The notes below the pieces were generated by a model. That model saw nothing but the letters and a program-made list of their open reading frames with translations, did no database searches and had not been told where the DNA came from. The position numbers and the translations under genes were made by a program. From contig CM075994.1 in NCBI GenBank assembly GCA_038087875.1, positions 1,924,001 through 1,988,000 of the forward strand: a stretch of 64,000 nucleotides of DNA. The letters are read 5' to 3'. The DNA comes from Malacoraja senta. Its lineage: Eukaryota. Positions 1 to 64,000 of this stretch are shown here, piece by piece. Within the stretch, counting starts at the first letter, position 1; the number at the start of each line of letters is the position of its first letter.

Positions 1-3000
1 GTTGGGAGAATGGGATGCGTTGGAGGACCAGGCCCCCCATGTGTCAGAGACACAATGAGTCGGTCTAGTATATATATCATATCTCTATAATTATACAACT
101 CTGATCTTGGATGTGTGTGTGTGATAATATTGGCCAAGTAAAACATGCCACAAAATGGAGAATCTCTGTATTCGCAAAGCCTGCTTGTCCTCTTTCTGTG
201 AAAAGTTGCAGGGCTATGAGTCATGGCTCCAATGTGTCTGGACCCTGGGAGGAAGTTGAAGATAAGGTGAGGTCCCAGGTGTCCTCTTATTGTTAATATG
301 TATGAGGGTTTTGCAGAAGAGTTGAGCAGGATTGCAAATGCATGATTAGGATTGGTCATAGGATGGGGTGTTGTAAAGTATTATTAATTATGTTGCAGAG
401 TGTGTGTGCTGTTATCTTATGATTGGTTAAAGTATGGAGCCATGTTCAAATTTTTTTATACTACCTGGGGAAATGTTTTTTTACTTTAGTGAACTGTCTT
501 CAAAATAGAACTTTCTGTGGAAACAATGTAATGGGGTTCTTTGTGATTGGATTAGGAAACTGTCAATAAATGTATTATATGAACAATATTTGTGATTGGC
601 TTGTAGGGGTTGCCCCCCCTCATATAGTTTCATGCCATGGGTCAGATACCCTATAAAAAGAGGGACACCACATGGGTCGGAGTCGATCTTCTGGGAGTAC
701 ACTCGGGACTGTGTGACTTGTCGGAGGTGTCTACTCGCATGAGCTGAGGGGCTTGGACGAGTAGAGACAAGGATCGAGAAATTTTTACATATTCTGGTAG
801 AGATATATACCGTGGACTCCGAAATCGTCTTATCCGAAAAATTAATGCATTATTTCTCGAGTTATTTATCAGTGTTCACAAATCTGAAGAAACTTTGAAA
901 AAAAACAGCTGATGACCTCACAATGGACCTGCCTGCCGTTCTTGCTCGCGCTGCAAGTGACGTCACCCCCCCCACGCCTCCCCCCCCATTATTCAAAAGT
1001 CGTGCCGTCGACTGAAGACCAAAGATCATAGCTGAAGACTGCGCTGTGAGTGACTAGAGCTCTCAGTCCGTCTCTGGTCGTGTCCGTCTCAGGTCGGAAC
1101 CGTATCGGGTCGGGTCCCTCTCCCCTCTCCTCCTCCTCCCCCCTCCTCCTCTCCCCCTCCTCCTCTGTCCCCTCCTCTCCTCGCCCACTCCCCCTCCGCC
1201 CCTCCCCTGGCCTCTCTCTCCCCCTCTCTCCCCACCCTCTCTCCCGCCTCCTCTCCCCCCTCCTTCTCCTCTCTCCCCCTCCCCCGGCCTTTCTCCTCTC
1301 TCTCCCCCTCCTCTCGCCCCTCCCCCCCTCCTCACCCCTCCCCATCTCTCCCTCCCACCCCTCCCCTCCCTCTCTCCTCCCCTCTCCCACCACCCTCACC
1401 CCTCTCCCCACTCTCTTTCCCCCCTCTCCCCTCCCCACCCCCTCTCTCTCTGTCTCTGCCCCTCTCTCTGTCTCTGCCCCTCTCTCCCTGTCTCTGCCCT
1501 CTCTCTCTACACCCCCCTTCCTCTCTAGACGCGCCTGTGAGTTGGGGGCTATGCGTCAGTGGAGAGAGCAGGGATGGGGTAAGAGGAGCCAATGAATAAT
1601 ATTAATATAATATCAAGGGGGATGGTTACTGTGTGCGTGTGGGGAGGGTGGTTAGTGTGTGTGTGTGTGGGGGGGGGGGGTGGTCAGTGTGTGTGTGATG
1701 CCGCATGCTGCGCCCCCCCCCGCAACCGCGCATTGAGGGGATGAGACCCAACGGGTCCCATTTGGTCTAGTAACTATTAAAAGTCTGATCTTGGATGTTT
1801 GTGTGTGTGTGTTTATTCGTTTGTGTATAATCATATCTTCATGAAAAAAACGACATGCTAATGTAAAATCTTTACATATTCCAGAAGAGATTTTTCCCCT
1901 TGAGTCCGAAATTGCCTTATCTGAAAATTTCATGCTTTATTTCTTGGGTTATTAATGAAAATGTTAAAAAATCTGACAAAACTTTGAATTTAAAATATTT
2001 TTTCCTGTTAAAATCATTCCTCACAGCTTCGAACACACTTCGATACAAAGTTGCAAGACTGGAACACTGGCAGGAGCACTCTGAACTTTTCAGCTCAATG
2101 GCATCTCAGCAAGTGCACATTTGCAACAATGTTGCTATCATAGCTCCTGGCAGGACAGGAGGGGGAGGGTCAATTGGTATTGCAATTGGGGAGGCGGTAT
2201 TGGGATTTTTTTTTCAACTTCAGTGCTGGGGGAGGCTCACTAGCTGCTGAGAAGTGCTCGAATCTTACCTTCGGCAATGGGTTGAGTTGGAGGAGCACGT
2301 CTCCCGTGGGGGCTACGGGTAGGGGACGGGTGCGTTGGGGAGCAGACCCAAAGGGTCTGCACTTGTTCTAGTATATTACTAAAACTCTCATCTTGTGTGT
2401 TTGGATGTCCGTGTGAGTGAGTGAGATCCTGAAATTACGCCAAAACGGTACACGATAGCACTATAATTTTTGGACCACCTTACTCACCATTGTCCTGTGG
2501 TGTGTTGTATCAAAGTTTCATTCAGATTGATGGTATCTTTTACAAGTTATTCACATTTAAATCTTTAAAAAATTAACTTTTCACTTAACTTCTCATTGCA
2601 AAAAATCCAAATCCAATTGCTGGCTCAGCCCGCTACAATGTTGCAAATCCCAGGACACTGAGTCCTGGCAGCAGGTGCAATTGGAAAAAAAATTCTGACA
2701 GCAAGTCCAATTGGATTTGTTTTTAAGTTTAAAAAGGAGGGTGAATAAGGGGAAATGAGCCGCCCCTGCGCAGTTGGGGACTATGGGTGAGTGGTAGAAT
2801 ATTGCGTTGGGGGAACGGGTTGCGTTGGGGGAATGGGTGAGTGGTGGAATATTGCGTTGGGGAACGGGTTGCGTTGGGGGACCAGGCCTCCCGTGGGGGC
2901 TATAGGTGAATGGTCAAATATTGCGTAGGGGGAATGGGTTGTGTTGGGGGACCAGGCCTCTCGTGTGACAGGGACCGAACGGGTCCCATTTGGTCTAGTA

Positions 3001-3520
3001 TATATTATTATTATTATTATCATATCTTCTCTATAATTATAAAACTCTGATCTTGGATGTGTATGTGTGGATGTGTGTGTGTGTATAATCACATCTTCTC
3101 AAAAAAATGACGCACTAACGATAAAATGTTTACATATTCCGGTAGATTTATCCCGTGGACTCCAAAATCGTCTTATCTGAAAAATTCATGCATTATTTCT
3201 TGTTATTCATCACAATGTTCACAAATCTGAAATAACTTTGAATCTAAATGAGATGGTCTCGCTGATGACGTCACAATGGGTTTGGTCCGCGCGGCCTGTG
3301 CTGTTTCACGCGCTGCGACTTGGTCCCCCCCGACTCGGTCCTTTGGTCGCCGCCCGCCCACCAGCCACTCGCCATCCGCCCAGCCCGCCGTCTGCCTCGC
3401 CCGCTCAGCGTCCGCCCCGCTCGCCGAGTTCAAGTCCGCCCTCTCCCTCTCTGCCCCTTCCCCCCTCTCCCACCCCTCTCTCTCCCCCCCTCTCACTCCC
3501 CCCTCACTCCTCCCCCCCAA
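1..3520 (+). mobile_element. Tandem array of non-autonomous Helitron-like units (3' ends at 68, 1770, 2371, 2998; a last unit is truncated)
   Basis: Units start with a TA..A(A/C)AA(C/G)TCT(C/G)ATCTTG-type motif and end in CTAG|T. The units ending at 1770, 2371 and 2998 have a GACCC-nnn-GGGTC-type hairpin 7 nt before CTAG. No TIRs or TSDs. Confidence 0.75.
121..775 (+). mobile_element. LTR-like insertion within a Helitron unit
   Basis: Interrupts sequence that is contiguous in the sister copy at ~3050-3150. Several ATTGG boxes and CTATAAAAAG at 651-660. Termini are not clear. Confidence 0.35.
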
Positions 3521-4657
3521 ATAATAACCTCCTCACACATTTCCCCTGCAAGTATTTCTGTCACTCCTTTAAAATATGCCCCTTCTTTGAACAAGCTCTT
3601 AAACATCGCATCTGAATCAGTTTCCATCTGATTACACCCCTTGAGGATGTTCATCTATGTGTTGAATTAATAAAACAACGAGATTGGGGACATTTCTATT
3701 CAACCTGTCAAAGGAATTGGGGGAGGGGATTAGAAAGTCAATGAGGTAATCAAACGTAATAGTTGAGTGGCAAATGACAATAGTGCTACCTTCCCAATAT
3801 TTAACTGAAGGAAATAATGGGTTATCGGGGCTGTATGTTGTGACAGACAGCCTGACACCTTGCATGTCATTTTAATATTACACTTATCCCATCCCCCTGG
3901 ATATTCCGGATAAATAAATTAAGGTTTTGCCAACTATTACAAATCAGGCTAATTACAAATCAATAACATTAGCCAACTTTGAAACACGAAGCGCTGAGCA
4001 TTGGGATCCGGACATCATGGACAAATGGCCTCAGTTCCCCGCTCACATCTGGCAGTGCTCTCCGTCTGAACATCTCTCCCCTGCCGCTCGCCGGCCTCGC
4101 TCCATATCAGCCGCTTCCCGCAAATCCTTAAATTCAGACTGCTGCCGGGAGCAGGACATAGCCTCACTTGCTGCGCTGGGAGACACTGTATGGCATTCAC
4201 TGCCCGTGTCTTTCAATGTAAATTTGCATGGGGACATGCTTTGGAGGTGTGTGACGGTTGTCGGTCAAGTGAGAATAAGAGAGAATAAGAATGCTGCTGT
4301 CTTGTCAAGACGCGCACACAAGCAGTTGGTATTAGTATTGAACTTCTTGTTGATCACAGAATTTCTCACAACAGAGCGTGAGAGTGCGAGAATTGGGCGA
4401 AATGCGTGAATCTCACGCTCAATGTAGCGATGTTACAAAACCTACCTTCAGCGGCGCTGCAGATCTGCCAGTGGCTGTGTGTGTGACTCCGGCGCCTTTG
4501 AGGGGGGGGGGGGGTTTGTATCGCTTGTTGGAGAGGGATTTCCTCGGGCTGCTAGTCGATGAAGAAAAATCGATCGGACGTCCGTTCCAGTTTATTTTTT
4601 AAATCGCTGGACAATTTAATCGTTGGATTAAAGTAAAAAGCCCTCAATGCCTTCAAC

Positions 4658-4857
4658 NNNNNNNNNNNNNNNNNNNNNNNNNNNNNNNNNNNNNNNNNNN
4701 NNNNNNNNNNNNNNNNNNNNNNNNNNNNNNNNNNNNNNNNNNNNNNNNNNNNNNNNNNNNNNNNNNNNNNNNNNNNNNNNNNNNNNNNNNNNNNNNNNNN
4801 NNNNNNNNNNNNNNNNNNNNNNNNNNNNNNNNNNNNNNNNNNNNNNNNNNNNNNNNN
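4658..4857. other. Assembly gap (200 N)
   Basis: N run. Confidence 1.
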
Positions 4858-7338
4858 AGACGGGGTTTATCCCTAAGAGATACTCATCTAACAATATGAG
4901 ACGTCTACTCAACATAATGCATTCACACAAATCTGAAGATCAAGAATTATCAATTATTTCGCTGGATGCTGAAAAAGCATTTGATCAAGTAGAATGGAAT
5001 TATATGGACAAAGTATTACAAAAATTTCAACTGGGGGAGAATTTTATTCTATGGATCAAGTTACTATATAACAAACCTACAGCTAGAATACTAACTAATA
5101 ACATATTATCCTCGAAATTCCAACTATCAAGGGGAAATAGACAAGGATGCTCATTATCACCACAACTGTTTGCTCTCATTATTGAACCGCTAGCAGAAAA
5201 AATTAGAATACATCCTGATATCCATGGATATACTAAAGATTCATATAATAAAATATCTTTATACGCGGACGATATATTACTGTACATTACAAAACCTCAA
5301 ATCACTATACCAAATATATTAAATTTAATTGAAGATTTTGGATCTTTTTCTGGATATAGAATAAATTGGAATAAAAGTGAAATTATGTCAATAAAACCGA
5401 AAGATTCATCACATCTTTTAAAATTCCCTTTTAAAATAGCTACAGAAAAATTTAAATATTTGGGAATCGAAATTACCAGATCATATCAAGGTATGTTTAG
5501 GGCAAATTTTGACCCCTTACTTAATAAATTAAATACACTAATTAAATTTTGGAAAACGCTCCCGATGTCTTTAATAGGCCGAATAAACGCAATAAAAATT
5601 ATCTTTTTACCACAAATGTTATACCTATTTCAATCAATTCCTATATACTTACCAAAGAAGTTTTTTAAAAAACTCGACTCAGATATCACTAATTTTATAT
5701 GGGACTATAAATCACATAGAATACAAAAAACTCATCTGAATAAACCTAAAGTATTAGGGGGTTTATCACTACCTAATTTTATGTATTATTATTGGTCAGT
5801 AAATATTAAAAATATGATTCAACTGATGGATAACTCCGCCCAACAAGCGGACTGGATTGTAATGGAGAAAGAGGATTGCTCCTCTAGAAACATTGGAGCG
5901 ATCCTCCTCTCTCCAATGAAATTGAATAACATAAATTATAATAAGAACCCAATTATCCATAGTACAAAACAATCTGAATTTGGAAACAAATAAAACAAAA
6001 TTTAAAATTAAGAAATTTATCACTTTTATTACCTATAGTCAATAACCCTTTGTTTAATCCTTCTATTATAGATAAAGCTTATACACAATGGGATAGATTA
6101 GGAATTAAAACGCTTGGTGACTTGTATGAAACTGGAAAATTACTTTCATTTCAACAATTACAAATAAAATATAAACTCGGAAATAATCAATATTTTAAAT
6201 ATTTTCAAATATGCGACTATTTGAAAAAATATACAAAAGATCATCATAATAACCCAGCAGATGTACTGGACGAGGCAATGCAGATAAAAGCGGAATCAGC
6301 AAACTTAATATCATATTTGTATAATATTATCTTAAATGCACAAATACCACCTACGGAGGGTATCAGAAGAGACTGGGAACAAGAGTTAGCTATTAAAATT
6401 TCAAAGGAAAGTTGGAATGAATACTTATTAAATGTGCATAAATGCTCGATTAATGTAAGACACACTTTAATACAATTTAAAATTTTACATAGATTATATT
6501 AAACTAATAATTCTATGTAGTAAATTTTCCCAAATGTATCATCTATTTGTGATAAATGTCAATCCCAAGAAGCTACTATAACGCACTCATTCGTTTCTTG
6601 TACAAAAATTCAAAAATTTTGGAATGAAATTTTTGAAATCTTTACAAAGTTATTTAAAACAAGACTGATACCCAAAGCAGAATGGATTATCTTCGGTATA
6701 ACGGAAGATGGTCCAGAATTAAATGTGTTTCAAAAGAAACTAATGGACTATGGGTTAATAACTGGAAAAAAGCTAATTCTAAAATTTTGGAAGAAGGCTC
6801 CAATACCAACTATAAATATGTGGATTTCAAATATGTTTGAAACATTACACCTAGAAGAGATAAGAATCCTCCTAGCAGGTAAACCAGATCATTTCCACCT
6901 GACGTGGTCTGTATTTATAGAATTATTACAAACATAAGGTGCAAAAGTACTTTAAAAAAAAAAAAAAAAAATTGAGGTCAGGTAAGGGGGGATGATAGTT
7001 GAAGAGTTGGTATGTCCATTTTGCGTAATGCTCATAAAAATATTTGTTTCTCTCTTTTTCCTCTTTCTTTTTTTTCTAGGGTCTATTTCTTAACTCTTTT
7101 TCTTTTGTTTTTAATTTTGCTCTTATAGGGTCTTTGTCCTTTTTTGTTGTCACATTTCCTACACTTCCACTTTTTCCTTCACTTTCTTCTTTCTTTCAAT
7201 CTTTTCCTTTTCTAGTGTAAAAAATAAATGGAGTACATTAATTGTAAGAAGATATAAATGACAAGTACTAATGTATGTGGTTGTAATGTAATGTACTTCT
7301 AATAAAATACAAATTAAAAAAAAAAAATTAAAAAAAAA
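4858..7338 (+). mobile_element. L1-clade LINE: ORF2 (RT and C-terminal Cys region), 3'UTR and poly(A); 5' part lost in the gap
   Basis: LDAEKAFD, RGNRQGCSLSP, YADD, CDKC...HSFVSC; AATAAA then A-tail; frameshift near 5965 and disruption near 6500. Confidence 0.93.
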
Positions 7339-8254
7339 TAATGTTTGGCACCGACATGGAACAGGCTGCCAGAGGAGGTAGTTGAGGCAGGTACTATAAC
7401 AACATTTAAAAGACACATGGGCCGGTACATAGATAGGAAAAGCTTAGAGAGATATGGGCCAAACACGGGTATGTTAGTCGAGGCATCCTGGTTACCATGG
7501 ATGAGTTGGCCTGATTCTGTTTTGTATAACTCTATGATTGATGTTTTCGTTTTGGACCGGAAAAGTCACCGATGCATGTTCTCCAGAAACGCTAAGTTAC
7601 TCCAGTATTTTGTGTCTTTTTTTTAACCACTGGCTTAGTCTTTGCACACTGCCCTGTGGCTGAAAGGGTTAACTCAAAGCTGTGGATCTTTTATAAAAGG
7701 TTCCAAGGTGCGAGAACAAGATATACCAGTTGTGGGAGTGTGCAAGAGCAGAAGACAGCAAGATCTGTTTGTCCGTGGCTGCCGGTGTTACTGAGCTTTG
7801 TGCCCAGCTCACTCGGGACATCAGGGTCTAGATATCAACAGTCTTACAGGTTAGAGTCATAGAGTCATGCAGCACAGAGACAGGCCCTTCAGCCCAACTC
7901 ACCCATGCCAACCAACATGCCCATCTATACTAGTTTCACCTGCCCGTGTTTGGCCCATATCCCTCTAAACCTTTCCTGTCCATGTTCCTTAATGTCTTTT
8001 ACTGTAGTATTTGTGATAGTACCTGCCTCAACGACTTCCTCTGGCAGCTCGTTCCATACACCCACCACCCTCTGTGTGACAAAGTTAAATTAAATCTTGC
8101 CCCTGTCACCTTAAACCTATGTCCCCTGGTTCTCGATTCCCCTACCCTGGTTGAAGTCTCACCTTTTTTATTCCCCTCATGGTCGGCACGGACTCGGTGG
8201 ACTGAAGGGCCTGTTTCCATGCTGTATCCCTAAATTAAACTAAACTAAACTTTG

Positions 8255-8560
8255 AGCGGCACAGTGGCACAGTGGTAGAGTTGCTGCCTTACAGAACCAG
8301 AGACCCGGGTTCGATTTGACTACGGGTGTTGTCTGTACGGAGTTTGCACGTTCTCCCTGTGACCCACGTGGGTTTTCCCCAGGTGCTCCGGTTTCCTCCC
8401 ACACTCCAAAGACGTACAGGTTTGTAAGCTAATTGACATTGGTATAATTGCAAATTATTCTTAGTGTGTGTAGGATAGCGTTAGTGTGCAGGAATCGCTG
8501 GTCGGTGTGGACTTGGTGGACCAGAGGGCCTCTTTCCGCGCTGTATCTCTAAACTAAACT
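8255..8560 (+). mobile_element. tRNA-derived SINE (HE1/V-SINE-like). Other copies at about 12050-12325(-), 25300-26270(-), 36805-37100(+), 44540-44850(+), 46010-46260(-), 50390-50795(-), 51368-51650(-), 54750-55045(-), 63744-64000(+)
   Basis: A-box-like TGGCACAGTGG, B-box GGTTCGAT, shared body GGTGCTCCGGTTTCCTCCCAC, (TAAAC)n tail. Confidence 0.85.
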
Positions 8561-8952
8561 TCTGCAGCCGCTCATTGATAGCTCACCATATGATTCTTCA
8601 TGCACGGTCAGGAAACGATGCCAGGAGATGACAAAGTTCTGGTGCAAACACCACAGCGGGAGGAAAATAAGGGATCTATGAGAATTTGCTCACTGCACAC
8701 ATTTGGCTGCTGAGCATCTCATTGTCAGAAGGTGGTGGACGGACTCAGCGGGAGAGGGGAGAAAATTGTTTAACCCCCCCCCCCCCCACAGGTGAACAAC
8801 GTGAACATTCACATAGAGGGAGATTTAGCTTAAGGTCTGTTGTTGTCACGTACCAAGGTACTGTGAAAAGCTTTGTTTTGCATGCTATCCAGTCAAGATC
8901 AGATAATACTATATATATATATATATATACAATCAAGCCAAACTCGTACCAC

Positions 8953-9010
<58 letters not shown>
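8953..9010. repeat. (ATTG)n microsatellite
   Basis: Direct reading. Confidence 0.95.
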
Positions 9011-9134
9011 GCTTTATTGTCACGTGTGCCTGGTACAGTGAAATTCTTTGTTTTGCATTCAATACGCAACTATGCTAAGAGTCGTCATGTATAAGGCACT
9101 GACAAAAGTATTCAATATTGTCCCGATGGTCCCT

Positions 9135-9330
9135 CTTCCTTGAGGTGCTGTTCTTCCAATTTGAGTGTGGCCTCACTCTGATAGTGGTGGAGGCCCAGGA
9201 CAGAAAGGTCAGTGTGGGAATGGGAGAGGGAATTAAAATGTTTGGCAACCAGGAGATCACGTCGGCCAAGGCTGACTGAGCGTAATGTTCTGCGAAACGA
9301 TCGCCCAGTCTGTGCTTGGTCTCGCCAACA
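9135..9330 (-). mobile_element. Penelope-like element GIY-YIG endonuclease remnant
   Basis: GETKHRLGDRFAEH / DLLVAKHFNSLSHSHTDLSVLGL...KLEEQHL across a frameshift. Confidence 0.75.
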
Positions 9331-9449
9331 AATGACTTGGATGTAAACGTGGATGTGTTGGTGAGTAAGTTTCCACACAACACCAAAATTGGTGGGATTG
9401 CATAACAATTGAGGAAGGTTGTCAAAGTATACAACAGGATATAGCTTAT

Positions 9450-9780
9450 GGGCCTGTCCCACTTAGGCGATTTTTCAGCGGACTGCCGGCGACTGTCAAG
9501 TTGCCAGCAGTCGCCTGAAAAAACGGCAACTGGAACGGTGATTGTCAGAGTGGAACACACAAACACATTGCTTCCTTCACCAGCCCGTGTGAATTTTTTA
9601 GACAGCGGTCCCCCCGCTTGCCCTGTCTAAAAAATTCACACTGTGCAAAGCCAAGGTGATACAGACACATGCCGCGATGAACAGGGAGGTTGGCGCTGTA
9701 ATTAAGACGGCTAAAGCACAGTGTACAGTAAGTCCTTTAAAAGAGGGGGGGGGGAGAGGGGGGGGGGGGTGGGAGAAGAA
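9450..9780 (+). mobile_element. Left half of a PIF/Harbinger-like MITE, abutting an L1
   Basis: Begins GGGCCTGTCCCACTTAGGCGA, similar to the TIR at 19101. Shares internal CACAGTGTAC.GTAAGTCCTTTA and a G-run with that element. Confidence 0.55.
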
Positions 9781-11410
9781 ATCACATAGAATACAAAAAA
9801 CTCATCTGAATAAACCTAAAGTATTAGGGGGTTTAGCACTACCTAATTTTATGTATTATTATTGGTCAGTAAATATTAAAAATATGATTCAACTGATGGA
9901 TAACTCCGCCCAACAAGCGGACTGGATTGTAATGGAGAAAGAGGATTGCTCCTCTAGAAACATTGGAGCGATCCTCCTCTCTCCAATGAAATTGAATAAC
10001 ATAAATTATAATAAGAACCCAATTATCCATAGTACAATCCGAATTTGGAAACAAATAAAACAAAATTTAAAATTAAGAAATTTATCACTTTTATTACCTA
10101 TAGTCAATAACCCTTTGTTTAATCCTTCTATTATAGATAAAGCTTATACACAATGGGATAGATTAGGAATTAAAATGCTTGGTGACTTGTATGAAACTGG
10201 AAAATTACTTTCATTTCAACAATTACAAATAAAATATAAACTCGGAAATAATCAATATTTTAAATATTTTCAAATATGCGACTATTTGAAAAAATATACA
10301 AAAGATCATCATAATAACCCAGCAGATGTACTGGACGAGGCAATGCAGATAAAAGCGGAATCAGCAAACTTAATATCATATTTGTATAATACTATCTTAA
10401 ATGCACAAATACCATCTACGGAGGGTATCAGAAGAGACTGGGAACAAGAGTTAGCTATTAAAATTTCAAAGGAAAGTTGGAATGAATACTTATTAAATGT
10501 GCATAAATGCTCGATTAATGTAAGACACACTTTAATACAATTTAAAATTTTACATAGATTATATTATTCGAAAACTAAAATTCATAAAATTTTCCCAAAT
10601 GTATCATCTATTTGTGATAAATGTCAATCCCAAGAAGCTACTATAACGCACTCATTCGTTTCTTGTACAAAAATTCAAAAATTTTGGAATGAAATTTTTG
10701 AAATCTTTACAAAGTTATTTAAAACAAGACTGATACCCAAAGCAGAATGGATTATCTTCGGTATAACGGAAGATGGTCCAGAATTAAATGTGTTTCAAAA
10801 GAAACTAATGGACTATGGGTTAATAACTGGAAAAAAGCGAATTCTAAAATTTTGGAAGAAGGCTCCAATACCAACTATAAATATGTGGATTTCAAATATG
10901 TTTGAAACATTACACCTAGAAGAGATAAGACTCCTCCTAGCAGGTAAACCAGATCATTTCCACCTGACGTGGTCTGTATTTATAGAATTATTACAAACAT
11001 AAGGTGCAAAAGTACTTTAAAAAAAATAAAAAAAAAATTGAGGTCTGGTAAGGGGGGATGATAGTTGAAGAGTTGGTATGTCCATTTTGCGTAATGCTCA
11101 TAAAAATATTTGTTTCTCTCTTTTTCCTCTTTCTCTCTTTTTTTCCTAGGGTCTATTTCTTAACTCTTTTTCTTTTGTTTTTAATTTTGCTCTTATAGGG
11201 TCTTTGTCCTTTTTTGTTGTCACATTTCCTACACTTCCACTTTTTCCTTCACTTTCTTCTTTCTTTCAATCTTTTCCTTTTCTAGTGTAAAAAATAAATG
11301 GAGTACATTAATTGTAAGAAGATATAAATGACAAGTACTAATGTATGTGGTTGTAATGTAATGTACTTCTAATAAAATACAAATTTAAAAAAAAATAAAA
11401 AAAAATAAAA
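9781..11410 (+). mobile_element. 5'-truncated L1-clade LINE, near-identical to 5711-7338
   Basis: Uninterrupted ORF2 C-terminus to 11002, same 3'UTR and poly(A). Confidence 0.93.
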
Positions 11411-14400
11411 AGGAATTGGAAGTGGGCTAGGGTTGGGTGAAAGCTAGAAGAGTCTCGACCTGAAACGTCACGTATTCCTTTTGTCGAGAGATACTGCCTG
11501 ACCTGCTGAGTTTCTCCAGCTTTTTGTATCTATCTTGATTGAAAACAACCCTGCCCTCATCAGCAGAGCTACTGTAAAGAAGGTTGACAGTTTTAAGTTC
11601 CTCGGCATCCATATCGCAGGCAACTTAACCTTGTACTTTCATACTGATGCAGTGAAGTAGGCTTGATGGGCCGAATGGCCTAATTCTCCTATCACTTTAT
11701 GAAAGCACATCAGTTTACAGTTTAAGATCTGAGAAGATTCGGTATGTCAGTGAGGATTCTCTCAACTCTACAGATACATTATACAAAGTATTCTGACTGT
11801 ATACATCGCAGCCTGGTATGGCAACTGCTCTGCTTATGACGACCTGAAACAGCAGAGAGTGAATATAACCCAGTCCATCGCAGGCTCGTCATTTCTTTCC
11901 ATCCAGTCAATCTTCACTGTGTCTTCATCAGGAAGGCTGGAAGTATAATCAAGGATACCTGTCCCCCTGGTGATTCCCTTTTACTATTATACCTTTTGGA
12001 AGAAGGAGCTTGCAAAGCTGCACGCCCAGATTTAAGAACAGCTTTGGTTTTAGAGATACAGCGTGGAAACAGGCCCTTTAGCCCACCGAGTCCCCGCCTA
12101 CCAACAATCACCCCATATACTAGTTTTATTCTACAAACTAGGGACAATTTACAGATACCAATTAACCTACAAACCTGTTCGTCTTTGCAGTGTGGGACGA
12201 AACCAGAGCACCTAGCCACGCGGTCACCGGGAGAACGTACAAACTCTGTACAGACAGCACCCATTGTCTAGATCGAACCCGGGTCTTTGTCTCTGTAAGG
12301 CAGCAGCTCTACCACTGTGCCACTCACAGCTTCTTCCTCACTGTTATCAGACTCCTGAACCAATCACCTTTTTCTCACCCCCTTTCTGGAGGTTCTGCCA
12401 TGCACTCTCACTATTAACTCTACCTCATTCAGTCATTGTTAGAATTTTCTTCAGATTGCTCTACAACCTTTGTACCATCCTGCTGTTTTGCATTTGTATT
12501 TATTGCTTTAACTATCATTGCCATGTATACTGTTTACTCTCTTACATCATCATGCGAACAAGGAATTTTATTGCACCCTGGTGTATATAAGAAACTAATC
12601 TGAGTCTAAATTTTCAGAAATGAAATTGCCTGCTGCCACAGTAATTTCCAAATAACATTCCTCTGGATGTGTGGGTGGGTTGCTATATATATAGGAATAT
12701 ATCATACTCATTATATAAAATTCAAAGATCCCACATTCTCCATTTGGCACTGTGTAGTTCAGGGAAATGTCGTAGAAGCTTATTGAATTTATCAAGAGTG
12801 GTGGCATACTTAACCAATCAGTAACCAAGGTTACGCTGCAAGAGGCAGAATTACTTTTAGTGCAGAAGTACAACCAAAGTAAAACACTGAATTTGTTGCC
12901 TAGTAACACTGTCTTGTCTCGTTGTCAGCAAACTCATTAGAAATTTGTTCTGCACCCTCCCACTTTTGTCAAAGAGACAATTTGTTGTTGGCCTACAGAC
13001 TTCACTCCATAAATGTTTGCCTTCCACATCCCAAATGTTTGCAGTGCAGCTGCCCTCTCTGAAGAAGGCCCTCTTCAGACAGTGTGATGTGTAGATTCAG
13101 TCAAGGGTGGGAAAACTGGTCTGTGTGAAAGAGTGGGTTATATCCACAACTCTGCAATTTCTTGCAGAGGGAAAGCCAAGCATCAGGGCTAGAAATACAA
13201 TTCAGTTCCCACTGATACTCCTGGCACTTATAATAGTCACAAAGATTTTAATGAGACTGGAAGACTTGAGTTATAAGCAGAGACTGGATTGGCTGGGATC
13301 TTTCTCTGGAGTGCAGGAAGTAGAATGGTGACATTATAGAAGTTTATAAAATTATTAGGCCAAAGATGAGCCACGTTACTATAAAACTTGCAATGAACCA
13401 AGTTATTATGAATCTGTAAAGCGTAGGAGCAGGCCCTTCAACCCATAATATATGCAACAAACATGATGCCAAGTTAAACTGATCTTCTCTACCAACACGT
13501 GATCCATTTCCTCCATTCCTTGCATGTCCATGCGCCATCATAGTAAATGCCACTATTGTTTCTGTCTTAGTTTATTTTATTGTCATGTGTGCTGAGGAAG
13601 TGAAATGCTTTTATTGCATAAAGAATATACATGATTACAATCGAGCCATCCACAGTGCCTCCACCACTGCCCCTAGCAGCACGTTCCACTCTTGTCAAAA
13701 ACATGTCCCGCACATAATTTTTAATTTTGCTCCTCTCACATAAAGGAGTCCCCTCTGGTCTTTGACATTTCCATCCAGCAGAAAATGTTCTGACTGTCTA
13801 CCTCATCTATGCCACACATCATTTTAAATACTTCTATCATGTCTCCCCTCAGCCTCTTGACACTCGAGAGAAAACAATCCAAGTTTATCTAACCTCCTCT
13901 TATAGTTAATACCCTCTAATCCAGACAGCATTCTGGTAACCTACGTGATAAGAAACCAGAGCACCTGGAGAAAACCCACACGGTCACAGGGTGAACGTGC
14001 AAACTCCACACAGCTCTGGAAGTGCAGGCAGGTTCAGCCCAAGCAGGCATTCTATGTGGCCAAAGCAACAAACAACCATTATGACACATCATAAATGGGT
14101 GTTCCGTTAAGCAGCATCACCAATTAACCCATTAAATGGTCCCAATCAACAATAGCCCGCAGAAACCAGTTGCCAGCTGACTAAATTATTCATCACTTCA
14201 GAAATAAATTGGCAGATTCATCCCAACCGAACCCTCAGGTTAGTTTGCTGTAATCTTTCCCTCCAGCTGAATGATGTAGGTATGGAACTCAGAACTGAGG
14301 TAAATCACTCTACCAGGATTCTTTTCATATGAATAATAAGGAATTAATTTTGTCTGCCAGGACCTACAAAGTAACCTCTTTCCTTGTCCAAGTGTATATT

Positions 14401-14458
14401 TGCTTTAAAATGAAAGATGCACAGGAAAATCTATGGGAGTTGCTGGACAACCCACTAT

Positions 14459-15668
14459 AGGGGGGTTGCACGTAAGGCCACCGGGTCAAAGGGCTTGACG
14501 CACGGAGCCGCTCAATCCATCTGGAGGACATCGCAGCTTCCGGTATATGTTGTTAATACACGAAACTCGTACTTTCCTACCTGTTATAAAACGCCAAATT
14601 GGTGAATTTTTGCACTGTAAATAATTGTGGAAGTCGGGGAAGTCAGAATTCCAAAAGTGAAGAGAAATGAAGGTAAAGAGAAGCGAGAGCTGAAGGGACA
14701 ACAACAGCTAAAGTGCTTGGCGAACATTGGCCGTGCAGATATCAAATTGGAAAATATTGGGAATTATCGCGTTTGCTCGCGGCATTTCATCAACAGTAAG
14801 GCATTATGTATGTTTTTTCTTTATTCATTTGGTATCTAAAAAGTTTCAGAAATGATAAATCTGGCTATAAAATTTTAAAATCGCCCATGGTTCTGAAGTG
14901 GGTTTTTACATGCTTCTGAAGCTAAATTTATCATAAAAAAAATCTCCAGACTTACGAGTGGTGTGTGGAAAAGTAAGTTTTCTATCGTTATGCTATTGAG
15001 GTGTATATTTTGGCAAATAATAAAATGTTCTGACAGCTTAAACACCCACTCCCTTTCAATAGGATATTGTCAATTTGCTGAGGTTGATTATGTCCAATTA
15101 ACAGCTAAAAATTATGCAATTCCTTGGCTTGCACCTGAGTAAAATGTAATTCAAAACCCACGTATGGTTTGCGATTTTTTATAATGATAAATTTTGCTTC
15201 AGAGGCGTTTTCTTTTTGTATGTAAAAACCCACTTGAGAACCATGGGCGATTTTAAAATTTTACAGCCAGATTTACCACTTCTGAACTTTTTAGATGCCA
15301 AAGGAATCAAGAAAAAACACAAATAATGCCTTACTGTTGATGAAATCCAGTGAGCAAACGCGATAATTCCCTATATTTTAAATCTCGATATCTGCACCAC
15401 CAATGTTCGCCAAGCACTCTGGCTGTTGTTGTCTCTTCAGCTCTCGCTTCTATCTACTGTCATTTCTCCTCACCTTTGGAATTCTGAAGTAGGATAAATG
15501 TCTCTCACGCTTATCCCGATTTCCTTAATTATTTACAGCGCAAATATTGACCATTTCGGCGGGTTTGAACAGGCCCGCTACGCTGGAAACAATGGTCAGT
15601 GTTTCCCTGCAGTTCATCGCGTGTACTCCAGTTGGCGTAGCGTAGCAACAGTACGGGTCAACCTCCCT
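14459..15668. mobile_element. Foldback non-autonomous DNA transposon with THAP-coding arms (ISL2EU/Harbinger-like)
   Basis: Termini AT|AGGGGGGTTG ... CAACCTCCCT|AT. Long inverted arms at ~14640-14940 and ~15175-15490. The left arm encodes RIPK...NYRVCSRHF. Confidence 0.75.
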
Positions 15669-16539
15669 ATTAATGTGCTTTTGTAGAAACAAGGAACTGC
15701 AGATGCAGGTTTTCCAAGGAAAAAACACAAAATGCTGGAGTAACTCGGGTCAGGCAGCATCTGTGGAGAACAAGGATTGGTGACATTTCGGATGGGGACT
15801 CCAGTATGAAGGGTCCTGACCCAAAACAACCTAATCACCTATTCATGTTCTCACAGAATCCATTAACGTGCTGTTATTGGTTAAATCGCTTAAGTAGTGA
15901 TTTGCACAGATTGAATGCTGATCCTCGTATTTTATGAATCTCTCATCAATGTTTAACTCTTCATTGTAAAACACGGTCATTATGAAACATATAGAACAGG
16001 CCTACAGCCCTCAATGTTTGTGCTGAACATGAGTCCAAGTAAAATTATGTGATCCATATCCCTCCATCCCATGTGCCTATCTAAAAACTCTTAAACGCCA
16101 CAATTGTACCACCCTTGGCAGCACATTCGAGGCACGCACCACTCTGTGTACATAAACATGCCCTGCACATCGCCATTAAGTTTTGCCCCTCTCACCTTAA
16201 AGCTATGCCCGCTCGTCTTTGACATTTCCACCCCGGGGAAAAGGTTCTGACTGTCTACCCAATCTATGCCCCTGATAATTGTATACACCTGTACCACGTC
16301 TCCCCTCGGCCTATGACCGCCAAAGGAAACTATTTAAATTCGTGCAACCTCCCTGAGACCGAAACTTCACTGCCGGAATCCTACAAGAAGAAGAAGAAGA
16401 GACCGAAACCTTCTAATCCAGGCTTCCATTTCTGATAAACCTCCTCTGCACCCTTTCCAAAACCTCCACATCCTTCCTGCCTAATAAAAGTCTTATGACG
16501 TTGCAACGTGACTTGTTGACCCTTGGACATTTATCACCC

Positions 16540-16930
16540 TCCTCGTCCTTGTCTTCTGTTGCGCGGTGCTCCTCCGTGGAGACGCTTAGGCCGGGTAAAT
16601 GAAGGCCGGATGCATCATTCGTGATGGGAACCAATAGTGGGACGTGAGTGTGGCAGGGGCCCGGAGCGGGACCGGGGGACGGGAGAGAGCGACGCACACA
16701 TCGCACGGCAGCTTGGGAAGCGCTTGGAGCCGGAGAGCGGCGGCGGTGGTAGCTGGTAGCGGCGGTGGTAGCGGCGGCGGTAGCGGCGGTAGCGGCAGCG
16801 GCAGCGGCAGCGGCAGTCGGGGACTCGCCCGCCGGGCCATGGCGGACTACGGGGTTCCCAGATAGTCGGCGGATCCCTGTCCCCCGCTCCCCGGACACGG
16901 CAGCGCTATCCGCCGCATCACCTCCAGGTC
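16540..16930 (+). promoter_or_regulatory. DOP1A: CpG island; probable DOP1A promoter and non-coding first exon
   Basis: GC/CpG-rich stretch that does not resemble the repeats in the window. CCAAT at 16631, GACGTG nearby, (GGC/AGC) triplet run at ~16737-16816, weak possible donor CAG|GTCACT after 16927. The first coding exon has a splice acceptor upstream of its ATG, so an upstream exon is required. Confidence 0.65.
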
Positions 16931-18160
16931 ACTGCCGCTGGATGAGCATCAGGATACCGGGGTGTAAACGATCACCACGTACCCGCCTTCTGGATAAACT
17001 ACAGGGCACCCGTCCGTTGAATTCCTTGGTGCAAGTTGCCATTGGGTACCCGCTTTGTGGATTAATTACAGGCACCTGTTCATTGCATTAATTACAAGGT
17101 ATCTGTGTACAAGTTATCACCAGCTACCGTCATCTGGATTAACTACAGGGCACTTGCCCATTGCAATAACTACAAGATACCTGGGTGCAAACTGTCACCA
17201 CATACCGTCGTCTAGATTAAGTACGGGGCACCTGTCCATTCCATTAACTGCAGGGTACCAGTGTACACGTTATCATCAGTGACCATCTTCTGGATTAACC
17301 ATAGAGTATCATTGGATGAACTACCAGAATAACCCTGTACAAATTATCACCAGGCTCCATCCACTGGATGAACTACGAGATAACTGCATACAAAATATCA
17401 CCATATACTGGCTACTGCATTAATCATAGGTTACCTGTGATAAGATTATCGACTTGCAATGAGGCTTGAGGTGATAGCAGGCAACATCAGGGTAGTGGCA
17501 GGTAAGTGCTGACTGGTGTCAGAGGCACCCCTCCAGTCTAATGTTCACCATGACAATGTTTCACTACGTAGTTCAATGATACATTGTCATATGTACTGAT
17601 GTACAGTGAAATTCTCTTTTTGCATATTGTTCACCATATACTGTGTACTGGATTAACCACAGATTAACTGTGGTAGATTATCAACTGGTATCATCCACTA
17701 GATTAACTATAGGGTACCTGTGTACAAGATTATTACCAGGTATAATTTATTGGGTGAACTACAGATCACCTGTGTAGGAGATTATCACCAGGTACTGATA
17801 ACTGAATCCATTGATAACTGCTAATCACCAGGTTATCAATGGATTAACCACAGGATACCTGCCTATAAGATTATCACAGGAAACATCAAATGGATTAACA
17901 ATAGGATATTTGTCCTTGAGATTTTCTCCAGGTATTATTCATTGGATTACTACTAGGTAATGAATTACTGTCAATTACCTGTCCATCAGGTTATCTACAG
18001 GATTCCTGTCGATTGGTTTATCATCAGGTCGTTCACTGAATTATTGCAGGGTGCTGCGCACTGAATTATCACCATGTACTATCCACTGGATTAGTTCTGG
18101 ATTGTTACATCCACTACATTACAACTGGTTCGCTGTGAACTGGTTTATTGCCGGGTCGTT
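16930..18160. repeat. Degenerate ~50-bp minisatellite (approximate consensus GGATTAACTACAGGGTACCTGTGTACAAGATTATCACCAGGTACCATCCACT)
   Basis: Recurring GGATTAAC/TTATCACC motifs at roughly 50-nt spacing, decaying toward the 3' end. Confidence 0.75.
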
Positions 18161-19100
18161 GTCAAGTTTGCAGCAGCTGATTTACCACAGGGTCAGTTAC
18201 TGCTGAGATTTTAGGGTTGTGGGAGAAGTCTCTGGAATCACTACCATTTGATCTTGGCCCGTCCTGTCCACAATCGGCATCTTAACTAAATGGGAGAAGA
18301 GGAGATGACTGCAGTAATTTGTGCAGTGGTGAGATTGGGCAATGAGGCTTGAGGTGATAGCAGGCAATATCAGGGTAGTGGCAGGTAAGTGCTGACTGGT
18401 GTCAGAGGCACCCCTCCAGTCTAATGTTCACCATGACAATGTTTCACTACGTAATTCAATGATACTTTGTTGTCATATGTACTGATGTACAGTGAAATTC
18501 TCTTTTTGCATATTGTTCAGTAAAAATATTACTATACATAAGCACAACCTTAGTTAAGTACAAGTGTTTAGGAATAGTACTTTGAGACAGTAGACTAAGA
18601 GTCGCCATGTTATGGTGCCATTTTTCATGATATCCAAGTTGTTATAGTCATACAGCGTGGAAACAGTCCCTTCGGCCCAACTTGCCCACATTGACCAATA
18701 TGTCCCATCTACACTGGTCCCACCTGCCTGCGTTTGGCCCATATCCCCCCAAATCCGTCCTATCCATGTACCTGCCTAAATGTTTCTTAAATGTTGCAAT
18801 AGTACCCGCCTCAACTACTTCCTCCAACAGCTCGTTCCATACACCCACCACTCTTTATGTGTAAAAGGTATCCCTCAGGTCCCTAGTAAATCTTTCCCCC
18901 CTCACCAGAAACTTATGTTCTCTGGTTCTCGATTTCCCTACTCTGGGCAAGAGACTCTGCGTCTACCCCATCTATTCTCATGATTTTATACACCTCTATA
19001 AGATCACCCCTCATCCTCCTGCACTCTAAGGAATAGAGTCATAACCTACTCAATCTCTCCCAATAGCTCAGGCTCTCAAGTCCTGGCAACATCCTCGTAA

Positions 19101-19836
19101 AGGGCTGTCCCACTGCGGCGACCTAATCCGCGAGTTAAGAAGAGTGCCTTCGACCTTCGAGCTCGATGGGCACTCGCCTGGAAAACCGCGAGCTGGATTG
19201 ACCGTCTGCATTGAAACCGCGAGCTGGATCGACCGACCGCACACACACACACACAAACACATCACAAAGACGGGAGCCAGGGAAAGCGGGGAAGCGCTGT
19301 CGGAAATTCACACCCGCGATGAAGAGGATGGTAAACGACTGCCACAGTGTACGGTAAGTCCTTTAGAAAGCACGGGGGTGGGGGGGGGGGGGAGAGAAGG
19401 GGGGGGAGAAGGAGTGGAGACACAGTTTTTAGAAGTATAATAAAGTTTAGCGGGCATTTTACCTTCCGGTCGGTTTTCCCTGGTCCTGAAAACTCCAATG
19501 AGCCAATCAAAATGCCCGGTCAGTGAAGGAGATTGCCTACGGCTGCCCTCGACTGCCTGTAACTACATAGCGACCCCACTCTACTGCCATAAAGAACTAT
19601 GTCATAAAGAACCATGCTGACCAAATTGTACTCGTGGAAAAATTTTCACCATGCTGAACATTTTTCCGCGACCTAGCTGAGGCCACGAGTATTCGGGAAC
19701 TTCCCTCGAGCATGAAGGAGAGTTCCAGTGACTTCATTGGACCTCCTAGGACCAGATCTAGACCATGCTGCGAGTTTGAGTCGAGAGCAAACTCTTCTAA
19801 ACTTGCAAATTAGGTCGCTGCAGTGGGACAGCCCCT
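19101..19836. mobile_element. PIF/Harbinger-like MITE inside CR1
   Basis: TIRs AGGGCTGTCCCACTGCGGCGACCTAAT / ATTAGGTCGCTGCAGTGGGACAGCCCCT; flanks TAA and TGA; host CR1 is continuous across it. Confidence 0.8.
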
Positions 19837-20039
19837 TGAATCTTCTCTGCACCGTTTCCAGTTTGACAACATATTTCCTATAACATGGTGCCCAAAATTG
19901 AACCCAATACTCTAAATGCAGCCTCACCAACGTCTTATATAACTGCAACATGACCCCCAACTTCTATACACAATACTCTGACGAAGGCCAATGTGCCAAA
20001 AACCTTTGACCACCTTATCTACCTTTGGTGCCACTTTCA

Positions 20040-22264
20040 CTATGTCATAAAGTACTGGAGAGAATACTGTTGACAAAGCTAGAAATGTATGTCCTTACTA
20101 CTGACAATCAGTTTGGGTTCAAAAGAAAACATGGAACTGACCTGTGTATCTATGCTCTTAAAGAGATTGTGTTCAGGTACACAAGCCTGAATTCATCTGT
20201 ATTTTTATGTTTTATTGATGCGTCCAAGGCATTTGATAGAATTAATCATGAACAATTGTTTGTAAAATTGCTAGATAGAGGTGCCCCTAAATTCTTAGTG
20301 AGAATTTTAGTGTTTTGGTATGCCCATCAAACGTTTCAGGTTAAATGGGACAATGTTGTATATGCTCCATTCTGTGTTAGTAACGGAGTGCGGCAAGGAG
20401 GAATTTTGTCTCCTATTTTATTTAATGTTTATAGGGATGAATTGTCAAATCAGTTAAATAGGTTAAAAACTGGCTGTCTTGTCTTGTTAATCATCTTATG
20501 TATGCAGATGACCTGGTCCTGCTCTGTCCATATAGTGTTGGGCTGCAGCAGATACTGAAGGTGTGCTCTCAGTATGGCCTTGATTATGACATAAAGTATA
20601 ATGCTAAGAAAAGCCGCATAATGATAGTTAGAAGCGCTGAGGACAGGAAATCAACTTTTCCGACTTTTTATTTGTTAGACAGTCCTCTTGCTGTGTGTGA
20701 GGAAATTAAATACCTAGGTCATGTCATATCCGATGACTGGACGGATGACAAAGACCTCTACCGACAGCGCTGTCAAATGTATCTTCAAGCTAACATGCTT
20801 ATAAGGAAGTTTTCTATGTGCTCTGACTCTGTGAAGTGTTCACTGTTCAGAACCTACATCACACCATTATATACTGCTCAATTGTGGTCTAATTATAAGA
20901 AAAAGAGTATGCAGAGGCTCAAGGTAGCATACAATGATGCAATGAGGTTGCTACTTCGTGTCCCTAGATGGCATAGTGCCAGTCAATTGTTTGTGTCCAC
21001 TAGAGTGCCAACCTGTGAGGCACTCTTAAGACAGCTAATGTTTAGTTTTATGTGTCGCCTGGATAAGTCAGAGAACCACATAATTGAAGCCCTAGTCAGC
21101 CCTCTGAAAAGCTGCTATAGATTCACTTCTAGGCTAAGACGGCATTGGTGCAATAGCTTGTATATCTTATAGGCTAATATGCAATTTTATATGTATTTTT
21201 TAGAGATTAGAGATTAGAGATTCCTTTATTTGTCATTCAGACCTTTCGGTCTGAACGAAATTTCGTTGCCTGCAGTCATACATATAATAATAAATGACAA
21301 AACACACAATAAACACAAATTAACATCCACCACAGTGAGTTCACCAGGCACCTCCTCACTGTGATGGAGGCAAAAGTCTTAAAGTCTCTGTCTCTTCCTG
21401 CTTTCTTCTCCCTCTGCGCTGAGGCGATCCAGGCTTCTGATGCTGTGGCCCCGCCGGGCGACGGTAAGCCAGTCCAGCGGCCGAATCCGTGCTCCGCGAC
21501 GGGCCGGTTCAAACTCCGCGGCCCGGGGTGGTCGAAGCTGCCGAAGCTGCCGCCCTCCAGTCTAGCGGACGCAGCTGTAGTTCACCAACCTGTGACCTGC
21601 GCGCTCCCGACGATGTCGTCCACTGGGCCCGCGGTCGAGCCTCCGGATTCAGGTCGCCACCAGTGTCCTCGGTCGCCACCGCCGGACGCCACCGCAGCCC
21701 CGAAGCCGGCCAGCCTCGCGCTCCCGAAGATGTCGTCCACTGGGCCAGCTGCGGCCGAGCCTCCGGATTCAGGTCGCCACCAGTGTCCTCGGTCGCCACC
21801 GCCGGAACGCCACCGCAGCCCCGAAGTTGGCCAGCCCCGCGCTGGTAAGTCCTGGCTCTGCCTCCGGAGCCTCGAGGTCGGTCGGTCGCTCGCAGTTGGA
21901 GTTGGAGGCCGGCAGCTCGCAGTTGGAGTTGGAGGCCGGCAGCTCCGCCATTTTGGCCTCAGCGCAGACGGAGGCAGAGAAGGGGGACACGACAAGAAAA
22001 AGTCGCATTCCCCCGAAGGAAGAGACAAAAGTCATGTTTCACCCCCCCACCCCCCCACCCCACACATACACAACCCAATAAACTAAAATTTAACTGAAAC
22101 AGGACAAAAGAAAACAACAACAAAAGTAAAAACAGACGGACTGCAGGCGAGCCGCTGCTGTACGACAGCGCCGTACAGCAGCAGGTATCTCATTATACTG
22201 TTTGATGTGTTCTATGGACCTGTGTCTGAAATAAAGCTTTTATTATTATTATTATTATTATTAT
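20040..22264 (+). mobile_element. 5'-truncated non-LTR retrotransposon, RTE-X-like RT, (TTA)n tail
   Basis: QFGFKRKHGT, IDASKAFDRINH, VSNGVRQGGILSP, YADD; AATAAA then (TTA)n at ~22239-22264; short TTTCA duplication at the flanks. The clade assignment is from motif memory. Confidence 0.75.
21200..22185 (-). mobile_element. GC-rich non-autonomous retroelement inserted in the 3'UTR of the RTE-X-like LINE
   Basis: Minus-strand AATAAA then (TAATCTC)n tail at 21200-21230; internal ~120-bp and ~24-bp tandem duplications. Confidence 0.55.
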
Positions 22265-23005
22265 TTCAACGAACTATGCACCTGCACTCCCAGATCCCTC
22301 TGCTTTATAACACTCCCCAGAGCCCTTCGGTTTATTGTCATACTTCCGTCATCCCAAAATGCACCACGTTACATTTCTCTGTATTAAATTCCATCAACCA
22401 TTCCGCAGCTCATCTGCCCAACCGATCAAGATCGGGATAAATGTAGAGTTCTTAACTTGGCTATAAAGGTGTGTGCGTGTACATGTCTTCATCTGGATTT
22501 CCTGAATGACAATGTTCTCTCTTCACAGATGCCTCATTCTTAATGACTTTCTTTCAGGCACTTACTGTTCACAAGGAAAAATATATATCTTGGAGAGTTT
22601 AATTGAGGTTATGTTTCCATTTTTGTTCCTTATCTGCATGCTTTTTTTTTTAACCACATCTTTTTACATTTTCCTTTTTGATGATTTCCTTTCATTTTTG
22701 TTTCCTGCTAATTTTCAGCATTCCACACAAACTGTGTGTTAGTGTTTGTTTTGGTTTAGATTCTTGGTTGGCTTTTTGGTTGGCTTCTTTAAATTCCAGT
22801 GTCATCTGGCCTGAAATATCGTCTTAATCAGTGTGGTGTATTTCATTACAGCAGAGCCTCACTTCCCAGTGGCAATCTCTGATAACTGGTTGTTTAGTGT
22901 AAGAATTCAATTATTTATTCTTGGAAATCAGAGCCAACGTTTTGCACGTGACCATGTTAAACTGAGTTCTTTTGTTAATCTAAAGTCAACTTGACTCAAA
23001 TGCTT

Positions 23006-24280
23006 GTAGCTGTTGAAATCGATTCTTTATTCAGCTGAGACTAGTCTCTGAACCTTCCAACAGAGAGCTGATGCTCTGGGGGCGGGTCCAGAGAGGAGTA
23101 ACTTTGATAGAACTCATGGCATTTATATAGGTATTAGACATTTCAGATACAGAGGGTATGACAAGCTAGTAACCAATCATCTGAGTCCTTCTGGTGATTT
23201 ACAACATCAGTCACATGATCCCCCTTCCCTGGCCTCACCTTACAACCTTTGTTTGCATGTGGTATAACTTTGCTTAGAATTATTTTATTTCAACACAGCA
23301 AAACCCCAGAAGGCTCAATTATCAAAGACCACCCCTCAAAATATAAGATACATATGTAATACAATGATCACACAAGTCATACACACTTTCCATACCAAGA
23401 AGAAAGGTATTTCTATAAATCTAAACAAAGTCTAATGTTTACAGTCCTACTAAGACACAATACATTTCATAGATTGTTTCACTACAATTTTACACAGTTT
23501 AAAATACTATTACCTATGTATTAAAACATTAATTATATGAGTTTGCCGAATTACAGTTTCTAAGTTCAAAACCCACACACACCTCCCAACCAAGCATACA
23601 TGGGTCGTAAATCTGTCAACTTAATTAATAAGTGTTTGGTGCAAGGATACAACTTCATTTTAATTTGCAGCCCCTTTCCTGCTATCTGGAAGCCAGATTT
23701 CCAATCTCACTACAAGGTATTTTACAAATATCACAGAACACAGAGTAGATTCACAACTCAGACCATTACATCAGAATTACATCTGCTTCTTCGACTTTCT
23801 ATAAACATAGGAAGGTCACATATCCATCAATCTAATTCTTTTCCTCTCCAAGCATTCATCCCTTATCACAACCTCATTATAATTTAACTTAGCCAAAGCT
23901 AAATTACAGAGTCTATTATCTCTCAGCCTTGAATTCTGTCTCAAGCTCAGCATAAACCTCACAGCTCAAGAATGTGCCATAGAGGAAGAGCAGATGACCT
24001 CTGGCCCAAGGAGAGGCCCCATTCAGTAATCCATTCTTCAACACAATCATATCAAATACAATTTCCTCCAGCGATATAATTGCCCCAAAGCAACAAACCA
24101 AGCTATGCAGGTTCAGATCAGCACCTCTATGCTTTGATTCATCTGTTCGCTCTGTGTTGTTTCCTTACACTTTATTTCTTTAGGATACATGTTTCTGAAA
24201 ACCTTAAGCTTTTCTTTTGCAAATTACCTAGCATATAAAAGTCACTATCCGAGCGGTTCTATTATATAATATTTCTTCAA
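23006..24280 (-). mobile_element. Putative ERV-type LTR
   Basis: Minus strand shows CTATATAAAA (~23121-23130), then AATAAA (~23025-23030), then ...ACA terminus at 23006. The other end and a TSD were not found. Confidence 0.35.
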
Positions 24281-24948
24281 CCACTCAAAGGATGTAGAAA
24301 AGACTCACGTCCCCTTCTTCCTATATCCCTCCCTCTGGCTTTACATTTCCCTCATCTTCTCCCCATATCTGTCACTCTATTGTCTCCTTTTCATCTCTAG
24401 CCTTTGTCCACCGATCAACCCCCCCACCTGTATCCACCTAGCACTTGCCAGGCTTGCCTCGCCTCCACGTCTTTTCCAGTTTTCTCCCCCTACTACAGTG
24501 AGTCAAAGGAAAGGTCCCGACTCAAAACATCACATCCATTTCTTCCACAGATGCTGCCTGAGTTATTCCCACTATGCATTTTGCTAAACGTTCCAACATC
24601 GGCAGTTCCTTGTGTCTTCACAAGGATATTACTTGGTTTGAAGGGCGAGTTATCAGGAGAGATTGCATAGGCTGGTTCTGTTTCCTATGGATCAAAGGAG
24701 GCTGAGTGGTAAAGTGACAAAAGTGTATTAAATGATGAGAGGTATTGATAGGGTAGCGAACCAGTGTCTGGTTCCCATGGTAGAGGGATCTAAAACTAAG
24801 GAGAGCCATGGGCAGGTTTTTCACACTGAGGGTGATAGGTATATCAGAGCTGCCAAGTAGTACGGATTTTCCGTATTTTGTACGGAAATGCGATAAGAGT
24901 CAAGTCAAGAGTCAAGAGTGTTTTATTGTCATATGTCCTGGATGGGAC

Positions 24949-25062
24949 AATGTGCACTTTAACCACATGTAATTTTTTCTATTACAAATCTCAAATTGTG
25001 GAGTACAGAGGCAAATAAATAAATGATTGGTCTTTGTCCCAAACATTATGGAGGGCACTTTA
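24949..25062. mobile_element. Isolated Tc1 TIR fragment
   Basis: Matches the right TIR at ~39473-39586. Confidence 0.8.
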
Positions 25063-25518
25063 TACACAGTGGAGCAGCACTGCTTGTTGATACGGTTAGG
25101 AGAATGTGGAACTTTAACAGAAAAAGTTTTCTGGCAATCTGGCTGAACCCACCATCTTCTGCCTCCTTTAGATTTAGGGTTGAGTTTATTATTGTCAGAT
25201 GTTCTGAGCTACAGTGAAAAGCTTTTTTCTTTGCGTATCATCCAAGTAGATCAGATATATCATACATAGATACAATCAGTTCAAACTCCTACTCCTTTAG
25301 TTTAGTTTATCGATACAGCACAGAAACAGGCCCCTCTGCCCACCGAGTCTGTGTTGACCAGCGATCCCCGTACACTAGCACTATCCTACACACTAGGGAC
25401 AATTTTACTCGTCAATTAACCTATAAACGTGTACGTGTTTGGAATGTGGGTGGAAATTGGAGCACCCAGAGAATACCCACGCGGTCATGGGAAGAACATA
25501 CAAACTACGTACAAAGAG

Positions 25519-26184
25519 TGTAAAGAATCTATAACGAGGCATCGTTACTTTACTATCTTTATTCATACTGGAGCATTACATATTGCACTAGCTGTACGTG
25601 GTCTGTCACAGGAACTAGAGAGCGATCTGTGGGTGGGGAGGTTGTACTTATACTTGTGATATGGGGAGTGGTTAGTAGGTATGAGGTCACTATGTTAAAG
25701 GCACATGCATATCTCATCTACATCCTTCCCCTCCGAATCGACAGGCAAATACAATGGTGACAGGGCGACCACGGCTCATGCGCTAGGATGGTTAAACAAA
25801 ATCGCCATGGCGGACAGGCGGTTTGACAAGACGTCCCGACCGGGTTCGCGTCTCGCCATCCTCCCTTCCGGCAGGAGGAAGAAGCACTGATGGGGACAGA
25901 CGAACCTGAAAGGGGGAAACGGGAGGAGACGGAGGAGACCGCGGCACCAGGCGTGGGTTCGAATCCCACTTCTGACACCATGTAAAGAATCTATAACGAG
26001 GCATCGTTACTTTACTATCTTTATTCATACTGGAGCATTACATATTGCACTAGCTGTACGTGGTCTGTCACAGGAACTAGAGAGCGATCTGTGGGTGGGG
26101 AGGTTGTACTTGTACTTGTGATATGGGGAGTGGTTAGTAGGTATGAGGTCACTATGTTAAAGGCACATGCATATCTCATCTACA
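25519..26184 (-). mobile_element. TRIM-like miniature LTR retrotransposon: LTRs 25519-25722 and 25981-26184, 258-bp internal region
   Basis: Two 204-bp TG...CA repeats; 5-bp TSD AAGAG (25514-18 and 26185-89); PBS TGGTGTCAGAAGTGGGAT next to one LTR; PPT AGGGGAAGGA next to the other; inserted in a SINE. Confidence 0.93.
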
Positions 26185-27210
26185 AAGAGCACCCGTCGTC
26201 AGGATTGAATCCGGGTCTCTGGCGCTGTAAGGCAGCAATTCTACTGCTGCGCCACTGTGACGCCCTCTCCTGCTTCTCCGACAAGAAGCCAGCTGTTATG
26301 AAAGGCCTGGATAGAGTGGATGTGGAGTGGATGTTTACACTAGTGGTAGAGTCTAGGACCAGAGGGCACAGCATAAAAGAACGGAGCATTAAATAGGAGA
26401 TGAGGAGGAATTTCTTTAGCCAGGTGGTGGTGAATCTGTGGAATTCATTGCCACAGGCCGCTGTGGAGGCCAAGCCATATTTTTACAGCAGAGATTGACA
26501 GATTCTTGATTATCATGGGTGTCATGGGTTTATGGGGAGAAGGCAGGAAAATGGGGTTGAAAGGGAAAGATAGATCAGCACTATTGAAAGGCGGAGTAGA
26601 CTTGATGGGCTGAATGGTCTAATTTTGCTCCTTTGACGAACTTATGAGGCAGAGAGTTTGTCTTTGTTTTTGGATGATCGGTACCCTCCAGTGTCCTGTT
26701 TTACAATCTAATAATTAGGCAAAAGAGACATGGATTTATCTCTGATAGCTTGGATCATACACTGGCTTGGCGATTGAACTGCAGGCTTTCACTGATTAGT
26801 TTTGTATTATGTTTGATCTGGAAGCCTTTTCTCGTCTACTTTGGCGTTGTGCTATGTTGTTTGCAATGCTGCAACTTTTATTTCCAGTGTAGACCTCACG
26901 ACAGAATTTCAAAACTGAAAAAGAAAGACTTGCATTTTGAAAAGTACCTCTCATGAATTCAGGACATCCCAAAGCACTTTTTCAGCCAACGAATCGCTAG
27001 TCAAATGCAGCAACGCAGCTGCAGCATAGGAAAATGCAGCAACATTGAGAAATGCAACAACATAGGGAAATGCAGCAGCACTGCTGTAAGATAGGGAAAT
27101 GCAACAGCCAATTTGCACTCCTAAAGGAACCATAAATATCACCAGATGGTGAGCTGGCAAAAGCTGGAGTAACTCAGCGGGACAGGCAGCATCTCTGGAG
27201 AGAAGGAATG

Positions 27211-27241
27211 GGTGACGTTTCGGGTTGAGACCCTTCTTCAG
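27211..27241 (-). ncRNA. Minimal hammerhead-ribozyme-like motif in a Penelope-derived repeat
   Basis: CTGAAGA-A-GGGT-ctca-ACCC-GAAAC-GTC on the minus strand. Confidence 0.55.
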
Positions 27242-28033
27242 ATTCTGAAGAGTCTGCAGCTCCTTCCTACACAAGTTGCTTGTGGGTGTTTGTTAAGTGG
27301 AAAATATTTGGTTGGACACCAGGGAGAGCTTCTCTGTTCTTCCACAAAACAATGCCTTGGGATTAAATCCCCACGCATACTTGCAGTTGCAACCACCTGA
27401 CTAAAGGGGAGGGTGCTGACAGATCAGACAAGGCTGGTGCCAAGGCAAGGCAGGCAAACATTGCTGGCTATGGAGATTTGGGTCATGAACTCTTGCATTG
27501 AGAGTTTGCCAAGCAATGTAATGAGGTCTGAATGAATCTGGCACCACGTCTGTGAATGATGAACTATTTATTCAGATGAAGTTGAGAAATAAAGAAAAGG
27601 ACACAAAGTGCTGGAGTAACTCAGCGGGTCAAGCAGCATCTCTGGAGAACATGGATAGGTGACATTTCGGGTCGAAACCCTTCCTAAGATACTGGACCAA
27701 AAACGGACAGTGTAAAAATGAGGCCGGTCGCTCCATCTTATTTGTGTGAAAGCTACAATGCGATTGACATATGATGAAAGAATGGAGTCGACTGGGTTTG
27801 TATTCACTGGAATTTAGAAGGATGAGAGAGAGAAACATATAAAATTCTTAAAGGATTTAAAAAAACTAGATGCAGGAAAAATGTTCCCGATGTTGGGGGA
27901 GTTCAGAACCAGGGGGTCAAGATTCAAGAGAGTTTCCATGTGTCCCAGATAGGACAATGAAATTCTTGCTTTGCTTTCAGCACAGCAGAATATTGCAGGC
28001 ATAAATAATACAGAGATCAGTGTGTCCATATAC

Positions 28034-28037
<4 letters not shown>

Positions 28038-28100
<63 letters not shown>
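28038..28100. repeat. (TA)n microsatellite
   Basis: Direct reading. Confidence 0.95.
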
Positions 28101-28106
<6 letters not shown>

Positions 28107-28175
28107 CATAAATAAACATAACGTGCAGTAGGCTGATTAAAGTTCAGATTTTGTTTGAGTTGAGTTTAATAATCT

Positions 28176-29214
28176 TTTTTTAATTTTTTTTTTAAAATGT
28201 TTTTATTTTATTAGAAGTGCAATTGTATACAATCATATTTTCATAATACATTTTATGTACAGCTTCTTATTTTTTTATTATAGTAAAGAGGAAAAAGAAA
28301 TTAGATAATAAAGTATAGAAAAACGTGAGATATATAGTGTGTGGAGAAGAAGAATAGAGAATGAAAGAAGAAAGTTAAAGAGTAGAAAATAGGAAAAAGA
28401 GAGTAAAAGAAAAAAGGAAGAAAAAGAAAAAAGAAGGAAGGAGATCTTATTTATAATCTTGAACATCCCTCGCCCAGTCACGAGACAGTTAGCTTTTACA
28501 ATTGTGTTGCACCATATGATTCCAAAAAGACGACAAATGGAGACCAACTCGTTATGAATTGGTCAGATTTATCTATTAGGAGGAATCGCATTTCCTCAAG
28601 ATGTGCGGTGTCCAACATACTTGCAATCCACATTTTGAGCGTTGGTATTGGTGTATTTTTCCAAAATTTAAGTATTAATTTTTTTGCTATTATTAAACCA
28701 TAATTAAAAAATAATTTTTGAGATGGATTCAATTTATTCCCATCTTCCATTACCCCAAATATAATCAATTCATTATTAGGTTCCATTTTAATCTTAATTT
28801 TGTAAATATTTTGAAAATATCACTCCAGAATCTATAACGTTTTATGCAGGAAACAAAAGAGTGTGTTATAGTTGCGTTTTGGGTTAAACAATTATCGCAA
28901 GTGGGGGATATATTTGGATAGAATTTATTTAATCTTGATTTTGAATAATATAATCTATGTAAAATTTTAAATTGAATTAGATTATGTCTTGCATTAATCG
29001 AACATTTGTGAATGTACATCAAATACTTTTCCCATGTAACCTTCGTAATTTTTATCATTAATTCCCGTTCCCACTCTTCTCTAAGTACCTCTGTCGCTGG
29101 TAGGTCTATATTTAAAATACTATTATATAAATATGATATTAATTTTTGTGCATCAGCTTTAATATTCATTGCTTCTTCCAATAAATCAGGAGTTATTTTT
29201 TGATATCCTTGTAT
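28176..29214 (-). mobile_element. 5'-truncated L1 with 17-bp TSD
   Basis: GTTGAGTTTAATAATCT at 28159-28175 and 29215-29231; T-tract tail; ORF2 C-terminus QFKILHRLYY. Confidence 0.9.
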
Positions 29215-30508
29215 GTTGAGTTTAATAATCTGATGGCTGTGGGGAAGTGGCTATTCCTGAACCTGGTTGTTGCAGATTTTAGGCTCTTGTACCTTCTACC
29301 TGAAGGCAGCTAAGAGATGAATGTGTGGCCAGGATAGTGTGGGTCCTTGATGATGCTGCAAGCCTTTTTGAGGCAGCGATAGTGGTAGATCCCCTCGATG
29401 GTAGGGAGGTCAGAGCCGATGATGGACTGGGAAGTGTTTACAACTTTTTGCAGTCTTTTCCGCTCCTGGGCGCACAAGTTGCCGAACCAAGCCACGATGC
29501 AACCGGTCAGCGCGCTTTCTACTATGCACCTGTAGAAGTTCGAGAGAGTCCTCCTCGACATACCGACTCTCCGTATTCTTCTCAGGAAGTAGAGGCGCTG
29601 ATGTACTTTCTTTATGATTGCATCAGTGTTCAGGGACCAGGAGAGATCTTCGGAAATATGCACGCCCAGGAATTTGAAGCTCTTGACCCTTTCCACCATC
29701 GACCCGTTGATATAAATGGGACTGTGGGTCGCCATCCTACCCCTTCCAAAGTCCACAATCAGTTCCTTGGTTTTGCTGGTGTTGAGTGCCAGGTTATTGT
29801 GCTGGCATCATTTGGTCAGTCGGTCGATCTCACTTCTATACTCTGACTCGTCTCCATCAGTGATACGTCCCACAACAGTGATGATGGAGTTTGCCCTATG
29901 ACCGGCTACACAGTCATGAGTATAGAGTTAGTACAGCAGGGGGCTGAGCACGCAGCCTTGAGATGCTCCCATGCTGATTGTTATCGAGGCTGACACATTT
30001 CCACCAATGCGAACAGACTGTGGTCTGTGAATGAGGAAGTCGAGGATCCAATTACAGAGGGATGCGCAGAGACCCAGATCTGAGAGCTTGGTAACCAGCT
30101 TGGAGGGGATGATTGTATTAAATGCCGAGCTGTAGTCAATGAATAACAGCCTGACATATGAGTTTTTGTTGTCCAAGTGGTCCAGAGCGGAGTGGAGAGC
30201 CAGCGTTTAAGAATTTAACAGTTTAAGAATAAGGGGTAGGCCATTTAGGATTGAGATGAGGAAAAATGTTTTCACCCAGAGAGTTGTGAATCTGTGGAAT
30301 TCTCTGCCACAGAAGGCAGTTGAGGCCAATTCACTGGATGTTTTCAAGAGAGAGTTAGATTTAGCTCTTGGGGCTAAAGGAATCAATTGATATGGGGAAA
30401 AAGTAGGAATGGGGTACTGATTTTAGATGATCAGCCATGATCATATTGAATGGCGAAGCTGGCTCGAAGGGCCAAATGGCCTACTCCTGCACCTATTTTT
30501 CTATGTTT

Positions 30509-32066
30509 CTACTTCAGACTGATAGGTGAAAGGGAAACGAGAGATATAGATGGCACATCGACTGCCTGAATGAAGTTAGTTTAGTTTATTGTCACGTGTA
30601 CCGAGGTACAGTGAAAAGCTTTTGTTTCATGCTAACCAGTCAGTGGAAAGACTGTACATGATTACAATTGAGCCGTCTACAATTTACAGATACATGATAA
30701 AGGGAATAACGATTAGTGCAAGATATAGTAAAGTCCAATGAAAGATAGTCTGAGGTACTCCAGTGAAGTAGATAGTAGCTTAGGACTGCTGTCTAGTTGT
30801 TGATAGGATGGTTGAGCTGCCTGATAACAGCTGGGAAGAAAATGTGGGTCGCGTGTTTTTGAATTCGTTAATGTTTTTTGCTTACCAAAGAGCTCTCTGA
30901 AGTCAGCTATTTAAATAACATCAGCAATTTAATAAGCCATTTGGTCTCTTAGGCATTTGCATCATAGCTCAGTTACCAGTTTTTCTAGAGGTCTATTCTC
31001 TGCTGGAAAGTTGGTAGTTAATCCATGCAAACAGAATTTCGGGATAATCTGGGAGTATTAATGTACTTCTAATGCTAATAAAGTTTTTTAAAAAACTGTG
31101 GTCTGTGTTGAAACAATATCAGACATGATCCAAATCAGATTCGATGGGCTGAATGGACTAATTCTGCTCCTATGTCTTATGATCAGATGCATAGATATCG
31201 GCTTACACACCAATACAGAAGCAAGAGAGTGCTACACTGTCTTTCAGAAGAGATGTTGAACCAAGACACTGCCCATTTTCTTGTGTGTTGCTACTTCAAA
31301 GAATATGGAATATTAGTCCTCTGAGTCAATTATATCAGTTGCCATGGAATTGTTTTAGTTTACTTTATTGTCACGTGTACCAAGTACAGTGAAAAGCTTT
31401 TTGTTGCCTGCTAACCAGTTAGCGGAAAGTATAAATGATTACAATCGAGCAGTGTACAGATACATGATAAAGGGAATAATGTTTAGTTCAAGATGAAGTC
31501 TAGTAAAGTCCGATTAAGTGTCTGAAGACCCAAAACGTCACCCATTTCTTCTCTCCAGAGATGCTGCCTGTCCCGCTGAGTTACTTCAGCATTTTGTGTC
31601 TACCAAAGTCCGATTAAAGGCGGTCCGAGAGTCTCCAGCGAGGTAAATAGTAGCTCAGGACAGCTCTCTAGTTGTTGATAGGATGCTTCAGTTGCATGAT
31701 AACAGCTGAGAAGAAACTGTCCCTGAATCAGAGATGTTCACTATATTTCACTATATTTCAGAAATACTCTGTCTACTTTCAACACTGGAACCTTATTCAA
31801 ATTACGTTTTCCCACTGAATAGTTTGATGACAAAACTAAATTAGTCATCATGATGCAAGTACTATACTATCTTTTTTCACTAAATTAATTGATGTGACAG
31901 CTGATGAAAAGGAAAATACTTCATTTTTATATCTGAACTGCAGAATCTAGGCTACACATAACGTCTTTAAAGGTTGTATTGTGGAAAAACACACCGCGAG
32001 TCCCCGTGGACTGCATTGAGATGTGTAGGAAGGAACTGCAGATGCTGGTTTAAACCACAGATAGAC
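30509..32066 (+). repeat. ~1.55-kb dispersed duplication, copy A (copy B at ~41966-43486)
   Basis: Colinear match including non-repeat stretches, e.g. GAGCTCTCTGAAGTCAGCTATTTAA and GCAAGAGAGTGCTACACTGTC. Confidence 0.92.
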
Positions 32067-35000
32067 CAGCATACATGGCGATTGAGAAGTTATTGTCAGA
32101 CACGTTCAAGGGTTCAATGGTGCGTTATTTGTCACATATGCAACTGCATAGTGAAATTCATTTTGCATATATCACACATGTAGGCGCTGCCATTTTTGGC
32201 GCCATTATTCAAAGTCTGGTAACGTAAAGATGATAAGGGAAACAGGCCATTGTTAGCTGTTTGTAGGGTGAAAATGAGAAGCTAGTGCGATTTGGGCGAG
32301 GGAGGGATAGAGAGAGAGAGAGAGGGAATGCAGTGGCTACCTGAAGTAAGATAAATCAATATTCATAAGTTGCCCAAGCGCTTCTCATTTTCACCCTACA
32401 AACTGCTAACAATGGCCTGTTTCCTTTAGCATCGTTACTTTTTTGCATATCTTTCATTCATTGTTCTTTATCTCTACACATCGTTGTCTATATCTCTCGT
32501 TTCCCTTATCCCAAACCAGTCTGAAGAAGGGTCTCGACCCTGAAACATCAACCATTCCTTCTCTCCAGAGATGTTGCCTGTCCCGTTGAGTTACTCCAGC
32601 TTTTTGGGCCTATATTTGGTTTCTGTCTCCACAGATGCTACCTACCCTACTGAGTTCTTGAAGCTTTTCTGTTTTTATTCCTCCATAAAATTCTAGGTTG
32701 GCTCTTTTATTGTTTTTTCTTTTGCTAGGTGTCTGATTTGTTGCACCAATCCATCTTTGCAACTTAAATTTTTGTTTTAAGATTTCTAAAATGAAGTGCA
32801 TATTTTCTGCCCGCCTAACTTACAGTAAGAATTTTCTTCTATAATTGGTTGGCTTTACTGTTTTCTATGAAGTCTAGATCTGATTGCTGAACTTTGAGGC
32901 TGCTGTTGTCTGGATGTTTAGTTACTGTGTGATAAATTGTTACCCTTGGCTTCTCCGGAGTCATCTGGCTTCCCAAGTCATGTGTGGATGACTAAGAATG
33001 TTTGAGGTTGAGAAATAAATTACAGTAACTACCATCTGTAGTTCCTATTGATGTTTCTTCATCATTTCGTTCATGTTTTGTGCAAAGGAAGGAACTGCAG
33101 ATGCTGGAACTGCACAAAATGCTGGAGCAACTCAACAGGACACGCAGCATCTCTGGAGAGAAGGAATGGGTGACGTTTCGGGTCAAGACCCGTTGCTGTC
33201 TGTTCCGCTGAGTTACTCCAGCATTTTGTGTCTAACTTCGGTGTAAACCAGTTTCCACGGTTCCTATTGATGTTTCTTCGTCATTTCGTTCATGTTTTGA
33301 CCAAAGGAAGGAATTACAGATGCTGGTTTACTCAATCATGCAGGGATTTACTTTTTTAAAAAATAGAACAAATAACCCTAACCCTTTCTTCTCCCCCCCC
33401 CCCCCCCCTATCAGTCTGAAGAAGGGTTTCGGCTCGAAACTTTGCCTATTTCCTTCGCTCCATAGATGCTGCTGCACCCGCTGAGTTTCTCCAGCATTTT
33501 TGTGTACCTTCGGTTTTTACAGCATCTGCAGTTCCTTCTTAAATACAGTAAACCCTTGTTTTACGAACCTCTTTATAGCAGATTTTGGTTGTAGCGGATG
33601 GACCACCAGGTTGAGTTGCCAACGCCAGCCCTGGCCACAATCCCTCCCCAGCCGTTTCCAGGCCGCGCCTGCTACCGCTACCACTGCCAACCCTTACCTG
33701 CGCTCCGGCAGTCAGTAAATAGGTTATTACCTTCCCCACAGCCAACAATGGACCATTGTGCGTTTCACCCTTCCTTGTTCATCGTTGCTGTTGCATATTT
33801 TTCAATCATTTTACTATGTACTTTTTCATATCTCTCTTTTCCCTCTATGACTCTCAGTCTGAAGAAGGGTTCCGACCCGAAATGTCATCTATTCCTTTTC
33901 TCCAGATATGCTATCTGACCCGCTGAATTACTCAGATGAACTGAACAATTCTATGATTCTATCAGAGTGAAATTATTTCACTGGAAAGAAAGTCCCCTCT
34001 GGAACTTAGAGAATTGTTTGCATTCTTTGCGTTGCAGAATAGATGATTTTAAAGAAAACAATCTTATGCTTGTAAACTACAATTGAGATGATCATTTAAG
34101 AAGCAAGAATAACTGGCTTATTGTCTGTGAAGGCCCACCCACTGCTGACAGCATGTGGCTGAATAGTAACTGATGTACAAGGAAGCTTTTGTGACTGTTA
34201 TATGGTATGTAATTTCACTACACTGATCGGATTCAATATGAATTTGTATGTGGGAATAAGAATTCAAAGTCCAGATTTGCAAGGATTTTCATTTTACATT
34301 TTTGTTGCTTGTATGAAGGAAAGCAGGCAAAAATGGAGGCCTATATACTGTGATTGCTCTTACAATTTATCTGAGATGTTTTATGTTGGCTCCCACATCA
34401 CATTACTGGGTTGTCAGCTTGTGAATCACCCATAAACTGAAGGAAGGCAAAATAATTTGCTATGTTTATTAATCAATGTGCTATAACGCATTGTTCCTTT
34501 CACTGGAATTGCGGCCTGTGTTGCATAGGATCTAAAATTATACCAGCATTTTGTTCCGTCTATCATTGTTGCAGCTCCCAATCCATCATGCTTTTTGATT
34601 TGGGTGGATGAATGTAATGGTTGAGGAGTGGCGGGAGGAACCATGGGTAGACTATTCTATTCTTTGGTGCCTTAAGCCTGACCTTGTGTTTTGCCCTGGT
34701 TGTTGTTTGATGCTAGATTCATATGGAATATTAAATCCTAGTTATCCCCACTTTGCGGTGAATGTGAATGTGACCTAAACTAGTAACTGGAACTGAACAC
34801 TTGTTCACAGAGAGTGCTCTGTTAACCCTTAATGCATGACAGTAATAAAATAACAATCGTAGCGCAGGCCATAAATAAAAGGTTACGGTATTTTATGGGG
34901 AAAACGTGTTGGTTATATCAAAGATTAGTTGCTATCAGTTTAGTTTAGTTATTATTGTAACGTGAACCGAGGTACAGTGAAAAGCTTTTTGTTGCGTGCT

Positions 35001-35899
35001 ATCCAGTCAGTATTATCAGGGCAGTGCTATTTTTAGAAAGATAATATGCCAAGGTTCAAAGTGCTTGGATCTTTCACATATTATAGAGCATTCGGTTCTG
35101 TGTATCAGTCCCATTTTACACCCCTCCCCCCCCCCCCCCCACCTTATTTCCCTGTAGCCTGTTCTGCCTCACCTTCTCCTAACTTCTCCAATTTGCCTGC
35201 CACCCACCTACACTGGAAGTAATTTACAACAGGCAGTGAACAACTCCCATCGTTCTTTGGGGTGTGAGAGAGGAAAGGGGAGCACTTGGAGGAAACCCAC
35301 CCACTCACAGTGAGAATGTACAAACTCCACGGAAACAGCTGTAAAGGTCAGGATCAAACCTGGGTCACTGGCGTGGTGCAACAGCAGCATTACTTGCATG
35401 GTCGCTGTACCGCCCAATCATTTTGCTCATTTCCTAGGATGTGCTTGTGTGTGTGAGGGTGGTAAGACGGATGGAGATGCATTATAGCATACTTCAAATC
35501 TTTTTTTAAATCAGCCATTGCTCTTTAGAATCCGAGAATTATACAACAAAGGCATGCACAAGGATGTTACCAGTACGAGAGGGTTGGAGTTATAGGGAGA
35601 AGCTGGATAGGCTGTGGCTTTGTTCTCTGGTGTGTGGCAGGCAGAAGGGGATGACCACACGGAGGTTTATAAAATAATGGGTGGCATAGATAAGGGAATG
35701 GTTACAGTCTTTTTTCCAGGGTAGGGAAGGCTGGAAGTAGAGGGCATAGATTTTTAGGAGAGAGGGAAAGATTTAAAAGGGCCCTAAGAGGCAATTTTTC
35801 CACACAGAGGGTGGCGGATATATGGAACGAGCTGTCAGAAGAATAGTTGAGACGAGTACAATTGCAATGTCTAAAAGACATTTTGTGAAAGTTTACAAA

Positions 35900-36720
35900 A
35901 AAAATGAAAGTTTACAACATATACATCAATGCTCGTTAAATGCCAGACACTCTTTAATATAATTTAAAGTACTACATAGATTGCACTATTCTAAAACAAA
36001 ATTAAACAGAATTTTTCCAAATATTTCTCCTATCTGTGACAAATGTCAATGCTTAGAAGCTAATTGAACTCATATTTTTGTAAAATGCATAAAAAATTTA
36101 AAAATTTGGACGGATATTTTTAAAATTATTTCTGAAGTTGTTAACATCCAATTGGATCCTGACCCAAAACTATTAATATTAGGAATATCAGAACAAAGCA
36201 TAAAACTTACAATAAATCAAAGACATTTCCTTGATTATGGTATAATAATTGGGAAAAAATGAATATAAAAATTTTGGGAAAATCCAACAACCCCCACATG
36301 TGGATCACGGAAATGTCTGAGACCTTACACTTGGAAAAATTAGACTTGTCTTAATTGACAAATCAGAACTATTTGCTAGAATATGGTCTACATTTATTGA
36401 TTTTCTAAAAGGGTAAACTGGTTCAACACGGAAGCTGGACTGAAACTTGAATCCAGGACTGGATGAACTATTACACTCTATAATCTACGGACCTATCTCC
36501 AAAATTGTGTTATTGGTAATCCTCTTTGTGGGTTTTTTTCTCCCTCCCCTGTCTATTAGCTCATAGTTTCCTTTTTCTCTTCCCTTATTTCTTTTCACTC
36601 TATAGCTCTATCTTTCAAAAAAAATTATAAAAAATTAGAAGCTGTGTTTATATGTAAGTGGTAAGCAAATCGTGTTTTGGTTATGATATGTATATGCTTC
36701 TAATAAAAATATATATTTTT
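35900..36720 (+). mobile_element. Decayed L1 3' fragment
   Basis: FKVLHRLHYSKTKL...SPICDKCQ remnant, T-rich UTR, AATAAA. Confidence 0.8.
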
Positions 36721-37469
36721 TAAAGACATTTTGATAGGAAAGGCTTCTTTTATCCATCGGTAGGTAGATAAAAGGTCTAGATGGATATGGCCAGGCAAAC
36801 AATAGGGGCAACACAGTGGCACAGCGGTTGAGATGCTGCCATACAGCGCCAGAGACTCGGGTTCGATCCTGACGACGAGTGCAATCTGTACAGAGTACGT
36901 ACGTTCTCGCCGTGACCGCTTGGGTCTTCCTCAGGTGCTCCAGATTCCTCCCAACACTCCCAAGACATACAGGTTTATATGTTAATTAGCTTTGGTAAAG
37001 ATTGTAAATTATCCCTAGTGTGTAGGATAGTGCTAGAAGTCGCTGGTCTGTGTGGGTTCGGTGGGCTGAAGGGCCTATTTCTGCGCTGTATCTCTAAACT
37101 AAATGGGGATACAAGGAACTGCAGATGTTGGTTTACAAAACAAGATACAAAATGCTGGACTAACTCAACAGGTCAGGCAGCATCTATGGAGAACAAGGAT
37201 GGGTGACGTTTCGGGTCAGTACCCTTCCTCAGACCAGGCATATGGGAGTAGCTCAGGTAGGCAGCTTGGTCAGTGTGGACAAGTTGGGCTGAAGGGCCTG
37301 TTTCCTTGCCATATAACTTTATGTTGTATGATTCTAGAAGATGGAAAAAGATAATTTGGGCCATTATGGTTTGGTTTTAAGTCCCTTGAACACCCTCTTA
37401 TTCCATGCAGCCCTTCAATTTTTTTTCCCTTTGCTTAAATATCCAATTTCCACTTAAACGTTACAATTA

Positions 37470-39586
37470 CAGTGCCCTCCATAATGTTTGGGACAAAGAC
37501 CCGTCATTTATTTATTTGCCTCTGTACTCCACAATTTGAGATTTGTAATAGTAAAAATCACATGTGGTTAAAGTGCACATTGTCACATTTTAATAAAGGC
37601 TATTTTTATACATTTTGGTTTCACTATGTATAAATTACAGCAGTGTTTATGCATAGTTCCCCCCATTTTCAGGGCACCCATAATGTTTGGGACACAGCAA
37701 TGTCATGTAAATTAAAGTAGTCATGTTTAGTATTTTGTTGCATATCCTTTGCATGCAATGACTGCTTGAAGTCTATGATTCATGGACATCACCAGTCGCT
37801 GGGTGTCTTCTCTGGTGATGCTCTGCCAGGCCTGTATTGCAGCCATCTTTAGCTTATGCTTGTTTTGGGGGCTAGTCCCCTTCAGTTTTCTCTTCAGCTT
37901 ATAAAAGGCGATTGACTTGGCTACTCAAGAATTGACCATTTTTAAGCTTTGAAAAACTCCTTTGTTGCTTTAACAGTATGTTTGGGATCATTGTTTTGCT
38001 GTAGAATGAACCGGCAGCCAATGAGTTTTGAGGCATTTGTTTGAACTTGAGCAGATATGATGTGTCTATACGTATCTAATTATGAATTCCAAACAGTTGA
38101 TGTTGGTAAGCCTAATGTTTGGCTGATGTCTCTAACAGATTTATTCTTGTTTCTCAGTCTCAATAGACAATAGGTGCACGAGTAGGCCATTCGGCCCTTC
38201 GATGTGATCATGGCTGATCTTCCACAATCAGTACCCCGTTCCTGCCTTCTCCCCATATCCCCTGACTCCGCTATCTTTAAGAGCCCTATCAAGCTTCTCT
38301 TTAAAGCATACAGAGAACCGGCCTCCACCGCCCTCTGAGGCAGGGAAATCCACAGACTCACAACTCTCTTTGTGAAAAAGTGTTTCCTCATCTCCAATCT
38401 AAATACCTGACCCCTTATTCTTAAACTGTGGCCCCTGGTTCTGGACTCCCCCAACATCAGGAACATGTTTCCTGCCTCTAACGTGTCCAAACCCTTAATA
38501 ATCTTATATGTTTCAATAAGATACCCACTCATCCTTCTAAATTCCAGAGTATACAAGCCCAGCCGCTCCATTCTCTCAGCATATGTCAGTCCCACCATCG
38601 CGGGAATTAACCTTGTGAACCTACGCTGCATTCCCTCAACAGCAAGAATGTCCTTCCTCAAATTTGGGGACCAAAACTGCACACAATACTCCAGGTGTGG
38701 TCTCACTAGGGCCCTGTACAACTGCAGAAGGACCTCTTTGCTCCTATACTCAAATCCTCTTGTTATGAAGGTCAGCATGCCATTCACTTTCTTCACTGCC
38801 TGCTGTATCTGCATGCTTACTTTCATTGACTGATGAACAAGGATGCCCAGATCCCGTTGTACTTCCCAATTCTCCCAATTCTGCTAGCCCTTGCTGTCCC
38901 CTCCCCTTCATCAGCCATCTGGTTGTCTCCTCCCCTCCCCCAGCCCTCGGGCTCCTCCTCCGCCTTTTTCCTTTTTTCCTTTCTTCTCCCCACCCCCTAT
39001 CAGTCTGAAGAAGGGTTTTGGCCCGAAACGTTACCTATTTCCTTCGCTCCATAGATGCTGCTGCACCCGCTGAGTTTCTCCAGCATTTTTGTGTACCTCC
39101 CGTTGTACTTCCCCTTTTCCCAATTTGACACCATTTAGATAATAATCTGCCATTTAATCTGCCATTGACACCATTTAGATAATAATGGCTTCTTTGACTT
39201 TCATTGGCACAACTTGGGTCCTCGTGTTGATAAACAGTAATAAAAGTTTCCAATGGTGATGGAAAGACTGGCGGAAAGACTAGGTGCTGAGAGCTCTCTT
39301 ATACCTGCATTAAGGAGGCAATTAAACACACCTGAGCAATTACAAACACCTGTGAAGCCATGTGTCCCATACATTATGGTGCCCTGAAATGGGGGGACTA
39401 TGTATAAACACAGCTGTAATTTCTACATGGTGAAACCAAAATGTATAAAAATGGCCTTTTAAAAAATCTGACAATGTGCACTTTAACCACATGTGATTTT
39501 TATTCTATTCCAAATCTCAAATTGTGGAGTACAGAGGCAAATAAATAAATGATGGGTCTTTCTCCCAAATATTATGGAGGGCACTG
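37470..39586 (-). mobile_element. Tc1-like (IR/DR type) transposon, internally deleted, with nested CR1 and Penelope repeat
   Basis: TA|CAGTGCCCTCCATAAT ... ATTATGGAGGGCACTG|TA; ~230-bp TIRs with the repeated motif CATAATGTTTGGGACA; HTH remnant LRNKNKSVRDISQTLGLPTSTVW. Confidence 0.9.
38165..39190 (-). mobile_element. CR1 LINE 3' fragment inside Tc1
   Basis: LYRALVRPHLEYCVQFWSP, RTRGH motifs. Confidence 0.9.
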
Positions 39587-40314
39587 TAAATCCACTTCCG
39601 CTACTCATTAAATGCAATGCTCTGGGTTAGATGGCTGTGACTGGAATAAAATGTCTTAATGTTGCCAACCTGCAGTACCTGCAGTAAAAGCTTAATCAAA
39701 TCTGTACATTTTTAATAATGTTGAATAGTTTTTAATGATCAATAGGAAAAGAGAGGATGAACTAAATCTGACAGGGTGCAGAAATTAACCTTACATAATA
39801 TTTTATTAATAAACTCTGGGAACATAGAATATAGAAAGGTACACTACAGCACAGGACAGACACTTCGGCCCACAAATTCCATTCCGACCATGCTGCCAAG
39901 TTAAATTAATTTCCTCTGCCTACATGTGAGCCACATCCCTCAATTCCCTGGAGATCTATGTGTCTATCCAAAAACCTCTTAAATGGCAGTATAGTAATTT
40001 TCCAAATTCCGCTGTGCAAATTTATCACTTAATTCTCTGTTAAATTAAGAAGAAATTGCACAGACAATGTTTTTTTTAACCTGTTGATGATATCTGGATG
40101 TTATGGGCAAGACCAGCAATAATTTACCAGTATAATTAGCCTGGAGAAGGTTGTAGTGACCCACCTTCTTGAATTTCTGAGGTCCCTGTGGGGCTCCAAA
40201 TGCCCATTGACAATGAAGGAATGATAAAGTTTCTAAATTGATTGATTGAAAGATACAGCATGGAAACAGGCCCATTGAGCCACAGAGTCCACGCCAAACG
40301 TCAATGTTTGCAGG

Positions 40315-40600
40315 CTAGTTATCTGAAATTGGAGAATTCAATGTTTATACCATTAGGTTGTGAGCTACCCAAGTGGGATATGAGGTGCTGTTCCTGCTGT
40401 TTGCGTGTGGCCTCCCTTTGGCAATGGAGGAGGCCCAGGACAGTTAAAATTGTTTTTATCAACCGGGAGATGCAATAGGCCTTGGCAGACTGAGCGTAAG
40501 TGTTTGGTGAAACTGTCGCTGATTGTACGCTTGGTCTCGCTGATGTGCAGGAGGCCACTTTGGGAACACCAAATGCAATTACTGAGGTTAGAGGGGATGC
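40315..40600 (-). mobile_element. Penelope-like element GIY-YIG remnant
   Basis: LTVLGLLHCQREATRKQQEQHLISHLGSSQPNGINIEF; homologous to 9135-9330. Confidence 0.75.
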
Positions 40601-41624
40601 AGGAGTCCGAGTATTGGTAATACCGTTGAATGTAAAGAAAAGGCGATGAGACTTCCTCTTGCTTTGATTATTTAGCTCATGCCTGTACATCCAGCACATG
40701 CTGTATTCTGACACAAGTTGCTTCACATCTGAGAACTTGTCAACAAAACTGAACACTGCAATGGCGGGTAGTCAATCCACTTCTAATGTTACAACGGATG
40801 AAACATTTTCCTCTACGATACAGTTGAATACACTAATATCCATGGACATGAATTTTATTCTGACTCCTTGATATCTGGAATACTTGGATTGTTGACACTT
40901 TCTTGCTGATTGAGAGTAGGCAATGTAGCAATAACGGAAGAAGATAGAGTGCTGGAGGAGCTCAGCGGGTCAGGCAGCATCCCTGGAGAACATAGATAGG
41001 TGATGTCTAGGCACGGGGCCCTTTTTCAGACTTCTCGGACCCCATCCTCTGGTTGTGGAAAGGATGTTTCCACTAGTGGTGGATGTGGAGACGATGTTTT
41101 CATGAGTGGGAGAGTCTAGGACCAGAGGCCATAGCCTCAGAATAAAAGGACGTACCTTTAGAAAGGAGATGAGTTGGAATTTCTTTAGTCAGAGAGCGGT
41201 GAATCTGTCAAATTCATTGCCACAGAGGACTGTGGAGCCCAAGTCGTTGGTTATTTTAAAGGTGGGGATTGACAGGTTCTTGATTAGTAATGGTGTCAAA
41301 TATTACAGGGACAAGGCAGGAGAATGGGGTTGAGAAGTAAAGGTAGATCAGCAATGATTGAATGGTGGAGTAGAGCCGTTGGGCCGAATGGCCTAATTCT
41401 GCTTCTATGACTTTTGAACTTATGAACCCGTCTTCAGAGCAATATTGGAAATTACCATAAAGATTCATTCAATTAAACATCTATTAATTAAATAGATTTT
41501 CCTGCTGAATTTAAGAAAATGCAATTTTCTTAATATTTTTTGTTTGATCTACAAAACTTCTTTAACATTCCAGGTAAATGACCTTTGATGAGTTTGGAGT
41601 TGGACGTCAGGCGTGTAATTAAGG

Positions 41625-41762
41625 ATGAACACGGAGGAACTGGAGCTACTGGGCGACTCTAAATACAGAAACTACATAGCAGCAGTGGATAAAGCGTTGA
41701 AAAGCTTTGAGTATTCTAGTGAATGGGCAGATTTAATATCAGCACTGGGTAAACTTAACAAG
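41625..41762 (+). CDS. DOP1A: DOP1A first coding exon, [46 protein letters not shown] (exon probably starts at 41574)
   Basis: Translation matches the vertebrate Dopey-1 N-terminus from memory. Acceptor ttccag at 41573, donor AAG|gtaagc. Confidence 0.96.
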
Positions 41763-42980
41763 GTAAGCACAGGAACTGAGAACTTTTAATATTGATTTAA
41801 ATGAAATTGTAAAATTACTACTCTATGAAGTTGAAATGTTCCTGATCTTTCTACTACATATTAAACATTAAACCTAATCTAGTTGGACACAAAAAGCTGG
41901 AGTAAATCAGTGGGTCAGGCAGCATCTCTGGAGAAAAAGAATAGGTGACGGTTCGAGTCAAGACCCTACTTCAGACTGGGGAAAGGGAAACGAGAGATAT
42001 AGATGGCACATCGACAGCCTGAATTAAGTTAGTTTAGTTTATTGTCACGTGTACTGAGGTACAGTGAAAAGCGTTTGTTTCATGCTAACCAGTCAGTGGA
42101 AAGACTGTACATGATTACAATTGAGCCGTCCACAATGTACCGATACATGATGGAGGGAATAACGTTTAGTACAAGATAAAGTCCGATGAATGATGGTCTG
42201 AGGTTCTCCAGTGAAATAGATAGTAGCTCAGGACTGCTGTCTAGTTGTTGATAGGATGGTTGAGCTGCTTGATAACACCTGGGAAGAAAATGTGGGTCAC
42301 GTTATTTTGAATTTGTTAATGTTTTTTGCTTACCGAAGAGCTCTCTGAAGTCAGCTATTTAAGTAACATCAGTAATTTAATAAGCCATTTGGTCTCTTAG
42401 GCGTTTGCAGCATAGCTCAGTTACCAGTTTTTCTAGAGGTCTATTCTCTGCTGGAAAGTTGGTAGTTAATCCATGCAAACAGAATATCGGGATAATCTGG
42501 GAGTATTAATGTACTTCCAATGCTAATAAAGTTTTTTTTAAACTATGGTCTGTGTTGAAACAATATCAGACATGATCCAAATCAGACTCGATGGGCTGAA
42601 TGGACTAATTCTGCTCCTATGTCTTATGATCAGATGCATAGATATCGGCTTACACACCAATACAGAAGCAAGAGAGTGCTACACTGTCTTTCAGAAGAGA
42701 TGTTGAACCGAGACACTGCCCATTTTCTTGGGTGTTGCTACTTCAAAGAATATGGAATATTAGTCCTCTGAGTCAATTATATCAGTTGCCATGTACAGGA
42801 GTTTTTTTAGTTTACTTTATTGTCACGTGTACCAAGTACAGTGAAAAGCTTTTTGTTGCCTGCTAACCAGTTAGCGGATAATATAAATGATTACAATCAA
42901 GCCATCCGCAGTGTACAGATACATGATAAAGGGAATAATGTTTAGTTCAAGGTGAAGTCTAGAAAAGTCCGATTAAGTGT

Positions 42981-43011
42981 CTGAAGAAGGATCTCGACCC
43001 GAAACGTCACC
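42981..43011 (+). ncRNA. Minimal hammerhead-ribozyme-like motif in a Penelope-derived repeat
   Basis: CTGAAGA-AGGATCTCGACCC-GAAAC-GTC; one stem II mismatch. Confidence 0.5.
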
Positions 43012-46000
43012 CATTCCTTCTCTCCAGAGATGCTGCCAGTCCCGCTGAGTTACTTCAGCATTTTGTGTCTACAAACGTCCGATCAAAGGCGGTCCGAGAG
43101 TCTCCAGTGAGGTAAATAGTAGCTCAGGACAGCTCTCTAGTTGTTGATAGGATGCTTCAGTTGCATGATAACAGCTGGGAAGAAACTGTCGAATTTCAAA
43201 ACTGGAATCTTATTCAAATTACGTTTTTCCACTGAATATTTTGATGACAAAACTAAATTACTCATCATGATGCAAGTTCTATAATATCTTTAGTTTCACT
43301 AAATGAATTGAAGAGTGACAGCTGATGAAAGGGAAAAGACCATTTTTATATCTGAACTGCAGAATCTAGGCTACACGTAACGTCTTTAAAGGTTGTATTG
43401 TGGGAAAACACACAGCGAGTCCCCGTGGACTGCATTGAGATGTGTAGGAAAGAACTGCAGTTGCTGGTTTAAACCGAAGATAGACAAAAAAAGCTGGAAT
43501 AACTCAGCGGGACAGATTGAAGAAGGGTCTTGACCCGAAATGTCACCCATTCCTTTTCTCCAGAAATTCTGCCTGTCCCGCTGAGTTACTCCAACTTTTT
43601 GTATGTATCTTCGACTGCATTGAGATGATGGAGCATAATTAGTTTTAAGGAAGTAAATTGAAAGACAAATAATGGCCTCAACTCTTCTTTAAAATGGTGC
43701 CATACCTAGGACCATTCTCAATTGAATGGCTAATATTTGGACAGGTGTATGAATAGGAAAGGTTTAGAGGGATCTGGGCCAAACGTAGGGAAATGGGACA
43801 AACATTCCTAGGCATGTTGGTTGACATTGCTCTACAGTATCGGCCTAGATTTTGTGCTAAAGAATGAGAGGTGAAATTGCCACATCAACAATAGTCATAG
43901 ATCAATTGGTTGCAATCAATAGGAAAACCATTGATGAGTCAAGAAGAAATGCTATTAACATCTTCTGCAGCGCATTTTTTGTACATTATGTCTAACACAG
44001 TTTACAGTTTAGATTAGTTTAGAGATACAGCGCGCAAACCTTTCCTATCCATGTATCTGTCCAAATGTATTTTAAATGTTGCTATAGTACCTGCCTCAAC
44101 TACCTGCTCTGGCAGCTTGTTCCATACACCCACAAATTTCAGCTGCAGAATAATGCATAATACTTTCTACAACAGATCATCATGACTTCACTCCAGTACT
44201 ACAGTTACTTTCCTAATGTAGCAACTGAAGACAATTACAAGTTCGAAGAATAATACAATAATTATTTTCAGCCTACACACAATGGACTAAATCTCTTATT
44301 GAAATGCTGACGCAACTTAAGCAGTTGAATTCAGAGAGTTCTTATTGCATTTTTAATGCTCTTAAAAATTCAGGATGTAAATGAGTTTGTGGAATAAAAT
44401 GGCATAAAATCACATTAGAATGTCTTAATTAATGTGAATGAAATCTGCTCTTTTGGATTCAAATGCAGCTTTGCTCACTAAATCCAATAAATAAATCTGG
44501 TTGAGGATTGCTTTTAGTTCAGTTTTTTAATATTGGGAGGCGCAGTGGCAAAGCTGGTAGAGATGCTGCCTCACAGTGTCAGAGACTTAAGTTCAATCCT
44601 GACCTTGGGTGCTGTCAGTGTGTGGAGTGTGTACATTCCCCCGTGACCGCACGGGGTTTCTTCCGGGTGCTCTGGCTTCCACATCCAAAAGGCATGCGGG
44701 TTTGTTGATTAATTTCCATTGTAAATTGCCCTGGTGTGTAGGGAGTGGATGTGAGAGTGGCATAACATTAAAAACTAGTGTGAACGGGTGATCGATGGTC
44801 GGAGTGGACTCGGTGGGTCGAGGGGGCTGTTTCCATGCTGTATCTTTCAATTCAATTGAAAAATATGCATGTGAACAAAGAAATTGTCTGCCTGTAGGTT
44901 TGTACACGTAATAATGCTGAATTTCATCTACAATAATGTACCATCTAGTCAATATATTGCTCGTCTGACTGAAGTTCATTTATTTCACATTGAGGAATAC
45001 ATTCTAACATTTATTCCACAAACTCATTGTGAGCAAAGAGAAACCTAGACCTTTATTCAGCTCTGAACCTCAGTAATTAAAGGACAGTTAATCATACTTT
45101 AACAATGCAGAATACTTTTTGTTTCTTTGGACTTAAATGTGGCTCTGCTCATGTGTACAAGAAAAGAATCTGGTTGAGGACTGCTTTTAGTTCAATTTTT
45201 TCAGCAGTCTGAACGTTTGTACAGAATTAATTTCTAGAAATAAAACTTGCATCTTACAGGGGTTTAACAACAATAAACCAATATAAAATGAATTCCTGGG
45301 CACACTGTTATTATTTGCTAAGAGTAATGTTTCATTTACAAATTTAAATTCTGCCTGTAAATAATTGCATTAGAGAATTGCAGAGGTAACGGTGGAGTTT
45401 TGAAATAGGATATTTCTTTGAAATATTTGTTCCTTCAGCTATCAATATGGTACGTTAGACTTAGGTTTATTATTGTCACATGTACTGAGTTACAGTGAAA
45501 AGCTTTGCTTTGCTTGCTATCCAAACAAATCAGATAATACTGTGCATTTTCAAGTACAGATACAATAGGTAGGACATGGGGAAGATACAGGGTGCAAGAT
45601 CTAGTTCTCAGCATTGTAGTGGACCCGTTCCATAGACAAAATCCAATGTCCACAATGGCATAGTTGTCAACCGGACAGTACCTTAGCTTATTGAAGGACC
45701 GTTCAGAAGCCTGATAACAGAGGGGAAGAAGCTGTTCCTGAGTCTGGTGGTGCGTGCATTTAAATCTAAGGGTTTAAAGTACAGAAGATAGACACAAAAT
45801 GCTGAAGTAACTCAGCATGACAGGCAGCATCTCTGGATGGAAGGAATTGGTGATGTTTTGGGTCTGAATCAGGGTCGCAACCCGAAACGTCATCCATTCC
45901 TTCTATCCAGAGATGCTGCCTGTCCCGCTGAGTTACTCCAGCATTTTATGTCTATCTTCGGTGTAAACCAGCATCTGCAGTTCCTTCCTGCACGGTTTAA

Positions 46001-46468
46001 AGTATAGGTTTAGTTTAGAGATGCAGGCAGAAACAGGCCCTTCGGCCCACCTAATCCGTGCCGACCACTGATCGCACATTAACACTATACAACACACATT
46101 AAGGACAATTTTACAATTTTATCAAGCCAATTAACCTACAAACCTGTGCGTCTTTGGAATGTTGGAGAAAATTGGAGAAAACCCACACAGGTCACACAGG
46201 GAGAACCCGGGTCTCTGGCGCTGTAAGGCAGCAACTCTACTGCTGTGCTACCATGCCGCCCAAGGCTTTTACAAACGGTACTTGCGAGACAATGAACATA
46301 TGTTCAGAATTTAGACATTCCTTGATGATAATAGAAGAGAAGAAGCTGGTTATTTATTGGCAGCTGAATTCATGCGAATATACCATCGTAGGTTTGGCTA
46401 GATTTGAACTCTGTGCAAGGATTGTTGACATCTAGTGTCTGATCACTGATTTTGTTTTTTACATGCAG

Positions 46469-46650
46469 GTTTTACAGAACAATGCAAAGTACCAAGTGGT
46501 CCCAAAGAAGCTAACTATTGGCAAGCGCTTGGCCCAGTGTCTTCACCCAGCTCTGCCCAGTGGTGTTCACCGAAAAGCTCTGGAGACCTACGAGATCATT
46601 TTCAAAATCATCGGCTCTAAAAGACTGGCCAAAGATCTCTTCTTGTACAG
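46469..46650 (+). CDS. DOP1A: DOP1A coding exon 2 ([41 protein letters not shown]...)
   Basis: Dopey_N signature [19 protein letters not shown]; 182 nt; tgcag| and |gtgtgc; phase consistent with neighbours. Confidence 0.97.
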
Positions 46651-46927
46651 GTGTGCAAAAGTTAATTAGTTTTAAAAGAACTGAAGTACATGTTTGAAAG
46701 CAAGGAATGAGTGCAATAAACATCAGGTCACTAATGTCCAAAGTAATTAAAAGTAATTTGATTGTAAAAACATTGCCGCAAATGGTCATAGAGTCATAAA
46801 AGTATGTATACAGGTCCTTCGTCCCAACATGCACATGCCGGCCAAGATGCCCCATCTACGCGAGTCCCACGAGTCCATATTTGGTTCATATCCCTCTAAA
46901 CATTTCCTATCCATGTACCTAATCAAA

Positions 46928-48768
46928 TTATATATATATATATAACTCTCATCTTGTTTGTGATTCTGTGTGTCTGCGTGCGTGTGTATATGCTCCCGGA
47001 ACTATGCCAAAATGGTACACGATAGCGGTAGACAATTTTTTTTACCACCTTACTCACAATTGTCGTGTGTTTTTATCAAATTTCCTTCGGATTGATGTTA
47101 TATTTTACAAGTTATTCACATTTTTAACTTTACAAAATCCAGTTTGAAGTTGGTGGCAGTTAGCAGCTATGATGTCACAATGGTATCTCATTTACATAAA
47201 CTGTCCCTCAGCAGTGTTCCACTGGCAGTTAGCAGCATATGACATCACAATGGGATCTAATTTACATAAACTGCCCATCAACAGTGTTCCACCCAGTGCA
47301 ATGAGAGATTTGTTACATTGTTGTAAGGAGAGTGGGGGAGGGGAGGAGGAGAAGTGTTATTTAAACATTGTGTTTAGTGGGGCAGTGGGATAGGGGAGAA
47401 GTGAGGAGTGGGGGAGCAGGGAGATAGAGTGAGAGGAGGGGGGTTATGGAGGGAGGGAGGGAGGGAGTGACTGAGGGTAGGGGAAAGGAGAGGGAGGGGG
47501 AGGGAGGGGAGGAGGAGAGGGAGGGTGAAGAGGAGGGAGAGAGAGTGTTGGGGATGAGGGGGAATGGAGGAGGATAGGTGTAGGAAGGGATGGCGAGGCG
47601 CAGTTGGGGATGGTTGCCGTGACTCGCGTCACAACGCGGATCTCTGACATCACAACGGGAACCCTTCAGCCACGCAGTGGGGGAGGTGAGGAGGGAGAGT
47701 AGGTGAGATGGGGGGGATAGAGGGAAGGAGGGGGGAGTGGGGGAAGTAGGGAGTGGGGAATTGAGAGGAGGGCAGTGAGGAGGGATAGTGGGGGGGATAG
47801 GGGGAGGTGAGGGGTGGGGGATATAGGGATAGGAGGGGGGTAGGGAAGGAGGGAGTGACTGAGGGTAGGGGAAAGGAGAGGAGAGGGAGGGATTGGGGGA
47901 GGGGAGGAGGAGTGGGGAAAGAAGAGGAAGGGTGAAGAGGGCGATGGAGTGCTGGGGGATAAGGGGGAATGAGCCGCGCCTGCTCAGTTGGAGGCTACGG
48001 GTGAGTGGTGGAATATTGTGTTGGGTGAACGGATTGCGTTAGGGGACCAGGCCTCCTGTGTGACCGTGACCCAACGGGTCCCACTTAGTCTAGTATATTA
48101 CTAAAACTCTCATCTTGTTTGTTTGTGAGTCTGTGTGTCTGCGTGTGAGTCATGCCCTGAATTACGCCAAAATGGTACATGATGGCGCTACAAATTTTAG
48201 ACCACCTTACTCACCATTGTCCTGTGGTGTGTTGTATCAAGTTTTGTTCAATTTGATGGTATATTTTACAAGTTATTCACATTTTGAACTTTACAAAATC
48301 CAGTTTGAGAAAAATCAGTTCTAGTTGCAGTGGCAGTTAGCAGCTATGATGTCACAATGGAATCTCATTTGTATAAACTGCCAACTTTATTTTTCAGTGT
48401 ATAAAATTCAATTGCACTTGCTGGCTCTGCCCGTTACAATGTTGCAAATCACACGATACTGACTCTTGGCAGCAAGTGCACTTGGATTTTTTAAAGTGAA
48501 AAGTCCTTTTTTTTAAGTTTAAAAAGAGGGAGGGTGAATGAGCCGCCCATGCGCAGTTGGGGGCTATGGGTGAGTGGTGGAATATTGTGTTGGGGAACGG
48601 CTTGCGTTGGGGGAATGGGTAAGTGGTGGAATATTGCGTTGGGAAACGGGTTGCATTGGGGGTCTAGGCCTCCTGTGGGGGCTATGGGTGAGTGGTGGAA
48701 TATTACGTTGGGAAACGGGTCGCGTTGGGGGACCAGGCCTCCCGTGTGACAGGGCCCACTTGGTCTAG
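46928..48768 (+). mobile_element. Two head-to-tail Helitron-like units (ends at 48093 and 48768) inserted at A|T in a CR1 tail
   Basis: Same termini as the 1-3520 array; host reads ...CCTAATCAAA|TATCCTTTAAAT... with no TSD. Confidence 0.8.
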
Positions 48769-50104
48769 TATCCTTTAAATATTGTTATAGTACCTGCCTT
48801 AACTGCCTCCTCTGGCAGCTCGTTCTATGTAGCCTATACCCTTCGTGTGAACATGTTGAATATCACACTGCCGACCTTAGATTTTGCACAAGTTCGTCTT
48901 TAGACGGTCCCTTAGGATCAATGATGCTGTGCTTTCATCAAAGAAGTAAGTAAAACAAGATGACATGAAGTTAAGACAAGAGGGAAAATATTTGGGGGAT
49001 TACAGCAGGCATCCTTTCTCACCCAGAGTGTGGTGAGTACCTGGATTGCACTACCTGAGAGAGTGGTTGAAATTGGGCCACTGACAGCTTTTAAGAATAC
49101 TCTGGAATGGCGCATGAAGCACTTAGGCATATGAAGATATGGGCCAAGTGCTGGGAGATGGTATTAGAATGGCTATGTGCCCACTGGTTAGAATAGATAT
49201 GATGGGCCGAATGACCTGTTTCCATGCTGTACGTCCCTGTGGTTCAGAGCTGGTTAAGGAGGCAGATGTGGGAGTTGCAGAAAGGGTAATCAGTGGTCGG
49301 TGTGAACTCAGTGGGCTAATGGGCCTATATCAAGGCTGAATCTTTCAGTCAGTTCAATCTATGGAAAGCCCATTGTGTTCATTGATGTCCTTAAGGGAAA
49401 GGAACTTTGATTGTGTCCCATTCTAATTTGGACATGATTCTAGTGGCACCCAGTGTGACTGGTGGTTCAAGTCATTCATTTTTTTTTTTTAAGTTCCTTT
49501 ACTGCCTTAGGTCCATCAGGTGAAAGCCATGGATAGGATGTTTTCACTAGTGGGAGAGTCTAGGACTAGAGGCCATAGCCTCAGAATAAAAGGATGTACC
49601 TTTAGAAAGGAGATGAGGATGAATTTCTTTAACCAGAGGGTGGTGAATCTGTGGAATTCATTGCCACAGACGGCTGTGGAGGCCATGTCAATGGATATTT
49701 TTAAGGTGGAGATTGACAGATTCTTGATTAGTAAGGGTGTCGGGGGTTATGGGGAGAAGGCAGGGTTATGGGGTTGAGAGGAAAAGATCTGCCATGATTG
49801 AATGGCGGAGTAGACTTGATGGGCCGAATGGCCTAATTTTGCTCCTATAACTTATGAAAGTGCAGGAGGAACTCAACGGGTCAGGCATCATCTGTGAAAG
49901 GAATGGACAGGTGATGATTCGGGTCAGGATCCTTCTCGGATTGATCAGTCCCAACGAGTGTCTCTCTGGTGGCGTGTCTCTTTGCTCAAGACAAGATTCC
50001 AGTTTCTTGCGTCTTATCCGGTGAGAGTTGGTGCATTCAGGAGAGATGGGGAGAATGATTTGTAACATCCTTAATAATTGGAATTTATTTTACTCTCTCC
50101 TCAG

Positions 50105-50275
50105 TTCTGGCCTTTTCCCACTTCTTGGCAACGCGGCAATGTCTGTTAAACCCGCGCTTCTGAGTTTATATGAAGTCTACTTCCTGCCACTGGGCAAAAC
50201 TCTGAAGCCAGGATTACAGGGACTGTTGACTGGGACATTACCAGGCCTGGAAGAAGGATCTGAATACTATGACAG
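50105..50275 (+). CDS. DOP1A: DOP1A coding exon 3 ([19 protein letters not shown]...[13 protein letters not shown])
   Basis: Dopey_N motif LPGLEEGSE; 171 nt, phase 2-2; ctcag| and |gtgagg. Confidence 0.97.
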
Positions 50276-52067
50276 GTGAGGATTTGTGAGCTGAGTATTT
50301 ATCGAGTCACGAGTATTTGATTGTCATGTGTACCGAAAATGGAACAATGAAACTCTTATTTGCAGCAACATGACAAGACTATAAACTTTACAGATACAGC
50401 ATGGAAGCAGGCCCTTCGGCCTACCGAGTCCATGCCGACCAGCGATCACCCTGTACACTAGCACTATACTACACACTAGGGACAAATTACAATTTACAGA
50501 AGCCAATTAGTTTTGAGATACAGCGTGGAAACGGGGCCTTCAGCCCACTGAGTCCATGCCGACCACCGATCACCTGCACACTAGTTTTATCCTATACACC
50601 AGGGACAATTTACAGAAGCCAATTAACCTACAAACCTGTACGTCTTTGAAGTGTGAGAGGAAACCAGAGCACCTGGAGAAAACCCATGGGGGTCACAGGA
50701 GTGAACATGCTATCTTCTTATAGACGGCACCCGTATACTGGATCATACCCGGGTTTCTGACGCTGTAAGATGGCAACTCTTCTGCTGTGCCACCTGTAAA
50801 CACGATAGATAGCAACCAAAGACAGTCCATAGCTTAGTTAGTGTTGTGTGGTGTTCAAGAGCTTGTTGGTTGTTTGGCACATATTTTAAAATATCACAGA
50901 CCCGTATATCATTAGATCATTTAAGCATCATCTAGTAACCATAGTCTATCATTGATTGCTGTTGAAGGACTCTTTTATAATATTCTCTTTTGGTCAGCTG
51001 TACGTTCATCTGGAAACAATCCCCCAGCTGTGTGTCCTCGCTCTTAAAATTGCATACTGCCCAGACTTAAATGCATTATTGTCCTATGCTGATCCCTGGG
51101 TGCTAATCCTGGAGCATTCTAACCAACCACACTGTGGGAAGGTCTTCATCAGATGAACGCAGTGAAACACCTTGTCAGGTACAATCAGGGACTGGTGATA
51201 AATATTTGTTTTCCCCGCATCATCCACACTATGAATTAATAAATAATAGGTACCCCTCCCATTGCTTTGAGGAGAAACATCATATGCTGCTTTTGATCTC
51301 TGTTGCCGCAATCTCCAACGTTCAAAACGAAGTTGTAGGTGCAGCATTTTTTAACATCTTTTAGAATTTAGAGATACAGCGCGGAAACAGGCCCTTCAGT
51401 GGTCCACACCGACCAGTGATCCCTGTACACTAGCACTATCCTACACACTAGGAACAATTTATAGAAGCCAATTAACCTACAAACCTGTACGTTTTTTGGA
51501 GTGTGGGAGGAAGCAGGAGCAGCCGGGAAAACCCGCGCGGCCACAGGGAGAACATACAAACTCCATGCAGGCAGCACCTGTAGTCAGGATCGAACCCGAG
51601 TCTTTAGTGCTGATATAGAGCTCTACCGCTACGCCACTGTGCCGCCCCACACCATTAGTGTATTTAAAAATTTTTGTTTGAGAACTGGAGTCTCCTCAAA
51701 TGTATGCCTTTGAACTGCTGTTTATACCCAACGATGTGATGGTTTGCTGGTGACATACAGCAAAGATTGAGCAGGTTAGGGCTCCTTTTATATAAAATAC
51801 TTGCAAGTTATTGCTGCCTCTGGCTGCAAGTTGTGAATAATGTTCCTAGAAATAAGACAAGACTAAATGGTTTGACTACCTAGATAAATGAAATTGCCGG
51901 AAAGGAGCACTGATGAATGTTAAAACAAAAGTCTCGAGCCGAAACGTCACCCCTCCTTTTTCACCAGAGATGGTGCCTGACCCGCTGAGTTGCTCCAGCA
52001 CTTTGTGTCTATCACTGATGAATGCCCTGTGTCTTACAATGATTAAATTGTCTTTCTTTATACACAG

Positions 52068-52257
52068 GGCTAACTCATTGCTGGAGAAGGTAGCGGCTGC
52101 CGTGGAACAGTCTGCATTTTATGGTGCACTTTGGGGGAGTATTCTGACCAGTCCTGCTGTACGGTTGCCTGGAATCACCTTTGTGCTTTCTCATCTGAAC
52201 CGGAAACTTTCGATGGAAGACCAACTCTATATCATTGGTAGCGATATTGAACTGATG
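52068..52257 (+). CDS. DOP1A: DOP1A coding exon 4 (ANSLLEKVAAAVEQSAFYGALWGSILTSPAVRLPG...SDIELM)
   Basis: 190 nt; acacag| and |gtactg; frame continuous. Confidence 0.96.
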
Positions 52258-52962
52258 GTACTGAGAATTTTGTTACCATGTAGACCACTTTTTTTTTAAT
52301 CCATGTCATCGTGAAGTGAATTAAATCTAAAAGTCGATGTAAGATTAATTTGCTTCTTTTGGGTGAACACATGTATTTTGAGTGATTTTGGTTAAAACTT
52401 GGGTCATAAAGTCTTTTCAAATACTTGAGTATCCTCCTTTGATTGGGATGGTATGGCCCGTTTCCATGCTCCATGTTCCTAGTGTTCTAATATATTACAC
52501 TTTTGTGTGACCGGATGCAATCTGAAGAGACTGTTCCCCTCCTTGTATCCCTTTTGTTCTCACACCTTCCCCAGCTAACAATGGGCCATAATCGGCTTCA
52601 CCATTTCCTGAGGTCATCTGTTGCCGGCCCTGATTTGTTCTGCTCTTTTCTCACCTCCAATTCCACACCCGCCGCCATTCCAAGTCTGATCTTTCAGTCT
52701 GAAGAAAAGTTCCGACCCAAAACATCACCTATTCCATTTCTCCAGAGATGCTGCCTGACCCGCTTAGTCCGCCTGGACTCGGCGGGCCGAAGGACCTGTT
52801 TCCAAGCTGTTTGTCTAAAGTCTAAATTAAAGTAACGGACAAACATCGAGACAAACTGCATAAGGGTGCTGAATAAACAATCATAATTGATTTTGAATCC
52901 AGAGTAGTTTTAAGTTTTCTTGATTTGAACAACGTTGCTATTTTTCTTGTTCATTCTGGTAG

Positions 52963-53061
52963 GTTGAAGCAGTCAGTGTTTCGGTGCAGGACTCCAGTGT
53001 CTTGGTGCAGAGGAGCACCTTGGATCTTATCTTGTTCTGCTTCCCTTTTCATCTGTATCAG
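52963..53061 (+). CDS. DOP1A: DOP1A coding exon 5 (VEAVSVSVQDSSVLVQRSTLDLILFCFPFHLYQ)
   Basis: Read directly from sequence (absent from the ORF track); 99 nt, phase 0-0; ggtag| and |gtatga; Dopey motif DSSVLVQRxxLD. Confidence 0.95.
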
Positions 53062-54504
53062 GTATGAACACTTCAATTAGGAAACCTAAAAATATGTCAA
53101 ATTTATAAATGCCTGGGATATTGAGAGAATCATAGAACTTTACAATGTGACACTTGGCTCACCGCATCACCGTCAGATTCCAAATACACTTGTGTTTACT
53201 CCTTCTCTTCACACCTTTTACGGAATGAATTAGCCAATGAAAATAGTGGCTTTGACATCAATGCTGGATATGACCCAAGGAGATAATGCTGACAGTGTCA
53301 GTGAAATAGTATTGGGTGGCATAGTGGCGCAGCAGTAGAGTTGTTGCCTTACAGCGCCAGAGTCTCAGGTTCGATCCTGTGACAACATGGGGTTTTTCCT
53401 GGTGGTCTGGTCTCCTCCATCATTCCAAAGTCGTGCAGGTTTAATTGGCTTCCGTAAATTGCCCCACGTCAGGGTGGACTCGGTGGGCCGAAGGCTTACA
53501 AAAAGGATGTGTTTTTTTAAGAATGTAAAACCCAGCATTATACAGATATCTCTAGGTAAGAATGTTATTGTTCTTAGTTAAAAGATACAGCAAGGAAAGT
53601 CCATGCTGACCATCGATCCCCCATTCACACTAGTGCTATGTTATCACACTTTTTCATCCCTACACATTCAGGGCAATTTTTTTTACAGAACCTACAAACC
53701 TGTATGTCTTTAGGATGTGGTAGAAACCAGAGGAAATCCACGAGGTCACAGGGAGAACGTGCAGATTCCACATACAGACAGCACCCGAGTCAGGGTCTCT
53801 GGTGCTGTGAGGCAGCGGCTCTACCAGTCGTGCAACTGTGCCGCCCCATTAAAGATGCAAATATCATTGAATTTGGAAGCTTTTGGATAATTTCACAATT
53901 CATGACACAAATAAACATACTTTTTAAAAAAGAAATTATCTTTTAATTTGAATATTAAGGAAGGTTGAAAGGTTAAACCAAGATGAATTGCATCTCAGCA
54001 TATTAATAAAAGTCAGGGAAGAGATAGCACAGGATTTTTATATGGTGGTTAGAGTGGCAGAAAAACAGTGGATTGCTGTGCTGAACTAATTATTATTTGA
54101 ATGTTTAAATTGGTTCATGCATTTAGTTTAGACTCAGCTGCAATATATTAATATACACCAGCCCAACTTGTCCGTGCCGACCACGATGCCCCTTCTAAGC
54201 TGGGGCGTGGGCCTAACAGGCCCATTTGCCTGCGTTTGGCCCACATTCCTCTAAACCTTTCCAATCCATGTACCTGTCCAATGTTTTTTAAATGTTGTTA
54301 TGGTACCTCATGTTGAGTTTCATTGGGATTGTGGGGAAGGTTGAAGTTGGGGAGGGGGTGAACTGGAGAATTGAAGTAACAGTCAATTGGAAGTTTGGGA
54401 CACATCAGCTGACTGAATGGAGGTGTCCTGCAAAGCAAAACGTACTTCAGTATCAAACCTCCTACATTAATGCAAATGTATTTTCTTCCCTTCTATTTCA
54501 TTAG

Positions 54505-54604
54505 GCCACGCGCCCTGATATGATACAGATATTATCTGCAGCTTTACACGTGGTCCTCCGGAGAGATATGTCCCTCAATCGCAGATTGTATGCATGGCTT
54601 CTGG
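54505..54604 (+). CDS. DOP1A: DOP1A coding exon 6 ([34 protein letters not shown])
   Basis: Conserved Dopey motif [16 protein letters not shown]; 100 nt; attag| and |gtgagt. Confidence 0.97.
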
Positions 54605-57127
54605 GTGAGTTGGAAGCACTTTTGCAAGTATATACTGTTTTAAAAAAAGGTGGCATTAGCACATATCCTATGCTTTAACTCTGGCAGTGTTATTCCCAGC
54701 TCACCTGATGATATATAACATTCTATGGAATGGTGAAAATGTAGACATTTAGATATGCAGCAGGGAAACAGGCCCTTCAGCCCACTGAGTCCGTGCCGAC
54801 TAGCGATCCCCGCACACGAACACCATCCCACACACACCAGGGACAATTTACAATTTTTACCACACCAATTAGCCTACAAACCTGTATGTCTTTGGAGTGT
54901 AGGAGGAAACTGGAGAAAACCGGTTCATGGGAACCTCATGGGGGAGAACGTACAAACTCCATACAGACAGCACCTGTAGTCAGGATCGAACCCGGATCTT
55001 TAGTGCTATAAGGCAGCATCTCTACCGCTGCACCACTGTGCTGCCAGATACTACGCTCTTTTCAATGTTCAGCAGTTTATTTAGTTTATTGTGATATGCA
55101 CCGAGGTACAGTGAAAAGCTTTTTGTTGCGTGCTAACCAGTCAGCAGAAAGGCTATACATGATTACAATGCCGCCCTCCACAGTGTACAGATACAGGATA
55201 CATGACAGTAATCAATGTTTCTTTGTCCATTCTTCGTGATGTTCCATGGTCATGAACACTTACTGTGGTACAACTGTGTATCTGAATGTGACATATTATA
55301 TGCCTCTTGTTCCCTTGACAAATAGTCTCCATTCTGAATATCAGTAAGCCTTTTGGATGGTGTAGGAAGGAACTGCAGATGCTGGTTTACACCAAAGATA
55401 GACACAAAATGCTGGAGTAACTTAGCGGGTCAGGTAACATCTCTGAAGAAAAGGAAAAGGTTACGTTTAGGATTGAAACTTGTTCTTAACCTTTTCATAC
55501 CTCAAGTTTCCCTTCCCCCTGATTCTCAATCTGAAGTAGTTTGGTTTAGTTTTGTTTATTGTCACATGTACTGAGGTACAGTGAAAAGCTTTTGTTGCAT
55601 GCTAACCAGACAGACAAAACATGATTACAATCGAGCCATTTAGGGTTTCAACCCGGAATGTCACCTATTTATTTTCTCCAGAGCTGCTGCCTGGCCTGCT
55701 GAGTTACTACAGCATTTTGTGTTTATCTTGGATGGTGTATTACATGGTTCACAAGACATTTTCTGTGCGCAAATTAAGAACTCTGATAATAGTTATGAGA
55801 ACTCTAATAAGAGTTACCAGTTCCTATCCATCCACAGTTGTAGATGATGCATACAGCTACTGTTGCACAGAATACCCCATTGAGAAGTGTAGATTGGATT
55901 CTCGTCTGTTTATGTACTCAGTCTTACAAGCACGCCTTGTAATGGGAGAGGTCGGAAATTTTTTGTATTTTGCATGTTTCTGTAACGATTTTATAAGAGT
56001 AGATAAATTGCGATGCGTGCAGTTTAGTATTAGTCTATATATTATAAATGAGTTGGTACGTTCTCCATGTGACCACGTGTGTTTCCTCCCATGCTCCAAA
56101 GATGTGTGGGTTTATTGGCATCAGTAAGATTGTAAATTGCCCTTATGCGTAGGATAGTGCTAGAGTACGGGGTGATCGTTGGTCGGCGTGGGCTGAAGGG
56201 CCTGTTTTCAAGGTGTATCTCTACAGTCCAAAATAAAGAATAAAGTCTAAAGATTGGCGATGGGAAAACTCAATTACTGTGGTTTTTGTTGTGGGCCGTC
56301 TTGTCTTCAGATTAGTTTCCCACTTCATTCTTTTCAAATTGGTTGCAGTAGTTGTGTGTTGAATTTAAATGAGACTCTGGATTAGTGTTTTGTAGCATTT
56401 TATAAACCATCCAGAGTGTCTTTAGATTTTCTCAAGAATGTGAAGCTGGCAGTGTGATTCAGAATCAGATTTTACGCTGCCACAGGAAAGCAGTCAACAG
56501 AAATCAAGGATCTTTCCACCTCGGTTGTTCCCTTTTCTCCCTACTCTGTCGGGCAGAAGATAAGAAGCTTGAAAGCACTTACCACCGGACTCAGGAATAA
56601 CTTCTTTCTTTCTGTTAACAGACTTCTGAACGGTTCTTCCATAAGCTAAGGTGTGGTCCTGATTTTCCAACCTACCTCATTGTGGACATTAGACTTTTTC
56701 TCTGGAACTGTTACTCTACAATGCCGTAACTCTATATTCTGCACACTGATATATTTATCTTTGCTCTACCTGTGGATTTGTGTGTTGCTGATTTTATTCA
56801 TGTACAGTATTGTCCTGATTTGACTGGATAGCACGCAAACAAAAGCTTTTCACTGTATCTCGGCACATTGACATACATCAACTAATACTAAGATGTAAGC
56901 ATTTAATGTCAAGATATTTTACTCCACCAAAAATCAGTGGAGAATTTTATAATCATTGAAATAACAAATTATATGTAACTTTTTATTTTGCATTCTTTAA
57001 ATGGATTATAATTTGGTAAGTAAAAAGCTTTTGTTACTTAATCTGAAGTCAATGCATTGGTGCAGTAGTTAGATCTACGAACACATTTCGATTGTGTACA
57101 TTTAACTCTATTCTTCAATTTACTTAG

Positions 57128-57233
57128 GATTGGATAACATGGTGTTATAGGCCCCAGAAGCACAAGGCACAGCAATCCAGAGGAACATGCAATCTACTAT
57201 TTCAATACCTTTTCCAAAGATCTACTGATTCAG
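57128..57233 (+). CDS. DOP1A: DOP1A coding exon 7 (LDN..GVIGPRSTRHSNPEEHAIYYFNTFSKDLLIQ), frameshifted near 57139
   Basis: cttag| and CAG|gtacat; GPRSTRHSNPEEHA recognisable. The 106-nt length is out of phase and gives an in-frame TAG at 57148-57150. Confidence 0.9.
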
Positions 57234-58323
57234 GTACATTTATTGTTCTTGCCCTTGAAGAACTTCTTTTCTGCAGAGGGGTTTTCGGGGTGGTTTTCAG
57301 ATCTGTTGGGGATGGAATTGTAGGGGAAATGGGTGTACATCAGGTGTGGCACAAGGAAAGGAGGTGGGGGAGGGGGGGGGGGAAGGGGGATAATAGGGAT
57401 GGGAGGGGGGGGGGGGGGGGTTAGAAATAGTGACCAGAATCTAACCAGGTTCATACTGAAAATGGATGGAAAAAACTTGCCAAAAATCAAGGTGCTGAAG
57501 AGGAATTTACCTGAACTTCAGAGGTCAGCAATGGGAGATATCTAAATGTTCAACATATAAGATACAGTAGTAAAGCAAATCCACAGTGCATCACACTTTG
57601 GGGTTCTGTCGATATAAAGAGAGGTTGGAAAAAAGTGGCATTTGATAATGATGTAAATATGTCGGTCATGGTAAATATGGGAATACCCTTCAAAAGCAAA
57701 AGTTATCGATGGGAAATCAAGAGATTTGAATGTACGGAGTTGACAAATTCAGTACGGAGTTTGTACGCTCTCCCTATGACCCCGTGGATTTTCTCCAGGT
57801 GCTCCAGTTTCCTCCTCCACTCCAAAGAAATGTTGGTTTGAAGGTTAATTGACTTTGGTAAAATTGTAAATTGTCCCTAGTGTGTGTGTGTGTACTCGTG
57901 CTAGAGTACGGGCTGATCACTGGTCGGCATGGTGGGCTGAAAGGCCTGTGTCTGCGCATCACACCTCCAACATCTGGAGTCAATCCAGACCTCGGGTGCT
58001 GCCTGTATGTGGAGTTTAAAACATCTCCTTGTGACTGTGGGGGTAACTCCAGGTGCTCTGATTAATTGGCTACTGTAAACTGCCCTGACTGTATACAAGA
58101 GTGGTAAAATGTGGAGGGAATTGATGGGAATGTGAGCAAACTAAATTGGGATTCCCATAGGACTAAGTGTAAATGGTGTTTGATGATTGGCGTGGACGTG
58201 GGCTAAAGGGCCTGTTTCTTTGCTGCATGGATATGTGGAAGATGCATACCTGGTGATTTTTCTTGTTGAACCGATTAACCTGACTTATTTCCCCTTCATT
58301 CCTCCCCCCCATCTTGATTTTAG

Positions 58324-58435
58324 GCCATGGTAGGAATCTTGCAAGGAAAGGATGCGGAGAGGAAGAACGTAATACCGTCACATGATCTGAAACCCTTTCG
58401 TATACTTATCAGTCTCCTCGACAAGCCAGAACTAG
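58324..58435 (+). CDS. DOP1A: DOP1A coding exon 8 (AMVGILQ...DLKPFRILISLLDKPELG)
   Basis: Conserved KPFRILISLLDKPELG; 112 nt; tttag| and |gtattg. Confidence 0.95.
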
Positions 58436-58547
58436 GTATTGTATTGTGGACTGGAATAACTTCCTAAGTATAAGTAAATGGGAGGGAGGGGAGGGGAGGG
58501 GAGGGTGGTCAGGGTTAAAAAGTAGATGTCTGCATGCCAGGCTTTTG

Positions 58548-58718
58548 ACATGGTTCTGTGTGGTAGGTTGGTCCGGAAGGTACATGGTTCTGTGTGGTAG
58601 GTTGGTCCGGAAGGTACATGGTTCTGTGTGGTAGGTTGGTCCGGAAGGTACATGGTTCTGTGTGGTAGGTTGGTCCGGAAGGTACACGGTTTCTGTGTGG
58701 TAGGTTGGTCCGGAAGGT
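58548..58718. repeat. 34-bp minisatellite, 5 copies (ACATGGTTCTGTGTGGTAGGTTGGTCCGGAAGGT)
   Basis: Direct reading; embedded in CR1-like RT sequence. Confidence 0.93.
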
Positions 58719-58794
58719 TAGGTTACATGCGATCCAGGGTGTGCTAGCCAATTGGATACAAAATTGGCTTAGAAGGAGAAAGAGGGGGTAATGA

Positions 58795-61282
58795 CAGGGT
58801 TCGAAATTAGAGGTTGCCCGGGTGCCATTGACCACAGAAAGTGCCCCCGGGCAACCTAAACGGCGACTCATTTTGCCCGGCTTGGCACCCAAATACTGGT
58901 TTATACCGATAGACGCAAAAAACTGGAGTAACACCGCGGGTCAGGCAGCATCTCCAGCGAATAGGGACTGACGTTTCCGGTCGGCGGCTGTATTCCTCTA
59001 GTATCTTTGATTGCGGGGCAAAGATACTAGGTGCGTGGTGACGAAGGGTCGGGGCGAATGACGGGCCCCGAACAGCGGCACAGCGGCCGCGACAATGGCT
59101 CCACCGCCTCCTCCTCCCGCACCCCGCCCGCGGGAAGGAGGCTCCCCCTCCCCCCCCCTCCCCCCCTCCCCCCCTCCTCCCCTCCTCCCCTCCTCCCAGC
59201 CTCAGCGTGCGGGAAGGGGGTGTTTTGAAAGCACCTTTTGCGGATTTGCCATCAGCGGCTCCTATCGCCCTGATAACGGTCGCTGCTTGCAACTCCGCTA
59301 ACGGCGCTTTCAAACCAACCTCTCTCGCACGCCGAGGCCAGGAGGAGGGAGGGAGGGAGGGAGAGGGAGGTCTCCTTCCGCCGTCTGAAGCAGCTGCACC
59401 AAAGATCCTGCAGCTATCGGATCTTTGAGCTGCACCGCTCGGCCCCGCACCTTCCTGTCGGAGGCGGTGGCGAGGAGGCGGCGGCACTTTGGCGTTGGAC
59501 AGGGACGGCCAAGGCAGCGGGGCGATGTGTCCGAGGAGCGCTGACCTTTCTCCTCCCCACCTCCTCTGCCCCTTCCCCCCCCCCTCTCTCTCTCTCTCTC
59601 TCTTGTACGCCCTCTCCACCCCTCTTATCCTGGGACCCCTCCTCTCCATCCCGCACTGATTCCCATTCCCTCCTCTATTCAGTCCTCACTGACATCCCTG
59701 TGCTCCCCTCCCCATCTACCCCCCCCCCAATCTATCATCACCCTACCCACCTCACATTGATTCTCCTGCCACCCCCATCCATCCTACACTGGTCCCCCAA
59801 TTCATCCTGTACTGACCCCCCTTCCCATCCATCCTGCACTTCTCCCCCCCCATTCATACTGCACTGATCCTCCCATTCATCCCGTACTGACCCACCCTCC
59901 ATTTACCCTGCACCAATCCCCCCATCCATCCTGTAGTGATCTCCCCATTCATCTTTTACCGATCCCCCATTCATCCTGTACTGATCCCCTCATTCATCCT
60001 GTAGTGATCCCCCATTCATCCTGCATAGACCCTCCGATCCACACTGTCCTGACCCCCCCCCCCCATCCATCCCATACTGATCCCCCCCATTCAACACCAC
60101 TGACATCCCCCGTGCTCTCCCCTCACAATTTTACATACTCCAACCAACACGTACTAATTCACCTGTCTCAATCCATCCATTCCGCACCGATTGCCTTCTC
60201 AACCCCCCCCCCCCCCCCCGCCATCTATCCAGCCCGCACTGACTCACACACCCCCTGACCCTATTGTGCTTCATGGTCTTCAGAGCGAACATTGATTATG
60301 TTTGATAACGGAATGTAATCAAATGTGTTTTAATTCCCAATGTTATTATTTGTTTTGACACCTTTAAACATATTACCAAAAGAACATTTGCTGCAGTTAT
60401 GTCCTTTGGCCATCTCTTGTCAGTTAGTGTAATGTTTAACCTGTCAGATGGGTATAGTTGGTTTTAACAGCTATTATCATAAAATGCTTTAGAAATTTCC
60501 TTGCGACCTGTATATTTTGTTATGGATAAATTATGTGGGAAGCCAGAGTGTTTCTGTGCCAATAGCAATAACGACCTATGCTATGGCCATTAATAAAGTA
60601 AAAATCAATCAAATCAATCAATCATGGTAATTATCGGTCCTTCACAGAAAACATGCTTGCATCAATGTGTAGTGTGTATGGTTAAGCATATATGTTACCA
60701 TGGTCCAGGATTTATTGATGCTGAATAATCCAACCACATTTTTGTTTGGAAGTGGAAAGAACTAATAGGAATTGCATTAATTGAATGTGTAAAAAGAGTT
60801 GAGATATTGTATTATAATTTTGCTGCATGTCATTGTGGTATATATCATGCCTTGATTGGTGAATATGTTTAGTTTGTGAGTTATTTGAAGCAGAAATAAT
60901 ATGTGAATGTAGACAAAAGTGCTATGGAGCGAAGGAAATAGGCAATGTTTCGGGCCAAAACTCTTCTTTCAGACTGATGGGTTTCGGCCTGAAACGTTGC
61001 CTATTTCCTTCGCTCCATAGATGCTGCTGCACCCGCTGAGTTTCTCCAGCACTTTTGTCTACCTTCGATTTTCCCAGCATCTGCAGTTCCTTCTTGAACA
61101 TAATATGTGAATGCTTCATTGAGCATAATTCCGACTGGTAACTACGCACTTCGTCCGAGCACATTATCGCACGCGTCATGCAAAACCGTCTTCAATGACC
61201 ACCTAAACTGTCATTTGGCAACCTAAAAAGCTGTCAAGGTTGCCCGGCTGGCAACAGGGAAAAAAGTTAAGCGAGTGCCCTG
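58795..61282. mobile_element. hAT-like non-autonomous transposon
   Basis: CAGGG...CCCTG termini with imperfect TIRs; subterminal GGTTGCC/GGCAACC repeats at both ends; AATGA repeated at both flanks (not a full 8-bp TSD). Confidence 0.55.
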
Positions 61283-61294
61283 AATGAAGGGTTG

Positions 61295-61494
61295 NNNNNN
61301 NNNNNNNNNNNNNNNNNNNNNNNNNNNNNNNNNNNNNNNNNNNNNNNNNNNNNNNNNNNNNNNNNNNNNNNNNNNNNNNNNNNNNNNNNNNNNNNNNNNN
61401 NNNNNNNNNNNNNNNNNNNNNNNNNNNNNNNNNNNNNNNNNNNNNNNNNNNNNNNNNNNNNNNNNNNNNNNNNNNNNNNNNNNNNNNNNNNNNN
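61295..61494. other. Assembly gap (200 N)
   Basis: N run. Confidence 1.
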
Positions 61495-64000
61495 GGGTTC
61501 TCGGCCTGAAACGTTGCCTAATTTCCTTCGCCTCCATAAGATGCCTGCTGCAACCGCCTGAGTTTCTCCAGCCACTTTTTGTTCTATCCTTCGATTTTCC
61601 AGCATCTGCAAGTTCCTTCTTGAACATAATATGTGAATGCTTCATTGAGCATAATTCTGACTGGTAACTACGCACTTCGTCCGAGCACATTATCGCACGC
61701 GTCATGCAAACCGTCTTCAATGACCACCTAAACTGTCATTTGGCAACCTAAAAAGCTGTCAAGGTTGCCCGGCTGGCAACAGGGAAAAAAGTTAAGCGAG
61801 TGCCCTGAATGAAGGGTTGATTGATTGACCTGTAACCAGTTGTGTACCACAGGGATCGGGTGCTGGGTCCTCACTTTTGTTTGTCCCATAGATGGGTTAA
61901 CATATGATGAGCGTTGATGGCACTGGGCATGTACTGGTGGAGTTTAGAAGGATGAGGGAGGAACCTCATTGAACTTATCAAATAGGGATTGAATGTGGAG
62001 AGGATGTTTCCACTACTGGGAGAGACTAGGATCCAGCAGAAAGAGCGCCACTTAGAAAGAGATGAGGAGGATTTTTGTAGTCAGAGGGTGGTGAATCTGT
62101 GGAATTCTTGACCACAGACAGCTGTTGAGACCAAGTCAATGGATATTTTTAAGGCAGAGATTGACAGATTCTAGATTAGGAGCAGGCCCATTATCCTTTA
62201 TCCATCGTTACTTTTTTTACATATTTGTTCTATACCTCTCAACATCACTGTCTATATCTCTCATTTCCCTTTCCCTGACTCTCAGTCTGAAGAAGGGTCT
62301 CAGCCTTTTTCTCCAAAGACGTTGTCTGACCCACTGAGTTACTCCAGCTTTCTGTCTCTATCTTCGGTCTAAACCAGCATCTGCAGTTCCTTCCACACCG
62401 AGATAGAGGTGGTTACAAGTAGACAGTTCCCTGACAGTACTAACATAGGTGTACAAGCTGGTGAAGAAGGCATATGGCACACATTGCCTTCATCAGACAA
62501 GCTTTTAAGTACAAGAGTTGGGACGTCCTGATGGAGTTGTACAAAACTTCGGGAAGACCACACCTGGAGTATTGTGCAGAGTTCTGGTCGCCAGTCTGTA
62601 TGGAGGATGTGATTAACTTAGCGAAGGTGCAGAAAAGATTCACAAGGACGTTGCTGGGACTGAAAGCTATAAGTGCAGACTTCAGAGGCTGGGCGCAGTT
62701 TTCCCTGAAATGAAGGAGGCTGAGGGGTGATGTTATAGAGGTTTATAAAATCATGAGTGGTATAGATAGTGGAATGAAGCCACTGCTAATACTAAGACAT
62801 TTGGATGGTTCATGGATAGAAAAAGTTTAGGGGGATATGGCTAAACACGGGCATATGGGACCAGTGTAGATGGGGTGTCTTGGTTGGCAGGTTAGTTAGT
62901 CACCAGGGCCTGTTTTTTTTAAGTTTAGTTTAGTTTATTGTCATGTGTACTGAGGTACAATGAAAAGCTTTAATGCCGTGCTAACCAGTCAGCAGAAAAT
63001 ACTCTATATCTGTATGAATCTACAGATATATGACACTGTATGACCACTTTATAATAGTTATTTGACAAAGTGAAATAGTGGCTTGAAGTGATTTTGGCCA
63101 TGGCCTTATTCTGTACCTTAGTAAGTTCTCAAGCAACCCAAACAAAATCAGGAATTCAGCATGGATTAATCATTGCTGACCTACATTCTTGCTCTATGGT
63201 AATGCATTAACTTAACGTAACGTCCTGCTGCTTGCATTGTTGAGAGAACGCAATGCTGCTTGGTTCAATTGACTCCATACCAGTTGGGAATTCATCAAGG
63301 GCCTACACCACGCAAGCAATGCTCCCATTTCACTCTTGCCAAAGGGAAGAAGTTATAGGAGTCTGAAAACTGCTGCAATTCAGCACGAGACCCAGGTTCA
63401 ATCCTGACTACGGGGTGCTGTCTGTAAGGAGTTTGTTCATTCTTCTTGTGTCCACGTACATTTTCTCCAGGTGCTCAAGTTTCCTTCCACATCCCAATGA
63501 CGTAAATTGTCCCAAGGATGTAAGATAGAACTAATGTATGTGATCATTAGTCAGCGTGGATTGGGTGGCCAAAGCACCCATTTCCACCCTGTACTTTTAA
63601 ACTAAACTAAACTACTGAACATGACAAACTCTGAAAAATGAACTGCCTGGGTTGCACCAAGGACTTTGTTTTGTTTTTGTACTATATTGGCTTTTTATGT
63701 ATTGTACTTTATTTGTTTGGTTATTATATTATTTATTGAGTAAGGGCGGCACAGTGGCACAGCGGTAGAGTTGCTGCCTCACAGCGCCAGAGACCCGGGT
63801 TTAATCCTACTGCAGGTGCTGTCTGTACAGAGTTTGTACGTTCACCCTGTGACCATGTAAGTTTTCTCCAGGTGCTCCGGTTTCCTTCCACATTCCAAAG
63901 ACGTACAGGTTTGTAGATGGATTGGCTTTGGGAAAAAATTGTAAATTGTCCCTAGTGTTAGTGTACGGGGTGATCGCTGGTCAGCATGGACTTGGTGGGT

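Follow-up and report, generated by a model that had tools for sequence, protein, structure and literature searches.

A probable non-autonomous ISL2EU-type element with a doubled, inverted transposase 5′ end in the skate Malacoraja senta

The 64-kb stretch of the Malacoraja senta genome analysed here (the window) contains a 1.2-kb repeat in which a piece of THAP-coding sequence occurs twice, in inverted orientation. A preliminary description, made from the sequence alone, took this repeat for a Foldback transposon left by internal deletion of an ISL2EU element that had a THAP exon at each end. This raises the question of what kind of element it is and how one transposase exon came to stand in it twice. 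According to our analysis, the element is real, and it is probably an abundant, non-autonomous one of the ISL2EU type, with an unusual doubled 5′ end of the transposase gene. To judge from its letters, the copy in the window is itself a dead, neutrally decaying repeat.

Layout of the element and state of its THAP exons

The element extends from 14459 (or 14460) to 15668 (or 15667), and its parts are collected in Table 1. The inverted arms align over 14580-14944 and 15573-15173 (blastn E-value = 2e−102, 79% identity with gaps). They share 319 of 364 aligned sites (88%), and the ungapped blocks of 203, 73, 59 and 31 nt are 88%, 92%, 80% and 87% identical, respectively. The diverged inverted arms reported before are thus present, but they are longer than the ~300 bp then given, measuring 365 and 401 nt, of which about 150 nt in each case is intron. 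Nor do they lie at the ends of the element, as had been assumed. Beyond the 16-bp terminal inverted repeat (TIR), the outer ~100 nt of the two sides are globally no more alike than shuffled sequences (546 of 1000 shuffles reach the score), and their best local patch, 12/14 nt, is reached by 45 of 1000 shuffles. Since the outer ends are no closer than shuffles, the long repeat is internal rather than terminal. In addition, tandem subrepeats are absent from 14457-15670 (0 of 6 TRF rows at score 30). The Foldback label does not fit such a layout: the element shares with Foldback elements (FB, Galileo) a single strand predicted to form a stem, whereas long terminal repeats and tandem subrepeats are missing here. 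The proposed capacity to form a long hairpin is borne out, in that the + strand is predicted to fold as one long stem of −607.6 kcal/mol, a value that has no shuffle control at such length.

AT dinucleotides do flank both ends (14457-58 and 15669-70), as noted earlier, but theirs is not the sole reading, because AT with AGGG termini and TA with GGG termini fit the flanks equally. Under the AT reading, the flank context is TATT, with the duplicated AT in second and third place, and the terminus is AG; under the TA reading, the terminus is GG. ISL2EU elements are described as having TIRs of 6-259 bp that usually start with GG, and as duplicating the central AT of AATT (PMC4482050). The length of the 16-bp TIR falls within this range. 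However, an AT duplication requires an AG terminus here, so that the element cannot combine an AT duplication with a GG start, and its 5′ flanking base is T where the ISL2EU context has A. Further TIR copies in the window are not above chance (16 matches at two mismatches, 10.8 expected), blastn reveals no second copy of the element elsewhere in the 64 kb, and Rfam yields no matches. The observed-to-expected CpG ratio is 0.88 in the element (14460-15667), 0.28 in the left flank and 0.49 in the window. The element is thus CpG-rich despite ~12% divergence from other copies and may escape germline methylation near the neighbouring CpG island.

Table 1. Coordinates of the element, its parts and the adjacent CpG island (positions in the window)
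Feature	Position	Strand	Remarks
Left candidate target-site duplication, AT	14457..14458	+	read as TA (14458-14459) with an element start at G14460; from sequence
Left TIR, imperfect	14459..14474	+	14/16 matches, one gap, against the right TIR
Left outer end	14475..14579	+	~105 nt, high copy; likeness to the right outer end is a 14-nt motif (12/14)
Left arm, internal inverted repeat	14580..14944	+	365 nt; blastn, block alignment
Left THAP exon-1 relic	14599..14795	+	TTG for ATG, 23-nt frameshift deletion near 14640, Trp-to-Cys; tblastn, Pfam (E-value 0.005-0.006), alignment
Phase-1 donor GTAAG and 5′ part of transposase intron	14796..14944	+	136/148 identical to the right arm
Spacer, AT-rich	14945..15172		228 nt; repeated in the genome, depth 3e4-2.5e5; without transposase exon 2 (tblastn)
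Right arm, internal inverted repeat	15173..15573	-	401 nt; blastn, block alignment
Right THAP exon-1 relic	15335..15554	-	retains ATG; three stops in frame; Trp-to-Cys and His-to-Asp; donor 15334
Right outer end	15574..15651	-	~78 nt, high copy; two paralogous contigs link it to a THAP arm
Right TIR	15652..15668	-	imperfect match to the left TIR
Right candidate target-site duplication, AT	15669..15670	+	or TA at 15668-15669; from sequence
CpG island; possibly the promoter or a non-coding first exon of DOP1	16451..17100		0.8-0.9 kb from the element; candidate link

Each arm consists of exon 1 of a transposase gene followed by ~150 nt of the next intron. With tblastn, the arms fall on the first 73-75 residues of proteins P0004 and P0005 (68-81% identity, E-values = 4e−25 and 2e−21; 2e−21 for the left arm against P0004). 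The right arm, when read through its stops, matches the same two among three candidate proteins (70% identity and E-value = 6e−22 for P0004). P0004, from Leucoraja erinacea, combines THAP, HTH_Tnp_4 and DDE_Tnp_4 domains, and both it and P0006 pass the Pfam cut-offs for all three. The arms therefore correspond to the N-terminus of skate proteins having the domain set of ISL2EU ORF1 (PMC4482050), which agrees with the THAP identity and the ISL2EU-type parent proposed in the preliminary description. Later transposase exons, exon 2 included, have no tblastn match in the spacer or the window, and the element holds no HTH, DDE or YqaJ sequence, the last having been looked for in the element ORFs scanned. 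The Pfam THAP profile (PF05485), put forward earlier as a check, does match the arms taken alone, with 17.7-18.4 bits and E-values of 0.004-0.006. These scores stay below the curated cut-off of 23.9 bits because exon 1 spans only profile positions 1-58 of 87 and signature residues have been lost in each arm. The arms are THAP relics and no longer working domains.

The THAP peptide quoted in the preliminary description is encoded by the left arm at 14642-14794, with the donor-like GTAAG starting at 14796. The right arm is degraded, as stated there: it keeps the ATG at 15554 but has three stops, one of them at the second Cys, and the zinc-binding His is changed to Asp. The left arm is not intact either, TTG replacing its ATG and a 23-nt deletion shifting the frame. 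One change is common to both arms. The position of Trp47, which is Trp in 32 of 33 homolog rows (several of them near-duplicates), is Cys in each. This Trp is described as an invariant THAP residue required for DNA binding (PMC4168063), and Cys in both arms at such a position suggests that a single exon, broken before it was copied, is their likely source. Between the arms, the intron parts match each other no worse than the exon parts do (136/148 versus 181/214 identical sites, Fisher p = 0.05). Within 14642-14794, 133 of 153 exon sites are identical, and 15 of the 19 codons changed from arm to arm are non-synonymous or stops. Taken together, the share of non-synonymous changes and the likeness of the introns are what one would expect if a single broken exon had been copied and both versions had then changed neutrally, and not of selection on two genes. 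CpG transitions make up 6 of the 45 arm differences.

In L001, a metagenome contig that encodes a close relative, the acceptor of exon 2 lies at the corresponding phase-1 position and so lends support to the two donors (14796 and 15334). No protein is encoded by the element. A THAP-DOP1 fusion protein was considered, the left arm being oriented toward the DOP1 gene, and rejected, because this arm has no in-frame ATG before the donor.

Related transposases and abundance of the family

Skates have at least two subfamilies of the transposase, of P0004 type and of P0006 type. P0006 and P0164 of Leucoraja are 99.7% identical over the DDE part and lie on different long contigs; both have an intact DDE triad, which implies that a source of trans-acting transposase existed. 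The pair is suggestive of a recently active ISL2EU-type family in the little skate. P0004 and P0160 (Leucoraja and Amblyraja) are open models with 92% identity in which Lys replaces the catalytic Glu, and possibly represent an orthologous copy that was domesticated or is decaying slowly. Two further proteins have unusual architectures. P0005, the Rhinoraja longicauda model cdk2ap1, joins ~215 residues of THAP and linker to a CDK2AP C-terminus, through either host-gene exon capture or an annotation artefact, and P0021 (1963 aa) is made of six tandem units with a THAP domain of the same subfamily as the arms.

In a quick tree of 27 transposases, which covers database relatives without Repbase references, the four skate rows grouped with L001, a crinoid protein and one further protein with an SH-aLRT of 100, and the two teleost rows fell elsewhere. 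L001 (1840 nt) was the one locus obtained from 66 candidates in a metagenome scan, and it has neither termini nor DNA likeness to the element. Its transposase (L001:1-1840) is 80% identical to the DDE part of P0006, above any named invertebrate or teleost row, and is a lead for horizontal transfer. A pattern scan of GTDB genomes gave no matches, and a protein scan of viral contigs none among 22 candidates. A single 18-nt pattern match in viral contigs (L002) is put down to chance; L002:1-3666 looks like the genome of a small RNA virus, one ORF resembling an RdRp and another a capsid gene.

The abundance of the element was assessed from its depth in public contigs of four runs from three organisms; three of the runs are deep, and one, guessed to be RNA, was judged to be probably DNA. 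In all 12 bins from 14488 to 15651, summed depth was 1.9e4-1.1e6, compared with 18-57 in the left flank (three organisms), and it jumped from ~20-50 to above 10^4 within the bin containing the left TIR. Summed depth is not copy number, and single positions vary more than tenfold; on this rough scale, parts of the element stand at ~600 to 20,000 times flank depth, with the ends at 2,600-14,000 times and the spacer at 1,200-4,700 times. The ratio of left to right end depth was 1.07-1.62, and the arm depth sum was 2.4-3.3 times that of one end.

Of the contig pieces, 32 are listed, beside 144,211 others, and long pieces favour diverged copies. Among the 32, 20 are paralogous on the element and differ from the window copy by 7.7-19.9% (median 11.8%), a median equal to the difference between the two arms (45/364, 12%). 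The right-arm letter prevails among the other copies at 14587, 14822 and 14852, so that some of the difference between the arms belongs to the window copy alone. All four internal junctions are crossed by listed paralogous pieces. At least four pieces with at least 31 letters on each side cross from the spacer into the right arm, at least three pieces of one run cross from the left end into the arm, and at least two of one run from the right arm into the end. The junction of left arm and spacer is crossed by at least two pieces, whose short sides of 30 and 22 letters are under the 31-letter bar. No contig spanning the whole element is found among the pieces listed. Subfamily joints were also seen: an exon deletion of ~39-42 nt is present in all three organisms, another joint skips 271 nt of the right arm, and a joint of 14866-15191 in run X1 could mark either a spacer-less doubled copy or a one-arm deletion. 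Broken exons, a preserved TIR and high copy number are features that the element has in common with MITEs, and 1.2 kb is long for a MITE.

An orthologous contig of organism B, with 11 differences in 384, enters the left terminus by 25 letters, and the insertion therefore predates that split. In run X11, the organism D orthologue departs from the window sequence at 14454 and has 77 further letters; the point of departure is four letters short of a clean empty site and may mark an empty site, an imprecise excision or another insertion.

Origin of the doubled exon

With somewhat better than even confidence, we regard the element as a member of a non-autonomous, high-copy family of ISL2EU type in skates. 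Before this family multiplied, a THAP exon that was already dead would have been copied, inverted, into the opposite end. Under this scenario, an autonomous ISL2EU-type element would have lost its interior, and the remaining exon 1 would then, if the order is right, have acquired the Trp-to-Cys change that both arms now carry. Break repair or gene conversion templated on one end would have written a ~370-nt inverted copy inside the other end and, by analogy with Galileo, would have left the outer ~100 nt different. An intact transposase, presumably acting in trans, could have recognised the short TIRs and multiplied the doubled form. The window copy would finally have decayed neutrally, each arm separately. 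Of all this, the shared damage, the high copy number and the decay are observed directly. The homology of the arms to skate transposases, the shared Trp-to-Cys change, the likeness of the introns, the depth of all parts, the paralogues crossing the junctions, the match between arm difference and paralogue difference, the intact triad of P0006 and P0164 and the precedent of Galileo all count for this scenario. Against it stand the lack of a spanning contig, the support for the left arm-spacer junction that stays under the 31-letter bar, and a CpG content that is hardly depleted, which is odd for an old methylated copy. Moreover, repair of the Galileo type starts in the TIR and would homogenise the outer ends, which differ here. 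The only likely present activity, as modelled, is structural, namely, a long hairpin that would form if a transcript crossed the element.

The plain internal deletion proposed at the outset would need a parent with a THAP exon at each end, for example one in which a THAP-led nuclease gene faces the transposase gene. We consider such a parent highly improbable. Depth data agree with it in that, in other copies, a THAP arm follows the left as well as the right type of outer end, the two types being about equally deep, and in that the arm depth sum exceeds that of one end. The known gene content of ISL2EU does not. The second ORF of the autonomous element encodes a YqaJ exonuclease, and PMC4482050, as far as its available text goes, ascribes the THAP domain among PHIS groups to ISL2EU alone, and there to ORF1 alone; the available portion of its Supplement 3 has no ISL2EU entry, and ISL2EU is also defined in PMC4122938. 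Likewise, YqaJ was found on 0 of 26 related THAP proteins, 22 of which carry DDE_Tnp_4, and on 0 of the 4 closest, in non-exhaustive searches limited by shared words and length, and the Atlas clusters with THAP but no DDE include no YqaJ cluster. No purifying selection is visible between the arms. Finally, the change at the invariant Trp is common to both, and an inactivating change shared in this way requires an inverted duplication, so that plain deletion is not supported as the source of the doubled exon.

A possible but less probable origin, to which we give roughly one chance in four, is that the element unites two left ends. Transposase-side ends of two sister ISL2EU subfamilies would have been joined tail to tail, by aberrant or en-bloc transposition; the inner ~300 nt would later have been converted, with the 23-nt deletion near 14640 marking the edge of the converted tract, and the hybrid would have spread. 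Several details fit this origin. The start-codon position lies ~140 nt from the terminus on one side and ~114 nt on the other. The arm block outside the 23-nt deletion is less alike than that inside, the first 61 arm sites matching at 48/61 versus 269/301 for the remainder (p = 0.03), which two different left ends explain better than copying from one end does. As noted above, skates have at least two transposase subfamilies, and the left N-terminus is slightly better matched by P0006 than by P0004 (29.6 versus 25.0 bits), but this preference concerns 17-19 residues. The two halves of the spacer are weakly alignable when one is inverted (24 of 1000 shuffles reach the global score, 774 of 1000 the local one). 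Precedents are offered by AgaP2-P12MITE, a hybrid, and by Mu killer, which has two copies of one end, as far as these have been described. On the other hand, the outer ends show no overall homology, and the ISL2EU transposase would have to accept two left ends, a hypothetical property.

Could the doubling instead be an accident of this locus, with two one-armed fragments fused here and at the orthologous sites and the doubled form never transposed? The absence of a whole second copy, both among the pieces listed and elsewhere in the window, would suit such an event, as would the fact that the left arm-spacer junction has the weakest support of the four. We nevertheless hold it to be very improbable. 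The 2-nt flanks at the two termini match, the left and right ends are equally abundant, and two contigs of organism B cross the left arm-spacer junction collinearly. These contigs differ from the window copy by 7.7% and 8.6%, whereas the flank orthologue differs by 2.9%.

Known systems and the neighbourhood of the element

Copying of a dead exon into the other end, the scenario that we favour, can be compared with several known systems. In its ancestry, the element resembles ISL2EU (IS4EU; PHIS superfamily) as described in PMC4482050 and PMC4122938: its arms go back to a THAP+HTH_Tnp_4+DDE_Tnp_4 transposase, the TIR is short, the flank duplication is 2 nt long and AT-rich, and the host is an animal. 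It differs in having no HTH, DDE or YqaJ sequence, in the doubled transposase 5′ end, and in its flank and terminus. The host group also lies outside those reported in the papers cited here. In a 2022 survey, elephant shark, gar and coelacanth gave no ISL2EU; its authors proposed a gain at the base of teleosts and called for more cartilaginous fishes (PMC9179366, as far as available). The element places ISL2EU-type elements, probably abundant ones, in cartilaginous fishes.

The closest structural parallel is Galileo of Drosophila willistoni (PMC4168063) and D. mojavensis (PMC3573991), another lineage with a THAP transposase, in which ORF sequence lies inverted at both ends. As described there, such non-autonomous forms multiplied (22 copies, E subfamily), and repair or conversion between the ends was proposed as the cause. 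Galileo falls within the P superfamily, its TIRs are at least 600 bp long, and the 3′ end of the recruited ORF is contiguous with the TIR. In our element, by contrast, the THAP exon at the 5′ end was recruited, and it is set apart from the 16-bp TIR by ~100 nt that differ between the two sides. Recruitment of more than 500 bp of transposase ORF into the two TIRs was described in 2014 as "a unique trait of Galileo" (PMC4168063). If our scenario is right, the skate family would represent an independent, Galileo-like recruitment of an ORF, this time in a vertebrate and a different superfamily, with a copy number that is far higher. The interest for transposon specialists would lie in this second lineage and in the presence of ISL2EU in cartilaginous fishes.

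AgaP2-P12MITE of Anopheles gambiae is likewise non-autonomous, stems from a THAP-transposase lineage and has ends that may come from different P subfamilies. Unlike our element, it is described as joining a 5′ and a 3′ end around an unrelated interior, without a doubled coding exon (PMC1562414). Mu killer (PMC3440606) and the Ac-silencing composite insertions of maize (bioRxiv 10.1101/2020.01.07.897926) are reported to share with it a transposase 5′ portion that is doubled in inverted orientation between ends, and the potential for a fold-back RNA against the parent transposase. These are single young loci with demonstrated silencing, whereas the element belongs to an apparently large, old family with 12% mismatch that is known from DNA alone; in addition, both ends of Mu killer are TIRA, and the outer ends of the element differ. 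On a reading by analogy, a doubled "killer" cassette formed from two transposase-side ends would exist in thousands of copies in skates, and hairpins read from promoter-side copies such as the present one would give rise to small RNAs against intact ISL2EU transposases. It would amount to a self-multiplied, Mu killer-like brake in a vertebrate. We give this reading little credence, and for Mu killer itself the model of long-hairpin read-through is disputed (PMC3440606, as far as available).

Inverted repeats of 370 nt in their thousands could give rise to double-stranded RNA and to rearrangements in skate genomes. Among the matches listed, there was no publication on this element family or on ISL2EU in skates or cartilaginous fishes, and repeat libraries may already list the family.

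As to its surroundings, the element had been placed ~0.9 kb from the CpG island of DOP1A. The distance holds, at 0.8-0.9 kb, and the link to the gene is plausible. On the + strand, there are four Dopey_N coding exons (41625, ~46466, 50100 and 52060), with three further CpG-rich stretches between them and the island, and the island at ~16450-17100 is plausibly the promoter of this DOP1 gene. The gene is probably DOP1A rather than DOP1B. The DOP1 exon had no match among PDB sequences, and the Atlas names Dopey_N alone. In a search for a head-to-head gene on the minus strand, like UBE3D in human, no match above the cut-off was obtained with 104 of 107 minus-strand ORFs (at least 42 aa, up to 17100) and 11 plus-strand ORFs; the scan left out three low-complexity minus-strand ORFs and 129 of the 137 plus-strand ORFs between 15600 and 41600.

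Several other repeats were noticed in the window. Inside the island, a GC-rich short tandem repeat of GGTAGC/GGCAGC units (16736-16816) is followed at ~16840 by an ATG-initiated ORF of eight codons, a possible 5′ UTR with a uORF. Directly behind the island, 17058-17299 is a tandem array with a 78-nt period (3.1 copies scored), and similar units seem to reach at least 17400. Very high-copy SINE/LINE-like repeats with summed depth up to 1.7e6 lie between the element and the island (15690-15845 and 16137-16500), and 16198-16312 is 78% like 13741-13855. Nearly identical fragments of LINE reverse transcriptase with long open frames on the + strand occupy 4632-6934 and 9602-10999, and other LINE pieces lie at 20010-21169, 28499-29250, 29313-29807 and 38083-38883. 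A GC- and CpG-rich segment at 21313-22094 contains a direct duplication, and each of its strands has open frames.

Follow-up and report, generated by a model that had tools for sequence, protein, structure and literature searches.

A 666-nt Gypsy remnant upstream of the Dopey coding exons in a skate genome carries tRNA-Leu(CAA) sequence at its deletion junction

Our analysis suggests, with moderate confidence, that the short LTR element at positions 25519-26184 of the window (the whole 64,000-nt stretch of Malacoraja senta DNA that was analysed) represents a defective copy within a Ty3/Gypsy family that is Mag-like and abundant: it was probably produced by one faulty reverse transcription, was then integrated normally, and would exist in this short form as a single or rare copy. 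Its anatomy, a tail of integrase in its interior, a 32-nt tRNA match that ends at the deletion junction and a clean insertion into a SINE are read directly from the DNA; the read-through of the primer tRNA, the mis-transfer and the absence of later amplification are what we infer from them, and the mechanism is reconstructed from one copy.

The element occupies the minus strand, is 666 nt long with an interior of 258 nt, and presents its parts in the proper minus-strand order: 5' LTR (25981-26184), primer-binding site (PBS, 25963-25980), interior, polypurine tract (PPT, 25723-25734) and 3' LTR (25519-25722). Both LTRs are 204 nt long, have the form TG...CA and differ at one letter, at LTR position 132 (25650 A / 26112 G), as had been noticed in the first-pass annotation, whose reading of a perfect 5-nt target site duplication (TSD) and of a PBS and a PPT in the correct order within a 258-nt interior was confirmed as well. 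The 5' LTR harbors AATAAA at offset 160 in the sense of the element. The PPT is 12 nt long and adjoins the 3' LTR, and the joint between the two is also present in contigs of three of the sequencing runs discussed below (X1, X2 and X3). A second copy of the LTR or of the interior was not found in the 64-kb window.

The target of the insertion was a SINE. The body of this SINE lies to the left of the element (25300-25513 with the left end approximate, 70-87% alike to many copies in the window, minus strand with the orientation judged by eye) and its tRNA-like head to the right (26190-26266 with the right end approximate, minus strand, 75-88% alike to many copies, with A- and B-box-like motifs seen by eye), while the element is bordered directly by the two copies of AAGAG at 25514-25518 and 26185-26189. 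Nine other SINE copies in the window reach the insertion point, and seven of them rejoin across it with offset 0 and contain the 5-mer once; therefore, the duplication is not due to chance, and the target site is established independently of the element. The A/B-box-like head (26202-26260, minus strand) points into the 5' LTR, and by eye a distance of 12 nt separates its B-box-like motif from the target duplication. Transcripts made by Pol III from the SINE could enter the element, where a run of four T near the integrase stop, also noted by eye, would be in their way.

The interior, which had been described as non-coding, turned out to contain the end of an integrase gene. On the minus strand, one frame remains open between the PBS and a stop at 25794-25792, and the bases 25947-25792 of this strand encode the C-terminal 51 residues of a Gypsy integrase together with its stop. 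The whole feature, identified by protein match, extends over 25792-25948, the last position being also the end of the sequence shared with the family, and 157 of the 258 interior nucleotides, about 60%, belong to it. Between the stop and the PPT lies the 3' untranslated remainder of the parent element (25735-25791, minus strand), which gives a distance of 69 nt from the stop to the LTR. The tail is proline-rich and ends in a TRSGR-type motif; the catalytic core of the integrase is absent and only the 51 terminal codons are left. When the 52-residue tail was compared with longer proteins, one match was obtained among 56 candidates, the protein P0001 (E 6.8e-5 in 5.8 billion), in which 20 of 25 residues at the extreme C-terminus are identical to the tail. 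P0001 is a pol fragment with the Gypsy order of domains: RNase H (46-176), integrase zinc-binding domain and integrase core (285-444). Its 120 listed relatives are Gypsy pol proteins, which add the RT, and a similar tail motif occurs within the last 60 residues in 51 of them; among those listed, the tail is matched best by P0001 and by a protein of the little skate, with 55% identity in both cases. This skate match and the type of the SINE point to a cartilaginous fish as the probable host. Judged from these protein matches, the element derives from a Ty3/Gypsy pol with the order RT-RNase H-integrase. The tail alone had no match among 1.84 billion 50%-cluster representatives and falls into no Pfam family, which is unsurprising for a short proline-rich piece, and the search for longer relatives of the C-terminal part of the skate protein found none.

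The junction at the other end of the remnant is marked by tRNA sequence. The first 32 letters of the interior (25980-25949) match the antisense probe of tRNA-Leu(CAA) at 32 of 32 positions, the complement of CCA included, and the 33rd letter differs; the reference for this comparison is the probe from a mouse study (PMC7997516), not the host's own gene. The match of 18 nt given in the first-pass annotation is thus too short. The PBS proper, located by the same probe match, accounts for 18 nt (25963-25980), and the extra 14 nt of tRNA-Leu(CAA) complement (25949-25962, minus strand) lie exactly at the deletion junction, with a chance of matching of 4e-9; they are probably a read-through copy of the primer. 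A PBS normally measures 18 nt: plus-strand synthesis halts before m1A58, the strong-stop site, as described in PMC8599865. The same limit is seen in 103 related loci, which were found via alignment of 25 pol proteins, the metagenome scan covering the best 80 of 538: 17 primer sites are of the Leu type, with no more than 3 mismatches over the 18 positions, and in all of them the match has ended by 18 nt, while 1-6 of the next 14 letters match. The relatives in this control have about 30-55% protein identity, are partly redundant and come from other hosts. Inspection by eye of the 12 letters available revealed no microhomology at the junction. The tRNA pattern was present in 0 viral contigs. The junction pattern was absent both from the viral contigs and from the contigs of prokaryote genomes that were searched, as is expected for such collections.

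The parent family was traced in sequencing runs, of which four out of the 24 listed were compared, all contigs, with positions 25723-26500; the list contained no RNA run, which carries no information about expression. Both runs of organism A (X1 and X2) contain many variant contigs over the LTR and the tail, reaching 46 and 51 at a single LTR site, and therefore the family is highly repeated, the summed contig depths in X1 and X2 not being copy numbers. The contigs also point to several sequence variants within the family. Since 94 nt of the right flank are present in X1 without a difference, organism A is either this species or one very close to it. Near the junction, four contigs of X2 agree with the tail as far as 25948 and are unlike the tRNA copy from there on, and one contig of X2 (depth 6), on which the 18-nt PBS of the family rests, comprises the LTR and the PBS down to 25963, exactly 18 nt, and then 31 unlike letters. 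One contig of X1 matches 25858-25938 and continues with 66 unlike letters on the junction side. On this evidence, other copies of the family have a different construction to the left and to the right of the junction, which would be expected of longer parents. The junction 25948/25949 itself was spanned by none of 32 out of 133,858 pieces and 24 out of 1,103 loose ends, a result which does not amount to absence. At 25809 the letter of the element has no depth in X1 or X2, and at 26112 it has almost none, in contigs that drop rare variants; the interior has more such no-depth sites than the LTRs, though not significantly so (p 0.13). In the run of organism B (X3), compared over 25723-26140, the LTR shows 5 differences in 160 nt, and the region of the integrase tail 8 in 199 nt and 13 in 189 nt. 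Therefore, the family is common to more than one species. The run of organism C (X4) contains the right flank with 7 differences in 139 nt, and 9 of its 18 element bins have no depth, such holes proving nothing.

The size of the loss can be estimated from full-length relatives. An LTR pair followed by the start of a PBS is present in 16 related loci, five of which have a readable TSD, in every case of 5 nt, and the elements with a readable TSD measure 4562-4728 nt. The interiors of 10 chosen relatives are 4037-4436 nt long, and therefore about 4 kb is missing from the element studied here. Seven of these 10 distant relatives possess a single ORF of 1315-1409 aa, and their distance from stop to LTR is 89-281 nt, compared with 69 nt in the element. 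DNA matches to the LTR or the interior in the 103 loci were limited to the PBS area and one 30-nt match. Full-length Gypsy elements with TG...CA ends, a Leu-type PBS and a 5-nt TSD were also seen in contigs of prokaryote MAGs (L085-L101) and of a viral collection (L001, L002), and loci of this kind include L078, L085, L086, L092 and L095; most likely, they are eukaryotic host DNA in these collections.

The link to Mag-type Gypsy elements, proposed earlier from the Leu-type PBS and the 5-nt TSD, is retained in an indirect form. Several of the pol relatives are named K02A2.6-like, and these proteins we take to be Mag-like. The Leu PBS, Leu and Ser being the types known from Mag, the 5-nt TSD and an LTR of about 200 nt, within the range of 150-300 nt, agree with Mag, though they are not unique to it, and membership in the Mag lineage is suggested by these indirect features. 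A Mag element would further be expected to have a single gag-pol ORF within 4-5 kb, and the observation that bears on this comes from the seven distant relatives with one ORF. The Mag elements of mosquito (PMC3286476) and the Mag1 and Mag2 elements of pufferfish (PMC11117352) are reported to have the same Leu PBS, a 5-nt TSD and LTRs near 200 nt, the pufferfish LTRs being 208-211 nt long in comparison with 204 nt here. Contrastingly, about 4 kb is missing from our element, and the RT, by which it could be placed in a tree, is absent.

The following course of events would account for these features. A full-length RNA of about 4.6 kb would have been primed by tRNA-Leu(CAA), and plus-strand strong-stop synthesis would have passed m1A58 and copied 14 further nucleotides of the primer. 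The overlong end, unable to pair past the PBS, may then have taken up synthesis again at a minus-strand site some 150 nt short of the integrase stop, a jump that would have skipped about 4 kb, namely the 5' UTR, gag, protease, RT, RNase H and most of integrase. Finally, integrase from the same particle would have inserted the DNA, leading to the intact LTRs and the 5-nt duplication. Since the element encodes nothing and the whole leader after the PBS is gone, it is most likely a single or rare copy, and a dead one.

A comparable error, delayed second-strand transfer, has been described for HIV-1: the RT continues into the tRNA, and the subsequent transfer leads to a site further downstream. 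The account in PMC12657518 comprises one sequence of its own and 43 GenBank matches, whose deletion junctions are defined by 7-54 nt of inserted tRNA. The defective HIV-1 proviruses of that report likewise have intact LTRs and a PBS with primer-tRNA sequence at the junction (14 nt here). The hallmark of this type of transfer, primer-tRNA sequence that continues past the 18-nt PBS and abuts the junction while the LTRs are intact, is found in our element. In contrast to HIV-1, it is carried here by a Ty3/Gypsy retrotransposon in an assembled host genome, and the primer is tRNA-Leu(CAA). The claim of read-through is tempered by two considerations: minus-strand switches are far commoner and give rise to more of the internal deletions in HIV than any other process (334 sequences, 84.6%; PMC12657518), and read-through products are expected mostly to fail integration (PMC8599865). 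In the titles and abstract beginnings that were surveyed, with most subscription papers and Repbase/Dfam lying outside this scope, read-through was reported for HIV, with no report for Gypsy elements or for the origin of TRIMs; titles and abstract beginnings likewise contained no matching report on non-autonomous LTR elements of cartilaginous fish.

The TRIM architecture ascribed to the element in the first-pass annotation holds with respect to size and layout: the element is shorter than 1 kb (666 nt), has two 204-nt LTRs (the range for TRIMs being about 100-250 nt) with a PBS and a PPT between them, and encodes no protein for its own mobilisation. It does not hold with respect to an interior free of coding sequence, as the integrase tail is located there. 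The TRIMs reported from plants, ants, cestodes and bivalves and the Helenus elements of fish (PMC10886601, PMC6934838) are likewise shorter than 1 kb, with LTRs of 100-250 nt, a PBS, a PPT and no working protein, and with the Helenus families already reported from fish, vertebrate TRIMs are not new (PMC10886601). The element differs from them in that its interior is a recognisable integrase remnant and that it is known from a single copy in the window. It also differs from Helenus, in which the tRNA is a promoter in the LTR, whereas the tRNA piece here is antisense, internal and outside the LTR. The Helenus or TRIMp3 type, with a tRNA- or 5S-derived Pol III promoter in the LTR, was rejected: Rfam gave no match in 25000-26700, and ARAGORN found no tRNA gene in the window.

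One could argue that the same birth was followed by amplification in trans by the Mag-like parent, so that the element would belong to a young vertebrate TRIM family in which the 32-nt PBS is the scar of the founder. An element below 1 kb that has kept both LTRs, the PBS and the PPT retains the cis elements that TRIMs use (PMC10886601), and coding remnants can be retained in non-autonomous families of plants (43 of 115; PMC13570524). Moreover, the many copies of the parent family in organism A make helper elements plausible. However, the listed family contigs that reach the junction region go on with other letters, a second copy was not seen in 64 kb, which is a weak argument, and the leader after the PBS has been lost. 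Packaging signals usually sit in this leader. We regard such amplification as unlikely. The trans-mobilised TRIM family proposed in the first-pass annotation is not borne out: what fills the interior is largely left over from the integrase gene of the parent, the family contigs of two runs are arranged otherwise, and the evidence leans towards a one-off deletion, the very case which that annotation had named against itself.

Another explanation places the 32-nt match in the parent: a subfamily may possess a native PBS of this length, right behind which an ordinary minus-strand template switch or a later DNA deletion made the cut. Minus-strand switches are, as cited, the predominant source of HIV deletions (84.6%; PMC12657518), and the sequence variants within the family make an unseen subfamily possible. 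However, the break would have to coincide with the last letter of the tRNA match and leave zero leader bases, the match is extended in 0 of 17 relatives, and the one informative family contig ends at 18 nt, which together make this explanation quite improbable. The size, the LTR length and the PBS/PPT order would also fit the definition of a classical TRIM, in which a short and unrelated interior codes for nothing (PMC6934838, PMC10886601). This reading is largely refuted by the integrase match over 157 of the 258 nt, while the fold of the interior is not unusual (z 0.66), and we give it hardly any weight. An assembly collapse of a full-length element, conceivable in a highly repetitive family and in a window with N gaps elsewhere (400 N), is equally hard to credit, as it would not add 14 nt of tRNA sequence absent from the family, and the two LTRs, the TSD and both parts of the SINE line up without any shift.

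The origins of TRIMs from full elements are mostly obscure, the breakpoints being erased: in sugar beet, 61 of 115 non-autonomous families are reported as having no traceable partner or consistent breakpoint signal (PMC13570524). In the present element the breakpoint is readable, and its signature points to a specific error, primer-tRNA read-through. It would be a clear example that a TRIM-sized element can arise in one step, and the signature of a tRNA-tagged junction is easy to scan for genome-wide. If the element is a one-off copy, as we favour, its biological importance is small. If a TRIM family were true instead, the element would directly document how a TRIM is born, and tRNA-tagged junctions would be predicted in other young non-autonomous LTR families.

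As regards age, the LTRs have diverged by 0.49% (1/204; 95% interval 0.01-2.7%). Assuming a shark-like rate, that reported for the epaulette shark (7e-10 per site per generation, PMC10587355), a hand calculation gives an age of about 3.5 million generations, with a range of 0.09-20 million, and the single mismatch could date from the insertion itself. The description of the element as young therefore stands as far as little divergence is concerned (1/204), and the element is not necessarily active now.

Four coding exons of Dopey_N lie in order on the plus strand, at 41625-41762, at 46469-46648 and within 50025-50276 and 51892-52296, and the first of them, at 41625, begins about 15.4 kb past the right end of the element. 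A CpG island at 16401-17200 may be a candidate promoter with a non-coding first exon; given such an exon, it is plausible that the element is located in intron 1 of the host gene, which we take to be DOP1A rather than DOP1B. The element is antisense to the Dopey gene and upstream of its first coding exon, and AATAAA is present only in the element's own sense. Since the element is antisense and its poly(A) signal is on the other strand, it is not predicted to affect the host gene. No exon of a neighbouring gene came to light when 48 minus-strand frames upstream were scanned with Pfam.

Several other repeats were noticed in the window. Two nearly identical 3' pieces of a LINE lie on the plus strand at about 4870-6940 and 9700-11000, the first with an RT domain, and they reflect either a recent LINE family or a local duplication. 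At 60922-61735, similar sequence flanks an N gap, as seen in the ORF translations, which is possibly an assembly duplication. A minisatellite is located at about 58400-58720.

Follow-up and report, generated by a model that had tools for sequence, protein, structure and literature searches.

Work on how reverse transcriptase (RT) handles a modified tRNA primer in vivo has been confined almost entirely to HIV and yeast. Deletions that result from faulty plus-strand transfer were reportedly described in a retroviral vector by Pulsinelli and Temin in 1991. The event discussed here works alike: in the locus under study a tRNA copy starts at the end of the 5′ LTR and includes the CCA, the intervening 4113–4114 nt of the parent are lost, and the deletion leaves both LTRs and the target-site duplication intact. 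The two cases differ in that theirs was rare and concerned a cultured vector, whereas the present one is fixed in a germ line in hundreds of copies and in many LTR families, and it is accompanied by stops and apparent misreads at several tRNA positions.

In HIV-1 the main plus-strand stop lies before A58, and minor products reach later modified bases or the tRNA's 5′ end (PMC8599865; PMC13191261); in the accessible text of the first of these accounts, such read-through prevents completion and integration (PMC8599865). Set against what that text describes, the read-through products found here were integrated, mostly as deletions, and their later stops fall in the variable loop of tRNA-Leu and at G37. 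The yeast elements Ty1 and Ty3 have a short or bipartite primer-binding site (PBS) along with, in the accessible part of the account, a primer sequence that is not inherited (PMC5371799). Elements of the Gypsy C-clade (SURL/Steamer-like) are given LTRs of approximately 150–220 bp of the TG...CA type, a length of 4.5–5 kb and a 12-nt PBS for tRNA-Leu, in an account whose accessible text makes no mention of read-through copies (PMC8905726). A search of the main texts of mostly open-access papers returned no account of read-through copies that are fixed in a genome and bear signatures of modification; within that literature, three things appear to be new: the scale of the event, its association with a short PBS, and a genomic record of modification at several sites.

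The window element and its intact parents

The window, by which we mean the whole stretch of 64,000 nucleotides of the Malacoraja senta assembly GCA_038087875.1 that was analysed (contig CM075994.1), holds an element of 666 bp on the minus strand, running from 26184 to 25519, with two LTRs of 204 bp and 258 nt between them. The 5′ LTR (25981–26184) and the 3′ LTR (25519–25722) both have TG...CA ends and differ at 1 of 204 bases, and the element is bounded by identical 5-bp target-site duplications (25514–25518 and 26185–26189). Adjoining the 3′ LTR, also on the minus strand, is a purine-rich 17-mer, likewise present in the siblings, which forms the polypurine tract (25723–25739); it is part of a region (25723–25948) that comparison with the siblings identifies as the final 226 nt of the parent's internal sequence, that is, the tail of the integrase frame and the 3′ UTR. 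The TRIM-type set of features is present (less than 1 kb, non-coding, two LTRs, PBS, polypurine tract and duplication), but unlike a TRIM the window element is single-copy and not an amplified family, and it would exemplify how an element of TRIM shape might arise within one round. The insertion lies inside a copy of an abundant SINE-like repeat (25306–25513 and 26190–26256; families D5, D20 and D8). Elsewhere in the window an AT-rich fragment that resembles a LINE and matches RT and zf-RVT is duplicated almost identically at a spacing of approximately 4.07 kb (4632–7341 and 9602–11411).

Between the 5′ LTR and the parental remnant lies a 32-nt stretch of DNA copied from the 3′ terminus of a mature tRNA-Leu (25949–25980, minus strand), whose CCA sits directly against LTR base 25981, as the initial annotation had observed. 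It consists of the standard 18-nt part (25963–25980) and a read-through part (25949–25962), and its last base, 25949, is common to the tRNA copy and the parent, so that the two overlap by one base at the join. The whole T-arm is indeed captured (25953–25969), together with four bases of the variable region, and the base corresponding to A58 (25962, plus strand) is the correct one. Compared with the host tRNA-Leu genes, the match runs for exactly 32 nt once CCA is appended, and thus well past 18 nt; the same 32 nt are given by an intron-containing CAA gene (L170/L203) and by the CAG genes L171 and L172, none of which encodes the CCA. The proposed assignment to tRNA-Leu(CAA) therefore holds for tRNA-Leu only, since CAA and CAG genes give identical sequence and the anticodon is unreadable from the window 32-mer. 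An exact 32-nt match at the end of an LTR is far beyond chance; in a control, a reversed 24-mer pattern gave no match in the whole genome, against 306 for the real one. ARAGORN called no tRNA gene in the window, and Rfam returned only a weak T-arm match there (E 5.1).

The initial annotation had also proposed that the copy leaves an intact B-box able to bind TFIIIC, and a site complementary to 3′ tRNA fragments. Using the consensus motifs of the A-box and B-box, the B-box itself was recovered as the one match in the window, in the T-loop of the tRNA copy and antisense to the element (25956–25966, plus strand), with 0.85 matches expected by chance for a window of this size. The two suggested roles found no support: no A-box lies alongside it in 25861–25990, at 0 or 1 mismatch and up to 100 nt upstream of the B-box, and for fragment pairing the usual 18 nt suffice, which are present at 1269 places. 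The same T-loop B-box is carried by 259 places in the genome (exact 28-mer matches). As judged from sequence, it is best taken as a by-product, the T-loop of a captured tRNA, with nothing to indicate a function, and the single window locus is probably inert.

As an alternative to read-through it was proposed that the element itself uses an extended primer pairing, which its siblings would then share, and here the comparison gave the opposite result. In the best 40 of 2774 candidates from a genome-wide DNA search, the match begins no earlier than the last base of the 32-mer in 38 cases, and it is full-length and identical in only one. Twenty sibling stretches were fetched, chosen by the likeness of their 3′ end to that of the window copy, and 14 of them open with an 8-nt complement of the tRNA, which a 14-nt spacer separates from a 7-nt box complementary to the tRNA positions immediately 5′ of the T-arm. 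Approximately 4.3 kb of internal sequence is present in 12 of these 14 and in one more with a shortened spacer, and the longer tRNA match is absent from all 13. The split site (8 nt, spacer and 7-nt box) occurs 663 times in the genome. Four full-length siblings differ from the window copy by 3–4 mismatches in 430 nt including the LTR (99% identity), and relative to them the window copy is without 4113–4114 nt of the internal region, while its junction has a single match in the assembly at up to 2 mismatches. The siblings pair over 8 nt, 4.1 kb have been lost and the junction occurs a single time; the 32-mer therefore marks where the deletion was joined and is not the PBS of the family.

Two other candidates were discarded along the way. 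The bases after the 32-mer, considered as a second PBS for tRNA-His, are ordinary sequence of the parent's integrase tail, and the only other whole-query match, L002 (91%), belongs to a different subfamily and has no tRNA copy at its join, its layout being LTR, 3′ end, LTR and short PBS. L002 and L093 are tandem arrays with a shared middle LTR; L093 has three LTRs and a 14-nt tRNA copy in both units.

The parent has LTRs of 204 bp with TG...CA ends and a full length of 4748 bp. In sibling L097, the only copy with frames listed, the Pfam domains follow the Gypsy order (RVT_1 159–310, RNase H 374–504, integrase 613–772) and are accompanied by two overlapping reading frames. The closest named relative of the parent's RT comes from a skate (74%), the relatives are annotated as K02A2.6-like, and no reference Steamer or SURL protein is among the matches listed. 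By its size, LTR length and primer the parent would fit the Gypsy C-clade as described in the accessible account, which it resembles in LTR size, element length, the same tRNA-Leu primer and the K02A2.6-like relatives, these names being a hint only and not a tree. Of the 12 PBS bases in that description (PMC8905726) this family has just 8, and a second family has 15 nt. A single gag-pol frame is expected for the clade; L097 has two overlapping frames, an observation on this one copy.

In the intact parents, the predicted partners of the second box are the variable arm of the tRNA and the 5′ side of its T-arm. Its predicted duplex energy was beaten by 47 and by 14 of 2000 shuffles in two families, in a region picked post hoc, so that extended primer pairing may occur in intact parents, with modest support. 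Part of the conserved spacer between the 8-nt PBS and the box (leader positions 14–22 in L139–L168) reads on the opposite strand as a consensus 5′ splice site, like the 5′ end of U1 snRNA. Normal progeny would not inherit the primer sequence, which fits a route like that of Ty1 and Ty3: the 663 split-site copies retain non-tRNA letters beyond base 8, and in the second family, with its 15-nt PBS, 5 of 30 copies share PBS mismatches. As far as the accessible account of the yeast elements goes (PMC5371799), the short PBS with non-tRNA letters behind it and the transmission of PBS mismatches are alike, whereas a vertebrate Gypsy element primed by tRNA-Leu, with a second box 14 nt downstream, is unlike.

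Read-through copies across the genome

An 18-nt tRNA copy next to an LTR-like end is found at 1269 places, and in a sample of 100 of them (the first 100 sites, which all lie on contig C1) 37 continue into the T-arm; when parent sequence was put through this test as a control, 12 of 4300 positions were positive. Thirty loci sampled from the 306 exact 24-mers all sit at LTR-like ends, in many LTR families, and with a CCA that is not genomic. Within the element's own family, 28 copies have 18 nt or more, and in 12 of these the match reaches 28–49 nt.

These extensions go together with loss of the sequence behind them. Of 60 read-through loci, 49 lack the sequence immediately behind the copy, 3 were not scored as deleted and 8 gave no clear call, with calls for the distant families based on tblastn to one sibling. 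The comparison set of 30 split-PBS loci contained 29 true split sites (the thirtieth was a read-through copy), none of which was deleted and all of which keep their 5′ end (Fisher p 6e-19 for the loci with a clear call). When the 108 distinct read-through places were clustered by junction, 101 groups resulted, of which 97 have a single member, and most read-through copies are therefore separate events; these singleton junctions suggest that each deletion would arise within one round of reverse transcription. The extension in the window copy marks the 4.1-kb deletion; events of this type are frequent in many LTR families and number at least several hundred.

Not all 18-nt sites are copying errors, given that 21 of 69 short sites share their downstream sequence, which points to a fixed 18-nt PBS in several families. 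One lineage of this kind, amplified and non-autonomous in appearance (L247, L248, L251, L266, L267, L276, L277, L281, L295, L306 and L309), accounts for 11 of the 100 sampled sites, and its LTR is common to the family whose intact copies pair over 15 nt. Nor is read-through always a dead end: the 5′ end of L052 is intact, and one 35-nt form (G000, L385–L392) has been amplified to 8 places with a shared junction. All 7 flanks inspected in the latter differ, and the A58 base is correct in all 8 copies, as would follow from a tRNA copy that is not made anew in each round. In five loci (L052, L031, L317, L364 and L378) tRNA copies of 18–37 nt rejoin at or near the parent's own leader, and the 5′ end looks intact in four of them; such rejoining could be a route for resetting the length of the PBS.

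Changes and stops at positions of known tRNA modification

The proposal that RT had read through A58 is strongly supported by changes and end points at this position throughout the genome. Apart from the 259 exact matches, the 28-mer search recovered 137 copies changed at position 19, opposite A58, and 130 changed across the other 27 positions together, so that the rate at A58 is 35% (137 of 396 copies) against approximately 2% per other position, a 28-fold excess. In the first 100 changed copies listed the base opposite A58 is A in 62, C in 28 and G in 10; transversion leads, and the spectrum is therefore not that of ordinary decay. It is described that m1A causes arrest and a context-dependent misreading (PMC4787781, in the part accessible).

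The next signal lies at C47d, position 36 of the copy, which is C in all 10 complete tRNA-Leu(CAA/CAG) genes found. At this position 47 of 60 long copies differ, reading A in 38, T in 5 and C in 4 and thus showing all three other bases, and they do so in both variable-loop types, while the following base is correct in all 60. Copies also end just before it, at 35 nt: 27 of 59 did so in a first pass, a count that is too high because a single variable-loop type was used as reference and cut some long copies at 35 nt, and 11 of 30 did so in an unselected sample. The gene set found is incomplete, and variants of tRNA genes that were not seen could explain part of the C47d signal; hidden alleles at position 36 would have to add three more bases, and to do so on both loop types. 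The variable-loop type most frequent in the long copies (46 of 60) has its only matches in L210 and L211. In these two tRNA-Leu(CAA) genes a T-loop base is variant; because the read-through copies have the usual base there, the source gene of this loop type is not among the genes found. At position 9 of the long copies, 5 of 60 have A instead of G, A being the parent's letter; this is possibly mixed inheritance at the edge of the PBS or an unseen tRNA allele.

Farther on, 54 of the 60 copies that reach 47 nt end at 47–50 nt, at G37, and of the five that go past 55 nt four are changed at position 50 (G37) and all five follow the spliced tRNA. Near G26 two copies end at 60–61 nt and one is changed at 61–62, a signal of 3 copies only. 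One locus, L212, carries the whole 87-nt spliced tRNA-Leu(CAA) with CCA on an apparent LTR end, and its four methylation sites are unchanged, as an unmodified primer would give. ARAGORN calls L212 a tRNA gene, and copies of this kind can inflate tRNA gene counts.

The four positions are those at which human Leu-CAG carries m1A58, m3C47d, m1G37 and m2,2G26 (PMC5066629), and in zebrafish m3C47d is present on Leu-CAG and Ser (bioRxiv 10.1101/2024.01.30.575011), according to the accessible text of both sources. The changed bases would accordingly represent misreads at m1A58, m3C47d, m1G37 and m2,2G26, the same stops and misreads on which misincorporation-based tRNA sequencing relies in the accessible accounts (PMC5066629; PMC4787781; bioRxiv 10.1101/2024.01.30.575011). 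The difference is that the present ones would have been made in vivo by the element's own enzyme and stored in the genome, and that m3C47d, reported in those sources on Leu-CAG and Ser, here gives its signal on CAA-type copies. The window copy ends 3–4 nt short of the 35-nt peak. Both bypass of a methylated A58 and an unmethylated primer are possible for it, and it does not separate the two because its A58 base is correct.

Origin of the junction and its meaning

[quoted passage not shown] Plus-strand strong-stop DNA would run 31–32 nt into the primer, past A58, and RNase H would free the plus-strand tail. Such a tail could not seat on an 8-nt PBS and would instead be clamped end to end, nearly blunt, onto a minus strand that was still unfinished, copied just 226 nt beyond the 3′ LTR, after which both strands would be completed and the product integrated. 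Intact copies would arise by the route resembling that of Ty1 and Ty3, in which the tRNA copy is not inherited. Retroviral and Tf1 RTs are known to clamp 2-nt overlaps in vitro, in the accessible part of the report (PMC3035444).

The read-through could be real and the join nevertheless made by homology-guided invasion into a complete minus strand, with no end-to-end clamp, a version that we regard as unlikely. In two loci, L052 and L031, parental sequence does restart at the 7-nt box, a site that offers homology. Most mappable junctions, that of the window included, share only 0–2 nt with the landing site. Junctions were mapped at 19 of 88 loci, 7 of them too diverged to be read, and among the 12 readable ones the overlap is 0–2 nt in 8 and outside this range in 4, so that microhomology-guided invasion was mostly not found.

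It is far less probable that the 32 nt are an inherited and selected extended PBS. The amplification of the 35-nt form in another lineage, with 8 copies, different flanks in the 7 inspected and a correct A58, shows that a long form can be propagated, and the second tRNA-complementary box of the intact parents, with its 47 and 14 of 2000 shuffles, points in the same direction. However, the window junction is single-copy and the intact siblings have 8 nt, and lengths are scattered from 18 to 87 nt, tracking the modification sites with no fixed length.

We give just as little credence to a later patch, in which DNA repair at a deletion break in the integrated element would have used as template a tRNA gene, a tRNA-derived SINE or a tRNA retrocopy made by a LINE. 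End joining also yields near-blunt joins, and the window is rich in SINE-like repeats and LINE-like RT frames, but a patch of this origin would have to start exactly at the LTR end with a non-genomic CCA, as the copy does here and at all 30 sampled loci, and the long copies are spliced and changed at modification sites; there is no reason for repair to strike one position hundreds of times. Least probable of all is an assembly chimera or collapsed repeat, for which speak the repeat-rich region and a junction left unbridged in the contigs of four public runs (too fragmented to bridge it, and with joints near the empty site that derive from the flanking repeat), and against which stand the matching 5-bp duplications, the one-base LTR difference and approximately 100 analogous distinct junctions elsewhere, with chemically patterned errors that are not expected from assembly.

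For the preferred reading, a copy of the primer captured during reverse transcription, the interest lies in the genome-wide pattern, seen in one assembly, rather than in the window locus. We consider it reasonably likely, with less assurance than for the junction itself, that animal genomes with short-PBS Gypsy elements carry a datable record of tRNA modification, in which each junction is one germ-line read of a mature tRNA, and that primer capture is a main source of deleted copies. If this is true, the record covers m1A58, m3C47d, m1G37 and m2,2G26 through stop and misread, and it predicts m3C47d on tRNA-Leu(CAA) in the host lineage. Read-through, which has been described as a dead end, is seen here in approximately one third of the LTR-flanking copies sampled, and its products integrate; primer capture would seed new TRIM-like or long-PBS lineages and explain many internal deletions. 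For annotation, a PBS of at least 18 nt in these families would often mark a defective copy, the true PBS being shorter. The position-specific stops and misreads would allow a natural enzyme's rates of bypass and error in vivo to be estimated, and tRNA modifications could be inferred in germ lines without RNA data, and in the past, with the divergence of the LTRs dating each read.
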